A stretch of DNA of 64,000 nucleotides from Bacillota bacterium. Its GTDB lineage: Bacteria; Bacillota; Sulfobacillia; JAUYEG01. Positions 1-64,000 of the stretch are shown one piece after another. The notes under the pieces were generated by a model. It searched no databases and was not told the DNA's origin. It worked only from the letters and a program-made list of their open reading frames with translations. The position numbers and the translations under genes were made by a program. The stretch is taken from assembly GCA_030691505.1 (NCBI GenBank), contig JAUYEG010000100.1, positions 4,538-68,537 on the forward strand, in the 5' to 3' direction. Every line of letters starts with the position of its first letter. The first letter of the stretch is position 1.

Positions 1-147
1 TCCGTCGCGGTTGTAGCGCTCCATCACATAGTTGAAAGTCGGGTTGACCTCCCCGTACACGGGCATCTCCAGCACAATCAGGAGCAGCACCGCCCCGACG
101 GCGAGTACGAGAGGGATCGCCAGCAGCACCAGATGGCGCGGTCTCAA
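1..147 (-). CDS. Mrp/Mbh antiporter subunit (MrpB N-terminal/MbhE-like), 5' part only; runs off window edge
   Basis: Manual translation from TTG at 147 (overlaps stop of upstream gene): MRPRHLVLLAIPLVLAVGAVLLLIVLEMPVYGEVNPTFNYVMERYNRDG; position in the mrpE-F-G-DUF4040 series. Confidence 0.65.
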   Translation of the reverse strand, partial: MRPRHLVLLAIPLVLAVGAVLLLIVLEMPVYGEVNPTFNYVMERYNRDG

Positions 148-383
148 TCCTCACTCCTCCTAGTCCTGATTATCACGGCAATCATCAGCGCCCCGACCGC
201 TACACCCGCGACCGCCTCGGTGATCGCAATGTCCGGTGCGTTGAGCTGTTGCCAGACGAGCGACATGGTCAGGCTGTAGGCGCCGAAAATGACCACCGCG
301 TAGACCAGGTCCCTGATCAGAGAAACCGAGATCGCGCAGGCCACAAGGAAGATCATGAAGATAACAGTGACAACGTCGCTCAC
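144..383 (-). CDS. DUF4040 / MbhD-like membrane subunit of Mrp-type antiporter
   Basis: C-terminal part of ORF 144..635; motif LNAPDIAITEAVAG; GTG start overlaps mrpG stop. Confidence 0.8.
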   Translation of the reverse strand: MSDVVTVIFMIFLVACAISVSLIRDLVYAVVIFGAYSLTMSLVWQQLNAPDIAITEAVAGVAVGALMIAVIIRTRRSED

Positions 384-757
384 GGCCTGGACCCCCCTTG
401 CCGGGAACCGTCGTCGAGGGCGGCTGCGCCTTTCGCTTGGCGCAGGTCGCTCGTCGGCGTGCCCGGCACCTCGTGTCCACCGTACCGGTAGGCCACGTTT
501 GCGATCACGTGCGTCGTCGTGGGGTTGATGACGCAGATGAGGCCGACCATCAGCAGCAGCTTGACGGCGACCTCGACGGTGGGGGCCATGATCACCAGCG
601 CAAGCAGGATGAGGCCGGCCCCGAGCGTATCGCATTTGCCGGTTGCGTGCATGCGGGTATAGATGTCCGGCAGGCGCAAGAGCCCGATTGTGCCGACGGC
701 GAGGAAAAAGAGGCCCCCCAGCAAAAGCGGAACAGCGAGCCAGAAGCGCCAGACCAT
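380..757 (-). CDS. mrpG: Na+/H+ antiporter subunit G
   Basis: GLLRLPDIYTRMHATGKCDTLG and NPTTTHVIA motifs. Confidence 0.92.
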   Translation of the reverse strand: MVWRFWLAVPLLLGGLFFLAVGTIGLLRLPDIYTRMHATGKCDTLGAGLILLALVIMAPTVEVAVKLLLMVGLICVINPTTTHVIANVAYRYGGHEVPGTPTSDLRQAKGAAALDDGSRQGGSRP

Positions 758-1065
758 CAGAACAACCTGCCCTTCAGTACCGCCTTGAGCACTGCCACCG
801 TCGTGACGAAGCTGGTCAACGCGTACGCAAGGGCCACGTCGACAAACGAAAACTGCCCGCTCGTGTGGGCCACGAGAGCGAGCATGAGCACGGTCTTGGT
901 ATTGATCACATTGACCGCCACCAGCCGGTCCTGGGACCGGGGTCCGATAACGGCCCGGTAGAGCGACAGAAGCGTCAACAGGCCGATGGCGACCGAAACG
1001 GCCAGCAGCAGATGCCGGCCAAACTGCCCGATCGCGGGCGCCTCAGGCGAAGCTAGCGGCCCCAT
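757..1065 (-). CDS. mrpF: Na+/H+ antiporter subunit F
   Basis: GPRSQDRLVAVNVI and FVDVALAYALTSFVTT motifs. Confidence 0.9.
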   Translation of the reverse strand: MGPLASPEAPAIGQFGRHLLLAVSVAIGLLTLLSLYRAVIGPRSQDRLVAVNVINTKTVLMLALVAHTSGQFSFVDVALAYALTSFVTTVAVLKAVLKGRLF

Positions 1066-1619
1066 GCCTGTTCGAGCCCCTTTACCCGGTTCTCCACCGG
1101 CCAGTTGCCGACCCCCTCGGCTGCCGCGCCGGTCAGGGCATGCACGATGATGGTATCGCCCTCCAGGCTGACGCTGATCGTGCCGGGGGTGAGAGTAATG
1201 GAGTTAGCGTAGATGACGCGGGTCAGATTGTGTTTCAGCTTTGTGCGAACAATCACAAATTGAGGCGAAATCGGCATCTTGGGGTTGAGCACGATCAACG
1301 CGACGGCCCAGTTGGCCTTGACGATTTCCACAAGCATTCTTGCAACGTAGACGAAGAACCTCGGTTGAAATACCAACTGCAGGACAGGCACGTCGGCCTC
1401 GGCGGGACCGGACTGAAGTTGCTTTGCCCAGAAGGCCGTCACGAGTCCGGCGACGACGGTGCCGCTCGCAATCTGGGGTACTCCGTAGCCTCCAGCCAGG
1501 GCGAGCCAAAAGAGCAGGAGACCAAGGAACAGGACCGCCGGGCGGCCGTATCCGCGGCGCGGCGAACTCTGTCGCCCTGGCCCGGGAGAAACCGCTGCTG
1601 TGTGATCTCCGTCGGGCAT
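1053..1619 (-). CDS. mrpE: Na+/H+ antiporter subunit E
   Basis: ANSITLTPGTISV and IVHAL motifs. Confidence 0.92.
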   Translation of the reverse strand: MPDGDHTAAVSPGPGRQSSPRRGYGRPAVLFLGLLLFWLALAGGYGVPQIASGTVVAGLVTAFWAKQLQSGPAEADVPVLQLVFQPRFFVYVARMLVEIVKANWAVALIVLNPKMPISPQFVIVRTKLKHNLTRVIYANSITLTPGTISVSLEGDTIIVHALTGAAAEGVGNWPVENRVKGLEQAWGR

Positions 1620-1717
1620 CTGGATCGCTTCCTTAGTGCAGTGTGCCAGGGCTACCTGCGCAACTCAACCATGCTTAATACGACAGTCGCTTGGGCAAGC
1701 CCTGCTGAAAAAGCGGA

Positions 1718-2314
1718 TCAGGACCACAAAGCTCGCGCGCGGGCGAGGTCCGCGGGCGAGTTGATGTTGAGAAACAGGATCTCGTCGGGGCCAAATGACG
1801 CTCGCTCGGGCTGTTCCACGTATCGTACGCGTAGGCCGTCCAGGGCGGCGGAGACGCGGCCGTCGCCCGAACAGAGTTGTCTGCTGATGACGGGGAGCGC
1901 CGACTTGGCGTATACGGCACACAACGGCTCGAGGAACTGCCCGCGACGAGGGATGACCACGTCATACTCACCCCCGGCGGCCAGCGAACCGAGATGCGCT
2001 CCCAGCGGGGCCGAGAAGAAAGGCAGGTCGCAGGCCACGGCAAGGATCAGGTCATCAGGGGCGGCGGCGAGGCCGGCGTGGATTCCGGCCAACGGCCCGC
2101 GGCCGGGGAATTGGTCTGGGATAACCGGTGCAGCCCAGCCGGCAAAAGGCGACGGGTCGTTGGCCACGATAAGTTGGTGCCCGGTTACCTGGCGGAGCCG
2201 GCAGAGCAGGTGCCAGCCAAGCGGACGGCCGTCAAAAGGCAGCAGGTACTTGTGCTGCCCGAGACGGGCGCTTTTGCCCCCGGCTAGCAGGACTCCGGTC
2301 ACGGCATCTCCCAC
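1718..2314 (-). CDS. mobA: Molybdenum cofactor guanylyltransferase
   Basis: LAGGKSARLG, GPLAGI, ACDLPF, EPLCAVY, NINSPADL motifs. Confidence 0.92.
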   Translation of the reverse strand: MGDAVTGVLLAGGKSARLGQHKYLLPFDGRPLGWHLLCRLRQVTGHQLIVANDPSPFAGWAAPVIPDQFPGRGPLAGIHAGLAAAPDDLILAVACDLPFFSAPLGAHLGSLAAGGEYDVVIPRRGQFLEPLCAVYAKSALPVISRQLCSGDGRVSAALDGLRVRYVEQPERASFGPDEILFLNINSPADLARARALWS

Positions 2315-2485
2315 CCGGCGCGGTTTGTGAGTTCCTGACCATTACACAGCGGGCATGCCGGAGCTGTCAAACACCTCTGCAGCAAGGGCCCGCGGAGGCC
2401 GAATACGGGCAATAGCGCAGGCTGGTGTATGATAAGAGAGGAAATCCGCCGCCCGCGGGACGTGGGCGGCCCGGGAGGTTCCGCG

Positions 2486-2701
2486 ATGCGCATCGGTTAT
2501 TGGGAGATACTCGTCCTGTTGTTGGTGGTCGTCCTTCTCTTCGGCCCGCGCCGCCTTCCTGAGATCGGCCGGGCATTCGGACGCACGATCCAGGAGTTTC
2601 GTCACGCTACCAAGGAAGGTAAGGGAGATGGAGGCGACAAGGACGAGCCGTCCTCAAGCCCGGAGAGCCACAAGAGCAAGGGCAAGGGCACCGGCGAATA
2701 G
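2486..2701 (+). CDS. tatA: Twin-arginine translocase subunit TatA
   Basis: MRIGYWEIL...LLFGPRRLPEIGRAFGRTIQEFR; GGAGG RBS upstream. Confidence 0.93.
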   Translation: MRIGYWEILVLLLVVVLLFGPRRLPEIGRAFGRTIQEFRHATKEGKGDGGDKDEPSSSPESHKSKGKGTGE

Positions 2702-2721
2702 GCCGAGCGGCGGTTGCGCAC

Positions 2722-3459
2722 GTGGTGACGCAGGACGGCGGGCGCAGGCTGCTCGCGGACCTAGGCGAGCTTCGCCGGCGGGTTATCAGGGTGCTTTTTG
2801 TCTTGGCGGCGACGACCGCGGCGGGGCTGGCGTTTGCCGGCCGGCTGCTTGCGGTGCTGATGCGCCCTGTCGGCGAACTGGTCTATCTCGCTCCCGCAGA
2901 AGCGATGATGACGCACTTCCGGCTCGCGTTCGCAACGGGCGTGGCCGTGACTCTGCCCTTCACCCTGGTCAATGCGGCGGCCTTCGCCGGCCGGCGGCTG
3001 CCCCGCAGGACGCGGCTCAAGCTCTATCTGTTGCTGTTGCTCGGGCTCTTCTTGTTTGTGGCGGGAGCCACCTTCGCGTTCTTTTTTGTGGTCCCCACGG
3101 TGCTGGCCTTTTTCCTATCTTTCGCGTCACCCAAGATCAGGCCGCTGCTCGGCCTGGCCAACTACACGGCTTTTGTGTTCGGTCTGGTGATCCCGTTCGG
3201 CCTTGTCTTCCAACTGCCGCTGACCATCGCGGCGCTGGCGCGGGTCGGGGTGCTCAGCCCCGCGGCCCTGGCCAGGCAGCGCCGCTTTGCGATTGTGATC
3301 ATTTTTTTTCTGGCGGCCCTGCTGACGCCGCCCGACGTGGTTTCGCAGCTAATGATGGCCGGGCCGCTGCTGGTTCTGTTTGAGGTGGGCGTGCTGCTGG
3401 CCAAGCTTGCCTGGCGAGGCCGGGCAGCCCGGCGCAAGTCCGGGACGGCGGCCGAATAG
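2722..3459 (+). CDS. tatC: Twin-arginine translocase subunit TatC
   Basis: LGELRRRVI, FGLVFQLP, AALLTPPDVVSQ motifs; follows tatA. Confidence 0.93.
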   Translation: MVTQDGGRRLLADLGELRRRVIRVLFVLAATTAAGLAFAGRLLAVLMRPVGELVYLAPAEAMMTHFRLAFATGVAVTLPFTLVNAAAFAGRRLPRRTRLKLYLLLLLGLFLFVAGATFAFFFVVPTVLAFFLSFASPKIRPLLGLANYTAFVFGLVIPFGLVFQLPLTIAALARVGVLSPAALARQRRFAIVIIFFLAALLTPPDVVSQLMMAGPLLVLFEVGVLLAKLAWRGRAARRKSGTAAE

Positions 3460-3471
3460 GAGGAGTCCCGC

Positions 3472-4869
3472 GTGTTCTGTCCCAAGTGCGGCGTCGAGTC
3501 TCCTTCCGGGGCGGTCTACTGCTACCGCTGCGGAGGCAGGCTGCCTGAGGCGGCTGCAGCGGCACAGGCCGGCGGCGATAAGGACGCCCCCGCGGCCAAC
3601 CCCAAAGCGGTGCCACGCGATCTTGAGGCCAACCAGTACGCGCATCCGCTCGACAGGCGCAGCCTGGAGGGCATCGCGCGCTTTGGCCCGGTTGTGGCCG
3701 TCACGAGGGCGATCATCCGGCACTGGGACGAGCCGATGGTCAAGGGACAGCTGCTCGGCGGCACCGTCAAGGTCGGCCCGGGCCAGTTTGCCGACATCCA
3801 CGAATTGGCTCAGAGCTGCGCCACCATCCTCAACATGGAGGTCCCGGACATCTTCATCCGCCACGACCCCACGTTCAATGCGATGACCCTCGGGGTCGAA
3901 AGGCCGCTGATCATCCTGCATTCGTCGGTGGTGGAGGCGTTTGGCCCGGAGGAGCTCACTTTCATCATTGGACACGAAATGGGCCATATCAAAAGCGAGC
4001 ACGTCCTTTACCTTAGCGCCGCCTATGTCCTGACCTTGGGCGCGCGCGGGCTGGCGGACAGGTTGTTCGGTTTGGGGGCGCTCATCGTCGTGCCGGCCGT
4101 GCACGCGCTCCAGGCCTGGATGCGCAAAGCGGAATTGACCGCGGACCGGGCCGGGCTGCTCTGCCTGCAAGACTTGGACCTGGCCCGACGCTCGCTGATC
4201 AAGCTTGCCCTGGGGGGGCGGCAGCTGTTCGAACGGCTGGATGTGGACGAATACCTGCGCCAGGCGGATCAGGCCAGCCGGGACGAATACGGCCGGGTCA
4301 GCGAGTTTTTTCAGACGCACCCGCACATCGCCAACCGTGTCCGCGAGCTCAAGTACTTCCGTGAATCAGCGCTGTACTCCGAGATCCTCGGGCAGGCTCC
4401 CCCGACGAGCCGCGGTCAACTGGAGGCCGCGGCGATGATGGGCCTGGAACGCGGCCGCGAGCTGCTAGCGAGGGTGGGGGGCACCGTGACGGGTTTCCTG
4501 TCGGCCCGGAGCACACTGGAGCGGGCCCTCACAGAGTTCAGGCGCGTCCACGAGAGGTACCCCGGCACAGAGGCGGCCCGGCAGGCGCTGTACTACCACG
4601 GGTTGACCTTGATGAACCTGCGCCGCGGCTTGGAGGCCGCAAAGACGTTTCAGACCTTCGTGCTCACTCATCCGCTGCACCAGCTGGCCCCCGATGCCCA
4701 CTACGGCCTGGCCGTCGTTTTCGAGCGCCTGCTTCACGACAAGCAGGCTGCGGCCGAGGAGTATAGTCGCCTGCGCAGCGAGTTCCCCGAGAGCCCTCAG
4801 TCCGCTCAGGCCGCGGAGGCCCTGGCGAAGCTGGGCCAGCCGGTCACGGAGTTGGGAAAGCAGGCTTAG
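3472..4869 (+). CDS. M48-family Zn metallopeptidase with N-terminal zinc ribbon and C-terminal TPR-like repeats
   Basis: FCPKCG...CYRCG; IGHEMGHIK (HExxH), ELTADRAG, THP motif; C-terminal YPGTEAARQALYYHG / APDAHYGLA repeats. Confidence 0.85.
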   Translation: MFCPKCGVESPSGAVYCYRCGGRLPEAAAAAQAGGDKDAPAANPKAVPRDLEANQYAHPLDRRSLEGIARFGPVVAVTRAIIRHWDEPMVKGQLLGGTVKVGPGQFADIHELAQSCATILNMEVPDIFIRHDPTFNAMTLGVERPLIILHSSVVEAFGPEELTFIIGHEMGHIKSEHVLYLSAAYVLTLGARGLADRLFGLGALIVVPAVHALQAWMRKAELTADRAGLLCLQDLDLARRSLIKLALGGRQLFERLDVDEYLRQADQASRDEYGRVSEFFQTHPHIANRVRELKYFRESALYSEILGQAPPTSRGQLEAAAMMGLERGRELLARVGGTVTGFLSARSTLERALTEFRRVHERYPGTEAARQALYYHGLTLMNLRRGLEAAKTFQTFVLTHPLHQLAPDAHYGLAVVFERLLHDKQAAAEEYSRLRSEFPESPQSAQAAEALAKLGQPVTELGKQA

Positions 4870-4921
4870 GCCGGCTGCCTATGGGCCCGCGCATTTCCCC
4901 GCCCTTTCTTGTTCCTACTCC

Positions 4922-4988
4922 TTGCGTCTAGGTGGGTCGCATGTGTAGAATCGGGGTACGAAGTGGGGCTAAGTGGTGCACGATGGGG
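4922..4988 (+). promoter_or_regulatory. Putative sigma-A promoter and MraZ-binding direct repeats
   Basis: TTGCGT(4922)-18-TAGAAT(4946); GTGGGG/GTGGTG/ATGGGG at 4963, 4973, 4983 (10-bp period), as for MraZ boxes upstream of mraZ. Confidence 0.6.
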
Positions 4989-4996
4989 GGTTGCGC

Positions 4997-5440
4997 GTGG
5001 CGACCGGCCGGTCGGCGTTCCTGGGGGAGTATCAGCACGCCCTCGATGATAAGGGCCGTCTGACTGTACCAAGCCGCCTCCGCGGCGCCCTCGGGGATCC
5101 TTTCATCGTGACCAGAGGCCTCGACGATTGCCTTTTCGTTTATCCCCTCGCCATCTGGGAGGGCATCGCCGCCCAGCTCGAGTCGTTGCCGTTCACAGCC
5201 TCGGCTCCCCGCGCGTTCGCCCGTCTCTTCTTCAGCGGAGCAACCGAGGTCTCCCCGGACCGGCAAGGAAGGTTTCTTGTGCCGTCCGCGCTCCGGGAGC
5301 ACGCCGGCCTTGACAAGGAGGCAGTGATCATCGGGGTGGGGAGCCGCCTGGAGATCTGGAGCGCCGAGCGCTGGCGCGCCTTCCAGGACCGGGCCCGCCA
5401 GGAGTACCAATCCCTTGCTGAAGGCCTGTTCCGTGGATAG
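4997..5440 (+). CDS. mraZ: Division/cell wall cluster transcriptional repressor MraZ
   Basis: FLGEYQHALDDKGRLTVP and DRQGRF motifs; first gene of dcw cluster. Confidence 0.95.
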   Translation: MATGRSAFLGEYQHALDDKGRLTVPSRLRGALGDPFIVTRGLDDCLFVYPLAIWEGIAAQLESLPFTASAPRAFARLFFSGATEVSPDRQGRFLVPSALREHAGLDKEAVIIGVGSRLEIWSAERWRAFQDRARQEYQSLAEGLFRG

Positions 5441-6356
5441 CAGCATGGACGACGGCGTCTTGGGACAGGTTCACGAGCCGGTAATGCTGGCCGAGGTCGT
5501 CTCCATTATGTCCGGGGCACCGGAGGGGCGCCTGGTGGATTGCACGGTAGGCGCCGGCGGTCATGCTGAGGGCCTGCTCGACAGCTTGCCTGGTGCGGAG
5601 CTGATCGGTATTGACCGCGACCTGGAGGTGCTGGCGTTGGCCGGGGCCCGCCTGGCACGCTTCGGTGGACGGGTGCGGCTTCTCAAGGGCAACTTCCGCG
5701 ACCTGCCGGAGTTGCTGGAGCCGCTGGGCGTGACCGCCGTGGATGGCATGTTGTTTGATGTGGGAGTCTCGTCACTGCAACTGGACCGCCCGGACCGGGG
5801 TTTTGCCTACGGAAACCCCGAGGCGCCGCTGGACATGCGCATGGACCCGGACCAGGAACTGACCGCGGCCGGTCTGCTCAACCGGCTCGACGAACGTGAA
5901 TTGGCCAGGATCATCCGGGATTACGGCGAGGAGCGGTGGGCAAGCAGGATTGCGTCGTTCGTGGTCGCCGCCCGGACCAGACGGCCGCTTACCACTGCCG
6001 GGGATCTGGTTGACGTCATCCGCGCCGCGATCCCCGCTGCGGCCCGCCGCTCCGGCGGGCATCCCGCCCGGCGCACCTTTCAGGCGGTGCGTATCGCGGT
6101 CAACGATGAGCTCGGCGCCCTGCAAGCCGGGCTGGAGGCAGGTGCGTCGCTGCTCGCCCCGGAGGGGCGAATGGTGACCATCTCGTTTCACTCGCTCGAG
6201 GACCGCCTGGTGAAACAGACCTTCCGCAGCCTCGCGGGAACAGGTAAGTACAGAACACTGACCAAGCGGCCGCTGGTGCCGGGGCCGCAGGAGATCGCCC
6301 GCAACGCGCGGGCTCGTAGCGCGAAGCTTAGAGGATTGGCCAGACTGGCCGCGTAG
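5433..6356 (+). CDS. rsmH: 16S rRNA m4C1402 methyltransferase
   Basis: HEPVMLAE, GAGGHA, GVSSLQLD, PLDMRMD, FHSLEDR, RARSAKLR. Confidence 0.96.
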   Translation: MDSSMDDGVLGQVHEPVMLAEVVSIMSGAPEGRLVDCTVGAGGHAEGLLDSLPGAELIGIDRDLEVLALAGARLARFGGRVRLLKGNFRDLPELLEPLGVTAVDGMLFDVGVSSLQLDRPDRGFAYGNPEAPLDMRMDPDQELTAAGLLNRLDERELARIIRDYGEERWASRIASFVVAARTRRPLTTAGDLVDVIRAAIPAAARRSGGHPARRTFQAVRIAVNDELGALQAGLEAGASLLAPEGRMVTISFHSLEDRLVKQTFRSLAGTGKYRTLTKRPLVPGPQEIARNARARSAKLRGLARLAA

Positions 6357-6439
6357 GCGGTCGCGCGTCCCCACCGCGACACGGCGGGGCGCGCGTCCCA
6401 GCCGGCGGCGGTTCTCGGCCCGCCAGGAGGCGAATACAC

Positions 6440-6976
6440 TTGCTAGCAGCCAGAGACCTCGCAACCGAGCGCAGCCCGGAACGGGGTTATCGCCCTGACC
6501 CGCGGCGCCGTGCCAGCGCGCGTCCGCGTACGGCGGCCAGACCGCGCAGCAAGGCGGCCTGGCTCGGTCTATGGGCGCTGGCGGTTTTGGTGGCCTTCTC
6601 GGTGACCTACCGGCATGCCGCCCTGACCCGTCTGGGCTATGAGGCGGAAAACCTGGAACGGCAGCTCGCGGTGATTTGCAGGCTCAATGGCGAGTTGGAG
6701 GTCAGAGTGTCAAGCCTTGGCGCCCCGGCCCGCGTGCAGCAACTGGCGCAATCCAGGCTCGGCATGGTCCAGCCGCAGCGGAGCATCGCCGTAGCCATGG
6801 CGTGGCCTGCTGCATCCGAGGCGGGCGACCGGCTCGCCGCAGCCGGAGGGGCAGCGGATGTCGGGTCTCCGGCCGGGCAGCCGGAGTCCGATTCCGGCGG
6901 GATGCTGTCCAGACTGTGGCGTTTTGTCCGGCGGCTCACCGGTGTCCCGGCCGAGGCGGCGGCAGCGCAAAGGTAA
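6440..6976 (+). CDS. ftsL: Cell division protein FtsL-like
   Basis: Basic N-terminus, single TM, coiled coil ending RVQQLAQSRLGMVQP; position after rsmH. Confidence 0.75.
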   Translation: MLAARDLATERSPERGYRPDPRRRASARPRTAARPRSKAAWLGLWALAVLVAFSVTYRHAALTRLGYEAENLERQLAVICRLNGELEVRVSSLGAPARVQQLAQSRLGMVQPQRSIAVAMAWPAASEAGDRLAAAGGAADVGSPAGQPESDSGGMLSRLWRFVRRLTGVPAEAAAAQR

Positions 6977-7000
6977 TCCGCCTGCCGGGGGGGCAGCCTG

Positions 7001-8701
7001 ATGGAATTGTCCTACGGCCTGCTGCAACGTCGCCGGGCGGGCCTGATGTTCATGATCATGACCGTGATCCTCATCGCGCTGTGCGGCCGTCTGGCCTGGC
7101 TGCAGTTGGTGCTCGGGCCGGGGCTGCGTGAGCGGGCCCTCGAGGTGCGCCTGCGCGACGTGCCGGTGGAGGCCAAGCGCGGCACGATCTACGACCGCCA
7201 GGGACGTGAGCTGGCCGTCAGCATCGATGTGGACTCCGTCTTCGCCATCCCCACGCAGGTCCGCGACAAGGAGGGCACCGCGGCCAATCTTGCCGCCATC
7301 CTTAACATGGACCGCGACTGGATCCTCGAACGCCTGATGCGCCAGGAGTCGTTCACCTGGATCAAGCGGAAGATAGAGGCGGACCAGGCGGCTCAGATCC
7401 GGGAACTGCGCATGCAGGGCATTGATCTTACCCAAGAAAGCCGGCGCGTATACCCTAAGGGCCAGCTTGCCGCGCATGTGATCGGCTTCGCCGGCATCGA
7501 CAGCCAGGGCCTGGAAGGCATCGAGGTCCAGTACGATTCCTGGCTCCGCGGCGTGCCGGGACGGATCTCGATCGAGTACGATGCCCGCGGGGAGGAGATC
7601 CCCCAGGCGGTGCACCGCTACTTCCCGCCCACGGACGGCCTGTCGCTGGTACTCACCATTGACGAAACCATCCAGTACATCTGCGAGCGCGAGCTGGAAA
7701 CGGCGATGGTCGGCAGCGGGGCCAAATCGGGCACTGTGATCGCCATGGACCCCAACACGGGGGAGATACTGGGCCTGGCCAACTACCCGACGTACGACCC
7801 GAACAACTACCAGGCCTACCCCGCGGCAAGCCGGCGCAATTACGCGGTGGCGGACACCTTCACCCCCGGGTCGACGTTCAAGCCCATTACCGCCGCCGGT
7901 GCGCTGGAGGACGGGCTCATCAGCTGGAACAACCGTTTCTTCTGCGGCGGCAGCCTGCTCATCTCGGGACACACGATACGGTGCCACCGGACGGGCGGGC
8001 ACGGCTCCCAGACCCTCATGGAGGTCATAGAGAACTCCTGCAACGTCGGATTCATGACAATCGGAATGAAGCTGGGCATAGAGCGTCTCTACGACTACGT
8101 GGAGACGTTCGGACTGACCTCGAAAACGGGCATCGACCTGCCCGGCGAGGCACAGGGGATCATCATCCCCCGCGCCAAGGCCAAAGTGCTTGACCTGGCC
8201 GTGATGTCTTTCGGCCAGAGCCTGACCGTGACGCCCCTGCAGCTCATCACGGCGATTTCGGCCATCGCCAACGGCGGTACGGTGCTTCAGCCGCACATCG
8301 CGAAGGAACTGCGAACCGCCGATGGAGCCCTGGTCCAGAGCTTTGCTTCCAAGAAGGAAACCAAGGTCATCGCCGAGCAGACCGCCCGCGAGTTGTCGGA
8401 GGCGCTGGAGTCCGTAGTCGAGAACGGAACAGGCAAGAGGGCCTACATTGAAGGCTACGAGCTGGCCGGCAAGACCGGTACATCGCAGAAAACGGTCGCC
8501 GGGCGCGTTTCCTCCGAATTCCACGTCGCCTCGTTTGTGGGGTTCGGCCCGGCGCGGGATCCGCAGGTCGCGCTGCTGGTCGTCATTGACGAGCCGGTCG
8601 GGGCCTACTATGGAGGACAGCTCGCCGCCCCCGTGTTCAGCAATGTCATGCGGGACGTCTACCGCTACCTAGGGATCCCGGTCCTGCTCCCCACGCAGTA
8701 G
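7001..8701 (+). CDS. spoVD: Class B penicillin-binding protein (SpoVD/FtsI-like), no PASTA tail
   Basis: RGTIYDR, PGSTFK (SxxK), SCN (SxN), KTGT (KTG). Confidence 0.85.
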   Translation: MELSYGLLQRRRAGLMFMIMTVILIALCGRLAWLQLVLGPGLRERALEVRLRDVPVEAKRGTIYDRQGRELAVSIDVDSVFAIPTQVRDKEGTAANLAAILNMDRDWILERLMRQESFTWIKRKIEADQAAQIRELRMQGIDLTQESRRVYPKGQLAAHVIGFAGIDSQGLEGIEVQYDSWLRGVPGRISIEYDARGEEIPQAVHRYFPPTDGLSLVLTIDETIQYICERELETAMVGSGAKSGTVIAMDPNTGEILGLANYPTYDPNNYQAYPAASRRNYAVADTFTPGSTFKPITAAGALEDGLISWNNRFFCGGSLLISGHTIRCHRTGGHGSQTLMEVIENSCNVGFMTIGMKLGIERLYDYVETFGLTSKTGIDLPGEAQGIIIPRAKAKVLDLAVMSFGQSLTVTPLQLITAISAIANGGTVLQPHIAKELRTADGALVQSFASKKETKVIAEQTARELSEALESVVENGTGKRAYIEGYELAGKTGTSQKTVAGRVSSEFHVASFVGFGPARDPQVALLVVIDEPVGAYYGGQLAAPVFSNVMRDVYRYLGIPVLLPTQ

Positions 8702-8743
8702 ACGGCAAGGCGCAGCGGCCGGCGCCTGGGATATACTCGAACT

Positions 8744-10303
8744 GTGCCGGCGGCGGATGACCGGACGATAGAGGTGGGTCCAGTGCTCCTAGGTGAGTTG
8801 CTCGCCGCGGACCGGGCGACGCGGTTGGCCCGCGGAGTTGCCGGGACCGGCGTGGTCAATCTGGATTACGACTCGCGCCGGGTCGGGCCGGGTTCCCTTT
8901 TCTTCGCCCTTCGCGGACTGATTAGCGACGGGCACGAGTACGTGCCCCAGGCGGTGCAAAGGGGGGCGGTCGCCGTGTGCGCGGAGCACGAGGTGGCGCT
9001 GCCTGACGGCGTGGCCCTCCTCCTCAGCCCGGACACCCGGGCCAGCATGGCCTTGATGGCGGCCGCCTTCTTCGGGCATCCGTCCGTCTCGCTCGGGGTT
9101 GTGGGTGTCACGGGGACCAAGGGCAAGACCACCACAACGCATCTTATCAGGGCCATATTCGAGGCCGCGGGGCGCCGGACCGGGCTTGTCGGCACGGTGC
9201 ACAATGTCATCGGCGGGATGCCCGAAACGGTCGTGCACACTACCCCCGAGGCGCCCGAACTGCATTCGATGTTCCGCCGGATGGTCTCGGCCGGGGACAC
9301 CCACGTGGTGATGGAGGTCTCCTCGCATGCGCTGGAGTTCCGCCGGGTCGCCGGCACGGCGTACGACATCGGTGTGCTGACCAATATGAGCCATGACCAT
9401 CTTGATCTGCATAAGACCTTTGACAACTATGTGACGGCCAAAGCGAAGCTCTTCATGATGCTCGGCGCGCCTCCGGCGGGAAAAGGGGACGCGGGGCGCG
9501 GCCTGCGCGCGGCGGTCGTAAACGGCGACGACCCGGTCGCCCCGTCCATGCGGCGCGCGACGCCGGCCGACGTGCCGTACGTTACGTTCGGCCACGGCCC
9601 CGGGTGCGATCTCCGCGCCCTCGACGTGGACCTCGGGCCTGCCGGCGCCTCCTTTACGGCAGCGTACGGGCAGCGTAGACTGCCTATTAGCCTCAGGCTT
9701 CCGGGGCGGTTCAACGTACAAAACGCCATGGCCGCGCTGACGGTTGGGCTGGTTTCCGGGTGCGATCCTGAGACATGCGTCGCCGCGCTCAGCGGCATGG
9801 ACGGCGTGCCGGGCCGGTTTGAGCGCGTGGACGCCGGCCAGCCTTTCGCGGTCATTGTCGACTACGCACATTCTCCTGACAGCCTGGAGAACGTGCTCGT
9901 CACGGCACGAGAGCTCACAACGGGGAGACTGATGGTCGTATTTGGCTGCGGCGGCGACCGCGACCGGACCAAGCGGCCGGTGATGGGCCGCATCGCCGCA
10001 GAGCGCGCGGACGAGGTCCTGGTGACCTCCGACAACCCCCGCAGCGAGGATCCGGATGCCATCATTGCCGAGATCGTCGCCGGTTTCATGCCAGGCATGG
10101 CCGGGCGCTGGCGGGTGGTCGCCGACCGGGCGGCCGCTATCCGCGCGGCGATCGAAACCGCCGGTCCGGGCGACATGGTGGTGATCGCCGGCAAGGGGCA
10201 CGAGACCTACCAGATACTAGGCCCCGACACCATCCACTTTGACGACCGCGAGGTGGCCCGGCAGGCGCTGCTGGAGCGCGGCCGCGGGGTGAGCAAGGCG
10301 TGA
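8744..10303 (+). CDS. murE: UDP-MurNAc-dipeptide:meso-DAP ligase (start uncertain)
   Basis: GVTGTKGKTT, MEVSSHAL, DYAHSPD, GCGGDRD, DNPR (DAP-type), AGKGHETYQ. Confidence 0.95.
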   Translation: MPAADDRTIEVGPVLLGELLAADRATRLARGVAGTGVVNLDYDSRRVGPGSLFFALRGLISDGHEYVPQAVQRGAVAVCAEHEVALPDGVALLLSPDTRASMALMAAAFFGHPSVSLGVVGVTGTKGKTTTTHLIRAIFEAAGRRTGLVGTVHNVIGGMPETVVHTTPEAPELHSMFRRMVSAGDTHVVMEVSSHALEFRRVAGTAYDIGVLTNMSHDHLDLHKTFDNYVTAKAKLFMMLGAPPAGKGDAGRGLRAAVVNGDDPVAPSMRRATPADVPYVTFGHGPGCDLRALDVDLGPAGASFTAAYGQRRLPISLRLPGRFNVQNAMAALTVGLVSGCDPETCVAALSGMDGVPGRFERVDAGQPFAVIVDYAHSPDSLENVLVTARELTTGRLMVVFGCGGDRDRTKRPVMGRIAAERADEVLVTSDNPRSEDPDAIIAEIVAGFMPGMAGRWRVVADRAAAIRAAIETAGPGDMVVIAGKGHETYQILGPDTIHFDDREVARQALLERGRGVSKA

Positions 10304-11835
10304 GCGGCAATCCCTGTGCGCCGATCCCCGCAACCCGGCGCGTCCCGCCGGCATACGAAGCCGGTGCCGCCGCGGCGATCGTGGGCGGATCCGTCGTGTG
10401 GGGCAACCCAGCTGCCAGGTTCGCGGGGGCCAGCTTCGATACGCGCCGGACCGGTCCCGGGGAGATGTTCGTGGCCATCCCGGGTGAGCGCACCGACGGG
10501 CACCTTCACCTGGGGCACGCGGCCGCGCGGGGGGCTACGGTGTTGCTTGTGCAGCGCTGGGATGTCGGGCTTGAGGGGAGCCTCAGCGGCTCGCCGGGGG
10601 CCGACCCATCCGCTGCGGCTGTGATCCGGGTGCCCGAAACGGTCGCCGCTTTCGGCCGCCTGGGCGCGTCACACCGCTCACGATACCAGTTGCCCGTTTT
10701 AGGCGTCACCGGGAGCGTCGGCAAGACCACGGTCAAGGACATGGCGGCGCATATGCTGGAGCGCCGCTTCGACGTGCTGGCAACTGAGGGCAACCTCAAC
10801 AGCGATGTCGGTCTGCCGGTCATCCTCCTCCGGCTCGACGCGCGTCACCAGGTTGCGGTACTTGAGATGGCGATGCGCGGCGAGGGCCAGATCAGCTACC
10901 TCGCCTCGCTCTCCGGTCCGCGCGTGGCCATCGTGACATCGGTCGCCCCCGTGCACCTGGAGACGCTGGGGAGTCTGGAGGCCATCGCCCGGGCCAAGGC
11001 CGAGCTGCCTCGCGCCCTTCCGCCGGAGGGGCTGGCGGTCGTGGACGGAGATTCGCCGGCCCTGACCGCCGAGCTGGGCAGGGGCGGGATGCGCGCCCAA
11101 TACGTCAGCTTCGGGCACAGGACTGACGCCGGAGCACGGGTGCAGGACGAGCGCACGTTGTTCACCCGCCAGGGCGACAGGATCGCCGCGTCGCTATCCT
11201 TTGCGGTGATTGTGTCGGGCGCAGCCCGGGATCTGCTCAGCGTCAGGTCTGCCCGGCTGACGGTGACCATACCGTACCCGGGCGCCCACAACGCGCTCAA
11301 CGCGGTGGCCGCGGCAGCCGCCTGCACCGCCGTCGGGTTACCCTTCGAGGAGGGCTTGGCCGCGCTGGCGGACTTCGCCCCCAAGAGCGCCATGCGACTT
11401 GACATCCGGATGCACGGTGGGGTGCTGCTTATCAACGACGCCTACAATGCCAACCCGTTGTCGATGCGGGCGGCGCTCACGATCCTCCAAGAGGCGGCGG
11501 CGGGCGGCCGCAAGGTGGCGGTTCTTGGCGACATGCTTGAGCTAGGCCCTCTCGAAGCAGAGGCGCATCGACAGCTGGGCCGTGATGTGGCCGCGGCCGG
11601 TGTGGGGGTTTTGATCGCCCACGGTCCGGCGTCGGCGCATGCTGCGGCGGAGGCCGTCGCGGCGGGGATCCCCCGTACGTCGGTGCACCATACTCTGACC
11701 CACGATGACGCCTCGCGGCTCCTCCTGGACCACGTTCGGATGGACGACACCTTGCTCATCAAGGGGTCGCGCGGCATGGCGATGGAGAATATCGTCAGAG
11801 CTTTCAGCGAGGGTTGGCCCAATGAACGGGTATGA
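10300..11835 (+). CDS. murF: UDP-MurNAc-tripeptide:D-Ala-D-Ala ligase
   Basis: GVTGSVGKTTVK, NDAYNANP, LGDMLELG, KGSRGM. Confidence 0.95.
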   Translation: MSGNPCAPIPATRRVPPAYEAGAAAAIVGGSVVWGNPAARFAGASFDTRRTGPGEMFVAIPGERTDGHLHLGHAAARGATVLLVQRWDVGLEGSLSGSPGADPSAAAVIRVPETVAAFGRLGASHRSRYQLPVLGVTGSVGKTTVKDMAAHMLERRFDVLATEGNLNSDVGLPVILLRLDARHQVAVLEMAMRGEGQISYLASLSGPRVAIVTSVAPVHLETLGSLEAIARAKAELPRALPPEGLAVVDGDSPALTAELGRGGMRAQYVSFGHRTDAGARVQDERTLFTRQGDRIAASLSFAVIVSGAARDLLSVRSARLTVTIPYPGAHNALNAVAAAAACTAVGLPFEEGLAALADFAPKSAMRLDIRMHGGVLLINDAYNANPLSMRAALTILQEAAAGGRKVAVLGDMLELGPLEAEAHRQLGRDVAAAGVGVLIAHGPASAHAAAEAVAAGIPRTSVHHTLTHDDASRLLLDHVRMDDTLLIKGSRGMAMENIVRAFSEGWPNERV

Positions 11836-12802
11836 CGGCCTGCGGTTGGGGATGGCGGTGGCCCTATCCTTCACCGTGGTGGCGGTCGGCGGTCAGATCG
11901 CGATTCCCCTTCTCCGCCGGCTCAAGGTGGGCCAGAGGGTTCGCGACGACGGCCCGCAAACCCATCTGAAGAAAATGGGCGTCCCGACGATGGGCGGTCT
12001 GTTCTTTGTCCTGCCCGGCCTCGCGGTGGCCCTGTATTTCGCGGGCCGTGACCCCGCCGTCCGCGCGACGGCGCTGTTCGCCCTGGTCTTCGCGGGGGTC
12101 GGGTTCGTGGATGACTACATCAAGGTCGTCAAGAAACGTCCGCTGGGCCTGCGCGCGCGCTACAAGCTGGCAGTCCAGATTCCGGCCGCCGTGGCGCTGG
12201 CCTTTTACGCAACCGGCGTGCTCGGTCTGGGCACGGGGATCAGGCTTCCGTTCGGGGGGCCGGTGATCGAGCTCGCGTGGGCATACCCGGCAGCGATCGC
12301 TTTCATCGCCGTGGCCGAGGCCAACGCGGTGAACATCACCGACGGTCTGGACGGGCTCCTCGCAGGCGCGATGGTTCCAACACTCGGGGCCTACCTCCTC
12401 ATCGCGCTCACCGTCGGTCAGACGGGCCTCGGAGTGCTCTGTGCCGCGCTGGTCGGCGCCTGTTTGGGATTCCTGCTCTTTAACCACTACCCGGCAAGGG
12501 TGATCATGGGCGACGTCGGGTCGCTGGGTCTTGGCGGCGCGTTGGTGGCCGTCGCCGTGCTGACCAAGACAGAGCTCCTGCTGGCCCTGGTCGGGCTGCT
12601 GTACCTGATCGAAGCGCTATCGGTCACCCTTCAGGTCATCTCGTTCCAGAGCACCGGCCGGCGGATATTCCGCATGAGCCCGCTGCACCATCACTTCGAA
12701 CTGCTCGGCTGGTCCGAAACCAAGGTCTTGCGCTGGTTCTGGGCGGCGGCGTGGCTCTCCGGGGTGCTGGGTCTGCTCGGCATAGCCGGGATGGGGGGGT
12801 AG
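11822..12802 (+). CDS. mraY: Phospho-MurNAc-pentapeptide transferase
   Basis: GVPTMGG, VDDYIK, NITDGLDGL, MGDVGS, PLHHHFE. Confidence 0.96.
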   Translation: MNGYDGLRLGMAVALSFTVVAVGGQIAIPLLRRLKVGQRVRDDGPQTHLKKMGVPTMGGLFFVLPGLAVALYFAGRDPAVRATALFALVFAGVGFVDDYIKVVKKRPLGLRARYKLAVQIPAAVALAFYATGVLGLGTGIRLPFGGPVIELAWAYPAAIAFIAVAEANAVNITDGLDGLLAGAMVPTLGAYLLIALTVGQTGLGVLCAALVGACLGFLLFNHYPARVIMGDVGSLGLGGALVAVAVLTKTELLLALVGLLYLIEALSVTLQVISFQSTGRRIFRMSPLHHHFELLGWSETKVLRWFWAAAWLSGVLGLLGIAGMGG

Positions 12803-12805
12803 CTG

Positions 12806-14068
12806 TTGCCGACCGTCCGGAGCCCTTACGGGACACCCGAGCCGCATCGCAGGAAGCGGCCCGGTCGTGAACGCAACGCTTTCCGCACCGGCAGGGCCCG
12901 CCCGGCGCCGCGGGCGCAAACCCCGTACGCCGCGACCGGTCTCCAGCCGCCCCGCCCGGGGGTGTTGCGGGCATCGGCCCGCCGCAAGCCGCCGGATTTC
13001 GGGATCATCGCCGCAGTGGCGGGCCTTGTGGGCATCGGGATCGTGATGATTTTCTCGGCCAGCTCAAACCGGACGTTTGTGTCCTTCGGCGACCCCTACT
13101 ATTACCTGAAAAGGCAAGCTCTCTGGGTCGTGATCAGCGTCGCGGCGATGGTGTTCGCAATGAACTTCGACTATTGGCGGCTGCGGTCGCTGGCCCGGCC
13201 CATCTTTGTCTTTTCGCTCGTCCTGCTCGTGATCGTACTGATTCCGGGGCTCGGAAGCGGCGTCCACGGTGCCAGGCGCTGGGTTGGGATCGGGATTGCG
13301 CGGTTTCAGCCCTCGGAGTTGGAGAAACTGGCCCTCACAATCTTCCTCGCGTCGCTGCTGTGCGAGCGTGGGCGCGCGAGATCGTTGCGCCGCGGCATCG
13401 TGCCGGTCGTATTGATCGCCGGGCTGATTTTCGGCCTGATCTTGTTGCAGCCGGACCTCGGCACGGCCGTGGCCTGCGCGGGGACGATCGCCGTGATGCT
13501 CTTCGTGGCCGGCGCCAACATGTGGCACCTGGCGGGCCTGGGGTTGGCCGCAGTGCCCGTCCTCTACTTGGCCATATTCTCGGCCGAGTATCGCCGGCGG
13601 CGTTTTCTTGCGTTCCTCAATCCATGGGCGGACCCCCTTGATACCGGCTTTCACATCATCCAGTCACTGTACGCGCTCGGCTCGGGCAGCCTGTTCGGGC
13701 TGGGCCTGGGACAGGGGCGCCAGAAGTTTTGGTACCTGCCCGAGCAGCACACGGACTTCATCTTCTCCGTACTGGGCGAGGAGCTCGGCTTCCTGGGCGG
13801 AGCGGCGGTGATAGCGCTGTTTGCTCTCCTGGCATGGCGCGGTTTCCGGGTGGCGGTACGGGCGCCGGACGGTTTCTCCTGCCTGCTGGCAGCCGGCCTG
13901 ACAGCCATGATCGTGCTTCAAGCGGCGGTCAACATCGGTGTGGTGACGGCTTCCATACCGATCACCGGCATCCCCCTGCCATTCATCAGCCACGGCGGGT
14001 CCTCGTTGATATTCACCATGGCCGGCGTCGGCATCTTGCTTAACATCTCACGTTACCAGCAGGCCTGA
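12806..14068 (+). CDS. ftsW: SEDS peptidoglycan polymerase FtsW/SpoVE (true start may be downstream)
   Basis: GARRW, FQPSE, QPDLGT, LPEQHTDFIF, GIPLPFISHGGSS. Confidence 0.93.
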   Translation: MPTVRSPYGTPEPHRRKRPGRERNAFRTGRARPAPRAQTPYAATGLQPPRPGVLRASARRKPPDFGIIAAVAGLVGIGIVMIFSASSNRTFVSFGDPYYYLKRQALWVVISVAAMVFAMNFDYWRLRSLARPIFVFSLVLLVIVLIPGLGSGVHGARRWVGIGIARFQPSELEKLALTIFLASLLCERGRARSLRRGIVPVVLIAGLIFGLILLQPDLGTAVACAGTIAVMLFVAGANMWHLAGLGLAAVPVLYLAIFSAEYRRRRFLAFLNPWADPLDTGFHIIQSLYALGSGSLFGLGLGQGRQKFWYLPEQHTDFIFSVLGEELGFLGGAAVIALFALLAWRGFRVAVRAPDGFSCLLAAGLTAMIVLQAAVNIGVVTASIPITGIPLPFISHGGSSLIFTMAGVGILLNISRYQQA

Positions 14069-14074
14069 CCGGAA

Positions 14075-15262
14075 ATGGGAGAGGACGGGCAGTTGAGCGG
14101 ACGCGGCAAGTGGGGGAGCGCCAAGCAAGGGAGCGCCGGGGCAGAGGGCAGGGCCCCGCGGTGCCTGCTGAGCGGCGGGGGGACCGCGGGCCACGTTGTC
14201 CCGGCGCTGGCTGTCGCGGCGGAAATACTCGCCCTGCGGCCGGACGCCGAGTTGCTCTACGTGGGCACCGCGGGCGGGCTCGAGGCCGACCTGGTGCCCC
14301 GGGCAGGCGTTCCATTTGCCGCCGTGCCCATTACAGCCATCGCGGGGAGAAAACTGGCCGCCGCCGCGCGCTCGGCGGCGCGGGCGGCGGCTGCTGTTGC
14401 CCGTGCCCGCAGGATTATCGGGCGGTTCCGGCCGGATGTGGCCCTCGGCACCGGGGGCTACGTCGCGGGCCCGGTCCTCGTTGCGGCCTGGTCCAGCGGT
14501 GTGCCGTGCATGATTCACGAGCAAAACCTGCGGCCGGGGATCACCAACCGCTTGCTGGCCCGGATCGCCCGCCAGGTGCTGGTGTCATTCGAGGAGAGCC
14601 GCCGCCACTTCCCCAGGCCGGGCAAGGTCATCTTCACGGGTTACCCGGTCCGCCCGGAAATCACCAAGGTGGGCCGCGAGGAGGGTGCCAGCGCCTTCGG
14701 ACTGCGTCCGGACCGGCCCACGGTGCTGGTCGTCGGAGGCAGCCGCGGGGCCAAAACCATCAATGAAGCCGTCAAGACCGGGCTTGTGGGGCTGCTGGAG
14801 GCGATGCCGCACCTGCAGGTGCTGGTTTCGACCGGGGAGAGCTACTTCGAGGATGTCCGCTCGCGCCTGACGGCCCAGGGCACGGCCGGCGATGCCATCC
14901 AGACGGGCAGGTTGCAGGTGTTCGCATACATCCACGACATGCCCCAGGCGTACGCCGCCGCGGACCTCGTTCTCTGCCGGGCGGGCGGGAGCGTGCACGA
15001 ACTGACCGCCCGCGGCCTCCCGGCTGTGCTTGTGCCTTCGCCCAACGTCGCCTACGATCAGCAGACCGACAATGCCCGGGTGCTGTCGCAGGCCGGCGCG
15101 GCGCTGATGGTGGCCGACCATGAACTCGATGGAGAGCGTTTCCGCGGGCTGCTGCTCTTCCTCTTGACCGAGCCCGATGTACTGCGGGGGATGGCCTCTC
15201 GCGCTGCGGCGCTCGGCCGCCCCCAGGCGGGCCGGACCATCGCCGAGATGATGCTTGGCTGA
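14075..15262 (+). CDS. murG: Lipid I GlcNAc transferase
   Basis: GGGTAGHV, GTGGYV, HEQN, GGSRGA, QTDNA. Confidence 0.95.
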   Translation: MGEDGQLSGRGKWGSAKQGSAGAEGRAPRCLLSGGGTAGHVVPALAVAAEILALRPDAELLYVGTAGGLEADLVPRAGVPFAAVPITAIAGRKLAAAARSAARAAAAVARARRIIGRFRPDVALGTGGYVAGPVLVAAWSSGVPCMIHEQNLRPGITNRLLARIARQVLVSFEESRRHFPRPGKVIFTGYPVRPEITKVGREEGASAFGLRPDRPTVLVVGGSRGAKTINEAVKTGLVGLLEAMPHLQVLVSTGESYFEDVRSRLTAQGTAGDAIQTGRLQVFAYIHDMPQAYAAADLVLCRAGGSVHELTARGLPAVLVPSPNVAYDQQTDNARVLSQAGAALMVADHELDGERFRGLLLFLLTEPDVLRGMASRAAALGRPQAGRTIAEMMLG

Positions 15263-15462
15263 GGCAATCTCCCGGGACACAGCCCCACGTCTCGCCAACG
15301 CCTATGCACGCCCGTGCCCGAAGGCTCCTAGTATGTCAGGGGGATGCGCAAATCCGCGCGTCCGTCGGCCTGACGCCGAGGGAGCCTGTCCAGCCACCCA
15401 GGTAACGGCCTTCCAGGGGCCCACGTATGATGGCTGCAGCGAGAATCTTGGAGGCGCGGGCT

Positions 15463-16737
15463 GTGCGCGACCTACTGATCATCGAGGGCGGCGTCCGTCT
15501 TGCCGGAACGGTCCGGGCGAGCAGCGCCAAAAACGCGGTCTTACCAATGATGGCCGCATCAATCCTTACTGGCGAGGAATGCGTCCTGCGGGACGTGCCC
15601 CGGCTGCGTGACGTCGGGGTGATGGGGCAAATCCTCAGCAGCTTGGGGGCCGAGGTGAGGACCGAGGCTGTTGGGGACAGGTCCTCGGCGACGCTGACCA
15701 TTGTCTGCCGCTCACTTTCCAGCCACGTGGTTCCCGCGGACCTGATGGGCGAGGTACGCTCGTCCATATTCCTGATGGGTGCGCTGTTGGCCAGAAACGG
15801 GCGGGCCGACCTCGCATATCCCGGAGGGTGCTCGATAGGCCACCGGCCGATTGATCTTCACCTCCAAGGGCTCCGTGACCTGGGAGCGAAAATAGAGGAA
15901 CACGGGTCCCGCATTGAGGCGGAAGCCAGGGAGCTGCACGGCAGCGATATTAGACTTACCCTGCCGAGCGTCGGCGCGACGGAGAACATAATGATGGCCG
16001 CGGTTCTCGCCACCGGGACCACCCTGATCCGCAACGCCGCCAGAGAGCCGGAAATCGTTGACCTTCAGAACATGCTTAACCTGATGGGCGCGAGCATCAG
16101 CGGCGCCGGCGGCGAGGCCATCCGGATCGAGGGTGTACGTCGGCTGCACGGGGTATCGTACGTCCCGATCCCCGACCGGATCGAGGCCGGAACACTCATG
16201 GTCGCGGCCGCAATCACCTCCGGTCAGGTGGAGGTGAGCAACTGCGTGCCCGATCACCTGCGCACGCTGATTGACAAGCTCCGCCAGGCAGGGTGCACGA
16301 TCGAGGAGGGAGACAGACGGGTGTTCGTCGAGATGGACGGCAGGCCTCGGGCGGTTGATTGTGTGACGCTGCCCTATCCCGGGTTCCCGACAGATCTGCA
16401 GCCGCCACTGATGAGCCTTGCGGCCATCGCCGACGGAACGAGCGCGTTTCTGGAGACGATCTACGAGCAACGGTTTAACCAGGCGGAGGGACTTCAGCGC
16501 ATGGGCGCCGACATCTCCATCACCGGGCAGCGGGCCTTTGTGCACGGGGTGGAGCGTCTGCGCGGCGCCGCGGTCAGGGCTCACGACCTTCGGGCGGGCG
16601 CGGCTCTGGTTCTCGCCGGCCTGGTCGCCGACGGGGTTACGACGGTGTCGGGTATTGAACACATCGACCGGGGCTACGACGGTCTGGAAACCAAGCTTGC
16701 CAGCCTCGGTGCATCCGTTCGGAGGGCGTGCGCTTGA
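15463..16737 (+). CDS. murA: UDP-GlcNAc 1-carboxyvinyltransferase
   Basis: AKNAVLP, PGGCSIGHRPIDLH (catalytic Cys), SVGATEN, GFPTDLQ, DLRAGA; GGAGG RBS before GTG 15463. Confidence 0.95.
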   Translation: MRDLLIIEGGVRLAGTVRASSAKNAVLPMMAASILTGEECVLRDVPRLRDVGVMGQILSSLGAEVRTEAVGDRSSATLTIVCRSLSSHVVPADLMGEVRSSIFLMGALLARNGRADLAYPGGCSIGHRPIDLHLQGLRDLGAKIEEHGSRIEAEARELHGSDIRLTLPSVGATENIMMAAVLATGTTLIRNAAREPEIVDLQNMLNLMGASISGAGGEAIRIEGVRRLHGVSYVPIPDRIEAGTLMVAAAITSGQVEVSNCVPDHLRTLIDKLRQAGCTIEEGDRRVFVEMDGRPRAVDCVTLPYPGFPTDLQPPLMSLAAIADGTSAFLETIYEQRFNQAEGLQRMGADISITGQRAFVHGVERLRGAAVRAHDLRAGAALVLAGLVADGVTTVSGIEHIDRGYDGLETKLASLGASVRRACA

Positions 16738-17552
16738 GAGAAGACCGTTCTCCGGCACTCCGACCGCGGTCCTCGGCCCGGACAAGCTCCGGGGGTCAAG
16801 CCGGGAGGGCGGAGTACCGCCGTGCCGCCCGGAGGGCCGGCCGCCCCAGGCGACGGCTGCCGGCCACCATCCTCGGCATGCTGCTCCTGCTTGCGCTGGC
16901 GCTGGGAGCGCTCCTCAACTCGCCCTTGCTGGAGGTCACCGCGGTCGTTGTCCACGGCCGCCAGAACCTGACCCGGGAGCAGGTTCTGGCGGCAGCGGGG
17001 CTGCGGCTCGGGGTCAACATCCTCCGCGTCAGCCCCCGCGCGGCCGCGGCGGCGCTGGCCCGCATCCCGCGCGTGGCCCGGGCAGAGGTGCGCCGGGTCT
17101 GGCCCCGGGGACTCGAAGTCGTGCTCGTTGAGAGGATAGGCCTTGCCCTGCTGCCGTGCGGCAGCGGCTGGCTTGAGGTTGCCGGCGACGGCGTTGCCCT
17201 CGAGCTTTATGGGTCGATCGAAGGTGCCGGCCTGCCGATCCTTGAGGGGATTGACCCGGCCCTGATCGGCGTGGGCGAAACCGTGCCAGGCCTTGAGGCG
17301 CGATCGGCCCTGACCGCGCTTGCCGCGCTTGCCGACCGCGATGAAGTCCCCTTGCGTGCCGTACTCGCTGCAACCGGTCTGGAGATCGAACTGCAGGACG
17401 CGACGTGGCTCTACCTTGGTCCTGCCAACTCGGGCATGGAAGCGAGGATCGGAGTCGCCCTTGCGATCCTTGAGGAGCTGCGGGTGAGGGGTCAGCGCGC
17501 GGCATACATAGACGTGCGCTTGCCCGGCCAACCTGTGATCAGGCCCCGTTAG
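16734..17552 (+). CDS. ftsQ: Cell division protein FtsQ/DivIB
   Basis: TM segment then POTRA-like region (VHGRQNLT...VRRVWPRGLEV..ER), C-terminal YIDVR. Confidence 0.85.
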   Translation: MREDRSPALRPRSSARTSSGGQAGRAEYRRAARRAGRPRRRLPATILGMLLLLALALGALLNSPLLEVTAVVVHGRQNLTREQVLAAAGLRLGVNILRVSPRAAAAALARIPRVARAEVRRVWPRGLEVVLVERIGLALLPCGSGWLEVAGDGVALELYGSIEGAGLPILEGIDPALIGVGETVPGLEARSALTALAALADRDEVPLRAVLAATGLEIELQDATWLYLGPANSGMEARIGVALAILEELRVRGQRAAYIDVRLPGQPVIRPR

Positions 17553-17595
17553 ACGCGGAGCCGCACAACTCCCGCAGTCGGAGGCGCTCGCCGGG

Positions 17596-18294
17596 TTGCG
17601 ATCCAGATTCGAACAGCTGGCCATGGTCTTGGTTGCCGCGATTCTTGGCCTGATGCTGGCTTTGGGTTTTCGGATGCAGACGGCCTTCGGACCGACCCTC
17701 CAAAACCGCCGGTGGGACGAGCTGGCCGTGATGTTGCGGCTCTGTGAGGAAGAGCGCGACGCGCTGCGCGACGAGGTCGTGGCCCTCCGGGCGGCCATCG
17801 CCGAGATCGGCGGCGGCGAGCAGCTGGATGTTCTGGCCCAGGAGCTGCGACAGGCGCGGTTGTTCTCAGGCCTCGCGGCCGGCGTCGGACCGGGTGTGCG
17901 GGTCACGCTCGACGACAGTTCCAGGCCGCAGCAAGGAGGAGAGGACCCCAATCTGTTTCTGCTCCACGATGATGACATTCTGCGGGTGGTCAACGAGCTG
18001 GCGGCCGCCGGAGCCGAGGCGATCGTCATCAACGGTCAGCGGCGCGTGGCCACCACCGAGATCCGGTGCGCGGGCCCGGCGATATCGGTAAACAACACCA
18101 GAGTCGCCCCGCCGATCCGCATCCTCGCCGTCGGTGACCCGCAGACGCTCGAGTCGGCCCTACGCATGAGGGGCGGCGTGCTGGAGATCCTGACGGTGAT
18201 CGGGATTCAGGTGCAGATCGAGCAGCTCGGCTCGCTTGAGATCCCGGCCTTCGCCGGGACCACGCGACTGCGCCATCTGCAGGCGGCAAGGTGA
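17596..18294 (+). CDS. DUF881 family protein (YlxW/YlxX-like)
   Basis: GPGVRVTLDD, LHDDDILRVVNEL.AAGAEAI.INGQR, IRCAGP. Confidence 0.9.
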   Translation: MRSRFEQLAMVLVAAILGLMLALGFRMQTAFGPTLQNRRWDELAVMLRLCEEERDALRDEVVALRAAIAEIGGGEQLDVLAQELRQARLFSGLAAGVGPGVRVTLDDSSRPQQGGEDPNLFLLHDDDILRVVNELAAAGAEAIVINGQRRVATTEIRCAGPAISVNNTRVAPPIRILAVGDPQTLESALRMRGGVLEILTVIGIQVQIEQLGSLEIPAFAGTTRLRHLQAAR

Positions 18295-18677
18295 ACGGGG
18301 CCGTGTGGCTGCTTATCGGACTGCTGGCCGGCCTCGTGGCAGGCTTCCGGCTGCCGGTGGCCTTGCCCCTGGCGATGGCCCGGTACCATTCCGTCGCCCT
18401 GCTGGCGGCGCTCGATTCCGTGTTCGGCGGCTGGCGCGCCCGGCTGGTGGGCGGATTTGACCCGGCCGTCTTCCTGACCGGGTTCTTTGGAAACGCGGTG
18501 TTGGCGGCCGCGCTGACCTACATCGGGGACCGGACCGGGGTCGAGCTCTATCTTGCAGCGGTCTTCGCGTTGGGAACACGGATCTTCATGAACCTCGGCG
18601 CCATCCGCAGGCTGATGCTCGGGATGACCGGGTCCAACGGCCAACCACAGCCCCCCCGCAGCGAAGAGACCCCCTAG
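18291..18677 (+). CDS. sbp: Small basic protein Sbp (DUF1290)
   Basis: VALLAALDSVFGG, F.TGFFGN, LYLAAVFALGTRIFMNL. Confidence 0.88.
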   Translation: MNGAVWLLIGLLAGLVAGFRLPVALPLAMARYHSVALLAALDSVFGGWRARLVGGFDPAVFLTGFFGNAVLAAALTYIGDRTGVELYLAAVFALGTRIFMNLGAIRRLMLGMTGSNGQPQPPRSEETP

Positions 18678-18735
18678 CCTTGCAGCCGCCCCTATGCACC
18701 CAAGACGCCGGGCCTGCGGCGCAGGCCCCAGACCG

Positions 18736-18783
18736 TCAGGAATTATCCTCCCAGGCAGGGGAACAGCCCCAGGCGGGGCGAAT
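18736..18783 (+). promoter_or_regulatory. Putative tandem sigma-H-like promoters of ftsZ
   Basis: CAGGAATT..19..GAAC and GCAGGG..19..GAAT resemble the sigma-H consensus (AGGA-N18/19-GAAT). Confidence 0.4.
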
Positions 18784-18854
18784 CATGGTTCTGACCGGGT
18801 CCCTGGTACTTGAATGATGAGTCCGCGTCCTGGTCGTTACAAGGGGGGGTTCCG

Positions 18855-19970
18855 ATGTTGGAGCTGGACCTCGAGATAGAGCAGTTTGCCTCGCTCAAGG
18901 TGATTGGAGTTGGGGGCGGCGGCTCCAACGCGGTAAACCGCATGATCGCGGCAGGGCTTCGGGGGGTTGACTTCATCGCCATGAATACCGACGCCCAGGC
19001 CCTGGCTCAGAGCAACGCAACGACCAAGATCCAGCTCGGCGAGAGGCTGACCAAAGGGCTCGGCGCCGGCGGCAGCCCCGAGGTTGGGCTCAAGGCGGGC
19101 GAGGAGTCGCGTGAGCTGATCTCCGAAGCGCTCAAGGGAGCGGACATGGTGTTCATCACCGCCGGCATGGGGGGCGGCACCGGGACAGGCGCAGCTCCCA
19201 TAGTCGCCGAATGCGCAAAGGACGCCGGCGCGCTCACCGTCGGGGTCGTCACCAGACCATTCAGTTTCGAGGGACGGCGCCGCGCTACGCAGGCGGAACG
19301 CGGATTGACCGAGCTCCGGGGCAAGGTGGACACCCTCATCATCATTCCCAACGACCGGCTGCTGGCTGTCGTGGACAAGAAAACGCCGATAGTCGAGGCT
19401 TTCCGGGTTGCCGACGACGTCCTGCGCCAGGGCGTGCAGGGCATCTCCGATCTCATCGCCGTCCCCGGGCTGATCAACCTCGATTTCGCGGACGTCAAGG
19501 CGATCATGCTTGACACGGGCTCCGCGCTCATGGGCATCGGCGTGGGAACCGGCGACAGCCGCTGCACCGACGCGGCCAAGGCGGCGATCTCCAGCCCGCT
19601 GCTTGAGACCACGATTGAGGGCGCCAAGGGTGTCCTGCTCAATATCACCGGCGGCGCCGATCTCGGATTGTTCGAGGTGACGGACGCCGCGGCGATTGTC
19701 GCCGAGGCCTGTGATGACGACGCCAACATCATCTTCGGCGCCGTCATCGATGACAGCCTCAAGGATGAGGTGAGGGTAACCGTCATAGCCACGGGCTTCC
19801 GTGCCGGCCAGTCGCGCTCGGGCCTGGAGGATTTCGATATCCGGCCGTTTGCGAACGACGGGCTGGACATTCCGCGTTTCCTGCGCGGGGGGGGCCAGGG
19901 GCAGGGCCAGGGGCAGGGCCAGGGCCGCCCGTCCGCGGCGCCCGGACACGGTACTTCCCGCAAGAGCTAG
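18855..19970 (+). CDS. ftsZ: Cell division protein FtsZ
   Basis: [17 protein letters not shown] tubulin signature, [15 protein letters not shown]. Confidence 0.98.
19887..19925 (+). repeat. G8 run followed by GG(C/G)CAG hexamer repeats encoding a (GQ)n FtsZ tail
   Basis: gggggggg ccag gggcag ggccag gggcag ggccag ggc read directly. Confidence 0.8.
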
Positions 19971-20049
19971 CCGCATCCCGGGCGGGTGACGGCCTGCGCC
20001 CCCAAAAGGCAGCCGAGCCGTAACCGTCCGGTTCCGGCATCCCACCACA

Positions 20050-20125
20050 GGTCGACGCGGGTCGCAAGTTTGTCTCCATCGGGTGCGGCCTGTCGACATT
20101 TCCTGCGCCCCTCCTCGCGTAGCAT
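20050..20125 (+). promoter_or_regulatory. Putative Spo0A-dependent spoIIG promoter
   Basis: Degenerate 0A boxes GGTCGAC(20050), GGTCGCA(20060), TGTCGAC(20091); TCGACA-21 bp-TAGCAT, an over-long spacer as in the B. subtilis spoIIG promoter. Confidence 0.45.
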
Positions 20126-20187
20126 GTAACCAACCGCCCGTCCATTCGGGCTTTGCGGCGCCGGTGGATGCCGCCAACGGGGTGGAC

Positions 20188-21132
20188 ATGACCGTTTACC
20201 TTGAGGCCGTGATCGGCCTGAACTTCCTGATCGACCTGGTGCTGCTGGCGCTGGTGGGGCTTTCGCTGGGGTTGCCGCTGCGTGCCGGACGGGTGGCCGC
20301 GGGCGCATTGATCGGTGGCGTGTACGCCGCGGTACACCTGGGCGGCGCTCTGCCGCCGGTTTCCGGAACTGCAGGGAAGCTGGCCGTGGCCCTGTTGATG
20401 GTGCTTGTGGCCTACCCTTCCAGGGGGCTAGCCCCGGCTGCCAGGGCGTTTGGGGTGTTCTGTCTCGCGTCGGTGGCGGCCGGCGGGTTTGCGCTCGCGC
20501 TGGCTGCGGGCGGCGGCCTGGCTGCTGCGGCCGGCGGGGCGATCGTGCTGGGCAGGGGTGCCCGCTCGGTGCTTCCCTACGCGCTGGCCGGATCCGCCGG
20601 GCTCGTCTATCTCGCGGGCGGGGCGCTGGCCAAGGCCGCCGGCTGGCGCAGGCAGTGCCTCGATTCGATCATAGTCGTCGGGCCAAGGGAGGCCAGGGTA
20701 AGCGCCCTGCTTGATACGGGCAACGAGCTTCGTGACCCGATCACGCGGCAGCCGGTCCTCGTTGTCGAATTCGCCGCCATCTCGGATTTGCTGCCACCCC
20801 AGGTCCGGGAGGGGTACGCGCTCGGGCGCCCGGAGGTCGTGGCTGCGGCCGTCGGCCCCGGGGCTCCCGGCGAGGGCTGGGCCGGCCGGGTCCGCCTGCT
20901 GCCTTTCCGCGCGCTTGGCACGTCCCGGGGGCTGCTGCTGGGATTTCGTCCCGACGCGGTTGTCGTGGAGGGCCCCCGGCACGCGCGGCGCAGGATCGAC
21001 GGGCTGATCGTGGCCGTCTCACCGGTCCCACTCGGCGGCGGCAGTGGCTATCAGGCCCTGTTGCCGCCGTCCGCGGTTGCTTGGGCCCCCGGCATAGGGG
21101 CCACTTCAGGAGCGGGAGGAGAACGGGCATGA
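20188..21132 (+). CDS. spoIIGA: Pro-sigma-E processing aspartic protease
   Basis: [38 protein letters not shown]. Confidence 0.92.
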
Positions 21133-21860
21133 AGCTTTGGTGGAGACTGGCGCTCATATGGCGGCTTACGCTTTACCGCTGGGCCGAAAAGCTGGGTCTG
21201 TCCATCGGGGAGGCCGTCTACTACGTTGGCTCCGGCGAGGCTCTCCCCCCGCCGCTCTCCACGGACGAGGAGGTCTTCCTGCTGGGGCGGCTCCAGCACG
21301 GCGACCGGGGCGTGCGCGGCGTGCTCATCGAGCGCAACCTCCGCCTTGTGGTGTACATCGCGCGCAAGTTTGAGAACACTGGCATAGGGGTTGAGGACCT
21401 GGTCTCCATCGGCACGATCGGGCTGATCAAGGCCGTCAACACCTTTGACCCCGATAAGCGCATCAAGCTCGCGACCTACGCCTCCAAGTGCATCGAGAAC
21501 GAAATACTGATGTATCTCCGCCGCAACCAGAAGACAAGGCTGGAGGTTTCCTTCGACGAGCCGCTCAACGTGGACTGGGACGGAAACGAACTGCTTTTGT
21601 CCGACGTCTTCGGGACCGAGGCGAATGTGACGTACCGTGAACTCGAGGAAGAGGTCGACCGCTCGCTGCTCCGCCGCGCCCTGACCCGGCTCAACCACAA
21701 GGAGCGCCGGATCGTCGAGCTCCGCTACGGGCTTGACGACGGCCAGCAACGGACGCAGAAAGAGGTCGCCGACTCCATGGGCATATCCCAGTCGTACATC
21801 TCCCGCCTGGAAAAGCGCATCTTCCAGCGGCTACGGGTCGAGATCCGGCGCTGGCAGTGA
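21129..21860 (+). CDS. sigE: Sporulation sigma factor E (pro-form)
   Basis: Pro-sequence then [55 protein letters not shown]. Confidence 0.97.
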
Positions 21861-22042
21861 CAGGCCGCGCCTGATTCCGGGCCGATCCCGGGCCCGTAGG
21901 TTTCTGCTGCAGAGGCAGCACACGGCTACCGCCCCGGCTGCCGCCGTTCCCGGCCGCCGCCGTTCCAAGCCGCTCACCCCCCCGCGCGCCGCGCCGCCCG
22001 TCCCCGCCGCGTCCACCGATCGGGCATGAAGCCTTTCTAGCA

Positions 22043-22072
22043 GCATAAGCGCTTTAGGCTGGGCCAATAATA
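22043..22072 (+). promoter_or_regulatory. Putative sigma-F/G promoter of sigG
   Basis: GCATA-15 bp-GCCAATAATA, matching the forespore sigma consensus. Confidence 0.6.
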
Positions 22073-22138
22073 AAGTGCGACACCCGCGAACACGCCGACA
22101 TTGCGCCCATCCGGGCCAGGAGGTGCCTTCAGCCTTTG

Positions 22139-22906
22139 ATGAACAAGGTCGAGATCTGCGGGGTCAACACCTCCAAGCTGCCGGTGTTGACCAACGCCAA
22201 GATGCGCGAGCTGTTCAAGACCATGAAGGACGACGACCGCAAGGCCCGCAACCAGTTGATCAACGGCAACCTCCGGCTGGTACTCAGCGTGATCCAACGC
22301 TTCAACAACCGCGGCGAGTTCGTGGACGACCTGTTTCAGGTGGGCTGTATCGGCCTTATCAAGGCGATTGACAACTTCGACCTCGCCCACAACGTCAAGT
22401 TTTCCACGTACGCCGTGCCCATGATCGTGGGTGAGATCCGGCGCTACCTGCGGGATAACAACCCGATCCGGGTGAGCCGCTCACTGCGCGACGTGGCCTA
22501 CAAGGCCCTTCAGGTGCGTGACACGCTGGTCAACAAGCACTCGCGGGAGCCGCAGGTCGGGGAAATCGCGGGCGAATTGAAACTGCCCGTCACCGACGTG
22601 GTCTACGCCCTGGAGGCGATCCAGGAGCCCATTTCGCTGTTTGACCCGATCTACCACGAGGGCGGCGATCCAATCTACGTGATGGATCAGGTAAAGGACG
22701 AAAAAACCGAAGATATCGCCTGGCTCGAGGGGATCGCGATCCGGGAGGCGCTCGCGCGGCTCTGCGAGCGTGAAAAGGCGATTGTGGAGATGCGCTTCTT
22801 CCGCGGCAAAACTCAAATGGAGGTCGCTGATGAAATCGGCATAAGCCAGGCGCAGGTGTCAAGACTTGAGAAAGCGGCGCTTATCCACATGCGCAAACAC
22901 ATGTAG
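22139..22906 (+). CDS. sigG: Sporulation sigma factor G
   Basis: NKVEICGVNTSKLPVL, GNLRLVLSVIQRF, RRYLRDNNPIRVSRSLRD. Confidence 0.98.
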   Translation: MNKVEICGVNTSKLPVLTNAKMRELFKTMKDDDRKARNQLINGNLRLVLSVIQRFNNRGEFVDDLFQVGCIGLIKAIDNFDLAHNVKFSTYAVPMIVGEIRRYLRDNNPIRVSRSLRDVAYKALQVRDTLVNKHSREPQVGEIAGELKLPVTDVVYALEAIQEPISLFDPIYHEGGDPIYVMDQVKDEKTEDIAWLEGIAIREALARLCEREKAIVEMRFFRGKTQMEVADEIGISQAQVSRLEKAALIHMRKHM

Positions 22907-22937
22907 GGCCGCGCGCAAGACCGGGGAGGAACAAACC

Positions 22938-23753
22938 GTGGGGGGACATCGAAAGCAGCGGGGGAAGGCGGCGTTTGCCGGCATGCTGCTGCTGGCCGCG
23001 GCGATCCTGTCGGCCGCGGGCGTGGCATCCGGAGCAATGCCTGGCCGAGACGCCATTTCCGGTGGGGCCGGCCGCAGCCCCGCCGCTATCAGCCCTGACT
23101 ACGTACGGATACAGGTCGTGGCCAACTCCGACTCGGCTGCTGACCAGCACGTCAAGGCCGCCGTCCGGGATCTGCTACGAAACCGCCTGACGGAGCCGGT
23201 GCTTGACCTGACCTGCGCGGGCGATGCGCTGGCTTACGCGACCGCCGAGCTGCCGGAGCTCGAAGCGGCGGTACGCGGTGTGCTGGCCGCGGAGCGGTCC
23301 AATTACGATTGCGAGCTGACAGTGGGCGTGATGGCGTTTCCGGCGAAAAGTTACGGCGGGCTGGTAGTGCCACCTGGCGAGTACCCGGCCCTGAGAGTCG
23401 CCCTCGGGCAGGGGCGAGGAGCCAACTGGTGGTGCGTGCTTTTCCCGCCGCTCTGTTTCGTTGACATCGGCAGCAGCCTGGCCCGCGACCCGGCCGAGCA
23501 GCTGAGCGCCGTGGTTCAGGGTGAGAGTGGGACCGGCGGCGCGGGGGTTCCCGAGAACCAGCCGTTCAGCGATGACGCGCTCCTGGATGCTGTTCGGACG
23601 GCTCTGGAACAGGATGGCCCGGCCGGCGGCCGGCCGGCGGCCAGCGGTATACGCCTTCGCAGCTGGATCCTCGAACGGTTCAGCGATTCGCGGTGGTGGG
23701 CGCGGCTTTGGCAGACGCTCAAGACCCGGCTTGCGGCCGGAGCTGACGAGTAG
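22938..23753 (+). CDS. spoIIR: Stage II sporulation protein R
   Basis: RIQVVANSDSAADQHVK, FPAKSYG, GEYPALRV.LG.GRGANWWCVLFPPLCF. Confidence 0.95.
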   Translation: MGGHRKQRGKAAFAGMLLLAAAILSAAGVASGAMPGRDAISGGAGRSPAAISPDYVRIQVVANSDSAADQHVKAAVRDLLRNRLTEPVLDLTCAGDALAYATAELPELEAAVRGVLAAERSNYDCELTVGVMAFPAKSYGGLVVPPGEYPALRVALGQGRGANWWCVLFPPLCFVDIGSSLARDPAEQLSAVVQGESGTGGAGVPENQPFSDDALLDAVRTALEQDGPAGGRPAASGIRLRSWILERFSDSRWWARLWQTLKTRLAAGADE

Positions 23754-23893
23754 CCGTCAGCACGCAAAGGTGAAAGGGTGACTGCGGCGAAGCTACGTCG
23801 CATGCCCCTACGGGACTAAAGCGGCCGGAGTATCAGGTCCCGGCGCCAGAACGACCCTGAGCTAAAGCCTTCACAGTCGGCATGGCCAGACGG
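23754..23893. ncRNA. Candidate structured ncRNA (6S-like features, family unassigned)
   Basis: Nested complementary segments CCGTC/GACGG, GTGAA.GG/CCTTCAC, TGCGGCG/CGTCGCA, GCCGG/CCGGC; central GCATGCCCCTACGGGACTAAA; no ORF. Confidence 0.45.
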
Positions 23894-23962
23894 AGGGGTC
23901 CCCCTTCCGGCCAAGAATTCGTTCCCTGAATCCCAAGCTTCGCCCCCGGGGGAGGGACGACC

Positions 23963-24529
23963 ATGAACGTCATCGCCATTCACTCCAGCAACCGCCCTGA
24001 CGGGCTTTCCGCACGCCTTGCCGCCGCCGTTCTTGAGGGCGCCGGGGCCGCCGGCGCATCGACGGAGCTCGTGTCGCTCAATGACCTACACATCGAAACA
24101 TGCCAGGCCTGCCCGCCGGCCGGCTGGGGCCAATGCCGCGCGGGGCAGGATTGCGTACTGGAGGACGACTTCCAGGGGCTACGGGCAAAGATAGTTGCGG
24201 CGGATGCCCTTGTCTTCGTTACTCCGGTCTACTTCTGGGATCTCTCCGAATCGGCCAAACGTTTCCTCGACCGGCTCCGTCGGGCTGAGTGGCCGCGCCG
24301 CGACTCCTCACCGTTGCGCGCAAAGCCTGTCGTCGGGATCGCCGCCGCCGGGGGTTCCGGCACCGGCGCCGTCCCCGCTATCGCCAACCTCGAACGGTAC
24401 ATGACCTACCTGCAGATGCAGCATGTCGTGTACCTGCCGGTAAGCAGGCAAAATCAGGCGCTGCAGATCAAGGCGGCCCGGGAGGCCGGCGCTTTCCTCG
24501 CCGCGCAGGCAACCGCAGCTTCCGGCTAA
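23963..24529 (+). CDS. Flavodoxin-fold NADPH-dependent FMN reductase / iron-sulfur flavoprotein family
   Basis: IHSSNRPDGLS, CQAC...C...C.LEDD, ADALVFVTPVYF, KRFLDR. Confidence 0.85.
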   Translation: MNVIAIHSSNRPDGLSARLAAAVLEGAGAAGASTELVSLNDLHIETCQACPPAGWGQCRAGQDCVLEDDFQGLRAKIVAADALVFVTPVYFWDLSESAKRFLDRLRRAEWPRRDSSPLRAKPVVGIAAAGGSGTGAVPAIANLERYMTYLQMQHVVYLPVSRQNQALQIKAAREAGAFLAAQATAASG

Positions 24530-24624
24530 CGCCGCATTCGATCCGGGGCGCAACAGCAACCTCGCCTCCGGTCTCATATACTTGCATGAAGGCAGGCCGG
24601 ACGGAGCAAACGGAGGGATCGGTT

Positions 24625-24903
24625 GTGGTGCGCATCTCTGACCTACGCACCCGGGAGATCGTCAACACCATTGATGGCAAGCGGCTCGGGGCGATTTCTG
24701 ACCTGGAGATCGACCTGGCATCCGGCCGCGTCACAGCTTTGATCGTCCCGGGCGAGGGGCGCTTCTTCGGCATCTTCGGCCGCGATGAGGAGTACGTGAT
24801 CCCGTGGAACCGCATCAAGAAGATAGGCACCGATGTGATCCTCGTCGAGGTCGCCGGCTTCACCGACCTTGAGGCGGCAAACGGACTGCCGTTGCGGGAC
24901 TAG
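24625..24903 (+). CDS. ylmC: YlmC/YmxH family PRC-barrel sporulation protein
   Basis: RISDLRTREIVNTIDGKRLG, IPWNRIKKIGTDVILV; CATATACT (sigma-E-like -10) upstream. Confidence 0.92.
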   Translation: MVRISDLRTREIVNTIDGKRLGAISDLEIDLASGRVTALIVPGEGRFFGIFGRDEEYVIPWNRIKKIGTDVILVEVAGFTDLEAANGLPLRD

Positions 24904-25042
24904 GCCCGGCGCCGCCGTTCTCAGTGGCACCTGCGGCGGCAGACCCTCGAACGCCGGCCGCCTCCCCGCGGCCGCAGCGGTCACCGCCCTCGCGCCCATA
25001 GAGCTGACCGGCCATCGGTTCGCACCCCCCCGCTTTTAGGTG

Positions 25043-25095
25043 TGGACACGCTATGGGTAGGGGTTTATAATTCTCGCGTAACCCATATATGGGGG
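25043..25095 (+). promoter_or_regulatory. Sigma-A promoter overlapped by tandem NrdR boxes
   Basis: TGGACA(25043)-17-TATAAT(25066); 16-mers ACGCTATGGGTAGGGG(25048) and AACCCATATATGGGGG(25080), 32 bp apart, resembling acaCwAtATaTwGtgt. Confidence 0.75.
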
Positions 25096-25104
25096 GAAAC
25101 GTAC

Positions 25105-25611
25105 GTGCGCTGTCCCTTCTGCGGGTACAGCGACACCCGCGTGCTGGAGTCGCGCGCCGTTGAAGACGACCGGGGCGTGAGACGGCGCCGCGAGTGCGCC
25201 ACCTGTCTTCGCCGGTTCACAACCTACGAGAGGGTTGAGGAGGCGCCGCTCGTCGTGGTAAAGAAGGACGGGCGCCGCGAGGGCTTTGACCGCCAGAAGA
25301 TACTCGCCGGGCTCCTCCGGGCCTGCGAGAAGCGCCCTGTGAGCACGGAGTCGCTCCAGGCGCTCGCGGACGATGTTGAGCGGGAGCTACGCGAGCGCGC
25401 CGAGCGCGAGGTGCTGTCTTCAACAATCGGCGAGCTCGTCATGGACCGCCTCCACCGTCTCGACGACGTGGCGTACGTGCGTTTCGCCTCCGTCTACCGG
25501 CAGTTCACCGATATCCAGCACTTCCAACATGAGCTCGAGCGGCTCCAGCGGCTGGGTCGCGCGGGCGGCGGCGAGGACAAGCCAGGAGGGACCAAGGGTG
25601 CGGATCTCTGA
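25105..25611 (+). CDS. nrdR: Transcriptional repressor NrdR
   Basis: CPFCG, RRRREC..C..RFTTYE, ATP-cone, [10 protein letters not shown]. Confidence 0.97.
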
Positions 25612-28162
25612 CAACGCGCGTACGGTACTGGAGCGCCGGTATCTCCGGCGGGAGGGCGACCGGACCGTTGAAACCCCGGAGGAGATGCTCCGCCGGGTGG
25701 CGGACAATATCGCAGCCGTCGAGGGCCAGTACTACGGTGCGGATCCCGTCTCCGTCCGCGAGTGGTCGGATCGTTTCTACGAGCTGATGGACAGCCTCGA
25801 CTTCCTTCCCAACTCGCCGACCCTGATGAACGCCGGACGCGAGCTGCAGCAGCTTGCCGCATGTTTCGTCCTGCCGATCGGCGACGCGATGGAGAGCATC
25901 TTCGACACGCTCAAGCACGCGGCGCTGATTCACAAGAGCGGCGGCGGCACCGGGTTCTCCTTTTCCCGGCTTCGCCCCAAGAACGACCAGGTGCGTTCGA
26001 CGGGCGGCGTCGCGAGCGGGCCTGTCTCCTTTCTCAAGGTGTTCAATGCCGCCACCGAGGCTGTCAAGCAGGGCGGCACGCGCCGCGGGGCCAACATGGG
26101 CATCCTGCGGGTGGATCACCCGGACATCCTGGAGTTCATCCAGTGCAAAGTCAAGAACGCCGACATCACCAACTTTAACATCAGCGTCGGGCTCACCGAG
26201 TCCTTCATGCAGGCGGTTCGTGACAACGCCTGCTATCCGCTCCGAAACCCGCGCGACGGCCGGACGACCGGCGAGCTTCGCGCGCGCGAGGTCTTTGACC
26301 TGATCATTGACCACGCCTGGCGCAACGGCGAGCCCGGCATCATCTTTCTTGACCGGCTCAACCGGGACAACCCCACGCCTTCGCTGGGAGAGATCGAGAG
26401 CACCAATCCGTGCGGTGAGCAGCCCCTGCTTCCGTACGAGGCCTGCAACCTCGGGTCGGTCAACCTGGCCCGCATGGTCCGCGACGGCGCCGGCGGGCCG
26501 GAGGTGGACTGGGAGCGCCTCGGCGAGGTCGTTCGGCTCAGCGTGCGTTTCCTGGACGACGTAATCGACGCCTGCGTTTACCCGCTCGAAACCATCACCG
26601 CGATGGTCAAGTTAAACCGCAAGATAGGGCTGGGCGTGATGGGCTTCGCCGACCTGCTCATTGCGCTGGGGGTGTCGTACGACTCCCCGGAAGCCGTGGA
26701 CCTGGCCGGCAGGCTGATGCAGGCGATCCAGGACCAGTCCCGCCGGGCCTCGCAGCAGCTGGCCGGTGAGCGCGGCACTTTTCCCAACTTCGCCGCCAGC
26801 GTCTACGCCGACGGCCCGCCGCTCCGTAACGCGACCACGACGACCATCGCGCCGACAGGGACGATCAGCCTCATCGCGGGGGTATCGAGCGGCATTGAGC
26901 CGCTCTTCGCGGTCTCTTTCGTGCGCAACGTGCTCGGCGGCACGCGCCTTGTCGAGGTTCACCCGCCGTTCCGGGCGGTCGCGGAGACCCGCGGTTTCTA
27001 CAGCCCGGCCCTGATGGAGCGCATCGCGGCGGCGGGGTCCATCGCGCACATTGATGAGGCGCCCCCGGATGTCAGGCGGCTGTTCGTCACCGCGCACGAC
27101 ATCAGCCCGGAGTGGCATATCCGCATCCAGGCGGTGTTTCAGCGGTTCACGGACAATGCGGTGTCAAAGACGGTCAACTTCCCGCGCGACGCTTCCCGGG
27201 AGGATGTCTCCGGGGCATACTGGCTGGCTTTCGAGCTCGGCTGCAAGGGCATCACGATCTACCGCGACGGCAGCCGCGAAGACCAGGTTCTGCAGGTGCA
27301 GGGCGAAACCACGGCCGGTGGCCGCGCGGAGATCCCGGTCGACCACATCGACGCGCACGGAGACGCCGATCTGATACGGGCACTGGGTGGCTCCGGCGGG
27401 CCGGCCGCGGGCCGGCCGGGCGAGGCCGCGCGTGCTGCCGGTACGGGAGCCCGTGGCGCCGGTGACGGCATGGCAACCCGCGCGGATGCCGGGTCCCGCG
27501 GCAGAGACCGGGCCGCATCCGCGGCGCAGCCCTCAGCCCGCCACCTGCCCGCCGCCGCGGCGCGGGGACAATCCGCGGCCCTGGGCGAGCTGGATGCGGG
27601 CAGAGTGGAGACAGCCGCAGGTCTTGCGGTCATTTCGGACGGGGCGCAGTTGTCCAGTGCCTCCGCCGGCGGGCAGGCGCGGCCCGGGGGGATCCGGCCC
27701 CGGCCCAGGTTCGAGGAGAGCGAGACCGCGGGGATGACCAAGAAGTTCCGCATCGGGGGCTGCGGCAAGCTGTTCGTGACGGTCAACGCCGACCACCAGG
27801 GAATATGCGAGGTCTTCACCAACACCGGCGAGGAGGGCTGTCCCTCGCTTTCGGCGGCGCTGAGCCGGGTGATCAGCATCGCCCTGCGGTCGGGCATCGC
27901 CACCGACGCGATCATTGACCAGCTCAAAGGTATTCGCTGCATCGGATGCATCATCGATCGGGACACGCGGGTGCTGTCCTGTCCGGATGCCATCGGCAAG
28001 GCGATCGAGAAGTTCCTCAACGGTCGAAACCGGTTTGACCTGAACCCTGCGTCCGGCCCGCGGACCGTGCTCAGTTGCCCGGAGCCCGGATGCGGCGGGC
28101 TGATGGTGCCCGACAGCGGCTGCTATACCTGCACCCTGTGCGGGTTTAGCAAGTGCGGATAG
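25598..28162 (+). CDS. nrdJ: Class II (B12-dependent) ribonucleotide reductase with C-terminal TSCPD domain and zinc ribbon
   Basis: [43 protein letters not shown]; no NrdB gene adjacent; C-terminal LSCPDAIG and C..CGFSKCG. Confidence 0.92.
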
Positions 28163-28172
28163 GGGAGGCGGG

Positions 28173-29342
28173 ATGACGGTGTCCCTTCCGCTACAGGACA
28201 GAATCGACGAGGTCAGGGCCGAGTTTCCGGCGACCGCGCGGATGGGCTACTTCAACACCGGTACAATCGGCCCGATCCCCAGGCGGGTGCTGGAGGTCCA
28301 CCAGTCTCTCGAGCGGCGGTATCATCTTGCCGGCCCGCTCGACCGCGAAGCCGGCGACCGGGTTGACAAGGAGTACACCGAGGTGCGCCCCAAGGTCGCT
28401 TCGATGCTGCGCACCACGCCTGACCGGATCGCCCTTGTCGAGAACACCACCACCGGCATCAACGCCGCGCTGCTGAGCCACAGGTGGCAGCCCGGAGACG
28501 AGGTGCTCACCTCCGACATCGAGCATCCGGCCGTCCTCGTGCCGCTGGAGTACCTGCGACAGCGCTACGGCGTCGTCATCCGCCGCGTTGCGACGCGTGG
28601 CGGTGTGTTGCGGACTGACGACCTGAGCGCCGCGATCGGGCCCAATTCGCGCGCTATTGCGATCAGCCACGTCAGTTTCAGCACCGGCGGCAGGTTTCCG
28701 GTGGACGAGATCTGCCTCCTTGCGCGCGAGCGCAGCCTGCTCTCGGTGATCGACGGGGCCCAGTCGGTGGGTGCGATTCCGGTGGACCTGTCGCGGCTGC
28801 AGTGCGACTACTACGCCTTTCCCGGGTACAAGTGGACACTCGGCCCCCAGGGCACCGCGGGCCTGTTCGTGTCCGAGCGGGCGCCGGAGGTTTTTCCCTA
28901 CCGGGTGGCCCTGCACGCCGTGGCGGAGCGGTTCCCGGAGGGCGGCTTCCGGCTGCACGCGGACGCGAGGCGTTTTGAAGGCACCGCGACGACGGCCAAA
29001 ATGGAATTCATCAGCCTCGGCGGCTCCATTGATCTCCTTGCCGGATACGGCTGGGACGCGGTGTTCAGGCGGGTTGCCGGGCTGTGCGAGCAGTTCAGAG
29101 CCGGGGTGCTGACAATCCCCGGCGCGGAGCTGATCACGCCCCGGTCACGGGATGAGGCCGCCGGGCTGATCGCCTTCCGGGTGGCGGGCAGATCCGCCGC
29201 GGAAATGGACGCGCAGCTCTACCGTCAGGGCATGGTGGTCCGGACAGTCGGGGGCAACGGGCTGCGGGCGTCGTTTCACCTCTACAACACGCCGGAGGAG
29301 GTCGACGGGCTGCTGGACGCTATCCGCGACCTGGTCGCCTGA
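28173..29342 (+). CDS. Class V PLP-dependent aminotransferase-fold enzyme (C-S lyase/epimerase-like)
   Basis: YFNTGTIGP, EHPAV, DGAQSVG, FPGYKW (PLP Lys), LRASFHLYN. Confidence 0.85.
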   Translation: MTVSLPLQDRIDEVRAEFPATARMGYFNTGTIGPIPRRVLEVHQSLERRYHLAGPLDREAGDRVDKEYTEVRPKVASMLRTTPDRIALVENTTTGINAALLSHRWQPGDEVLTSDIEHPAVLVPLEYLRQRYGVVIRRVATRGGVLRTDDLSAAIGPNSRAIAISHVSFSTGGRFPVDEICLLARERSLLSVIDGAQSVGAIPVDLSRLQCDYYAFPGYKWTLGPQGTAGLFVSERAPEVFPYRVALHAVAERFPEGGFRLHADARRFEGTATTAKMEFISLGGSIDLLAGYGWDAVFRRVAGLCEQFRAGVLTIPGAELITPRSRDEAAGLIAFRVAGRSAAEMDAQLYRQGMVVRTVGGNGLRASFHLYNTPEEVDGLLDAIRDLVA

Positions 29343-29351
29343 CGGCCGCCG

Positions 29352-30695
29352 ATGCCGTCGCGCCGCAAGGCAGTCCCGACCGGCCGGCGTCCGGTCGTCC
29401 GCTGGCACGTGACCCCGCGCAGCGCGCGCCGGCCTCTGCCGGCTCGCCGCCGTCTTCCCCCGTCGCGCAGCCGGCGGCGCAGGCTCTGGCTGCTGGCCGC
29501 GGTCATCGCGCTCATCGCCTCGTCCGGTGCGTACCTCTTTCTCTCGGCGCGCGGCGGAGTTGCGCTTTCGGCCTTGTCCTCATGGGGCACTATCGAGCGC
29601 ACGATCAAGTCAAGGGCCCTGGTCTGGCGGCAGGAGACGGTTGTGCCCGCTCCCGTGGGCGGAGTGCTCCGCCTTGCGGTCAGGGAAGGCGAGCGCGTGC
29701 GCACCGGCCAGACGCTCGCCGAATTAGTCGATCTCGAGGACAGGCGGGATCTTGAAGCCAGGCTCGCCGATGTGGAGCGGCGCTTGGCCGCAGCGGACGC
29801 CGGCGGGCGGGCCGACCGCGAGCGCCTGGAGAACCAGCTCGCGTCGGCTACGGCATCCTACCATGAGGCGCTCGGACAACTGGCGAGGGGCGCGCTGGAG
29901 CGCAGACTGGATGCTTTCGCGCATGCCTGGCCCGCGCTGACGGCGGCCGGCGCGGCGCGGTCGGCGGCCCAGGGCGGGCTCGGGCAACTGGACAGGGACC
30001 GCGAGGAGCTTCTTTCCCTACGCCAGGAGCTGCTGGCGGGTATGGAAGCCGCCGGACACGAGGTCGCGGCGCCGGTTCAGGGGCTCGTGAGTCTGGTCTT
30101 GGACGGCCTGGAGGGTATCGGCCGCGACCAACTGGCGGCCATGAGCACGTGGGACCTGCTATCCCTGCGCGAAAACCGTGTGGAGCTTGCCAGTGGGGGC
30201 CGGCTGAGTGCCCGGCAACCCGTGTGCAAGGTGATCGACCCGCAGGGTCTTGTGCTGGCGATGGTCCTTAGTACCGGGGCGGCGGCCGGGCTTGAGATGG
30301 GGGGCTCGATAACGGTCCGCTTCCCCCAACTCGGACAGGCTATCCTGCGTGGACAGGTCACGGGCCTCGGCCCCGCCGAACGGACCGGGTCGAGAGTTGT
30401 GCGGATCAGCACTGACGGGGTGCTGGCCGGACTGTCGTCGCTCCGATGGACGGCCTGCGAGTTGCTGCTGCTGAGCCGCAGCGGGGTTATTGTCCCGTCG
30501 GGGTCGCTGACGAGCCGCGACGGTCAGCAGGGGGTGCTTGTGCTGTCGCGAAGCAGCGCCTACTTCCGTCCCGTGACCATTCTGGCGGCCGACGGCCGTT
30601 CGGTGCTCGTGGAGGGCATCGCCAGCGGCACCGCCGTCGCGCTCCACCCATGGCTGTGGGGCTTGCTCGGGAGGTTACGCGGCCTCCCCGGGTGA
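29352..30695 (+). CDS. HlyD-family membrane-fusion-like protein
   Basis: TM, APVGG..EGERVRTG lipoyl-like half motifs flanking a coiled coil, APVQGLVS..LDGLE; commonly found before yggS in clostridia. Confidence 0.7.
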   Translation: MPSRRKAVPTGRRPVVRWHVTPRSARRPLPARRRLPPSRSRRRRLWLLAAVIALIASSGAYLFLSARGGVALSALSSWGTIERTIKSRALVWRQETVVPAPVGGVLRLAVREGERVRTGQTLAELVDLEDRRDLEARLADVERRLAAADAGGRADRERLENQLASATASYHEALGQLARGALERRLDAFAHAWPALTAAGAARSAAQGGLGQLDRDREELLSLRQELLAGMEAAGHEVAAPVQGLVSLVLDGLEGIGRDQLAAMSTWDLLSLRENRVELASGGRLSARQPVCKVIDPQGLVLAMVLSTGAAAGLEMGGSITVRFPQLGQAILRGQVTGLGPAERTGSRVVRISTDGVLAGLSSLRWTACELLLLSRSGVIVPSGSLTSRDGQQGVLVLSRSSAYFRPVTILAADGRSVLVEGIASGTAVALHPWLWGLLGRLRGLPG

Positions 30696-30806
30696 ACGTA
30701 CCGCAAAGGCGCGTTTTGACGGACCTCCGGTCCTCCGGGGCCGGCGGCGCATCAAGCGACAGAAGAGTTGGCCGAGGAGAAACTGGGACCTGCGGTGAAA
30801 AATGGC

Positions 30807-31565
30807 ATGACGGACGTCGCCGGACGCCTGGCGGCGGTGCGCGAGCGAATTGCGGACGCCGCCGTTCGGGCCGGGCGTGACTCTGGCGCGGTCACCATCG
30901 TCGGGATCAGCAAAGGCGTCGACATGGCCCGGATCAGGGAGGGCGTCTCTGCGGGACTCTGCGACCTGGGCGAAAACCGGATGCAGGAATGGCTGACCAA
31001 GGTCGCCCTGCCCGGCGGCCCGGCGAGGTGGCACTACGTCGGCAGGCTGCAGACCAACAAGGTGCGCTACCTGGGTCAGGGGATCACGGTGCTGCACTCC
31101 CTGGACCGTCCTCAGCTTGTTGCGGCAATCGAGGGCCGGTGGGCGGCCTGGTCCGCGGGACTTGGGCTCGCACGGTCCGGGCAGCGGTCCGGCGAGGCAG
31201 GCTCGCCGGACGCGCCGGACGCGCCGGACGCGCCGTCGTGCCTGGTACAGGTCAATATAGCCGGTGAGGCGGGCAAGGCCGGGATTGATCCCGGCGAGTT
31301 CGATCGTTTCCTTGAGCGGGTGGCCGCCGGTGGGCTGATAAGGGTGGGCGGGCTGATGACCATAGCGCCCTACACCGACAGGCCCGAGACGGTCCGCCCG
31401 GTTTTCGCCGCACTGCGGTGCCTACGCGACCGGACGCGGAAATTGTTTCCGCAGTTGGGGATCGAGCACCTCAGCATGGGGATGAGCGGCGACTTCGAGG
31501 TCGCCGTGGAGGAGGGCGCCACGATGGTGCGCATCGGTACGGCCATTTTCGGAGCACGGCGTTAG
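30807..31565 (+). CDS. yggS: PLP homeostasis protein YggS/YlmE
   Basis: GISK, LGENRMQE, WHYVGRLQTNK, GLMTIAP, LSMGMSGDF, VRIGTAIFG. Confidence 0.95.
   Translation: MTDVAGRLAAVRERIADAAVRAGRDSGAVTIVGISKGVDMARIREGVSAGLCDLGENRMQEWLTKVALPGGPARWHYVGRLQTNKVRYLGQGITVLHSLDRPQLVAAIEGRWAAWSAGLGLARSGQRSGEAGSPDAPDAPDAPSCLVQVNIAGEAGKAGIDPGEFDRFLERVAAGGLIRVGGLMTIAPYTDRPETVRPVFAALRCLRDRTRKLFPQLGIEHLSMGMSGDFEVAVEEGATMVRIGTAIFGARR
31204..31235 (+). repeat. 9-bp tandem repeat (CGCCGGACG x3.5) in a loop insertion of YggS
   Basis: Encodes PDAPDAPDAP. Confidence 0.8.
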
Positions 31566-31576
31566 GGGGGATCCCG

Positions 31577-32038
31577 GTGGCCAAAGGTTTCTTCGGCAAG
31601 CTGCTCTCGATCATCGGCCTGGAGGCCGAGGAGGAAGAGGGCAGCGCGGAGGCTGGTTTTGAGGACGAAGAGGAGGACGAGGTCGCTGTGGCGCTGGACA
31701 CATCCCCTTCGAGCCGGAGGGCGAGCGTCGTCGCGATCACCCAGCCAAAGAACCTGCGCATGGTGGTCGTGGAGCCGACCGCCTTCGAGGAGGTCCAGGG
31801 GATCGCGCTTAACCTGCGGGCCCGCCGCCCCGTGATCGTCAATCTGGAGCGGACCGACCGCGAAGTGGCCCGCAGGATAGTCGATTTCCTCAGCGGCTCG
31901 ACGTACGCGCTGGGCGGCGCAATGCAGCGGGTCGGCGGCGCCATCTTCCTGTTCGCGCCGCAGAATGTGGATGTGGCGGCCCAGAACCGGGACGGGGCGT
32001 CCGAAACCCTGCCCGGCTCCAGCTGGCCGTCCAAGTGA
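31577..32038 (+). CDS. sepF: Cell division protein SepF
   Basis: EP.AFEEVQ.IA, ARRIVDFLSG..YAL.G, IFLFAPQNV. Confidence 0.95.
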   Translation: MAKGFFGKLLSIIGLEAEEEEGSAEAGFEDEEEDEVAVALDTSPSSRRASVVAITQPKNLRMVVVEPTAFEEVQGIALNLRARRPVIVNLERTDREVARRIVDFLSGSTYALGGAMQRVGGAIFLFAPQNVDVAAQNRDGASETLPGSSWPSK

Positions 32039-32051
32039 GGGGGTAAGCTGT

Positions 32052-32534
32052 GTGTCCCTGACACCGCTTGACATCCAAAACAAGGAGTTCCGCCGCCGCT
32101 TCCGGGGCTACCACGAGCAGGAAGTGGACGAGTTCCTCGACGAGGTGGTCCGGGACTTCGAACTGCTGGTCAAGGAAAACGCCTCGCTCAAAGACCGGCT
32201 GGCGCGGTCCGAGGAGCGATTGGGGCAGTATCTCAACGTGGAGGAGTCTCTCAAGCGGGCGCTGGTCACCGCCGAGCAAGCGGCCGCCGACCTGCGGGCG
32301 GTGGCCCAGAAGGAGGCCGAGATCATCGTCCGCGAGGCCAAGGAGCAGGCGGCCCGGATGATCGCCAGCGCCGAGCGCGAGCTCGACGAGTCGCACAGGT
32401 TGCTCGGCGGAGTCCGCCAGGACCAGCGGGTGTTTCTGGCGCGGGTCAAGGGCGAGTTGCGGGCCCAGTTAGAGGCCCTCGACGCAGCGGGCGCGGTCCT
32501 GGAGACGCCCGAGCGCGACGAGGAAGCCAAGTGA
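32052..32534 (+). CDS. divIVA: DivIVA domain protein
   Basis: LTPLDIQNKEFRRRFRGYHEQEVDEFLD then coiled coil. Confidence 0.95.
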   Translation: MSLTPLDIQNKEFRRRFRGYHEQEVDEFLDEVVRDFELLVKENASLKDRLARSEERLGQYLNVEESLKRALVTAEQAAADLRAVAQKEAEIIVREAKEQAARMIASAERELDESHRLLGGVRQDQRVFLARVKGELRAQLEALDAAGAVLETPERDEEAK

Positions 32535-32860
32535 GCGGCTCTGCGGCGCTCTTTGTCCGCGAGCGCCCCGGCGGACTCGTTTTCCCGGTGCGCGTGCAGC
32601 CCAAGTCGTCGCGCAACGAGCTGGTCGGCATCACGGACGGAGCACTGTGGATCAAGGTTACCGCGCCTCCGGTCGCGGGCCAGGCCAACCGGGCCACCCT
32701 TGCGCTGCTGGCCGACCTATTGGGCGTTCCGGCAAGCGCGCTGGCCCTCACCGGCGGGGCCCGCTCGCGCAACAAGCAGGTACAGATCAGTGGGGTGACG
32801 GCCGATCACCTGCGTTCCGCGATCGACCGTGCGCTGACCCGGCGGGAGGGTGCGGATTGA
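32531..32860 (+). CDS. DUF167 (YggU) family protein
   Basis: VRVQPKSSRN, APPVAGQAN, GARSRNK. Confidence 0.9.
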   Translation: MSGSAALFVRERPGGLVFPVRVQPKSSRNELVGITDGALWIKVTAPPVAGQANRATLALLADLLGVPASALALTGGARSRNKQVQISGVTADHLRSAIDRALTRREGAD

Positions 32861-33564
32861 GGCGCAAGGCAGTCGGCATTCTTGGCGGCATGGGGCCGGA
32901 GGCCACCGCCGACCTTTTCAGCAAGATCGTCCGCTCCACACCCGCCCGCCGGGATCAGGACCACCTGCGGGTGATCGTCGACTCGCTGCCGCAGATTCCC
33001 GACCGGACCGCGGCCATTCTCGGCCAGGGCGAGAGCCCCGGGCCGGTCCTGCGTGCCGCGGCGCGGCGGCTTGAGTCCTGGGGAGCGGAGGTCATCGTCA
33101 TTCCGTGCAACACGGCGCACTACTACCACGGCGACATCGCCGCCGCCGTCTCGGTGCCGGTGTTGCACATCATGGAGCAGACCGCCCGCGCCATCACCTC
33201 GGCCCATCCGGAGGTCCGCAAGGTCGGCATCCTGGCGTCGACCGGCACGCTCAACGCCGGTCTGTACCGCCGGGCCCTCGAGGCGGTCGGCCTGACGGAG
33301 CTATGCCCCCCGCCGGATGTGCAGGAAGACGTGATGGCTGCGATCTACGGGGTCAAAGCCGGAGAGTATGACCGGCCGCACCGCCTGCTCGCGGCGGCTG
33401 CCGCCCGTCTGGTCCAGCTCGGCGCGGGCGCGGTCGTGGCGGGGTGCACCGAGGTGCCCATCGCCCTTTCGGAGGCCGACGTCACGGTGCCGTTTGTGGA
33501 CGCGACGCTGGCTCTCGCCCGTGCGGCGGTCCGGTATGCGATTGGGGAGGATGAGCCAAGATGA
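32857..33564 (+). CDS. Aspartate/glutamate racemase family protein
   Basis: GILGGMGPEAT, IPDRT, IPCNTAH, AGCTEVP (two catalytic Cys). Confidence 0.92.
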   Translation: MRRKAVGILGGMGPEATADLFSKIVRSTPARRDQDHLRVIVDSLPQIPDRTAAILGQGESPGPVLRAAARRLESWGAEVIVIPCNTAHYYHGDIAAAVSVPVLHIMEQTARAITSAHPEVRKVGILASTGTLNAGLYRRALEAVGLTELCPPPDVQEDVMAAIYGVKAGEYDRPHRLLAAAAARLVQLGAGAVVAGCTEVPIALSEADVTVPFVDATLALARAAVRYAIGEDEPR

Positions 33565-35174
33565 CCGGCGAGCCGCGGGTTCTGGTGACTGGAGGGGACA
33601 TTGTCACCCTCGATCCGTTCCGGCCGCGGCCGGAAGCGATGGTCGTGGGGAACGGGCATGTGCTGGCCCTGGGCCCCCGCGACGAATTGACCTCAAGGTG
33701 GGGCGGCGGGGCCTCCCGGCTCGACCTTGACGGCCGGGCCCTCTTGCCGGGGTTTACCGACAGCCACCTGCACCTGCTTTCGTACGGCCTGATGCTCGAC
33801 CAGGTCCAGCTCGCCGGCTGTCCGTCAGTGCGGCTCATGACTGAGCTGGTCGCGGAGGGAGCGGCGGCTCTCGCGAAGGATGAGTGGGTGCTCGGGCGCG
33901 GCTGGGATCAGGACCTTTTTGCTGAGCGGCGCTACCCGGCGCGGGGCGACCTGGACCCCGTCACGGCCGGCCGGCCCGCGCTGCTAACCCGGGGCTGCGG
34001 GCATTGCAGCGTGGCCAATTCGAGGGCGCTCGAGCTGGCCGGAATCACCCGCGACACCATTGATCCGCCCGGGGGCCGCATAGAGCGCGATCCGGCGACG
34101 GGGGAGCCGACAGGCGTTCTGCATGAGCGGGCGGCAGGACTCGTGCGGTCGGTGATCGGCGATCCCGGTTTCGGCGTCAAACGCCGCGGCCTTGAGCGGG
34201 CGATGGGGCTGGCGCTGTCGGCCGGCCTGGTCGCTGTTCACCCGGACGACGTGCGCAGCGCCGGCGACGCGGCGACCGCCTGCAACCTGTACCGGGAGTT
34301 GCTGCCGTCGCTTGGCGGGCCGCGCGTGCGGCTCGATGTGTCCGAGTTTGCGCTTGACGAGCTGCTCGCATCGGGGCTGCGTACCGGCAGCGGCGATCCG
34401 ATGCTGTCCATCGGGGCGGTCAAGTTGTTCGTGGACGGATCGCTCGGTGCCAGGTCCGCCGCGCTGACCAGGCCGTACGCCGACGACCCCGGGCAGAGCG
34501 GGATCGTCGTGCAGGAGCGCTCCGCTTTCATGGGCCAGGTGCGGCGTGCCCACGCTCACGGGCTGCAGGTAGCGATTCACGCCATCGGCGACCTCGCCGT
34601 GGACTGGTCGCTGGACGCGATCGAGGCCGCGCAGCAGGCCGGGCCGGCCTGGGAACCCCGTCACCGGGTGGTCCACGTCCAGATCACAAGGCCGGATCAG
34701 CCGCCCCGGTTCGCCGCTCTCGGCGCCGTTGCCGAGATCCAACCCAAGTTCGTGACAACTGACAAGCTCTGGGTGGACGCCAGGGTCGGACCGGAACGTG
34801 CGCGCACCTCTTACTGCTGGAAGACGCTCCTCGATGCCGGCGTGCATTGCGCTGGGGGATCGGACGGACCGGTGGAGCCGCTGCACCCCTTGCTCGGCCT
34901 TTATGCGGCGGTCACGCGGCAGGGCTTGGACGGTCAGCCGGCGGGCGGCTGGTATCCTGATCAGCGGCTGAGCGTCGAGCAGGCCTTGAGGCTGTTCACC
35001 CTGGGCGGGGCCTACGCGGGACACAGCGAGCAGTGGCGGGGGTCGCTATCGCCCGGCAAGGCCGCGGATTTCGTGCTCCTCGACCGGGCGCCGGACCGTG
35101 TGGACCCGGGCAGCATCAAGGACTTGGCCGTTCTCGCGACGTACATCGGAGGCCGGTGCGTCTTCGAAGCCTAG
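33561..35174 (+). CDS. Amidohydrolase 3 family (YtcJ-like)
   Basis: PGFTDSHLH, KLFVDGSLG, HAIGD, HRVVHVQ, GSDGP, GK.ADFV. Confidence 0.9.
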   Translation: MTGEPRVLVTGGDIVTLDPFRPRPEAMVVGNGHVLALGPRDELTSRWGGGASRLDLDGRALLPGFTDSHLHLLSYGLMLDQVQLAGCPSVRLMTELVAEGAAALAKDEWVLGRGWDQDLFAERRYPARGDLDPVTAGRPALLTRGCGHCSVANSRALELAGITRDTIDPPGGRIERDPATGEPTGVLHERAAGLVRSVIGDPGFGVKRRGLERAMGLALSAGLVAVHPDDVRSAGDAATACNLYRELLPSLGGPRVRLDVSEFALDELLASGLRTGSGDPMLSIGAVKLFVDGSLGARSAALTRPYADDPGQSGIVVQERSAFMGQVRRAHAHGLQVAIHAIGDLAVDWSLDAIEAAQQAGPAWEPRHRVVHVQITRPDQPPRFAALGAVAEIQPKFVTTDKLWVDARVGPERARTSYCWKTLLDAGVHCAGGSDGPVEPLHPLLGLYAAVTRQGLDGQPAGGWYPDQRLSVEQALRLFTLGGAYAGHSEQWRGSLSPGKAADFVLLDRAPDRVDPGSIKDLAVLATYIGGRCVFEA

Positions 35175-35206
35175 GGGCTTCGCGATAGGCGTCGTTGGGG
35201 AAAGCT

Positions 35207-35235
35207 AGGGGCGGCGAGAGCCGCCCCTTTGTTTT
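35207..35235 (+). terminator. Rho-independent terminator
   Basis: AGGGGCGGC-GAGA-GCCGCCCCT followed by TTGTTTT. Confidence 0.85.
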
Positions 35236-35437
35236 GTGCGCCCGGCAGGGCGCACTCACTTGGGGGTGTGAGTCCCCTACAGGCCCGACAGGGGGAACTG
35301 TCCTTTGACCAGCTTGGACTCGTGTCGCCGCTAGGTCAACGGCAACGACTTCAGAGCGCTGCGTGAACCGCCGGGTACGGAACCGTACGCCCGGCGGTGT
35401 GGGAGGACGGCGGGGGTGACCCCGCCTCCTACCCGAT
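35236..35437 (+). mobile_element. Internally deleted group IIC intron remnant (202 nt)
   Basis: 5' GTGCGCCCGGCA...GGGGGTGTGAGTCCCC; domain V ACCGCCGGGTACG-GAAC-CGTACGCCCGGCGGT; domain VI ending CCTCCTACCCGAT; starts directly after a terminator. Confidence 0.88.
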
Positions 35438-35457
35438 GCGGCGCCGGGGGAGGGGCC

Positions 35458-35742
35458 ATGGTTTCGGAGCAGGACCAGCAGTCGAAACTGGACCGGCTGG
35501 CGACGGCTTTGGAGCGCGCGCGAATCGGCGAGTATGTTGAGCTGTCCCAGCGGCCGCTGCGCCTCATATACCTGAGCTTCCTGAGCGGCCTGGCCCGCGG
35601 TTTCGGCATTGTCATCGGGTTTACCGTGATCGGCGCGGCGGTCGTCTACATCCTGCAACGGGTGCTATCCCTTAACCTGCCCGGCATCAGCCGGACGATC
35701 GCCGACCTGATCAGACTCGTCCAGCAAAACATGGTGCGCTAG
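35458..35742 (+). CDS. DUF5665-like small membrane protein
   Basis: LERARIGEYVEL...FLSGLARGFGIVIGFTVI...NLPGIS. Confidence 0.75.
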   Translation: MVSEQDQQSKLDRLATALERARIGEYVELSQRPLRLIYLSFLSGLARGFGIVIGFTVIGAAVVYILQRVLSLNLPGISRTIADLIRLVQQNMVR

Positions 35743-35820
35743 CACAGGGCCGCTGGAGCTGCGCATGGTCGCCTGAACGTGGTTTGGTGACCGCCGGCGC
35801 ACCGGTATGGGGGTTGCAGC

Positions 35821-36225
35821 GTGGGCACTCAGACGGATCCGCGCAAGGTCATCCTGTCGGCGCTCGAGGACGAGGAACGGGTACTTAGCCATGAGCTTGA
35901 GCGGCTCCGGGAGGGGCTCAGGGACAGCCTCAGGGAGACTTCCGGCGAAATGACCGTGGAAAACCACCCGGGCGACGTCGGCACCGAGACCTACGAACGC
36001 GAAAAGGACCTCGGCCGCGCCAGGTATCTTGAGGCGCAGGTAGCGGAGGTCGTTGCCGCGCGGCATCGCCTCGCGGCGGGGGAGTTCGGGGTCTGCCAGG
36101 CCTGCGGCCGACGCATTGATCCGGGGCGGCTGGCGGTGCGGCCCCAGTCCGCCCTATGTCTCGAATGCGAGGAGCGCAACGAGGGAGGGGCCCGGGGCTG
36201 GGCCCCCGAAGAAACTCACCGCTAG
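35821..36225 (+). CDS. TraR/DksA C4 zinc-finger protein (YteA-like)
   Basis: NHPGDVGTETYEREKD, GEFGVCQACG..I...RL...P....CLEC. Confidence 0.88.
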   Translation: MGTQTDPRKVILSALEDEERVLSHELERLREGLRDSLRETSGEMTVENHPGDVGTETYEREKDLGRARYLEAQVAEVVAARHRLAAGEFGVCQACGRRIDPGRLAVRPQSALCLECEERNEGGARGWAPEETHR

Positions 36226-36257
36226 AGCCCGAATCATCCCGGCGACGGAGGCCTGCT

Positions 36258-36716
36258 GTGGTTTTGCAGACGATCGCTTATTTCGGCGTTATCGTGCTGG
36301 ACCGCTTGCTCAAGTGGTTGGTCGAGTCGCGCATGTACCCAGGCCAGAGTATCGCCGTTGCTCCGTTTCTGCACATCACGCTGGTCCACAACACCGGGGC
36401 CGCCTTCGGGTTCCTGCGCGGCCTTCAGCCCCTGCTCGCAGTCCTCGGGCTGCTGGTCGGCGTGGGCGTATTCTGGATAGCCAGGCGCGTGCCGCCGCGG
36501 GAGGCCGGCCTGCGGGTTGCCCTGGGAGCGGTCGGCGGCGGAGCGATCGGCAATTTCATAGACCGGGTCGCATACGGCCACGTGCTCGATTTCGTGGACC
36601 TCAGGATCTGGCCGGTCTTCAACCTGGCCGACTCGGCCATTTTCCTCGGGGGGCTGTACCTGGCCTGGCGGTTGCTGCTGAGGCAGGGGTCGCCCGGCGT
36701 GGTGATCGAGCCGTGA
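36258..36716 (+). CDS. lspA: Lipoprotein signal peptidase
   Basis: HNTGAAFG, GGAIGNFIDR, VLDF, PVFNLADSAI. Confidence 0.95.
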   Translation: MVLQTIAYFGVIVLDRLLKWLVESRMYPGQSIAVAPFLHITLVHNTGAAFGFLRGLQPLLAVLGLLVGVGVFWIARRVPPREAGLRVALGAVGGGAIGNFIDRVAYGHVLDFVDLRIWPVFNLADSAIFLGGLYLAWRLLLRQGSPGVVIEP

Positions 36717-37741
36717 CCGTATCCGGCGGCTCTCCGGGCGACGGTGCCGCGGTTGTGCTTACAGTCCCCGTCGCGGCTGAGGGCCAGCGGATCGACGTGT
36801 TTCTTGCCGCTCACCTCGGTCCGGCCTGCGGCGCCAGGGACCTGGTCTCCCGTGCCCGCGCCCAGAAGATGATCCGCGCCGGTCTGGTTCGGGTTGACGG
36901 TCTCGTGGCCGTTCGCCCCTCGCAGCAGGTTCGTGGCGGTCAGGCAGTCGCCGCGGTCATCCCTCCCCCTGAGACCACGGAAGCAGTCGCGGAGCCCATC
37001 GCCCTGGATGTGGTCTACGAGGACACCTATCTGGTGGTGGTGAACAAACCCCGCGGCATGGTCGTCCACCCAGCGGCCGGACACCGCGGCGGTACGCTGG
37101 TCAATGCCCTCCTGGCGCACTGCCCCGAGCTTGCCGGCGACCCTGATCCGATCCGGCCCGGCATCGTTCACCGCCTCGACAAGGACACCACGGGGCTGCT
37201 GGTTGTGGCCAAGGACTCCTTGACGCAGGCCCGTCTTCAGGAGCAGGTCAAAGAGAGGCTGGTGAAGCGCCAGTATCTCGCTTTGGTCCACGGCTCGCCG
37301 GCCGGCGACGAGGGCGAAATCGAAGCAGCCATCGGCCGCAGCACGCGCGATCGGAAGCGCATGGCGGTGGTCGCGCACGGCGGCCGGCCGTCGCTGACCC
37401 GCTGGGCCCGGTTGGGCGGATACGACGGATTTACGCTGCTTGAGGTGAAACCGCACACGGGCCGCACGCACCAGATACGTGTGCACCTCGCTCACATCGG
37501 CCACCCGGTCGCCGGCGACCCGGTCTACGGGCCGCATCGCGCCGCGTCGCGCTGGCCGGCATTGCGTCCCCTGGGGGGGCAGGCGCTCCACGCGTGGAAG
37601 CTCGGTTTTGCCCATCCGCGCACTGGCGAGCAGATCCAGGCCTTCGCTCCGCCACCAGCCGACCTGCTTGAAGTCCTCCGCCGCCTCGGCGGGCCGCCCG
37701 CGGCGCTGGCAATGCCTGACGCAGGGGGCAACACAGCGTAG
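36713..37741 (+). CDS. rluD: RluA/RluD family pseudouridine synthase
   Basis: S4 domain, VVNKPRGMVVHP, GIVHRLDKDTTG, TGRTHQIRVH, QALHA. Confidence 0.93.
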   Translation: MTVSGGSPGDGAAVVLTVPVAAEGQRIDVFLAAHLGPACGARDLVSRARAQKMIRAGLVRVDGLVAVRPSQQVRGGQAVAAVIPPPETTEAVAEPIALDVVYEDTYLVVVNKPRGMVVHPAAGHRGGTLVNALLAHCPELAGDPDPIRPGIVHRLDKDTTGLLVVAKDSLTQARLQEQVKERLVKRQYLALVHGSPAGDEGEIEAAIGRSTRDRKRMAVVAHGGRPSLTRWARLGGYDGFTLLEVKPHTGRTHQIRVHLAHIGHPVAGDPVYGPHRAASRWPALRPLGGQALHAWKLGFAHPRTGEQIQAFAPPPADLLEVLRRLGGPPAALAMPDAGGNTA

Positions 37742-37791
37742 CAGCCCCGTATCCACGGTCTGCGCCGCCCGCCCGCGGCGGGGCAGGGGGT

Positions 37792-37819
37792 GCAGGGAAT
37801 TGCGGTTCCCGAAACGAAT
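37792..37819 (+). promoter_or_regulatory. Putative sigma-H-like promoter
   Basis: GCAGGG-18 bp-GAAT. Confidence 0.35.
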
Positions 37820-37958
37820 CCTGGTCTTACCCGGGCCCATCGCCGTCTTCCCGCGTCACAACGTGCCCTGCAGCAGCCACCGTGCCGTCCGGCCGTCGCG
37901 CCGAGCCCGGCCCGGTCCGGCAAGCCCGGTCACAGTCACGCGAAGGGGGTCGAGCAAC

Positions 37959-39440
37959 TTGCGTATCGCGATCGCTGGCTTTTCCGACGAAACCTGCACG
38001 TTCTGTACCGAACCCACCGGCATAGAGCGCTTCGAGCCTGCTACGCAGCGCGGGCAGGCGATTCTGGACGCCAACCGGGGTATACCGACCTACATCAACG
38101 GGTACATGCGCGTGCTCGAGGCGACCGAGGGCGCCGAAATCGTCCCCCTCGTCTATGCGTCCAAGACGCCGGGCGGCTTTCAGAGCTGGCTGGTCCCGGA
38201 GTGTTTCGACAAGTACGCGAACGAGATCGCGGACCGGCTGAGGGCAGCCGGCAAGTTGGACGGGGTGCTGCTCTCGCTGCACGGGGCGATGGCGGTTTCC
38301 GGCGTTCCCAAGCCCGAGGCGGAGCTCGTCCGCCGCGCCCGGGCAGCGGTCGGCAACATCCCCATCATGGTCACGCTCGACCTGCACGCCAACGAGGACC
38401 ACGAGCTGACCGACGCGGCCGACGCGGTGTTTATCCTCAAGACCTACCCCCATGTGGATTCCCAGGAGATCGGCGAGATCGCGGCGCGCTGCATGGTTGA
38501 AACCGTCCGCGGCTTCTTCCGCCCCGTTCAGGCCACCCGCAAGCCGCCGATAATCTCGGCGAGCATCTACCAGGCCTCCGAGTACCCTCCGATGAAGCTC
38601 GTCTACGACCGCTGCCGCGAGTGGGAGCGTAAGCCCGGCGTCTATTGCGTTTCGGTCGCCCCCGGCTACGCGTACGCGGATGTACCGGATGTGGGTATGT
38701 TCGTCGTCGCCGTGACCAACGGCGACCGCGAACTCGCCGAGGCGGCGGCGCAGGACGTCGCCGACCTGGCCTGGACCCTGCGTGAGCAGTTCGCGGCCCC
38801 GTTGCCCAAGCCCAAGGAAGGCGTGGCGCAGGTACTGGACCTGGTCGCCAGGGGCGAAAAGCCGGTCGTCATCGCCGACGGCGCCGATCGCATCGGCGAC
38901 AGCACGCATGTCTTGAAGGAGCTCTTGGCGCAGGGCGCGCGCAACTGGGCGATCCCGGGCATCGCCGACCCCGCCGCGGCGAAGCGCCTGGAGACCAACA
39001 GCAAGGTGGGCGACAAGGTGACGATCAGCGTCGGCGGCTGGTACAACGCGCTTTCCGGCCAACCGGTGGAGATCACCGGCACCATCGAATACATCGGCCG
39101 GCCGAGCTACGTGCTGGTAGGCCCCATGCGCAAAGGCGCCCGAGTTCAGGACGGATTCGTCGCCCGCCTTAACCTGGGGGACAACCGGCACGTGGTTGTG
39201 GCCGATCGGATGCGCGGCGCAAACGATAGCTCCGGGCTGACGTCGGTGGGGGTGGACATCGGCACGCTGGACATTATCGTGCTCAAGGACCGGGTGCACC
39301 ACCGGGCGTTCTGGGACTCGGTCGCCAAGGTGGATTTCCGCATGGATGCGCCCGGCATCGGGCTGGCGGACATCAGCCTGCTGCAGTACGAAAACATCCC
39401 GGCCGGTATCTACCCGCTGGGACCGCAGTGGCGCAAGTAG
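37959..39440 (+). CDS. M81 family metallopeptidase (MlrC-like)
   Basis: RIAIAGFSDETCTF, LSLHGAM, TLDLHAN, KTYPHVD, YADVPDVG, IADGAD, VLK.RVHHRA. Confidence 0.88.
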   Translation: MRIAIAGFSDETCTFCTEPTGIERFEPATQRGQAILDANRGIPTYINGYMRVLEATEGAEIVPLVYASKTPGGFQSWLVPECFDKYANEIADRLRAAGKLDGVLLSLHGAMAVSGVPKPEAELVRRARAAVGNIPIMVTLDLHANEDHELTDAADAVFILKTYPHVDSQEIGEIAARCMVETVRGFFRPVQATRKPPIISASIYQASEYPPMKLVYDRCREWERKPGVYCVSVAPGYAYADVPDVGMFVVAVTNGDRELAEAAAQDVADLAWTLREQFAAPLPKPKEGVAQVLDLVARGEKPVVIADGADRIGDSTHVLKELLAQGARNWAIPGIADPAAAKRLETNSKVGDKVTISVGGWYNALSGQPVEITGTIEYIGRPSYVLVGPMRKGARVQDGFVARLNLGDNRHVVVADRMRGANDSSGLTSVGVDIGTLDIIVLKDRVHHRAFWDSVAKVDFRMDAPGIGLADISLLQYENIPAGIYPLGPQWRK

Positions 39441-39527
39441 CGCGGCGGCGGGGCTGTGGGCCGGCCGGCCACCGGTCGACTGGGCAACCGGGCGTGGGTC
39501 TTATCTCAGGAACGGGGGTGTACGCAT

Positions 39528-40925
39528 TTGAGCAGCAAATTTGATGTTCTGTTTCGTGGCGCGACGGTTGTTGACCCGGTGCACCGGGTCAACTCGCGGC
39601 TGGACATAGGTGTCCAGAACGGCAAGGTGGTCGAGCTCGGCCCGGCCCTCTCCGGGGCCCAGGCGGACAGCGTAATAGACCTCAGCGGCTACACGGTGAT
39701 GCCGGGGGTGATCGACACTCACACCCATGTACGGGGGCCCGCACAGCGGATGATGGCCCTGGCCGGTGTGTGCACGGCTCTGGATATGGGCGACATGCGC
39801 GGCGTGCTGCAGGAGCTGCCCGAGTGGGGCTGTGGCCTCAACATCGCCGGACTGCAGGGCATCGGGCACTGGCCCAATGAGCCACCCTCCAGGGGTGAGG
39901 TCGCTTCCCTGATCGACGCCGCCATGGCCGACGGGGCGATCGGCATCAAGATCGTCGGCGGGCACCGGCCCAGCACCCCGGAGGCGACGGCGTTGATGAT
40001 CGACCAGGCAAACCTGGCGGGTGTCTATGTCGCGTTCCACGTCGGAACCACGGCGACGGCGAGCAACCTCCCCGGGCTGCTTGAGGCTGTGGAGCTGGCC
40101 GGGGACAACTGCCTGCACATTGCGCACGTCAACAGCTACCTGCGCGGCATGGACCGTGACCCGGTCGATGAAACTCTGGTGGGTCTTGCGGCCATCGGGG
40201 GACGCAACAATCTGGTGTCCGAATCGTACCTCGCGGTCATCAACGGCACCGGTGGACAGATCGGACCGGACGGGCTGCCCACCAGCCACGTCACGCGCAA
40301 CTGCCTTAAGCTGCGGGGCTACTCGCCTGACGAAAAGGGCATGGAGGCCGCCATCCGTGACGGCTACTGCCTGGTGAAGGTCACCGAGGGCGGCGTGACC
40401 GCAATCTATACCGGCGAGCCCGGCGTCGCCCTGTGGCGTTCAATGGGGACCAACGCGCCGGTGAGCTTCCCGGTCAACCAGCCCCAGGCGACGTTCCTGT
40501 GCGCGGTGCGCAAGGACGGCGAGGGCCGCTTCGTGGTCGATGCGATAGCAACCGACGGCGGCTCGACGCCGCGCAACGTGGCCGTCGAGTACGGCCTGTG
40601 CCTGGTACGGTACCAGGCGCTGACGCTCAACGAGTTTGTCCTCAAGACCTCCACGGTGGGCGCCGCGATGCTCGGGCTCAGGAACAAGGGCCACCTCGGC
40701 GCCGGCGCCGATGCGGACCTGACGGTGCTGGATATGGACAAGGGGATAGCCGCCATGACAGTCGTGGGCGGCAAGGTCGTGATGGCCGACGGAATCCTTC
40801 ACGGCAGCGGCGGGACGATCATCACGACCCCTCGCGGCGAGTCCCGCGTACGCGAGATGGGATACCGGTATCAGATCGTGCATCCCGAGGAGATGCTGCT
40901 CTACACGAAGCAGCGGCAGGGCTGA
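39528..40925 (+). CDS. Metal-dependent amidohydrolase (dihydroorotase-like fold, substrate unknown)
   Basis: PGVIDTHTH, GIKIVGGH, AFHVG, HIAHVNSY, ATDGG, KGHLGAGADADLTV. Confidence 0.85.
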   Translation: MSSKFDVLFRGATVVDPVHRVNSRLDIGVQNGKVVELGPALSGAQADSVIDLSGYTVMPGVIDTHTHVRGPAQRMMALAGVCTALDMGDMRGVLQELPEWGCGLNIAGLQGIGHWPNEPPSRGEVASLIDAAMADGAIGIKIVGGHRPSTPEATALMIDQANLAGVYVAFHVGTTATASNLPGLLEAVELAGDNCLHIAHVNSYLRGMDRDPVDETLVGLAAIGGRNNLVSESYLAVINGTGGQIGPDGLPTSHVTRNCLKLRGYSPDEKGMEAAIRDGYCLVKVTEGGVTAIYTGEPGVALWRSMGTNAPVSFPVNQPQATFLCAVRKDGEGRFVVDAIATDGGSTPRNVAVEYGLCLVRYQALTLNEFVLKTSTVGAAMLGLRNKGHLGAGADADLTVLDMDKGIAAMTVVGGKVVMADGILHGSGGTIITTPRGESRVREMGYRYQIVHPEEMLLYTKQRQG

Positions 40926-40953
40926 CAGGCGACCATCGGAGGGCGGAGGGGAC

Positions 40954-41165
40954 TCAGTTCACGTCTCCGAAAGCCTCCAGATCCGTGTCCACGTGGTCGC
41001 GGAGGAGCCGTAGGCAGTTGTCCCGGCAGATCTGTCTCGTCAGCGCCTCATCGGACCCGAAACGCCTGAACGCACAATGGCATCGGCGAAGGAGAAGTCG
41101 GGATAGTCGCTGACCCAACAGAGGCGGTCAGCCAGCCGTTCGAATAGACCTGTTGGAACTGGTGG
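40954..41165 (-). pseudogene. Frameshifted C-terminal fragment resembling an amidohydrolase_2 protein
   Basis: Manual translation: LFERLADRLCWVSDYPDFSFADAI / frameshift / AFRRFGSDEALTRQICRDNCLRLLRDHV...*; resembles DRLLFGSDYP...NAxRLL. Confidence 0.5.
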
Positions 41166-41275
41166 CTATTGCTCCGCGTACGGCGTGGTCGCTCTGATTG
41201 ACGCCAAAGGGCGCACCATTCACACTCACAGGCAACAAAAGCCGGAGTGATTGCCCTCACGCCGGACTGCCCGGC

Positions 41276-41450
41276 CCTGTAACCGTAGCGTAGTACCCAC
41301 CCTCGCTCCCGAGGTGTAACCGTGCTTCCCGCCCCGGACCCCAAGGTGTAACTGTAGTACTCACCACGGCTTAGGGTGTAACCGTAGTACCCACGCCCAA
41401 CCTCAGCATGTAACCGTGCTACTCACCTCCGCCGCAAAGGTGTAACCGTG
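41276..41450. repeat. Array of six ~21-bp repeats (GGTGTAACCGTRSTACYCACC) at ~32-bp period with 9-11-bp variable linkers
   Basis: TGTAAC cores at 41278, 41315, 41347, 41377, 41409, 41441. Confidence 0.9.
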
Positions 41451-41487
41451 GCGGGCGACCTCCGGTGAACTTGCCCGCGGCAGCCCC

Positions 41488-43272
41488 TCACGCCGGCCGC
41501 CCGACCCGCTTGAACTGCACCTCGTACAGCCTGGCGTAGAGCCCTCCCCGGGCCAGCAGCTCCTCGTGCGTGCCCGTGGCGGCCAGCCGCCCCTCGTCGA
41601 GGACGAGAATCAGGTCCGCCCCAATCACGGTCGACAGCCGGTGGGCGATGACGAACGTCGTCCGCCCCACCAACAGGCGGTCGAGCGCCTCGCAGATCAG
41701 CTGCTCGGACTCGGAATCCTGGAACGCGGTCGCCTCGTCCAGCACCAGCAGCGCCGGATTTTTGAGGATCGCCCGGGCGATCGCGATGCGCTGCTTCTGG
41801 CCGCCCGACAGCTTGACCCCACGCTCCCCGATTTCCGTGTCGAAACCTTTGGGCAGCTTGACGATGAACTCCTCGGCGTTGGCCATCCGCGCCGCCTCGG
41901 CGATCTCCTCCGGCGTCGCGTCAAGGCGGCCGTAGCGGATGTTCTCGCTGACAGTGCCGCTGAAAAGCGTCGGCTCCTGCAGCACCATCCCGATCTGGCT
42001 GCGCAGAAACCCGAGATCGAGATGGCCGACGTCCACCCCGTCGAGCAGGATCCGTCCCTCCTGCGGATCATAAAAGCGCGCCAGCAGGTGCACCAGCGTG
42101 GTCTTGCCCGCGCCCGACGGTCCGACCAGAGCCACGCGCCGGCCGGCCGCGGCGGTGAAGCTCACCCCGGATAGGGCCCACCGGTTTGCCGGAGCATAGC
42201 GTAAGCAGACCCCCTCGAACTCGACGCTGCCTTTGGTCGCGGGCAATGTGAGATGGCCGGCGCTGGTTTCGGCGGGCGTGTCCAGCACCTCGAAAATCCG
42301 GTCCAGTCCGGCCAGCCCGGTCTGGAGGATGCCGCCGAACATGACCACCGACCGCATCGGACCGACCATCATCCTCAGGTAGAGCAGCGTCGCGGTCAGC
42401 ACCCCGAGCGACAGACGGCCCTGCAGGATGAGATACCCGCCGCCGGCCAGGACCGCCACCAGGGCCAGGTTGGCGAGAAAGTCAACCTCGCACTCCATCA
42501 CACCCAGGCGCCCCCTCCGGAACAGGTTGAGCCGCCGGTACTCCAGGCTGCGCCCCCGGAGCTTGTCCTCCTCGTGCTTTTCGTTAGTGAACGCCTTTAC
42601 CGCGCGCACCGAGCCCAGCATCTCTGAAGCCGTACCCGAGACCAGCGAAAGGGCTGCCTGGATGCTCCGGCTGATCGCCCTTATCCTGTCGCTCTGCCGG
42701 TAGAAAAGGGCGAAGCTGGCCCCCACCAGCACGGTCATCGCCATGCCGAGCGCCGGGTTCATGGCGATGACGATCGCCGCGATCGCCACAACCTGCAGCG
42801 TCTCACCCAGCAGGCGCGAGGAGACAGTCAGGACTAGGGTTTCGAGCGAGTTGACGTCGCCGATCAGGCGCGACAGGGTCGCCCCGGTCAGGTGCGATTC
42901 GAAGTACGGGAGAGGGAGTCGGAGGATGTGCCGGTACAGAGCCAGGCGAACATCGAGGATCACATTCTGCATGACTATGAACACGGTGTACATGTTGCCG
43001 TAGTACAGCAGGGATTTGAGCCCGAAGAACACCGTCGCCCCGGCGGCGCCCAGCCAGAGTAGCCGGTAGTCGGCCTGCGGCAGGATATGGTCGACCAGAA
43101 TCCGGGTCATCTGCGGCACGCTGATCGCCATCACGCTGTAGGCCAGGTTTAACACCACGGCCGTGGCCACGAGCCGCCTGTGCGGTGCAAGGTAGACAAG
43201 AAAGCGCTTGATCGAAGCCCGGCCGGTGCGTGCCTTGGCGGCGGCGGGCGCGGCTGAAGGGGGTCCTGACAC
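41488..43272 (-). CDS. ABC exporter, fused permease/ATPase (MsbA/Sav1866-like)
   Basis: TM domain; GPSGAGKT, LSGGQKQR, LVLDEAT, IAHRLST. Confidence 0.95.
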   Translation of the reverse strand: MSGPPSAAPAAAKARTGRASIKRFLVYLAPHRRLVATAVVLNLAYSVMAISVPQMTRILVDHILPQADYRLLWLGAAGATVFFGLKSLLYYGNMYTVFIVMQNVILDVRLALYRHILRLPLPYFESHLTGATLSRLIGDVNSLETLVLTVSSRLLGETLQVVAIAAIVIAMNPALGMAMTVLVGASFALFYRQSDRIRAISRSIQAALSLVSGTASEMLGSVRAVKAFTNEKHEEDKLRGRSLEYRRLNLFRRGRLGVMECEVDFLANLALVAVLAGGGYLILQGRLSLGVLTATLLYLRMMVGPMRSVVMFGGILQTGLAGLDRIFEVLDTPAETSAGHLTLPATKGSVEFEGVCLRYAPANRWALSGVSFTAAAGRRVALVGPSGAGKTTLVHLLARFYDPQEGRILLDGVDVGHLDLGFLRSQIGMVLQEPTLFSGTVSENIRYGRLDATPEEIAEAARMANAEEFIVKLPKGFDTEIGERGVKLSGGQKQRIAIARAILKNPALLVLDEATAFQDSESEQLICEALDRLLVGRTTFVIAHRLSTVIGADLILVLDEGRLAATGTHEELLARGGLYARLYEVQFKRVGRPA

Positions 43273-43358
43273 GGCGGTTCCTCCTCGTGTCTCGTTTCCG
43301 ATATGTGCTTACTGCATATAAGAGGCGTATTCCTCTATTGTTGTGCATGTGGCGTGGC

Positions 43359-43388
43359 TTGCATCGTTCCATGCCGGGGTGGTAAACT
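43359..43388 (+). promoter_or_regulatory. Putative sigma-A promoter of pyr operon
   Basis: TTGCAT-18-TAAACT with extended TG. Confidence 0.55.
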
Positions 43389-43412
43389 GAACCCGGCCAA
43401 AACCCCGGGCCA

Positions 43413-43517
43413 GACCTTTAAGCTAGTTCGGCGAGGCTAGCAAGGAGCGATACCGGTGCAGGCATGTTTGCGCAAAGACAGAGACCCCTGTCCATCCCGG
43501 CAGGGGTCTCTTTTGTT
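43413..43517 (+). promoter_or_regulatory. PyrR-binding attenuator leader with terminator
   Basis: ACCTTTAA-GCT-AGTTCGGCGAGGCT-AGC-AAGG binding loop; hairpin AGAGACCCCTG...CAGGGGTCTCT-TTTGTT (43480-43517); directly upstream of pyrR. Confidence 0.9.
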
Positions 43518-43541
43518 GTGCCTGCCGGCCGGACGAGCTAG

Positions 43542-44131
<590 letters not shown>

Positions 44132-44132
<1 letters not shown>

Positions 44133-45058
44133 TGTTGCTCGGGACAAGGGACATCCTTTCGCTGCGCGAGATGAGCCGCGACGATATGGCCCTCATTCTG
44201 GACACCGCCGAGTCGCTGCGCGAAATCATCTACCGGCCGATAAAGAAAGTGCCCACCCTGCGTGGCAAGACGGTCGTGACCTTTTTCCACGAAGCAAGCA
44301 CCCGGACCAGAACCTCGTTCGAGCTGGCGGCCAAGTACATGAGCGCCGATACCGTGAGCCTTTCCGCCAGCACCTCCGCGCTGGTCAAGGGCGAGTCGCT
44401 CAAGGACACCGCGCTGACCCTGGAGGCGATGGGCTCGGATTGCATCATCATGCGCCACGGGGTTTCCGGGTCATGTCACTACCTCGCCAGGATGGTCGAC
44501 GCCCCAGTCATAAACGCCGGCGATGGGATGCATGAACACCCGACGCAGGGGCTTTTGGACATGTTCACCATCCGGCGCCACAAGGGAAGCCTCGAAGGCC
44601 TCAGGGTGGTCCTCGTCGGGGATTCGCTGCACAGCCGGGTGGCCAGGTCCAACATCTGGGGGTTGAGCAAATTCGGCGCCGAGGTGTCGCTGGCAGGCCC
44701 GGCGACGCTTCTGCCCGAGGGCATGGGCGCAATCGGCGTCAAGTCATTTGCCCGGGTCGAGGACGCGCTGCCAGGGGCCGACGTGGTTATGGTCCTGCGC
44801 CTGCAGCGCGAGCGCCAGGGCAAGGGGCTGCTGCCCTCGCTGCGGGAATACGCTCGCCTGTACTGCATCAACGGACGGCGGCTGGCCCTGGCCAAGCCCG
44901 ACGCTCTGCTGATGCATCCGGGGCCGATGAACCGCGGCATTGAGATAGGCACGGACGTCGCCGACGGGCCGCAGTCCCTGATCACCGAACAGGTGACCAA
45001 CGGCGTGGCGGTCCGGATGGCGATACTCTACCTGCTTCTTGGGGGTGCATCGGAATGA
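44132..45058 (+). CDS. pyrB: Aspartate carbamoyltransferase
   Basis: [29 protein letters not shown]. Confidence 0.97.
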
Positions 45059-46362
45059 CGCTGGTGATTAAGGGCGGCAGGCTGCTCTGTCCGGAGCGCG
45101 GGACCGTCGAAGAGGGCGATGTCCTGTGCCGGGACGGGCTGATTGAGGCCGTCGGCCCCGGCGTCGCGGCCGGCGCACCGGCCGGGGCCGAGGTTTTCGA
45201 CGCCCGGGGTCTGTTGGTGGTTCCGGGTCTCATCGACATGCACGTGCACCTGCGCGATCCGGGACTGGAGTACAAGGAAGACATCGTGTCCGGCACCCGG
45301 GCGGCCGCCGCCGGCGGTTTCACCACGGTTGCGTGCATGCCCAACACCAGCCCCGTGGTTGATCACGCCGCGATGGTCAGCTACATCGTCGGCCGGGCGC
45401 GGCAGGTGGGTGTGGTCAATGTCCTGCCCATCGGTGCGGTCACCAAGGGACTCGCCGGCAAGGAACTGGCGGAGATAGGCGACATGAGCCAGGCCGGCAT
45501 CGTCGGGATTTCGGACGACGGACAGCCGGTGTGGAACGGCGAGCTCATGCGGACGGCGCTCCAGTATTCGTCCATGTACGGGATCCCGGTGATCGCCCAC
45601 AGCGAAGACCGCCACCTGGCCGAGGAAGGGCAGATGCACTACGGCGCCTGGTCTGCGGTGCTCGGCCTGCGCGGTATCCCGGCCGTCGCCGAGGCGGCGA
45701 TGATCGCCCGGGACTGCATGCTTGTCGAGCTGACGGGCGGCCGCCTCCACGTGGCCCACGTCAGCACCGAGCTGTCCCTGTCGGTCATCGCCTGGGCCCG
45801 GGCCCGCGGCATCGCTGTGACCTGCGAGGTGACGCCGCATCACCTTACCCTCACCGACGAGGAGGTCGCCCGGACCGGGTATGACACCAGCACAAAGGTC
45901 AACCCCCCGCTGCGTGGGCCCGCCGATGTCGAGGCTATGCGTAAAGGCCTGCGCGAGGGCTTCATCGAGGCAATTGGGAGCGATCACGCGCCTCACTCCA
46001 GGGATGACAAGGATGTCGAGTACAACTTCGCGGCCAACGGGGTTATCGGCCTGGAGACGACGGTGCCGGTGCTGCTTACGGAGATCGTCGGGAAAGGCCA
46101 TGCCGACCTCGTGACCGTCGTGCGGGCGATGACGCTTGGTCCGGCCCGCATCCTGGGCCTGGAACGCAAGGGCCGCCTGGCGGCAGGCATGGATGCCGAC
46201 CTGGCGATCCTTGACCTCGACCACCCCTGGAGGATTGACCCGGCAGCGTTCAAGTCCAAGAGCCGCAATACTCCGTTTGCGGGATGGGAGGTGCGCGGCC
46301 TGGCCGCGGCGACAGTCGTCGCCGGCCGGGTCGTCTGGCGCGATGGACAGATCTGCGTCTAG
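45055..46362 (+). CDS. pyrC: Dihydroorotase
   Basis: [27 protein letters not shown]. Confidence 0.96.
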
Positions 46363-46381
46363 TCACGAGCCGGGAGATGGG

Positions 46382-47191
46382 ATGCCGTCCATCGCCTGTG
46401 AGGTAACCGCCCGCCGGGAGCTCGCCCCGGAAATCGTGCTGGTCAGTGTACATGCTCCGGCGGTGGCCAGGGCCGCTGAACCCGGGCAGTTCGTGTTCAT
46501 CCGCGTCGGGCCGGGGGACGCGGCGGACCCGTTCCTCAGGCGTCCCATGAGCCTTGCGGGGATCGATGCGTCCGCCGGGCAAATAGACCTGGTCATCCGG
46601 GCCATGGGGCGGGGCACCCGGGCCCTGGCCGGCACCGAGCCGGGCCGTACATGGGATGTCATCGGCCCGCTGGGCCGGGGGTACCCCCGGCCGGCCCAGG
46701 GCAAATCGCTCCTTGTGGGCGGCGGCACGGGCGCTGCCTCGCTGATGCCGCTGGCGCAGTCGATAGTGGGGGGCTCCGGTCCGCAGACCGCTCAGACGCG
46801 GATGCTGATGCTGCTCGGGGCGCGCAGTTCGCCTGAGCTCTGGGCCCCGGGGCTCGCTCGCGAACGGGGCCTGCCGGCCCTGTTCGCCACCGACGACGGT
46901 ACCGCCGGCCATCCTGGACTGGTTACCGACCTGCTGCGGGCCGAGGTCCGCAGCGGACAGATCGGGACGGTCTACGCATGCGGGCCGGTCCCCATGCTGC
47001 GGGCGGTTCAGGAGATCGCGGTGGGGGCGGGTGTGCCCTGTTACATCTCCCTGGAGCAGCGCATGGCGTGTGGCGTCGGAGCGTGCCGGGGCTGCTCATG
47101 GCCGCGTTCCGGCGGCAGCGGCAGCGGGCGCGGCTACGTCCGCGTATGCCGCGACGGCCCGGTGTTTTCCGCCAAGGAGGTCCTCCTATGA
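46382..47191 (+). CDS. pyrK: Dihydroorotate dehydrogenase electron transfer subunit
   Basis: LRRPMS, GPLGRG, ACGP, MACGVGACRGC, VCRDGPVF. Confidence 0.93.
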   Translation: MPSIACEVTARRELAPEIVLVSVHAPAVARAAEPGQFVFIRVGPGDAADPFLRRPMSLAGIDASAGQIDLVIRAMGRGTRALAGTEPGRTWDVIGPLGRGYPRPAQGKSLLVGGGTGAASLMPLAQSIVGGSGPQTAQTRMLMLLGARSSPELWAPGLARERGLPALFATDDGTAGHPGLVTDLLRAEVRSGQIGTVYACGPVPMLRAVQEIAVGAGVPCYISLEQRMACGVGACRGCSWPRSGGSGSGRGYVRVCRDGPVFSAKEVLL

Positions 47192-48219
47192 GCGCCAACA
47201 TCCCCCCTGCGGGAGCCGATCACTGGACCGAGTGCCTGTCAGGCGATGCGCGCAGGCTCGAGGCCGAGCTCGCCTCGCTGCGGGCCCAGATCGACCTTTG
47301 CTGCAACCTGGGCGGACTGCAGCTGGGCAGCCCCGTGCTTGTCGCCTCGGGCACGTACGGTTTCGGCCGCGAGTACGGGGCCCTGTACTCGCCGGCGTTG
47401 CTCGGCGCGGTGTGCACCAAGTGCGTTACGCTGGAGCCGAGGGCGGGTAATGTCCCCCCCCGGGTGACCGAGACGCCGGCGGGCATGCTCAATTCGATCG
47501 GCCTGGAGAACCCCGGCGTGGACGTGTTCCTGCGTGAGGAGTTGCCATGGCTCCGCGACCAGGGAGCCCGGGTGGTCGTCAATATCGCCGGGCACACGGT
47601 GGCCGAGTACGGGCGGCTGACCGCCCGCCTCGACGGGACGCCCGGGATCGCCGGGCTGGAGGTCAACGTTTCCTGCCCCAACGTCGACCGCGGCGGAATG
47701 GCCTTCGGGGTAAGCGCCAAGTCCACCGAAGCGGTGATGAGGGTGATCAGGAAAGAGACCTCGCTTCCGCTGATCTGCAAGCTCACCCCGAACGTGACCG
47801 ACGTGACCGAGATCGCCCGAGCCGCGGAGGAATCCGGCGCGGACGTCCTTTCACTCATCAACACGCTGCTCGGGATGGCGATTGACATCGAAACCCGCCG
47901 GCCGGTGATCGGCAACACGTTCGGCGGGCTGTCCGGGCCGGCCGTCAAACCTGTCGCACTGCGCATGGTCTGGCAGGTTCGCCAGGCGGTCAAGCTGCCG
48001 CTACTGGGCCTGGGCGGCATAGCCTGCGCCGAGGACGCTGTCGAGTTCATTCTGGCCGGGGCCTCGGCGGTTGCCGTGGGCAGCGGCACATTCAGCAACC
48101 CGCTGCTTCCGTTGGAAGTGACGGTGGGGCTGGGGGGCTACCTGAAGCGGACCGGGCTGCGCCTGGCCGATGCCGTCGGGCTGGCCCATCGACCGCAAGG
48201 CAAGGAGGCCACGACATGA
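47188..48219 (+). CDS. pyrD: Dihydroorotate dehydrogenase class 1B catalytic subunit
   Basis: ASGTYG, MLNSIGLENPG, EVNVSCPN, KLTPN, GGLSGPAVKP. Confidence 0.95.
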   Translation: MSANIPPAGADHWTECLSGDARRLEAELASLRAQIDLCCNLGGLQLGSPVLVASGTYGFGREYGALYSPALLGAVCTKCVTLEPRAGNVPPRVTETPAGMLNSIGLENPGVDVFLREELPWLRDQGARVVVNIAGHTVAEYGRLTARLDGTPGIAGLEVNVSCPNVDRGGMAFGVSAKSTEAVMRVIRKETSLPLICKLTPNVTDVTEIARAAEESGADVLSLINTLLGMAIDIETRRPVIGNTFGGLSGPAVKPVALRMVWQVRQAVKLPLLGLGGIACAEDAVEFILAGASAVAVGSGTFSNPLLPLEVTVGLGGYLKRTGLRLADAVGLAHRPQGKEATT

Positions 48220-48788
48220 ACGCAGGTGCGGTGATCGACCTCTTTCGCGAGACTGGGGTGCTGATCGAGGGGCACTTCAAGCTCACCTCGGGCCGTCACA
48301 GCCCGATGTTCCTGCAATGCTCCCAGGTCATGCAGCACCCCCGGCAGGCGGCGCGCCTGGCCGGCGCTCTGGCCGAAACACTGGCCCCGCTCGGCGCCGA
48401 TGCGGTTATCGGCCCCGCGATGGGTGGGATCATCCTGGCCTATGAGGTCGGCCGGGTCCTGGGAGTGCGCGCGATCTTCGCCGAACGTCAGGACGGGACC
48501 ATGACCCTGCGCCGTGGGTTTCGGATAGAGCCGGGTGAGCGGTTCGTGGTTGTCGAGGACGCCGTAAGCACAGGCGGGTCCGTTCGCGAGGTCATGAACG
48601 TCGTCACGGAGCGTGGCGGCGAGGTCGTCGGCGTCGGGATGCTGGTTGACCGCAGCGGCGGCAAGACCGATTTCGGGGTGCCGGCCCATTCCCTGCTGTC
48701 GCTGACTGTACCGTCCTACGCACCCCCAGAGTGTCCCCTCTGCCGGGAGGGAGTACCTCTGACGCTTCCAAAGAGCGGGAGCGGCTAG
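48216..48788 (+). CDS. pyrE: Orotate phosphoribosyltransferase
   Basis: GHFKLTSGRHS, GPAMGG, VVEDAVSTGGS. Confidence 0.95.
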   Translation: MNAGAVIDLFRETGVLIEGHFKLTSGRHSPMFLQCSQVMQHPRQAARLAGALAETLAPLGADAVIGPAMGGIILAYEVGRVLGVRAIFAERQDGTMTLRRGFRIEPGERFVVVEDAVSTGGSVREVMNVVTERGGEVVGVGMLVDRSGGKTDFGVPAHSLLSLTVPSYAPPECPLCREGVPLTLPKSGSG

Positions 48789-50665
48789 GACGGGAGCGAG
48801 CCCGGTCCGCCCCTGCGGAGCAGGTCGGAGAGCGGCGTGGGGCGGACGTGGACTGTTTGTTCGCCGATGTACGTGACGAAACCGGGACGGGCGCCCTTGG
48901 CCCGGCGGACGTTGCGCAGCTCGGTGTAGTCCACGGGCACCGAAGCCGACCGCGCGGCCTCGCTTTGCCCCGCGGCGATGGCAGCGGCGTAGCGCAGGTC
49001 GGGGGCCGGGACGTCGCCCTGCCTGCCGGCGCGACGCAGCAGGACATGAGCCCCGGGCGCGCCCCTGGCGTGCAGCCAGATGTCATCGTCGGCCCCCCGG
49101 CGCAGAAGAGCGTCGTTTTGCCGGTTGTTGCGTCCGACCAGAATCTCGAAGTCTCCCGGCGTGCGCACGCTGACCGGCTGGCTGGGGCCCGGATGGGCGG
49201 CAGTTCCGGCGCGCCCCGGCGCCGCAGAGGGCCCGGGATCACGTACACCTGCCGCCGCCGCCTCCGCGGCGACCTCGCCAAGCTCCTGCGGGGACAGGGG
49301 CTGCTCGAGCTGGAATTGCAGCTCAAGCAGGTGGTTGACACGGGCCGAGGACTCGGCCAGCAGCCGCCTGAGTTTTTCGCCCGACCGCCGCAGCTCCGCA
49401 TAACGCTCGAGATGGCGCTGAGCGGCCCGGCCGGGCTCCTCACCGGGCGCCAGCTCGACCCGGATCAGGCCTCCGCCTTCCCCCGATTCCACGCCCCGAG
49501 CGTCCTGATGGTCGGGAAGGTCGAGTACTAGGGCCCCCGGTGGCTGCTGCCCCATCGCCGCGAGCTGCTCGAGGCGCTCCCGCACCAGGCCGAGCGACGC
49601 CAGCAGGGCGTTGCCCATGCGCAGCCAGACGCCGGCGTCCCCGACCGCCGCGGCCTGAGCGGTGAGCGCCGACTCCCGCTCCCGTTCCGTCCGCACGGCG
49701 GCGCTGACGTGGGCTGAAAGCCGCTCCCGTTCCGGGTCGCGGCCGGCCGCGGATTCACTGTGCAGCCCCGCGGCGTCCGGCGGCCCGCCCCCAGCCGCCT
49801 CAATCGACCGCCGGAACTGCGCGGCCACGAAAGCGCACTGCTCCAGCCCGTCGCCGCCCCCCGCATCCGCCGTGCCCGCCGCAAGACCTGCACCAGCGGC
49901 ATGACTCGCATCCGCCGTATCCGCCGCCCGGCGGACCGCCCGCGCGAGCGCTTCCAAGCCAGGCGCGCCAGCAGTTTCCACGCCGCCGGCCGCCGCCTCG
50001 TGCCATATCGCCCTCGCCCGCTTGGGGCCGATGCCTGCGACAACACGCAGCAGCGCCGCCGGTCCGACTACGGCGCCGGTCGCGTCTCCGGGCTCAAGGC
50101 CGCTCAGCGCGGCAGCAAGGTCGTCGCCGCTGAGCGCGTCCGGGGCCAGCTTGTGCTGCGCGGGGGGCGGTTCGTAGCTCCTGCCCGGAAGCACCTGCCG
50201 GACACGGCTCCTCGTATAGCCGATACGCTTGATGCTGTCAACGATGCGTCCGTCGTCGCGCACACAGATGATGTTGGAATGCTTGCCCATCAGCTCGGCG
50301 ATGAGAGAATAGCCGGTCGGGCTCCCAAGCTCGTCCTGGCCAGCAAATCTCAGCCTCGCGATCCGGTCCCAGCCATCCTGGGTCACATCCGTGAGACGGA
50401 GGCCGCTCAGCTGGCGGCGCAGGATGGTGCAGAAGGTAGACGGCTGGACGGCGGCGCCCGGCGGTCCCGTTTGGGCAAAGACGCACGCGGCCGCCGGCTC
50501 GGCGGACAGGACCAGCCACAGCGGACTGCCCGACACGCGAAAGGCCAGGGAGACGCTGAGCTTGGAGGGCTGCAGGACATGCCTCAATCTGGCCCCCGCG
50601 GCGTGCCGCCGCAATAGGCCCAGGCAGGCTCGCAGGGAGAGACCGTCGAAATCCATCGCACCCAC
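48785..50665 (-). CDS. rqcH: Ribosome quality control NFACT protein RqcH/FbpA
   Basis: MDFDG, WDRI, ELMGKHSNII, GRNNRQND, WLHARGAPGAHV, VDYT..RNVRR.KGA.PG.V.Y. Confidence 0.92.
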   Translation of the reverse strand: MGAMDFDGLSLRACLGLLRRHAAGARLRHVLQPSKLSVSLAFRVSGSPLWLVLSAEPAAACVFAQTGPPGAAVQPSTFCTILRRQLSGLRLTDVTQDGWDRIARLRFAGQDELGSPTGYSLIAELMGKHSNIICVRDDGRIVDSIKRIGYTRSRVRQVLPGRSYEPPPAQHKLAPDALSGDDLAAALSGLEPGDATGAVVGPAALLRVVAGIGPKRARAIWHEAAAGGVETAGAPGLEALARAVRRAADTADASHAAGAGLAAGTADAGGGDGLEQCAFVAAQFRRSIEAAGGGPPDAAGLHSESAAGRDPERERLSAHVSAAVRTERERESALTAQAAAVGDAGVWLRMGNALLASLGLVRERLEQLAAMGQQPPGALVLDLPDHQDARGVESGEGGGLIRVELAPGEEPGRAAQRHLERYAELRRSGEKLRRLLAESSARVNHLLELQFQLEQPLSPQELGEVAAEAAAAGVRDPGPSAAPGRAGTAAHPGPSQPVSVRTPGDFEILVGRNNRQNDALLRRGADDDIWLHARGAPGAHVLLRRAGRQGDVPAPDLRYAAAIAAGQSEAARSASVPVDYTELRNVRRAKGARPGFVTYIGEQTVHVRPTPLSDLLRRGGPGSLPS

Positions 50666-50848
50666 CTTCGGTAGTTGTGCGGCCTAAAACTACCACCGGG
50701 CGAACCGGGGGTCAAGTTGGACGCCGGCCAGCGCGCCGCGGCGGCGTACACCATAGTCTGATGACAACGGCTCCGTGCCCCCGCGGCGGGCCGGTCCGGC
50801 GGGGAATAATGCCAGCCTGGCAAGACTAGGTGCGTGGAGGTTAGACGA

Positions 50849-51721
50849 TTGCGGATTGGCTTTACCAAGATGCACGGCGCATCCAACGACTACATCTACA
50901 TGGACTGCCTCGCGGGCTTGCCGGTGCCGGCCGGCGAACTGCCCGAGCTCGCCCGCCGCGTTTCCGACCGGCACGCCGGTGTGGGCAGCGACGGTTTGAT
51001 CCTGATCCTGCCCGCTCCTGACGATTCGGTCTCGTTCGGGTTCCGCATGTTCAACAGCGACGGCTCCGAGGGTGAGATGTGCGGCAACGGAATGCGCTGC
51101 TTTGCCAGATATGTGGTGGAGCGCGGCCTCATCGGGCGTACCCGGTTCGAGGTCGGCACGGCCGCGGGGCCGATAGCCTGCGCGGTCCAGCCAGCCGCGC
51201 CCGAAGCGGCCTGGACCGTGACATGCGACCTCGGGGTGCCCAGGCTGCGGGCGAGCGAGGTACCGGCAAGGCTTGACGCCGGCCCTGACGGTGTCGCCCG
51301 CGAGGCCGCCCTCGACGTGCTTGGGCGGACGCTGCGCGTTACGCCCGTATCCACAGGCGTGCCCCACGCCATCGTCTTCGTCGAGGACCTGGCCGGCTAT
51401 CCCTGGTCCGAGCTTGGCCGGGCGATGGAAACGCACCACGTCTTCCCACGGCGAACCAACACCGAGTTCGTCCAGGTCCTCGACCGCGGCCATGCACTCG
51501 TCAAGGTCTGGGAACGCGGTTCCGGCCCGACCCAGGCATGCGGCACCGGCGCATGCGCTGTGGTCGTGGCGGGTGTACTGACCGGCAGACTTGATCGGAC
51601 GGCGCGCCTGTCATTGCCCGGCGGAGACCTCATCGTCCGGTGGCGCGAGGATAACGGTCGCCTTGAGTTGACCGGCCCCGCGGCGGTGGTCTGCACGGGC
51701 GAGTTCATGTATGCTGGGTGA
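50849..51721 (+). CDS. dapF: Diaminopimelate epimerase
   Basis: FTKMHG..NDY, EMCGNG.RC, TNTEF, ERGSG.TQACGTG. Confidence 0.96.
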   Translation: MRIGFTKMHGASNDYIYMDCLAGLPVPAGELPELARRVSDRHAGVGSDGLILILPAPDDSVSFGFRMFNSDGSEGEMCGNGMRCFARYVVERGLIGRTRFEVGTAAGPIACAVQPAAPEAAWTVTCDLGVPRLRASEVPARLDAGPDGVAREAALDVLGRTLRVTPVSTGVPHAIVFVEDLAGYPWSELGRAMETHHVFPRRTNTEFVQVLDRGHALVKVWERGSGPTQACGTGACAVVVAGVLTGRLDRTARLSLPGGDLIVRWREDNGRLELTGPAAVVCTGEFMYAG

Positions 51722-51781
51722 CAATGTGACGAGGCCCTTAGCCAGCCGGGCGAGGGTATTTTCGGCTGAAAGGTGAGGAAG

Positions 51782-52945
51782 ATGATCAGACCGGCAGAAC
51801 GGCTCCAGCGGGTTCCGCCGTACCCGTTCGCGGAATTGGAGCGCAAGGTCGCCGCGGCGCGTGCGCGGGGGGTGGATCTCATCGACCTCGGCATCGGGGA
51901 TCCCGACCTGCCGACACCATCCCACGTCGTCGAGGCGGCGCGGTCGGCGGTGGGCAACAGCGCCTACCACCGCTATCCGCCCAACTGGGGGCTGGAAGTT
52001 TTTCGCCGCGAGGCTGCCGCCTACTATCAACGGCGCTTCGGTGTCGAGCTCGATTGGCGCTCGGAGCTGCTCGCCCTGATAGGATCCAAGGAAGGTCTGG
52101 CCCATGTGGTTTGGGCGTTTGTCGATCCCGGCGATGTGGCCCTTGTTCCCGATCCTGCTTACCCGGTGTACCGCTCACAGGTCCTGCTGGCCGGAGGCGA
52201 ACCCTTCGCGCTCCCGTTGATCGAGCAACGGGATTTCCTGCCGGACCTCCAGGCCGTGCCGCCCGATGTCGCGCGCCGGGCCAAACTGCTGTTCTTGAAC
52301 TATCCTAACAACCCGACCGCGGGGGTGACATCGCTCGATTTTCTTGCGCAAGCGGTGGCATTTTGCCGGGAATACAATATCCTGCTGGTCCACGATCTGG
52401 CCTACGCCGAGATGACCTACGACGGATACGTGGCGCCAAGCGCCCTGCAGATCCAGGGCGCGCGGAAGTGCTGTCTTGAGTTCTATTCCCTGTCCAAACC
52501 GTTCAACATGACGGGCTGGCGTCTGGCGTTCTGCGCCGGCGCCGAGAAGGCGGTCGCCGCGCTGGCCAAGGTCAAGAGCGGCCTTGATTCCAGCCAGTTC
52601 AGCGCGCTTCAGGAGGCGGGGGCAAAGGCCCTGAGCGACACCCCGCCGGAGTTCCTGTCCGGCATGAACCGGATGTACACCCGCCGCCGCGACCTGCTGT
52701 GCGACGGGCTCAACCGGATCGGGCTGGACTGCCGCCGGCCCAAGGGGACGTTCTACCTGTGGCCGAGAATACCCGCCGGTTGGGACTCGTCCCGGTTCAC
52801 CGAGCACTTGCTGTCCAAGGCGGGAGTCGTGGTCACCCCAGGCTCCGCTTTCGGCGCCTGCGGCGAGGGCTTTGTCCGCATGGCCCTCACCGTGCCGGAG
52901 GAGCGTATTGTCGTCGCTCTGGAACGGATTTCATCAATAACGTAG
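51782..52945 (+). CDS. dapL: LL-diaminopimelate aminotransferase (class I/II)
   Basis: GIGDPD, GSKEG, NYPNNPT, DLAY.E, SLSKPFNMTGWR; adjacent to dapF. Confidence 0.82.
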   Translation: MIRPAERLQRVPPYPFAELERKVAAARARGVDLIDLGIGDPDLPTPSHVVEAARSAVGNSAYHRYPPNWGLEVFRREAAAYYQRRFGVELDWRSELLALIGSKEGLAHVVWAFVDPGDVALVPDPAYPVYRSQVLLAGGEPFALPLIEQRDFLPDLQAVPPDVARRAKLLFLNYPNNPTAGVTSLDFLAQAVAFCREYNILLVHDLAYAEMTYDGYVAPSALQIQGARKCCLEFYSLSKPFNMTGWRLAFCAGAEKAVAALAKVKSGLDSSQFSALQEAGAKALSDTPPEFLSGMNRMYTRRRDLLCDGLNRIGLDCRRPKGTFYLWPRIPAGWDSSRFTEHLLSKAGVVVTPGSAFGACGEGFVRMALTVPEERIVVALERISSIT

Positions 52946-53151
52946 GTGTAGCTGCAACTTTTCGGGAAATCCGGTATGCCCTTCGCGGGCCGGGGCGGAC
53001 CAGCCGCTCCGGCCCGCAGCCCCCTCCGCCACTCAAAAGCCCTGCTTAAGCATAGTATGTGAGCCTCTTGGGAGAATAACCCACTGAAGGTCACGATTAA
53101 GCCTGCTGGTAATAGAAAGGAATCCAGGCTAGCAGGTAGAAGAGAGTCGCC

Positions 53152-54084
53152 ATGAAGACTGCCGGCACGGTTCAGGAGAGCCCCTCCGGGGGCAGAGCTG
53201 CGGTCCGCAGCATGACCGGTTTTGGTCGGGCCGACGCCTCGGACGGGCGCCGGAGGGTAACGGTGGAGATCAGGTGTGTAAACCACCGGTACTCGGACAT
53301 CAACGTACGCTTGCCCCGCAATCTTTTCCAGTTCGAGGAGCTCCTGCGCCGGCTGGTCCATGCCGAGGTCCGCAGGGGCCGTGTTGACGTATACGTCACG
53401 GTTCAGGACGCCCCAGAGGCGGCGCGGGCGGTGACGGTCAATCTGGCGCTAGCCCGTGGATACTACCAGGCCTTAGGTGAGCTGTGTAGGGCTCTGGACA
53501 TCGAGGAGCCGGTCCGTCTGGACCACCTGCTGCGGGCGCCTGACGTGCTCGCCGTGGCCGAGGACGGGACAGAGCCGCAGGAGCTTGAGGCGCTGGTGCA
53601 AGGCGCGTGCCGCGACGCTCTGGTCATGGTCGCCGGGATGCGCGCGGGGGAAGGTCAGGCGCTGCGCTGGGACCTGCTTGACCGGCTGGAACGCCTGTCC
53701 GGGATACGGTCGAGGATAGCCGGCCTGGCCGAGGGCCTCGTGCCCGCCTGGCGCGACCGCCTGCTGGCCAGGCTGACGGAGATTGTGCCGGCCAATGGGC
53801 TTGACCCCCAGCGGGTTGCGCAGGAAGTGGCCATCTATGCCGACCGGGCCGATATCAGCGAGGAATTGGTCCGTCTCGACAGCCACGTGGCTCGTATGCG
53901 TGAGACGCTCGAGATCCCTTCAGCGGAGCCGATTGGTAGGCGCCTGGACTTCATCTGTCAGGAGATGCTGCGCGAGGTCAACACCATTGGATCCAAGGCC
54001 TCCGACAACGAGATCGGCGGCCTTGTCATCGGTGCCAAAGAAGAGCTGGAGCGAATCAGAGAGCAGGTTCAAAACGTCGAGTAG
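53152..54084 (+). CDS. yicC: YicC/YloC family endoribonuclease
   Basis: SMTGFG, VNHRY, RRGRVD, DISEELVRL.SH, GRRLDF..QEM.REVNTIGSK, REQVQNVE. Confidence 0.95.
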   Translation: MKTAGTVQESPSGGRAAVRSMTGFGRADASDGRRRVTVEIRCVNHRYSDINVRLPRNLFQFEELLRRLVHAEVRRGRVDVYVTVQDAPEAARAVTVNLALARGYYQALGELCRALDIEEPVRLDHLLRAPDVLAVAEDGTEPQELEALVQGACRDALVMVAGMRAGEGQALRWDLLDRLERLSGIRSRIAGLAEGLVPAWRDRLLARLTEIVPANGLDPQRVAQEVAIYADRADISEELVRLDSHVARMRETLEIPSAEPIGRRLDFICQEMLREVNTIGSKASDNEIGGLVIGAKEELERIREQVQNVE

Positions 54085-54093
54085 GGGGTGCCC

Positions 54094-54411
54094 GTGTTGA
54101 AGCTACCGGTACTCACGCTGAGCGAGAAGAAAGAGGCTTTGGAGAAAGCGCAGAAGATGCGCAGTGAGCGCAAGGAGATCCGGGAACAGCTTAAAACCGG
54201 CCGTATGGTGCTCAGCGAAGTGCTGAGCCGGGACAACGATGAGGTCATGGGCAAGATGCGGGTTGCCTATCTTCTGGCCTCTCTGCCGCGTGTGGGCAAG
54301 ACGACCGCGAAGAAAGTCATGGACGAAATCGGCATCGACGAGTCCCGGCGCGTACAGGGCCTTGGCAAGCGCCAGAAAGAGGCCTTGCTGGCCCGGTTCT
54401 CGCGCAAGTAG
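54094..54411 (+). CDS. mihF: Integration host factor, actinobacterial type (mIHF/sIHF)
   Basis: LP.LT..EKKEALEKAQKMR..R, GKMRV..LL.SLP.VGK..A.KVM.EIGI.ESRRVQGLG.RQ. Confidence 0.88.
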   Translation: MLKLPVLTLSEKKEALEKAQKMRSERKEIREQLKTGRMVLSEVLSRDNDEVMGKMRVAYLLASLPRVGKTTAKKVMDEIGIDESRRVQGLGKRQKEALLARFSRK

Positions 54412-54548
54412 CGGGCTGGGCCTCACGGGTTTCCTAATTAAATCTTCCACAAGGCGCCGGCACGGCCTCGCCCGGCGGCGAACAGTGCCGGTTTGTCCTT
54501 GATTGTTTGGCCCGGCCTGTGTGTGGCATGTCGTGGGAGGCACAGCTG

Positions 54549-55181
54549 TTGACAAAAAGAGAGGGCTTCGTGGTTGTCCTGTCCGGTCCGTCCGGGGCGG
54601 GCAAGTCAACCATCGCCCAGGCGGTGGTGTCGCGGGTGCCGGGGCTCGTCTTTTCCGTGTCGGCCACCACCAGGCCCCCCCGCCCCGGAGAGGTTCATGG
54701 CAGGGACTACCTCTTCTGCACGCCGGAGGCCTTCGCGCGTATGGTGGACGCGGGCGAGCTTACTGAGTGGACATCGTACTGCGGCCACAGCTATGGTACT
54801 CCTGGCGACGAGCTTGCGCGGCTTCTGGCTCAGGGCAACGACGTGGTGCTCGACATCGATACCAACGGGGCAGGACAGGTCAGGCGCAAGGTGACCGGTG
54901 CGGTGCTTGTTTTTGTTGTCCCGCCGAGCCTTCTTGATCTCGAGCGGCGGATACGGGCCCGCGGCTGCGCATCCGACGATGAATTGACGACCAGGCTAAC
55001 CCAGGCGCGCATAGAGTTGGCAGCGGCGCGCAACTATGACTATGCCGTTGTGAACGACGATGTCGCCCAGGCTATAGAAGCCGTTGCGTCGATCATAAGG
55101 GCTGAGCGGTGCCGGACGGCCAGATTGGCCGGCGATCTTGTACCGGCGGCGGAGGGGACGGAGACAGTTGGGCATTCTTGA
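54549..55181 (+). CDS. gmk: Guanylate kinase
   Basis: SGPSGAGKST, SVSATTRPPRPGE.HG.DY, YGT. Confidence 0.96.
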   Translation: MTKREGFVVVLSGPSGAGKSTIAQAVVSRVPGLVFSVSATTRPPRPGEVHGRDYLFCTPEAFARMVDAGELTEWTSYCGHSYGTPGDELARLLAQGNDVVLDIDTNGAGQVRRKVTGAVLVFVVPPSLLDLERRIRARGCASDDELTTRLTQARIELAAARNYDYAVVNDDVAQAIEAVASIIRAERCRTARLAGDLVPAAEGTETVGHS

Positions 55182-55425
55182 GCCACCACTTGACAAGTTG
55201 ATGAGGCGGGTCAACAACAAGTACGCCCTCGTGGTTGCAGCCGCCAAGCGCGGCCGACAGATAACCGAGTCCCGGGACCGTGTTGTGGACTCGGCGATTC
55301 CCAAGCCCGTAACGGTCGCCCTTCAGGAGATCGCGGACGGCTTGGTCGGTGTCACCGAGGGCGAGCCGTCGCGCGAGGACAAGCCGCAGTCGGAGGGGGG
55401 CCTTACGGCGGAGGCTCAGGGATGA
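55168..55425 (+). CDS. rpoZ: RNA polymerase omega subunit
   Basis: NKYALVVAAAKRGRQI, KPVTVALQEI. Confidence 0.95.
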   Translation: MGILEPPLDKLMRRVNNKYALVVAAAKRGRQITESRDRVVDSAIPKPVTVALQEIADGLVGVTEGEPSREDKPQSEGGLTAEAQG

Positions 55426-56711
55426 GCGCCGCGGGGGACTTGTTCCCCGGGCCCCGGGGTCCGGCGGGCCCCGCCGGGCGCACCGTCATCGTTGGTGTTA
55501 CCGGCGGGATAGCTGCGTATAAGGTCTGCGAGGTCGTCAGCCGGCTGGTCAAACTCGGCGCCAGGGTCTACGTTGTCATGACCCGCGCCGCGACCAAGTT
55601 CGTAGCTCCGCTGACCTTCCAAACCCTGTCGGGCAACCCCGTTTTCATTGAAATGCTGGAGCCTCCCCAGCTGTTCAACGTCGAGCACGTCGCGCTTGCC
55701 GAAAAGGCTGACCTGTGCGTCATCGCCCCGGCCACGGCCAACATCGTGGCCAAAATCGCCAACGGTATCTGCGATGACCTGCTTACCACGGTGATTTGTG
55801 CGACCCGGGCGCCCGTGCTGATCTGCCCGGCGATGAACCACAACATGTACACCAATCCAATCTACCAGGCCAACGAGAAACGCCTGAGGCAACTCGGGTA
55901 TCGTTTCCTGGAACCCGGCTACGGCCGCCTGGCGTCGGGCGTGGTGGGCCGTGGGCGCCTTCCGGAGCCGCCCGAGATAGTGTCGGCCATCGCGTCGGTG
56001 TTCGCCGGCCAGGGGGACTACGCCGGCATCGAGGTGCTGGTTACGGCCGGGCCGACGCGGGAGTTCATAGATCCGGTGCGCTGCCTGAGCAACCCGTCAA
56101 GCGGTAAAATGGGCTTTGCCGTGGCCGAGGCCGCCGCCGCCCGCGGGGCCACGGTGCACCTTATAACCGGGCCATCCCATCTCCCCGACCAGGCTGGGGT
56201 AGCGGTGACCCGGGTCGTCACCGCCGCTGAAATGCATGATGCCGCGATCGCGGCTTTCTCCGGCGACGGCGTCGTCATCGCCACCGCCGCGGTGAGCGAT
56301 TACCGCCCCCCGGTTGCATTGCAGCACAAGATAAAGAAAGGAGCCGCGCACCTTACTCTGGAGCTCGAACTCACGCCGGACGTGTTGGGTTCCCTGGGCG
56401 CGCGGAAAGAACGCGCCGTCCTGGTCGGCTTCGCCGCCGAGACCGAGGACCTCATCGCCAACGCTCGGCACAAGCTGGTGCGCAAGAACCTCGACCTTAT
56501 CGTCGCCAACGACATCACCGAGCCGGGTGCCGGCTTCGAGACGGACACAAACATCGCCCACCTGGTCTGGCCCGACGGCCGGATCGAGCAGCGCCCGTTG
56601 GAGACCAAGCGCGAGCTGGCGGAACACATCCTGACCGCCGTCCTCCCCCTCGTCCAGCGTGGCGCAGAAGGGCGGGATGAGTCCCCTGTCACCCGAGGGG
56701 ATCCGGACTGA
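55422..56711 (+). CDS. coaBC: Bifunctional PPC decarboxylase/PPC synthetase
   Basis: [40 protein letters not shown]. Confidence 0.96.
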
Positions 56712-59211
56712 ACCGCGCTTCGCCGCCGTGCTCGTCGATGCGGGCGGGCCTGCCGCCCGACGTCCTTTTGACTATCTGATCCCGGACCACCTCCTGGGGC
56801 TGGTTCGCCCCGGCAGCCTCGTCGTGGTTCCCTTCGGGCGGCGCTTCCTGCGGGGGCTCGTCACGGCTCTTGTGGAGTCGGCGGCGGTACCCGACCCCAA
56901 GGCGATCCGTGAGTTGTATCCTGTTTCCCACCTTGCCGACCGCCATGCCCCGCAGTTGGCGGCCATGCTATCCAGCCGGTATGCCTGCAGCCCGATCGAG
57001 GCCTACCGGGCCATCCTGCCGGCGGCCGTCGCCGGTCAGACCGCGCGGGTCTGGAGCTTAGGCCCGGCTCCCGCTCCTGAGCCGGGTGCCGTGCGCCCGG
57101 AGTTCGAGGCGGTGTACGGGTTCGTCCGGGAAAGGGGCGACGTCGGCCTTGGTCAGGTCACGCGGGCGCTCGGGCTTGACAAGAGGGCCGCTCTGGAACG
57201 GCTCGGCTGGCTTGCCGCACGGGGCTGGCTGTCGCCGGCGCCGCGGTTCGAGCGAGCGCCGCAATCGGCCGAGTCTCTGCTTTTTGCGGCCAACGAGGTG
57301 GCGGCAACTGCCGAGCTGCCGCGTCTCGGCCGCCGGGCGCCTGTGCAGGCGGCGGTTCTGCGTGCCCTGCTCGCCGCCGGCATCCCGCTGCCGGAGTCCG
57401 ACCTGCCTGTGAGCGCGGGCCGCAGGCGCGCCGTCCTGGTGCAGCTCGAGTCCAGAGGGCTGGTGACTCGGTCGGCAGCCGCGCACAGAGTCCCTGGCGG
57501 CGGCATTGTGTCCGGGATTTTCGCCCCCGGCGACCCTTTGCCGCCTGGCCCGCACCAGGCTGCCGCGCTCGCGGAGATAGTGCCGGCGGTGATCGCCGGG
57601 ATCCACCGGCAGTACCTGCTCTTTGGTGTTACCGGGTCCGGGAAGACCGAGGTGTACCTGCAGGCCATCGCCGCGGCGCTGGCCCGCGGGCGCCAAGCCC
57701 TGGTGCTGGTGCCCGAGATCGCGCTAACGCCGCAGGCGGTGACCAGATTCGAGGCCAGATTTCCCGGACGGGTCGCCCTCATCCACAGCCGCCTTGCCGC
57801 TGGCGAGCGCGCGCAGGCCTGGCGCGACCTGGCCGCCGGCCGTGCGGCAATAGCGCTCGGGCCGCGCTCGGCGGTATTCGCTCCCTTGCCGGCTCTGGGC
57901 CTGATCGTCGTTGATGAGGAACACGACCCCTCATACAAGAACAACGAGGCTCCGCGCTACGACGCGCGTCAGGTTGCCCGGCACCGGGCGCGGCTGGCCG
58001 GGGCGCCGGTCATCTTCGGCACCGCGACACCCTCGGTGGAGGCCTTCCATGCCGCCGATTCCGCACCCGGCGGGGCTGGCGGAGCCGGCGAGGCGGGCGA
58101 TGCCGGCGGCAACGTGCGGCTGCTGGAAATGCCGGAGCGGGTGGACGGCAGGCTGCTCCCGCAGGTAGAGCTCATCGACATGCGCGCTGAACTCGCTGCG
58201 GGCAACCGCTCGATTTTCTCGCGTCGGCTTCAGGCTGCGCTGGCTGACCGGCTGGGGCGGTCCGAGCAGACCATCCTGTTTCTCAACCGGCGCGGACTAG
58301 CGACATTTGTCCTTTGCAGGGAGTGCGGCTACGTCGCCCGATGCCCGCAGTGCGACGTCTCACTTGTTTACCACCGCCAGGATTCCGCGCTGCGCTGCCA
58401 CTACTGCGGGCACCGCGAGCCGGTGCCCGAGGTCTGTCCGGCATGCCGGAGCAGGCGGATTCGCCACTTTGGAGCAGGCACCGAGCGTGTTGAGGCTGAG
58501 GTCCGCGCCACGTTTCCGGACAGCCGGGTGGCCCGGCTGGATCTTGACGTCGCCATGCGCCGGGACGCCGTCCGCGACATCCTGAGCGATTTCGCGCGTG
58601 GGAGCATCGACGTTCTCGTCGGGACGCAGATGATCGGCAAGGGGCTCGATGTACCGGGAGTGACGCTCGTCGGCGTGGTCGCCGCGGATACAGCGCTCGC
58701 CTTTCCCGATTTCCGGGCGGGCGAGCGCACTTTCAGCCTTGTGACGCAGGTCTCCGGCCGCGCGGGGCGCGGCTCCGCCCCGGGCCTGGTAGTCGTGCAG
58801 ACCTATTGCCCCGACCACTACAGCCTGCTCTCTGCGCGTACCCACGACTACCGCGGTTTCTACCGCGCGGAAATCGAGTTTCGGCGGGAGCTCGGCTACC
58901 CGCCGTTTTCCGCTCTGGGGATCGTGCGCCTGGACGGCGCAGTCGAGGCGACGGTGTCGCGCGCGGCCGCCACGGCAGCGGACGAACTGGCCACTCTGGC
59001 GAAATCGGAGGCCCCGGGGCTTGAGTTGCTCGGTCCCGCGCCGGCGCCACTGCCTCGCTTGCAGGGGCGATATCGTTGGAATATAGTCTTGAAGGACAGC
59101 GATCCACTGCGGCTTGCCGCCCTGGCAAGCCGGGTGGTTGACCGGCTGGAGGGCCGGTTGCCCTCTGGTGTCAGGGTCAGTGTGGACATCGAGCCGCAGG
59201 AGATGCTGTGA
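56677..59211 (+). CDS. priA: Primosomal protein N'
   Basis: GVTGSGKTEVY, VDEEHD.SYK, four CxxC pairs, GTQMIGKGLD, QVSGRAGR. Confidence 0.96.
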   Translation: MSPLSPEGIRTEPRFAAVLVDAGGPAARRPFDYLIPDHLLGLVRPGSLVVVPFGRRFLRGLVTALVESAAVPDPKAIRELYPVSHLADRHAPQLAAMLSSRYACSPIEAYRAILPAAVAGQTARVWSLGPAPAPEPGAVRPEFEAVYGFVRERGDVGLGQVTRALGLDKRAALERLGWLAARGWLSPAPRFERAPQSAESLLFAANEVAATAELPRLGRRAPVQAAVLRALLAAGIPLPESDLPVSAGRRRAVLVQLESRGLVTRSAAAHRVPGGGIVSGIFAPGDPLPPGPHQAAALAEIVPAVIAGIHRQYLLFGVTGSGKTEVYLQAIAAALARGRQALVLVPEIALTPQAVTRFEARFPGRVALIHSRLAAGERAQAWRDLAAGRAAIALGPRSAVFAPLPALGLIVVDEEHDPSYKNNEAPRYDARQVARHRARLAGAPVIFGTATPSVEAFHAADSAPGGAGGAGEAGDAGGNVRLLEMPERVDGRLLPQVELIDMRAELAAGNRSIFSRRLQAALADRLGRSEQTILFLNRRGLATFVLCRECGYVARCPQCDVSLVYHRQDSALRCHYCGHREPVPEVCPACRSRRIRHFGAGTERVEAEVRATFPDSRVARLDLDVAMRRDAVRDILSDFARGSIDVLVGTQMIGKGLDVPGVTLVGVVAADTALAFPDFRAGERTFSLVTQVSGRAGRGSAPGLVVVQTYCPDHYSLLSARTHDYRGFYRAEIEFRRELGYPPFSALGIVRLDGAVEATVSRAAATAADELATLAKSEAPGLELLGPAPAPLPRLQGRYRWNIVLKDSDPLRLAALASRVVDRLEGRLPSGVRVSVDIEPQEML

Positions 59212-59249
59212 ATCGGGGAACCGCAAAGCCAGTCCGGGGAGGATTGCCG

Positions 59250-59828
59250 TTGGCCGAGGTTGAGAACGGGCGCGCCAACAGCCGGGACTCCGGTGCGTTG
59301 CACCCGAATGGCGCGGCCGGCTGTCCCGAACCGATCAGGCAGTACGGGGACCCGGTGCTGCGGGCGCGGGCGCGGGCGATACGCAAGATCAACGCCGGGG
59401 TGCGCGAACTGTCCGAGCGCATGACTGACGCCATGTATGCGGCAAACGGCGTGGGCCTCGCGGCCCCCCAGATCGGCGAGGCCCGCCGTATGGTCGTGAT
59501 CGATGTCGGCAGCGGGGTGACGACTCTGATAAACCCGCGGCTGGTTTCGAGTGAGGGGACCGCGGTCGACACCGAAGGCTGTCTTTCCGTCCGGGGGCTT
59601 GTGGGCGAGGTCCGGCGTGCGGAAAGCGTCCGGGTTCGCGCAGTCGGGCTCGACGGCAAGGAGTTCACCCTCGAAGGCGAAGGCCTCCTTGCCAGGGCTT
59701 TGCAGCACGAACTCGATCACCTGGACGGTGTTCTCTTCGTCGACAGGGCCGAGGCGATCCGCGACTCGGACGACGGCGCCGGCGAGCCCGAGGAGCAGGC
59801 GCACCATCCGGCTCAGGGCTCCCAATGA
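59250..59828 (+). CDS. def: Peptide deformylase
   Basis: GVGLAAPQ, EGCLS, QHELDHL. Confidence 0.96.
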   Translation: MAEVENGRANSRDSGALHPNGAAGCPEPIRQYGDPVLRARARAIRKINAGVRELSERMTDAMYAANGVGLAAPQIGEARRMVVIDVGSGVTTLINPRLVSSEGTAVDTEGCLSVRGLVGEVRRAESVRVRAVGLDGKEFTLEGEGLLARALQHELDHLDGVLFVDRAEAIRDSDDGAGEPEEQAHHPAQGSQ

Positions 59829-60835
59829 GCGCCGCGCCGCCCGCCGCCGGGCTGTCAATCGTGTTCGCCGGCACACCTAATTTCGCCGTTCCCTGCCTTG
59901 AGTCCCTGGCTCGCTCCCGACACCGCGTCACCCATGTGGTTACGACGCCTGACCGGCCGGCCGGCCGCGGCCTTCGTGCCGCGCCCAGCCCGGTGCGGCG
60001 CGCAGCGGACGCACTGAGCATCCCCGTCGTGCTCCTGCCCGCCCGTGACCCGGGCGCGCTGGCCGATTTCGTAGAGGGCGCATGCCCTGATATGGTCACC
60101 GTCGTCGCATGGGGAGGGCTCTTGAGCGGCCGTTGCATCCGGGCGCCCCGTTTGGCTGCAGTGAACGTGCACGCCTCGCTGTTGCCCCGATACCGCGGTG
60201 CGGCGCCCATCGAACGGGCGCTCCTGGCCGGCGAAAGCACGACCGGGGTTACCGTGATGTACCTGGCTGAGGAGCTTGACGCGGGGGACATCCTGATCCA
60301 GCGCGAGGTGGCGATCCCGCCCGGCGCGGACTCGGGCCGAATGCGCGCCATGCTCGCGGCGGCGGGCGCGGAGCTCCTTGTCCGGGCGGCCGACCTGCTG
60401 TCTTGCGGCCTGGCAACGCGCACAGCCCAGGACGAGCGTTTTGTCTCCTGGGCGCCGAAACTCCGTCCGGCCGACGAGCGTATGAGTTGGCACGCGGGAG
60501 CCTCCGAGATCGTCAACCGGGTCCGGGCTCTGTCTCCCCGGCCCGGAGCCTTTTTCACCATCGCAGGCGAGCGCGTCCATGTCCTTCAGGCCGGCGTCGC
60601 CCAGGAGGCGGCCGGCGCCCCCGGACGGGATGCCCGCTCTGCCGGGCCGCAGGCCGTCCCTGGTTCGGTGCTCGGCAGGCGTGGCGATTCGCTGCTGGTA
60701 GCGGCAGGCGATGACACGGCCGTGGTGCTGGACGTGGTCCGCCCGGCCGGAGGACGCACGATGTCCGGCGCCGCTTGGGCTAACGGCCGGCGGCTTGCTC
60801 GCGGTTCCGCGATCCAGGAAGGGGGAGCTGACTAG
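59825..60835 (+). CDS. fmt: Methionyl-tRNA formyltransferase
   Basis: FAGTPNFA, PDRPAGRG, NVHASLLPRYRGAAPI, LDAGD. Confidence 0.95.
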   Translation: MSAAPPAAGLSIVFAGTPNFAVPCLESLARSRHRVTHVVTTPDRPAGRGLRAAPSPVRRAADALSIPVVLLPARDPGALADFVEGACPDMVTVVAWGGLLSGRCIRAPRLAAVNVHASLLPRYRGAAPIERALLAGESTTGVTVMYLAEELDAGDILIQREVAIPPGADSGRMRAMLAAAGAELLVRAADLLSCGLATRTAQDERFVSWAPKLRPADERMSWHAGASEIVNRVRALSPRPGAFFTIAGERVHVLQAGVAQEAAGAPGRDARSAGPQAVPGSVLGRRGDSLLVAAGDDTAVVLDVVRPAGGRTMSGAAWANGRRLARGSAIQEGGAD

Positions 60836-61521
60836 TGTTCTTCGGGTATGACAGCGGTAGCTTCCTGCTGCTTATTCCCGCCATGATACTGGCGATGTAT
60901 GCCCAGAACAAGGTGCGCGCCACCTACAGCCGGTACTCCCAGCGGCCGGCATCCGCCGGCATAACCGGGGCTGATGTAGCCCGGGCCCTGCTTTCGCGCG
61001 CGGGCCTGGGAAACGTGCGCGTCGAGCTGGCCCAGGGGACGCTGACCGACCATTACGATCCGCGCCAAAGCGTTCTCCGCCTCTCTCACGACAATTACGC
61101 GCGGTCGTCGATCGCGTCGGTCGCCATCGCCGCGCACGAGGTCGGGCATGCGGTGCAGCATGCCACGGGATACGCGGCGCTCGCGTTCCGCAACGGAATG
61201 GTTCCGGTGGTCAACCTGACCTCGACCCTTGCATGGCCGCTGTTCTTCCTTGGGCTGATCATGGCCCAGCCGGCGCTGCTTGACCTCGGCATCCTCCTCT
61301 TCGTCGGCGCCGTGCTGTTCCAGGTCGTGACGTTGCCGGTGGAGCTCAATGCGAGCAACAGGGCTATCGCCTTGCTGCAGGACGGCGGCTACATCCGGGG
61401 CGGCGAAGTCACAGGGGCCAGGGAAATGCTCAGCGCGGCGGCTCTGACCTACATCGCGGCAATGGCCGTGGCCGTGGCCCAGTTGCTCAGGATGCTGATG
61501 ATCAGAGGCCGGCGGCGCTAG
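60835..61521 (+). CDS. Putative neutral zinc metallopeptidase (YugP-like)
   Basis: LTDHYDP, AAHEVGHAVQH, TLPVELNAS.RA, AAALTY. Confidence 0.92.
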   Translation: MFFGYDSGSFLLLIPAMILAMYAQNKVRATYSRYSQRPASAGITGADVARALLSRAGLGNVRVELAQGTLTDHYDPRQSVLRLSHDNYARSSIASVAIAAHEVGHAVQHATGYAALAFRNGMVPVVNLTSTLAWPLFFLGLIMAQPALLDLGILLFVGAVLFQVVTLPVELNASNRAIALLQDGGYIRGGEVTGAREMLSAAALTYIAAMAVAVAQLLRMLMIRGRRR

Positions 61522-62229
61522 GTGCCCCGCGAGTGGATGCTGCCAGCCCTGACCCTTGCCGGGTTCGGGCTGGTTCTCCTCGCCAGACCGATCTTCGCCC
61601 AAGCGGGGCGGCTGACCGGCATCCCCTGGCAATTTTACCGCATTGCCGTCAACCCGCGCCTGCGCCGAAACCACGCCCTTGAGCATGCAACGCTCAATGT
61701 CCTCACCGAGCGTCACGGCCTGCCACATCTCAACGGGGCCGCGGTCGAGAGCGGGTTTGTGCTGCGCGGCTGGGTCAATCCGACGGAGATCGCCAGCGCC
61801 GCCCGCGAGGGCCTGGCGCGCCTGCAGGCAGGCGAAAGGGCTCTCGCGTACCACCCCCGCTGCGGCACCAGTCTCGCGACCGGCGAGCTCCTCACGTGGG
61901 GGGCGCTGGTGCTTGGAGTGATCTACGCGGGCAGGTTCACGGTCGGCGCGGTCCTGGTCATTATCGGCTTGAGCTGGCTTCTGTCACCTCTTGCCGGCTG
62001 GATTGTCCAGCGCTACCTGACCACCTCGCCCGACGTCAGCGGCCTCTCGATTAGAGGCCTGACTTTCACCCCCCTCGTGCTGCGAGTACGCCCACAGGCG
62101 GCGTCCGGGCCGACCGGCACCGTGCCGGGCCAAGTTGTTGTGATGGTAGAGAGCGGCGGCGGAGGCGAACGATCCGGCTTCCGTGCCGGGCCAGCAGATC
62201 AGGGCCGCTTCCCGGGGTGGCCGCGATGA
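61522..62229 (+). CDS. DUF6391-like membrane protein
   Basis: RRNHALEHAT and LAYHPRCGT motifs, TM segments. Confidence 0.7.
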   Translation: MPREWMLPALTLAGFGLVLLARPIFAQAGRLTGIPWQFYRIAVNPRLRRNHALEHATLNVLTERHGLPHLNGAAVESGFVLRGWVNPTEIASAAREGLARLQAGERALAYHPRCGTSLATGELLTWGALVLGVIYAGRFTVGAVLVIIGLSWLLSPLAGWIVQRYLTTSPDVSGLSIRGLTFTPLVLRVRPQAASGPTGTVPGQVVVMVESGGGGERSGFRAGPADQGRFPGWPR

Positions 62230-63596
62230 CCCCAGGCGGCCCGGCGGCCCCTCCGGCGGACCGGACCGGTGCGGCTGGAGAGGGTCTGGCCGTCCGCGAT
62301 CTTGCGTTGCGGTCACTCCATCGGGTCAACCACCAGGGAGCCTTCTCAAACCTGTTGATCGAGGCGGAGCTCGCGCGCGGCAGGCTGGCCGGTCCCGACC
62401 GGGGGCTCTATGTGCGGCTTGTGCGCGGGACCCTCGAACGTCAGGGAGCTATCGACTGGGCTCTCAGGCTATTCCTACAGCGCAAGCTGGAGAGCCTTGA
62501 CGTCTGGCCGCTGGAGGCGCTTCGCCTCGGCGCCTATCAATTGCTTTACCTTGATCTGCCGCCCTGGGCGGTGGTCGATACCTCTGTCCAGCTGGCACGC
62601 CGTTTGTCCGGACGAGGGGCGTCAGGCCTGGTCAACGCGGTACTCAGGCGCCTCGGCCGATCCCTGGACAAGCTGCCCTGGCCCGATCGGTTCAGCGACC
62701 CGCTCGGCTATCTGTCGGTCCGGGAGAGCCACCCGCGCTGGCTGGTCGCCCGCTGGTTGGAGCGCTTCGGGCCTGAGGAGGCAACGGCGCTTTGCCAGGC
62801 CAACAACACCGTGCCTGGGGTGACCATACGGGTCAATCTGCTGCGCACCACCCGCGAGGCCCTCGCGTCCGCTCTGTCACGCGAGGGAATCCAGGCCACG
62901 CCCGGCCATCTGGCCCCCGAGTCTCTGCACGTGACCGGCGGCGCCGACCTTCATCGCCTGGAGGTCTACCGCCAGGGGGCATTCACCGTACAGGACGAGG
63001 CCTCCATGCTGGTGGCCAGGGCCCTCGATCCGGCGCCGGGTGAAAAGGTTGTCGACGCGTGCGCAGCGCCCGGCGGCAAGACCACCCATCTTGCCGCCCT
63101 GGCCCGCGATCGCGCTCAGGTCCTCGCGGTGGACGTCAACCGAGCCAAGCTCTCGCAGGTCAGAGCCCGTGCCCGCCTGCTCGGCCTTGAGTCCGTCACT
63201 ACCATGGAGGGCGACGCGCGCACCCTTGGCGCGCTGATGCCTGCCGGGGCCGACGCGCTACTCCTGGATGCGCCCTGCTCGGGAATGGGAGTGCTGCGGC
63301 GGAGGCCCGAGGTGAGGTGGCGCCGGCAGCCCGGCGATCTCCACAGTGCGGCGCGAAGGCAGCTCGAGTTGCTGGACGGCGTCGCGCCCGCTGTCAAGCA
63401 CGGTGGGCGTCTGGTATACGCGGTCTGCAGCTTCGAGCCAGAGGAAACCGTCGACGTGCTGTTTGAGTTCCTGGCCTCGCCGGTCGGCCGGTGCTTTAGC
63501 TTGGCGGCCCCATCCGTGACCCTGTTGCCGCACGTGCATGGCACGGACGGCTTCTTTTACGCCGCGCTTTGCCGGGAAGCGGCGGCAGCGCGCTGA
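62226..63596 (+). CDS. rsmB: 16S rRNA m5C967 methyltransferase
   Basis: NusB-like N-terminus, VQDEAS, DACAAPGGKT, LDAPCSG.G, DGFF. Confidence 0.95.
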   Translation: MTPGGPAAPPADRTGAAGEGLAVRDLALRSLHRVNHQGAFSNLLIEAELARGRLAGPDRGLYVRLVRGTLERQGAIDWALRLFLQRKLESLDVWPLEALRLGAYQLLYLDLPPWAVVDTSVQLARRLSGRGASGLVNAVLRRLGRSLDKLPWPDRFSDPLGYLSVRESHPRWLVARWLERFGPEEATALCQANNTVPGVTIRVNLLRTTREALASALSREGIQATPGHLAPESLHVTGGADLHRLEVYRQGAFTVQDEASMLVARALDPAPGEKVVDACAAPGGKTTHLAALARDRAQVLAVDVNRAKLSQVRARARLLGLESVTTMEGDARTLGALMPAGADALLLDAPCSGMGVLRRRPEVRWRRQPGDLHSAARRQLELLDGVAPAVKHGGRLVYAVCSFEPEETVDVLFEFLASPVGRCFSLAAPSVTLLPHVHGTDGFFYAALCREAAAAR

Positions 63597-63681
63597 AGCA
63601 GGAAACGGCCCAGCTGTACTGAACTTCCCACTACACGTTTATAAGACCTGGCAACGGGCTGCAAAGGGGTGGCGGCGACTG

Positions 63682-64000
63682 TTGAGCATCACGGCAGCGG
63701 GGCGGACCGATGCGGGTATGGTCCGGTCGACCAACGAGGATGCCTATTGCTGCCTTCAGCCGCTGGCGCCGTTCAGAGATGCCGGGCTGTACGTGGTGGC
63801 CGATGGAATGGGCGGCGCGAACGCGGGCGAGATCGCCAGCAGGCTGGCTGTCCGCGTGGTGGTGCGCGAGGTGCGAAGCTGGCTGGCAGCCCGCGCCGGA
63901 ATGGACGACGGCGATCCGGCGCTCGTCGACGATGCGCCCGAGGCTCTGGCGGGTGCCGTACTGGTTGCCAACCGCGAGGTTTTTGAGGCCAGCCGTCTCG
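63682..64000 (+). CDS. prpC: PP2C Ser/Thr phosphatase (Stp1/PrpC), 5' part; runs off window edge
   Basis: Manual translation from TTG 63682: MSITAAGRTDAGMVRSTNEDAY...LYVVADGMGGANAGEIAS. Confidence 0.9.
   Translation, partial: MSITAAGRTDAGMVRSTNEDAYCCLQPLAPFRDAGLYVVADGMGGANAGEIASRLAVRVVVREVRSWLAARAGMDDGDPALVDDAPEALAGAVLVANREVFEASRL

Follow-up and report, generated by a model that had tools for sequence, protein, structure and literature searches.

A strain-variable array of six phased repeats behind an ABC exporter gene: a candidate gene-less mobile repeat element

What kind of element is an array of six regularly spaced repeats that begins just past the stop codon of an ABC exporter gene? 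The host is an uncultured, high-GC, spore-former-like groundwater bacterium, and the window, by which we mean the whole 64,000-nt stretch of DNA analyzed here, is core chromosome carrying the dcw cluster, ftsZ, sigE/sigG, and pyr genes. The initial annotation had left the choice among a phased protein-binding array (iteron-, centromere-, or transposon-end-like), a recombination-site array, and a small-RNA array, and had named the locus as its best candidate for an undescribed system. We therefore asked how the array is built, whether it varies in nature, and what it shares with other repeats.

Architecture and setting of the array

Reading the sequence letter by letter, we found six direct units with the core TGTAACYGT, all on the + strand, at 41276–41450. 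The cores start at 41278, 41315, 41347, 41377, 41409, and 41441, giving spacings of 37, 32, 30, 32, and 32 bp, the first of which is 32 bp plus a 5-bp CGTAG duplication within unit 1. Allowing one mismatch, the pattern GTGTAACCGT matched seven times in the window, six times inside the array, against a mean of 1.43 in shuffled sequences, none of which reached seven (0/100); the 21-mer consensus at up to three mismatches matched twice in the window vs. never in 100 shuffles. Over the five complete modules, the 21-bp heads were 78% identical pairwise (163/210) and the linkers of 9–11 bp 41% (42/102), 32% being expected at random given the linker composition. Core positions, shuffle controls, and head-versus-linker identity thus bore out the repeat array with 37/32/30/32/32 spacing that had first been described. 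Units 1–3 and units 4–6 furthermore form a 94-bp higher-order repeat (72% identity over 67 nt). Tandem Repeats Finder (TRF) did not call the array, even with a minimum score of 30.

The description of the units as quasi-palindromic was upheld in part: GGTG...CACC inverted ends exist, but they comprise 4 bp only and are broken in units 1, 4, and 5, with no compensating changes. A seventh, degenerate unit, GGTGAACTTGCCCGC near 41465, may be an inverted head. Compared with a cre/LacI-type operator, only the left half of the head matches. At 10.5 bp per turn, the 32-32-30 spacing arithmetically places heads 2–6 within approximately ±35 degrees of one helical face, and the 5-bp duplication within head 1 shifts that head by half a turn relative to the others. 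The 94-bp super-unit corresponds to about nine helical turns.

The features are collected in Table 1. The exporter stop codon occupies 41488–41490 with the block directly past it, confirming the 37 bp that had been given between array and stop. Open reading frames overlapping the array have a GC3 of 0.62, compared with 0.84–0.87 in real genes, in agreement with a non-coding array. A Pfam search of the 64 ORFs of the 64-kb window found no cas, rep, par, plasmid, recombinase, or transposase gene, as had been stated for cas, rep, par, and recombinase genes, and no regulator gene adjoining the array among the window ORFs. The 54-aa ORF beside the array (40954–41118, − strand) was considered as a gene and rejected; it has no Pfam family, a GC3 of 0.69, and no homologue among proteins of 29–95 residues, and is probably not a gene. 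The single metagenome orthologue of the exporter (L164, 71% identical) has a different gene downstream and no array after its stop, and the best relatives apart from it are at most 41% identical.

Table 1. Features of the array locus (positions in the window)
Feature	Position	Strand	Remark
Amidohydrolase gene, convergent with exporter	39456..40925	+	stop 340 bp left of block
12-bp direct repeat CCCTCACGCCGG, left copy	41254..41265	.	100% identity; target duplication or att core
Inserted block containing whole array, 219 bp	41266..41484	+	present or absent in natural populations
Head 1, ccTGTAACCGTAG[CGTAG]TACCCACC	41276..41301	+	5-bp duplication inside
Head 2, GGTGTAACCGTGCTTCCCGCC	41313..41333	+	
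Head 3, GGTGTAACTGTAGTACTCACC	41345..41365	+	
Head 4, GGTGTAACCGTAGTACCCACG	41375..41395	+	
Head 5, CATGTAACCGTGCTACTCACC	41407..41427	+	
Head 6, left half GGTGTAACCGTG	41439..41459	+	left half retained; right half diverged
Right block end, possible imperfect inverted copy of left end and head 1	41449..41484	-	25/36 positions align (weak)
12-bp direct repeat, right copy	41485..41496	.	exporter's last two codons and stop
ABC exporter, transmembrane domain and ATPase, 594 aa	41488..43272	-	PF00664, PF00005

Presence and absence of the block in natural populations

In X1 and X2, public groundwater runs that belong to separate studies, Logan contigs joined 41253 to 41485, skipping exactly 231 bp. 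The 12 letters at the joint fit either side, and this empty site has one copy of the 12-mer. The joints come from contig alignment at 80% likeness, a setting prone to false joints, and their short side has just 18 unambiguous letters in X1 and 30 in X2, with zero other letters in both contigs. In X1, the depth was 21.3 for the joined contig, 7.5 for the array contig, and 30.6–32.4 for the flanks, the two forms together roughly equaling the flanks; the joined contig of X2 had a depth of 8.07. The empty allele was the majority form in both runs. X1 was otherwise without difference over 39900–41265, and X2 also holds a second, diverged strain, such that alleles are not assignable to strains there.

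Array-bearing contigs were present in four runs (X1, X2, X4, and X6), the best of which may be the sample from which the genome was assembled. The array was letter-identical in three runs and differed at two letters in the fourth, one of which is listed (41287 A>G), uncovered parts of the stretch in X2, X4, and X6 being left out of the comparison. Only zero or six units were seen in this small sample of four runs, with no copy-number variants. The array is thus the body of a strain-variable block that some cells carry and others lack. Variation of linkers between strains with persistence of the repeats, as might have been expected from the initial annotation, was not seen in the four runs; the presence of the whole block varies instead.

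At random placements, a flanking repeat of at least 12 bp occurred in 15 of 3000 and 1 of 3000 trials (0.03–0.5%). Beyond the 12-mer, the block showed no similarity to its native flanks (p 0.4–0.98, ten comparisons) and was therefore not built from local sequence. A derivation of the heads from the exporter 3′ end (TGAAC/TGTAAC likeness, region after the 12-mer) was ruled out on the same values (p 0.4–0.98). A block for which filled and empty forms persist against one identical background cannot have diverged in place. Because the right 12-mer copy holds the last two codons and stop of the exporter, the block leaves the protein unaltered. The two block ends align in inverted orientation from nucleotide 2 of both, weakly (local score 19, shuffle p = 0.085), and judged from this alignment, the right end may be a terminal inverted repeat partner. 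From these data, we infer an insertion rather than a precise excision or deletion.

A unique head on a common plan

The head was found nowhere else in its own genome by pattern search, blastn-short, or nhmmer with a head profile, nor was a second copy of the 219-bp block found there. It was also absent from 209 genomes of the class and 400 of the phylum, and had no match in 72,556 plasmid records or in phages. A two-unit pattern gave no matches in JGI metagenomes, and two patterns gave 0 and 0 matches in IMG/VR, both being collections from which records close to this genome may be missing. A three-core pattern hit at least 119 stretches in a 185,579-species genome set; among the parsed matches listed, these were unrelated tandem repeats, none sharing the right half of the head, and many had periods that are multiples of 3. 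The 9-mer core occurs nine further times in the genome, dispersed and never at a transposase locus. Within the contig, no inverted set of heads was found, the sole reverse match being at chance level.

The genome does contain other arrays on the same plan, namely a head of ~21 bp with a free linker of ~10 bp, modules of 32-32-30 bp, and six heads, with unrelated head sequences. The family A head, aCCTGCTy-N6-rAGCAGGt, forms six-head arrays at at least 12 loci. Ten of the arrays have at least five detected heads, and nine of these ten combine a third interval of 29–30 bp with intervals of 31–32 bp elsewhere. Stems and spacing are kept at these loci, loops and linkers are not conserved between copies, and the heads are good hairpins. 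The family B head, ATTGTGCGCCAGAGCTCAAT, is arranged in 32/32/30 modules within a 94-bp unit, of which contig C40 has three identical copies. The present array, at 37 (32+5)/32/30/32/32, follows the plan of both families, including the shortened third interval. Of 17 arrays, nine lie between convergent genes and seven between tandem genes, giving 16 that are faced by a gene 3′ end; the remaining one is ambiguous divergent. The 33 ORFs flanking the other arrays include no recurrent neighbour and are unrelated housekeeping genes. Furthermore, the family A pattern had 21 matches in this genome vs. at most five in any one of the 209 other class genomes.

As an example, the family A array upstream of valS (G000 C67:93638-93810) similarly has six units at 32-32-29/30-32-32, about the same total length, and an intergenic, lineage-specific location at a gene 3′ end. 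It differs in its unrelated head, a true palindrome found at at least 12 loci, whereas the present head is barely palindromic and unique. Local alignment against shuffles found no sequence homology of heads or linkers between the six-unit array and families A and B (p 0.07–0.96). Flanking repeats of 16 family A and B arrays were none above chance (at most 8 bp), such that the 12-bp repeat belongs to this array only and the duplication is not a shown class property. The array is an atypical representative of a class of intergenic arrays spread across the genome, several of which share its plan, and the suggestion of an undescribed system standing on its own was not sustained.

We then compared the array with known systems. 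CRISPR loci have spacers of ~26–72 bp between repeats of 21–48 bp; here, the linkers are 9–11 bp and Pfam found no cas family among the 64 window ORFs, in line with the earlier exclusion of CRISPR. The tandem units of E. coli BIME-2 measure ~96–98 bp. Like REPs and BIMEs, the arrays are short, species-specific extragenic repeats in regularly spaced clusters in gene 3′ regions, without genes of their own, with several head families per genome and a ~94-bp super-unit open to tandem amplification (family B, C40). The differences are that the present head forms no stable stem-loop (4-bp ends, fold z −0.8 and −0.56), that a super-unit has three heads rather than two, and that this 96%-complete genome yielded no REP-associated tyrosine transposase (RAYT, PF01797). 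REPs are palindromic hairpins with more than 100 copies per genome and alternate in orientation inside BIMEs (PMC2817692); in contrast, the six heads here are in one place, all direct on the + strand, and regularly spaced.

The likeness to MITEs lies in a small (219 bp), gene-less, discrete presence/absence block flanked by a 12-bp direct target duplication, with the empty site seen in two runs, and in the DDE_Tnp_1 transposases of the genome; the ends may in addition be imperfectly inverted, though weakly so (p 0.085). Among MITEs, exemplified by the IS231-derived MIC231 cassettes of Bacillus cereus, the block would be unusual in its single copy, in having no parent IS with the same ends found, and in a body of six direct subterminal repeats instead of unique sequence. 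In the F-plasmid sopC centromere, a 43-bp repeat that contains a protein-binding motif occurs 12 times in tandem. Iterons and sopC share with the array direct, protein-site-like repeats of ~20 bp, phased at whole helical turns with less conserved DNA between; however, the present block is dispensable and core chromosomal, the 64-kb window lacks rep, par, and plasmid genes, and no plasmid or phage matched. The MIRU-VNTR loci of Mycobacterium, which are bacterial minisatellites, are likewise strain-variable and intergenic, with tandem units a few tens of bp long whose families are scattered over one genome, but here the variation is all-or-none, linkers are unrelated while heads are kept, and TRF is silent. 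Tn7- or Mu-type ends differ by the absence of an inverted site set within the contig and of a transposase gene in the window.

Origin of the block and its significance

Because the block is strain-variable and its plan is common to several intergenic arrays, we read it as a small gene-less mobile repeat element, most likely a non-autonomous, lineage-specific repeat element resembling MITEs and BIMEs, whose heads are protein recognition sites. Specifically, we propose with a probability of roughly 0.55 that a gene-less 219-bp insertion landed exactly at the exporter stop codon and duplicated 12 bp of its target, that it is a class member by architecture, and that its heads are bound in trans. 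The block, still polymorphic in natural populations, would belong by architecture, not sequence, to the lineage-specific modular intergenic repeat arrays. Its two 94-bp super-units of 32-32-30 modules would present six heads on roughly one helical face, most likely as putative recognition sites. The protein acting on them in trans could be a host DNA-binding protein or else the transposase or recombinase by which such blocks are moved, and the linkers would be unconstrained. A dedicated host function need not be supposed; at most, the exporter would gain a longer 3′ untranslated region. Several observations speak against this reading: no second head copy appeared in any search, which is odd for a mobile element, and the tie to families A and B lies in architecture without sequence homology. 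The lack of above-chance flanking repeats at the 16 family A and B arrays, the weak terminal inverted repeat, the distance of the heads from any transposase gene, the negative RAYT search, and the short unambiguous side of the X1 joint count against it as well. Among the earlier suggestions, phased recognition sites tied to mobile DNA are thus what stands of the protein-binding, transposon-end-like, and recombination-site array. The iteron or centromere branch fell away on the core chromosomal location and the lack of rep, par, and recombinase genes in the window.

Enzymes that could act on the block in trans are encoded in the genome, with seven DDE_Tnp_1 transposase matches above the Pfam cut-off (eight at E ≤ 0.001) and five tyrosine recombinases. 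Elements of the IS4/IS231 type make duplications of 10–13 bp. No head lay near any of the seven DDE_Tnp_1 genes examined, the transposase regions shared no sequence with each other, and no parent IS with ends matching the block was found at the seven loci; similarly, none of the five tyrosine recombinases was linked to the head. A search for RAYT (PF01797) gave no match at E ≤ 0.01 in the genome, whose completeness is 95.9%, the control being positive in 6 of 14 known genomes. In the same community, a 1154-bp contig (C115) encodes a small tyrosine recombinase that is immediately preceded by a phased 36-bp array. A broader proposal, which we put forward tentatively as doubtful, is an undescribed kind of gene-less element: a six-head phased array with at least three, perhaps five, head families (A, B, and the present one; candidates D and E), each with its own trans-acting recombinase or transposase wrapping ~190 bp, and with this copy as a clean 219-bp indel that has a 12-bp target duplication at a stop codon. 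The body of such an element would differ both from paired inverted ends and from a lone hairpin.

Other explanations have to be weighed against a mobile repeat element. The conserved heads with drifting linkers, the 32-32-30 spacing that keeps heads 2–6 on one face, the stems and spacing of family A kept at at least 12 loci with free loops and linkers, and the location at gene 3′ ends would also suit a host-used array, in which a DNA-binding protein coats ~190 bp on one face as an insulator or terminator between convergent genes or as a chromosome-structuring site, with families A, B, and C bound by related proteins. We consider this unlikely, as the block is dispensable with the empty allele in the majority in X1 and X2, the 71% orthologous locus has no array, none of the relatives has the head, the phase of head 1 is off by half a turn, no regulator gene adjoins, and the neighbours of other arrays are unrelated. 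The 12-bp repeat can also be viewed as an att core: a site-specific integrative mini-element (attP-only or CIME-like) would then excise and re-integrate as a 231-bp unit via a tyrosine recombinase encoded elsewhere, the heads being arm-type sites. Many integrases rebuild the 3′ end of their target gene, and the 12-mer does rebuild that of the exporter (two codons and stop), leaving the gene intact. In X1, filled and empty forms occur side by side with no other difference between them, the unit is close in size to lambda attP (~240 bp), and five tyrosine recombinases in the genome and the array–recombinase pairing of C115 fit as well. Nevertheless, no recombinase is linked to this head, the six heads point in the same direction and evenly fill the unit, the repeat shows no core-type inverted sites, and flanking repeats above chance are missing from the family A and B arrays; a circular junction was not seen in the contigs, which cannot show rare forms. 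An integrative element accordingly seems quite improbable to us.

A decaying minisatellite, grown in place by tandem duplication and lost by slippage between chance 12-mers to give the empty form, was what the initial annotation would have concluded from a lack of other copies or of a conserved gene association, together with a lack of transcription or binding. Copies of this head sequence are indeed lacking, as is an associated gene; the 94-bp higher-order repeat suggests that three units were duplicated together, and the 5-bp internal duplication is slippage at this locus. A minisatellite is still very unlikely because of the clean indel with its 12-bp duplication, the random linkers vs. conserved heads, and the shared module plan: decay is non-uniform (heads 78% alike, linkers 41%, random 32%), TRF is silent, a perfect 12-mer brackets the array exactly (chance 0.03–0.5%), variation is all-or-none with no intermediate copy number seen, the plan matches unrelated multi-copy families, and the flanks show no similarity. 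Finally, the array might act as RNA, within the exporter 3′ UTR or separately, with the motif ACGGUUACA on the exporter strand titrating an RNA-binding protein or yielding ~32-nt RNAs. It starts 37 nt past the stop with no terminator between by consensus scan, and family A heads are good hairpins. Against this, the fold of each strand is no more stable than that of shuffled sequence (z −0.8 and −0.56), three of six units have an interrupted 4-bp GGTG/CACC stem, Rfam is empty in the array up to E = 10, and helical phasing points to DNA. The 11 runs listed with matches include no RNA dataset. We regard an RNA role as highly improbable, and the small-RNA array suggested initially was abandoned on the fold scores and the lack of an Rfam match. 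Hairpin and terminator readings were ruled out by the fold z-scores and the terminator scan.

By itself, the array changes nothing for the neighbouring genes, the exporter protein being identical either way. Its value is that of a dated example, an insertion or precise loss for which a natural population still holds both alleles and of which both junctions are located to the exact base. It also carries a warning for annotation, as arrays of repeats and linkers built in this way can look like iterons or mini-CRISPRs. Viewed alongside the multi-copy families, it suggests that the REP-like arrays of this lineage share one set plan, in phase with the helix, and travel as entire six-head blocks. 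A protein that reads the heads, if found, could explain how repeats spread in bacteria that lack RAYT.

Structure and setting of the array

The six-unit array reported at 41276-41450 in the initial annotation was read in the sequence as claimed. Its units are spaced by 37, 32, 30, 32, and 32 bp, where the 37-bp first interval is 32 bp plus a duplication of CGTAG within unit 1. With at most one mismatch, GTGTAACCGT matched seven times in the 64-kb window, six of them within the array; shuffles gave 1.43 matches on average, and 0/100 reached seven. Pairwise identity across the five complete modules was 78% for the 21-bp heads (163/210) and 41% for the linkers (42/102); the C-rich linker composition gives a chance identity of 32%. 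The heads are under constraint and the linkers free, a plan common to the multi-copy arrays of the source genome. Tandem Repeats Finder missed the array even with a minimum score of 30, and a repeat search found a higher-order repeat of 67 nt at an offset of 94 (three units; 72% identity). As for the units being quasi-palindromic, the GGTG...CACC ends exist, with nothing more, and are broken in 3/6 units.

Two convergent genes enclose the array in a gap of ~562 bp. ORFs overlapping it had a GC3 of 0.62, compared to 0.84-0.87 for real genes here, and a consensus scan of 40700-41700 detected neither promoter nor terminator. The window is core chromosome from an assembly of 2.88 Mb (177 contigs, 95.9% completeness), and carries mraZ-mraW-ftsI-murE-murF-ftsW-murG, ftsZ, divIVA, spoIIGA-sigE-sigG, spoIIR, lspA, priA, def, fmt, pyrR-pyrB-pyrC-pyrD, and genes for a ribonucleotide reductase and a pseudouridine synthase. 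The 64 kb yielded no gene for a transposase or recombinase and no rep, par, or cas gene. Since these context genes are absent and the linkers are too short, the array is not an iteron, a centromere, or a CRISPR; the first two had been suggested initially, and the dismissal of CRISPR was upheld.

The exporter is a lone gene in the window (region 43272-43569 was listed alongside); the best-matching exporters of relatives are adjacent pairs, e.g., in genome G011 (C21:156004-157689 and 157772-159514). It is grouped with genes for an M81/MlrC peptidase and two amidohydrolases, and the group is flanked by the pseudouridine synthase gene on one side and pyrR on the other. A 54-codon ORF in the gap had gene-like GC1/GC2 (0.67/0.45) and a low GC3 (0.69), and had neither a Pfam family nor, in a set of 29-95-residue proteins, a homologue; by these measures it is probably not a gene.

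Locations of the array, its surroundings, and other repeats in the source genome (window positions unless a contig, C, is named; L, locus)
Feature	Location	Strand
Amidohydrolase gene, left of gap	39456-40925	+
Palindrome CTGCTCTACACGAAGCAG	40896-40913 (C74:45433)	
54-codon ORF	40954-41118	-
12-bp direct repeat, left copy	41254-41265	
219-bp block	41266-41484	
Core TGTAACYGT	41278, 41315, 41347, 41377, 41409, 41441	+
12-bp direct repeat, right copy	41485-41496	
ABC exporter gene, right of gap	41488-43272	-
Family A loci (L213-L224)	C44:42929, C48:24029, C49:2397, C53:9778, C67:93638, C70:5579, C81:978, C131:15398, C146:33761, C152:8734, C162:6461, C171:11939	
Family B, tandem copies (L226)	C40:6918-7199	
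Family B, further sites	C28:593-736 (L225), C47:7478-7590 (L228), C136:11206-11305 (L227)	
Candidate family D (L229)	C160:1866-2050	
Candidate family E (L230)	C67:77890-78190	
36-bp periods	C115:1-902	
Short tandem repeats, periods 11, 13, 10 bp	C95:13246-13360, C44:44364-44460, C106:8750-8815	

Presence and absence of the block in groundwater

A perfect 12-nt direct repeat, CCCTCACGCCGG, stands with one copy on each side of the array. Random 175-bp segments of the source genome carried flanking direct repeats of at least 12 bp in 15/3000 and 1/3000 cases (two tests). The exporter's stop and its final two codons fall within the 12-mer, and the exporter protein is therefore identical with the block (filled form) and without it (empty form). 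Beyond the 12-mer, no similarity to the native flanks was found for the block (p 0.42 and 0.85) or for single heads (p 0.39-0.98). The block ends form a weak, imperfect inverted repeat (25/36 positions from nt 2 of both ends; shuffle p = 0.085).

Part of the ~561-bp gap was present in eight public runs from five studies; where labelled, these were groundwater or subsurface metagenomes, and 0/8 were recorded as RNA. Alleles were compared over 39900-42600 using Logan contigs from four runs, each belonging to a different study (X1, X2, X4, and X6), that is, assembled contigs and not reads, placed at 80% likeness, a setting that carries a warning of false joints; the best-matching run is possibly the sample from which the source genome was assembled. 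One contig in X1 and one in X2 joined 41253 straight to 41485. The skipped 231 bp correspond precisely to the 219 bp enclosed by the repeat together with one of its 12-bp copies, and 12 letters at the joint are compatible with either side; its short side comprises 18 letters plus the 12 shared in X1 and 30 letters in X2. In X1, the depths of the empty-form contig (21.3) and the array contig (7.5; 41236-41374, no other letters) add up to roughly those of the flanking contigs (32.4 and 30.6), and no further difference was listed across 39900-41265. In X2, the corresponding depths were 8.07 and 2.5 (41318-41468); this run contains a second, diverged strain (other letters 6.2 of 9.5 at ~40238-40283), and the alleles are not assignable to strains. 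X4 (41241-41400, no other letters) and X6 (41140-41345, two other letters, one of them A>G at 41287) showed the array form only, each at a depth of 2-3. Neither unit copy-number nor linker variants occurred among the contigs of the four runs, which gives no support for linkers that vary between strains while repeats persist, a check suggested in the initial annotation.

The data show a gene-less 219-bp block that sits at a stop codon, with 12 bp of target duplicated, and is present or absent in nature. Its heads have diverged by 22% and its linkers show random identity, yet the background in which it is polymorphic is identical elsewhere; such a block cannot have diverged in place, and it came in, or goes out, as a finished unit.

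Arrays of the same plan in the source genome

The search for further head arrays in this and related genomes yielded no second copy in the sets covered. In the source genome, a pattern search matched only the four best heads of the array, an nhmmer head profile matched the array alone, and blastn-short with the block found no second copy (next match, 16 nt); the 9-mer core had nine further, dispersed occurrences. Head matches stayed at control level in 60 relatives, numbered at most two each at one mismatch in all 209 other class genomes, and were absent as exact matches from 400 genomes sampled across the phylum; JGI metagenomes, IMG/VR (two patterns, 0 and 0), plasmids, and phages gave no match. 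A scan of all species genomes gave, among the matches listed, unrelated repeats and is uninformative on the head's absence. The relatives are distant, with 41% identity for the closest exporter match among the genomes compared; a metagenome contig (L164) with a 71% exporter orthologue had no array past its stop and a different downstream gene.

Other heads in the source genome follow the same plan. Family A (aCCTGCTy-N6-rAGCAGGt) forms six-hairpin arrays at at least 12 intergenic loci, with intervals of 31-32, 31-32, 29-30, 31-32, and 31-32 bp in 9/10 arrays having at least five detected heads. Alignment of 12 copies showed that stems and spacing are kept, and loops and linkers differ. The strict palindrome occurs 21 times in the source genome and at most five times in each of the 209 other class genomes (once in the only same-family one). 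A palindrome of this type also lies in the final codons of the amidohydrolase gene, just before the stop, where it could be a chance match or a head taken up by the coding sequence. Family B (ATTGTGCGCCAGAGCTCAAT, both orientations) has modules of 32, 32, and 30 bp, making a 94-bp unit, and was recently amplified, given three identical tandem copies on C40. Several copies lie at contig ends, which suggests that they break the assembly. A genome scan at lags of 86-101 recovered the six-unit array (61% at lag 94) together with two arrays that are candidate families D and E of the same class; their super-period is 92-94 bp, and their palindromic heads are ~CATCTGTGCAAAAATGCACAGATG and ~GTTCTCA-N6-TGAGAAC.

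The six-unit array, 32(+5)/32/30/32/32, equals families A and B in unit count, module lengths, and short-module position. No sequence homology was detected between the array and A, the array and B, or A and B, whereas A-A and B-B comparisons scored far above shuffles. Around 17 arrays, crude ORF calls gave nine convergent, seven tandem, and one divergent (ambiguous) gene pairs; therefore, a gene 3' end faces the array in 16/17. The 33 flanking ORFs were unrelated housekeeping genes, among which no mobile gene recurred, and direct repeats longer than 8 bp flanked 0/16 family A/B arrays, those up to 8 bp being at chance level.

Contig C115 (1154 bp, lower G+C) carries at least seven 36-bp periods, CGAGCC-N9-GAGgAAACCA-N8-GAG, in which conserved blocks alternate with variable 8-9-mers; they abut a small tyrosine recombinase gene at its start, and this gene contains an inserted segment that is Cys-rich and zinc-ribbon-like. 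The contig resembles a piece of a small plasmid or virus that bears an iteron-like array. The near-perfect short tandem repeats, in G+C-rich intergenic or gene-end DNA, are ordinary and microsatellite-like, unlike the modular arrays.

Origin and possible working of the block

We favor, with a probability of about 0.55, a non-autonomous mobile or repeat element that inserted in a transposition-like manner and whose heads are read in trans. The block would have entered at the exporter stop codon with a 12-bp target duplication, and a protein acting in trans would recognize its heads. At 94 bp, which makes 8.95 helical turns of 10.5 bp, the 32-32-30 rhythm would hold heads 2-6 within ~35 degrees of one helical face. 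Such phasing points to protein assembly on DNA, not RNA; a binding array used by the host itself is an unlikely reading. IS4/IS231-type DDE transposases generate duplications of 10-13 bp, and many integrases reconstitute the target gene's 3' end. Either route would fit; we rank transposition-like insertion first and regard a site-specific mini-element as distinctly unlikely. As candidate enzymes, the source genome encodes five tyrosine recombinases and has seven DDE_Tnp_1 matches above the Pfam cut-off (eight at E<=0.001), with no array heads at its transposase loci. Against a mobile element stand the singleton head, the purely architectural class link to A and B, the other arrays without a 12-bp duplication, and the lack of an enzyme linked to the block.

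An origin as a local minisatellite is improbable, since divergence is non-uniform between heads and linkers and variation is all-or-none. For the same reasons the array is not an ordinary VNTR; the finding holds, and the structure goes beyond that of a minisatellite. Least credible is an RNA element, including the small-RNA array proposed at the outset: the array strands fold no better than shuffles (z -0.82 and -0.56), Rfam up to E 10 gave nothing in the array, and the helical phasing of the heads favors protein on DNA.

In working, the array is most like REP/BIME clusters and MITEs, yet it departs from the defining features of each. REP/BIMEs, as defined in PMC2817692, are palindromic, high-copy, alternating units with a RAYT. 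By that definition, the array differs in being neither palindromic, high-copy, nor alternating, and no Y1/RAYT transposase was found in the source genome. Compared to MITEs, the block is single-copy with a weak inverted repeat, and the search gave no parent IS.

We know of no description of 32-32-30 arrays and do not claim the plan as undescribed. That the block represents a new type of mobile element, with an array body and family-specific heads, is possible but doubtful. The array, once singled out as a candidate undescribed system, is not isolated; it is a unique-head member of a lineage-specific class of phased intergenic arrays, to which architecture links it, apparently caught as a segregating insertion.
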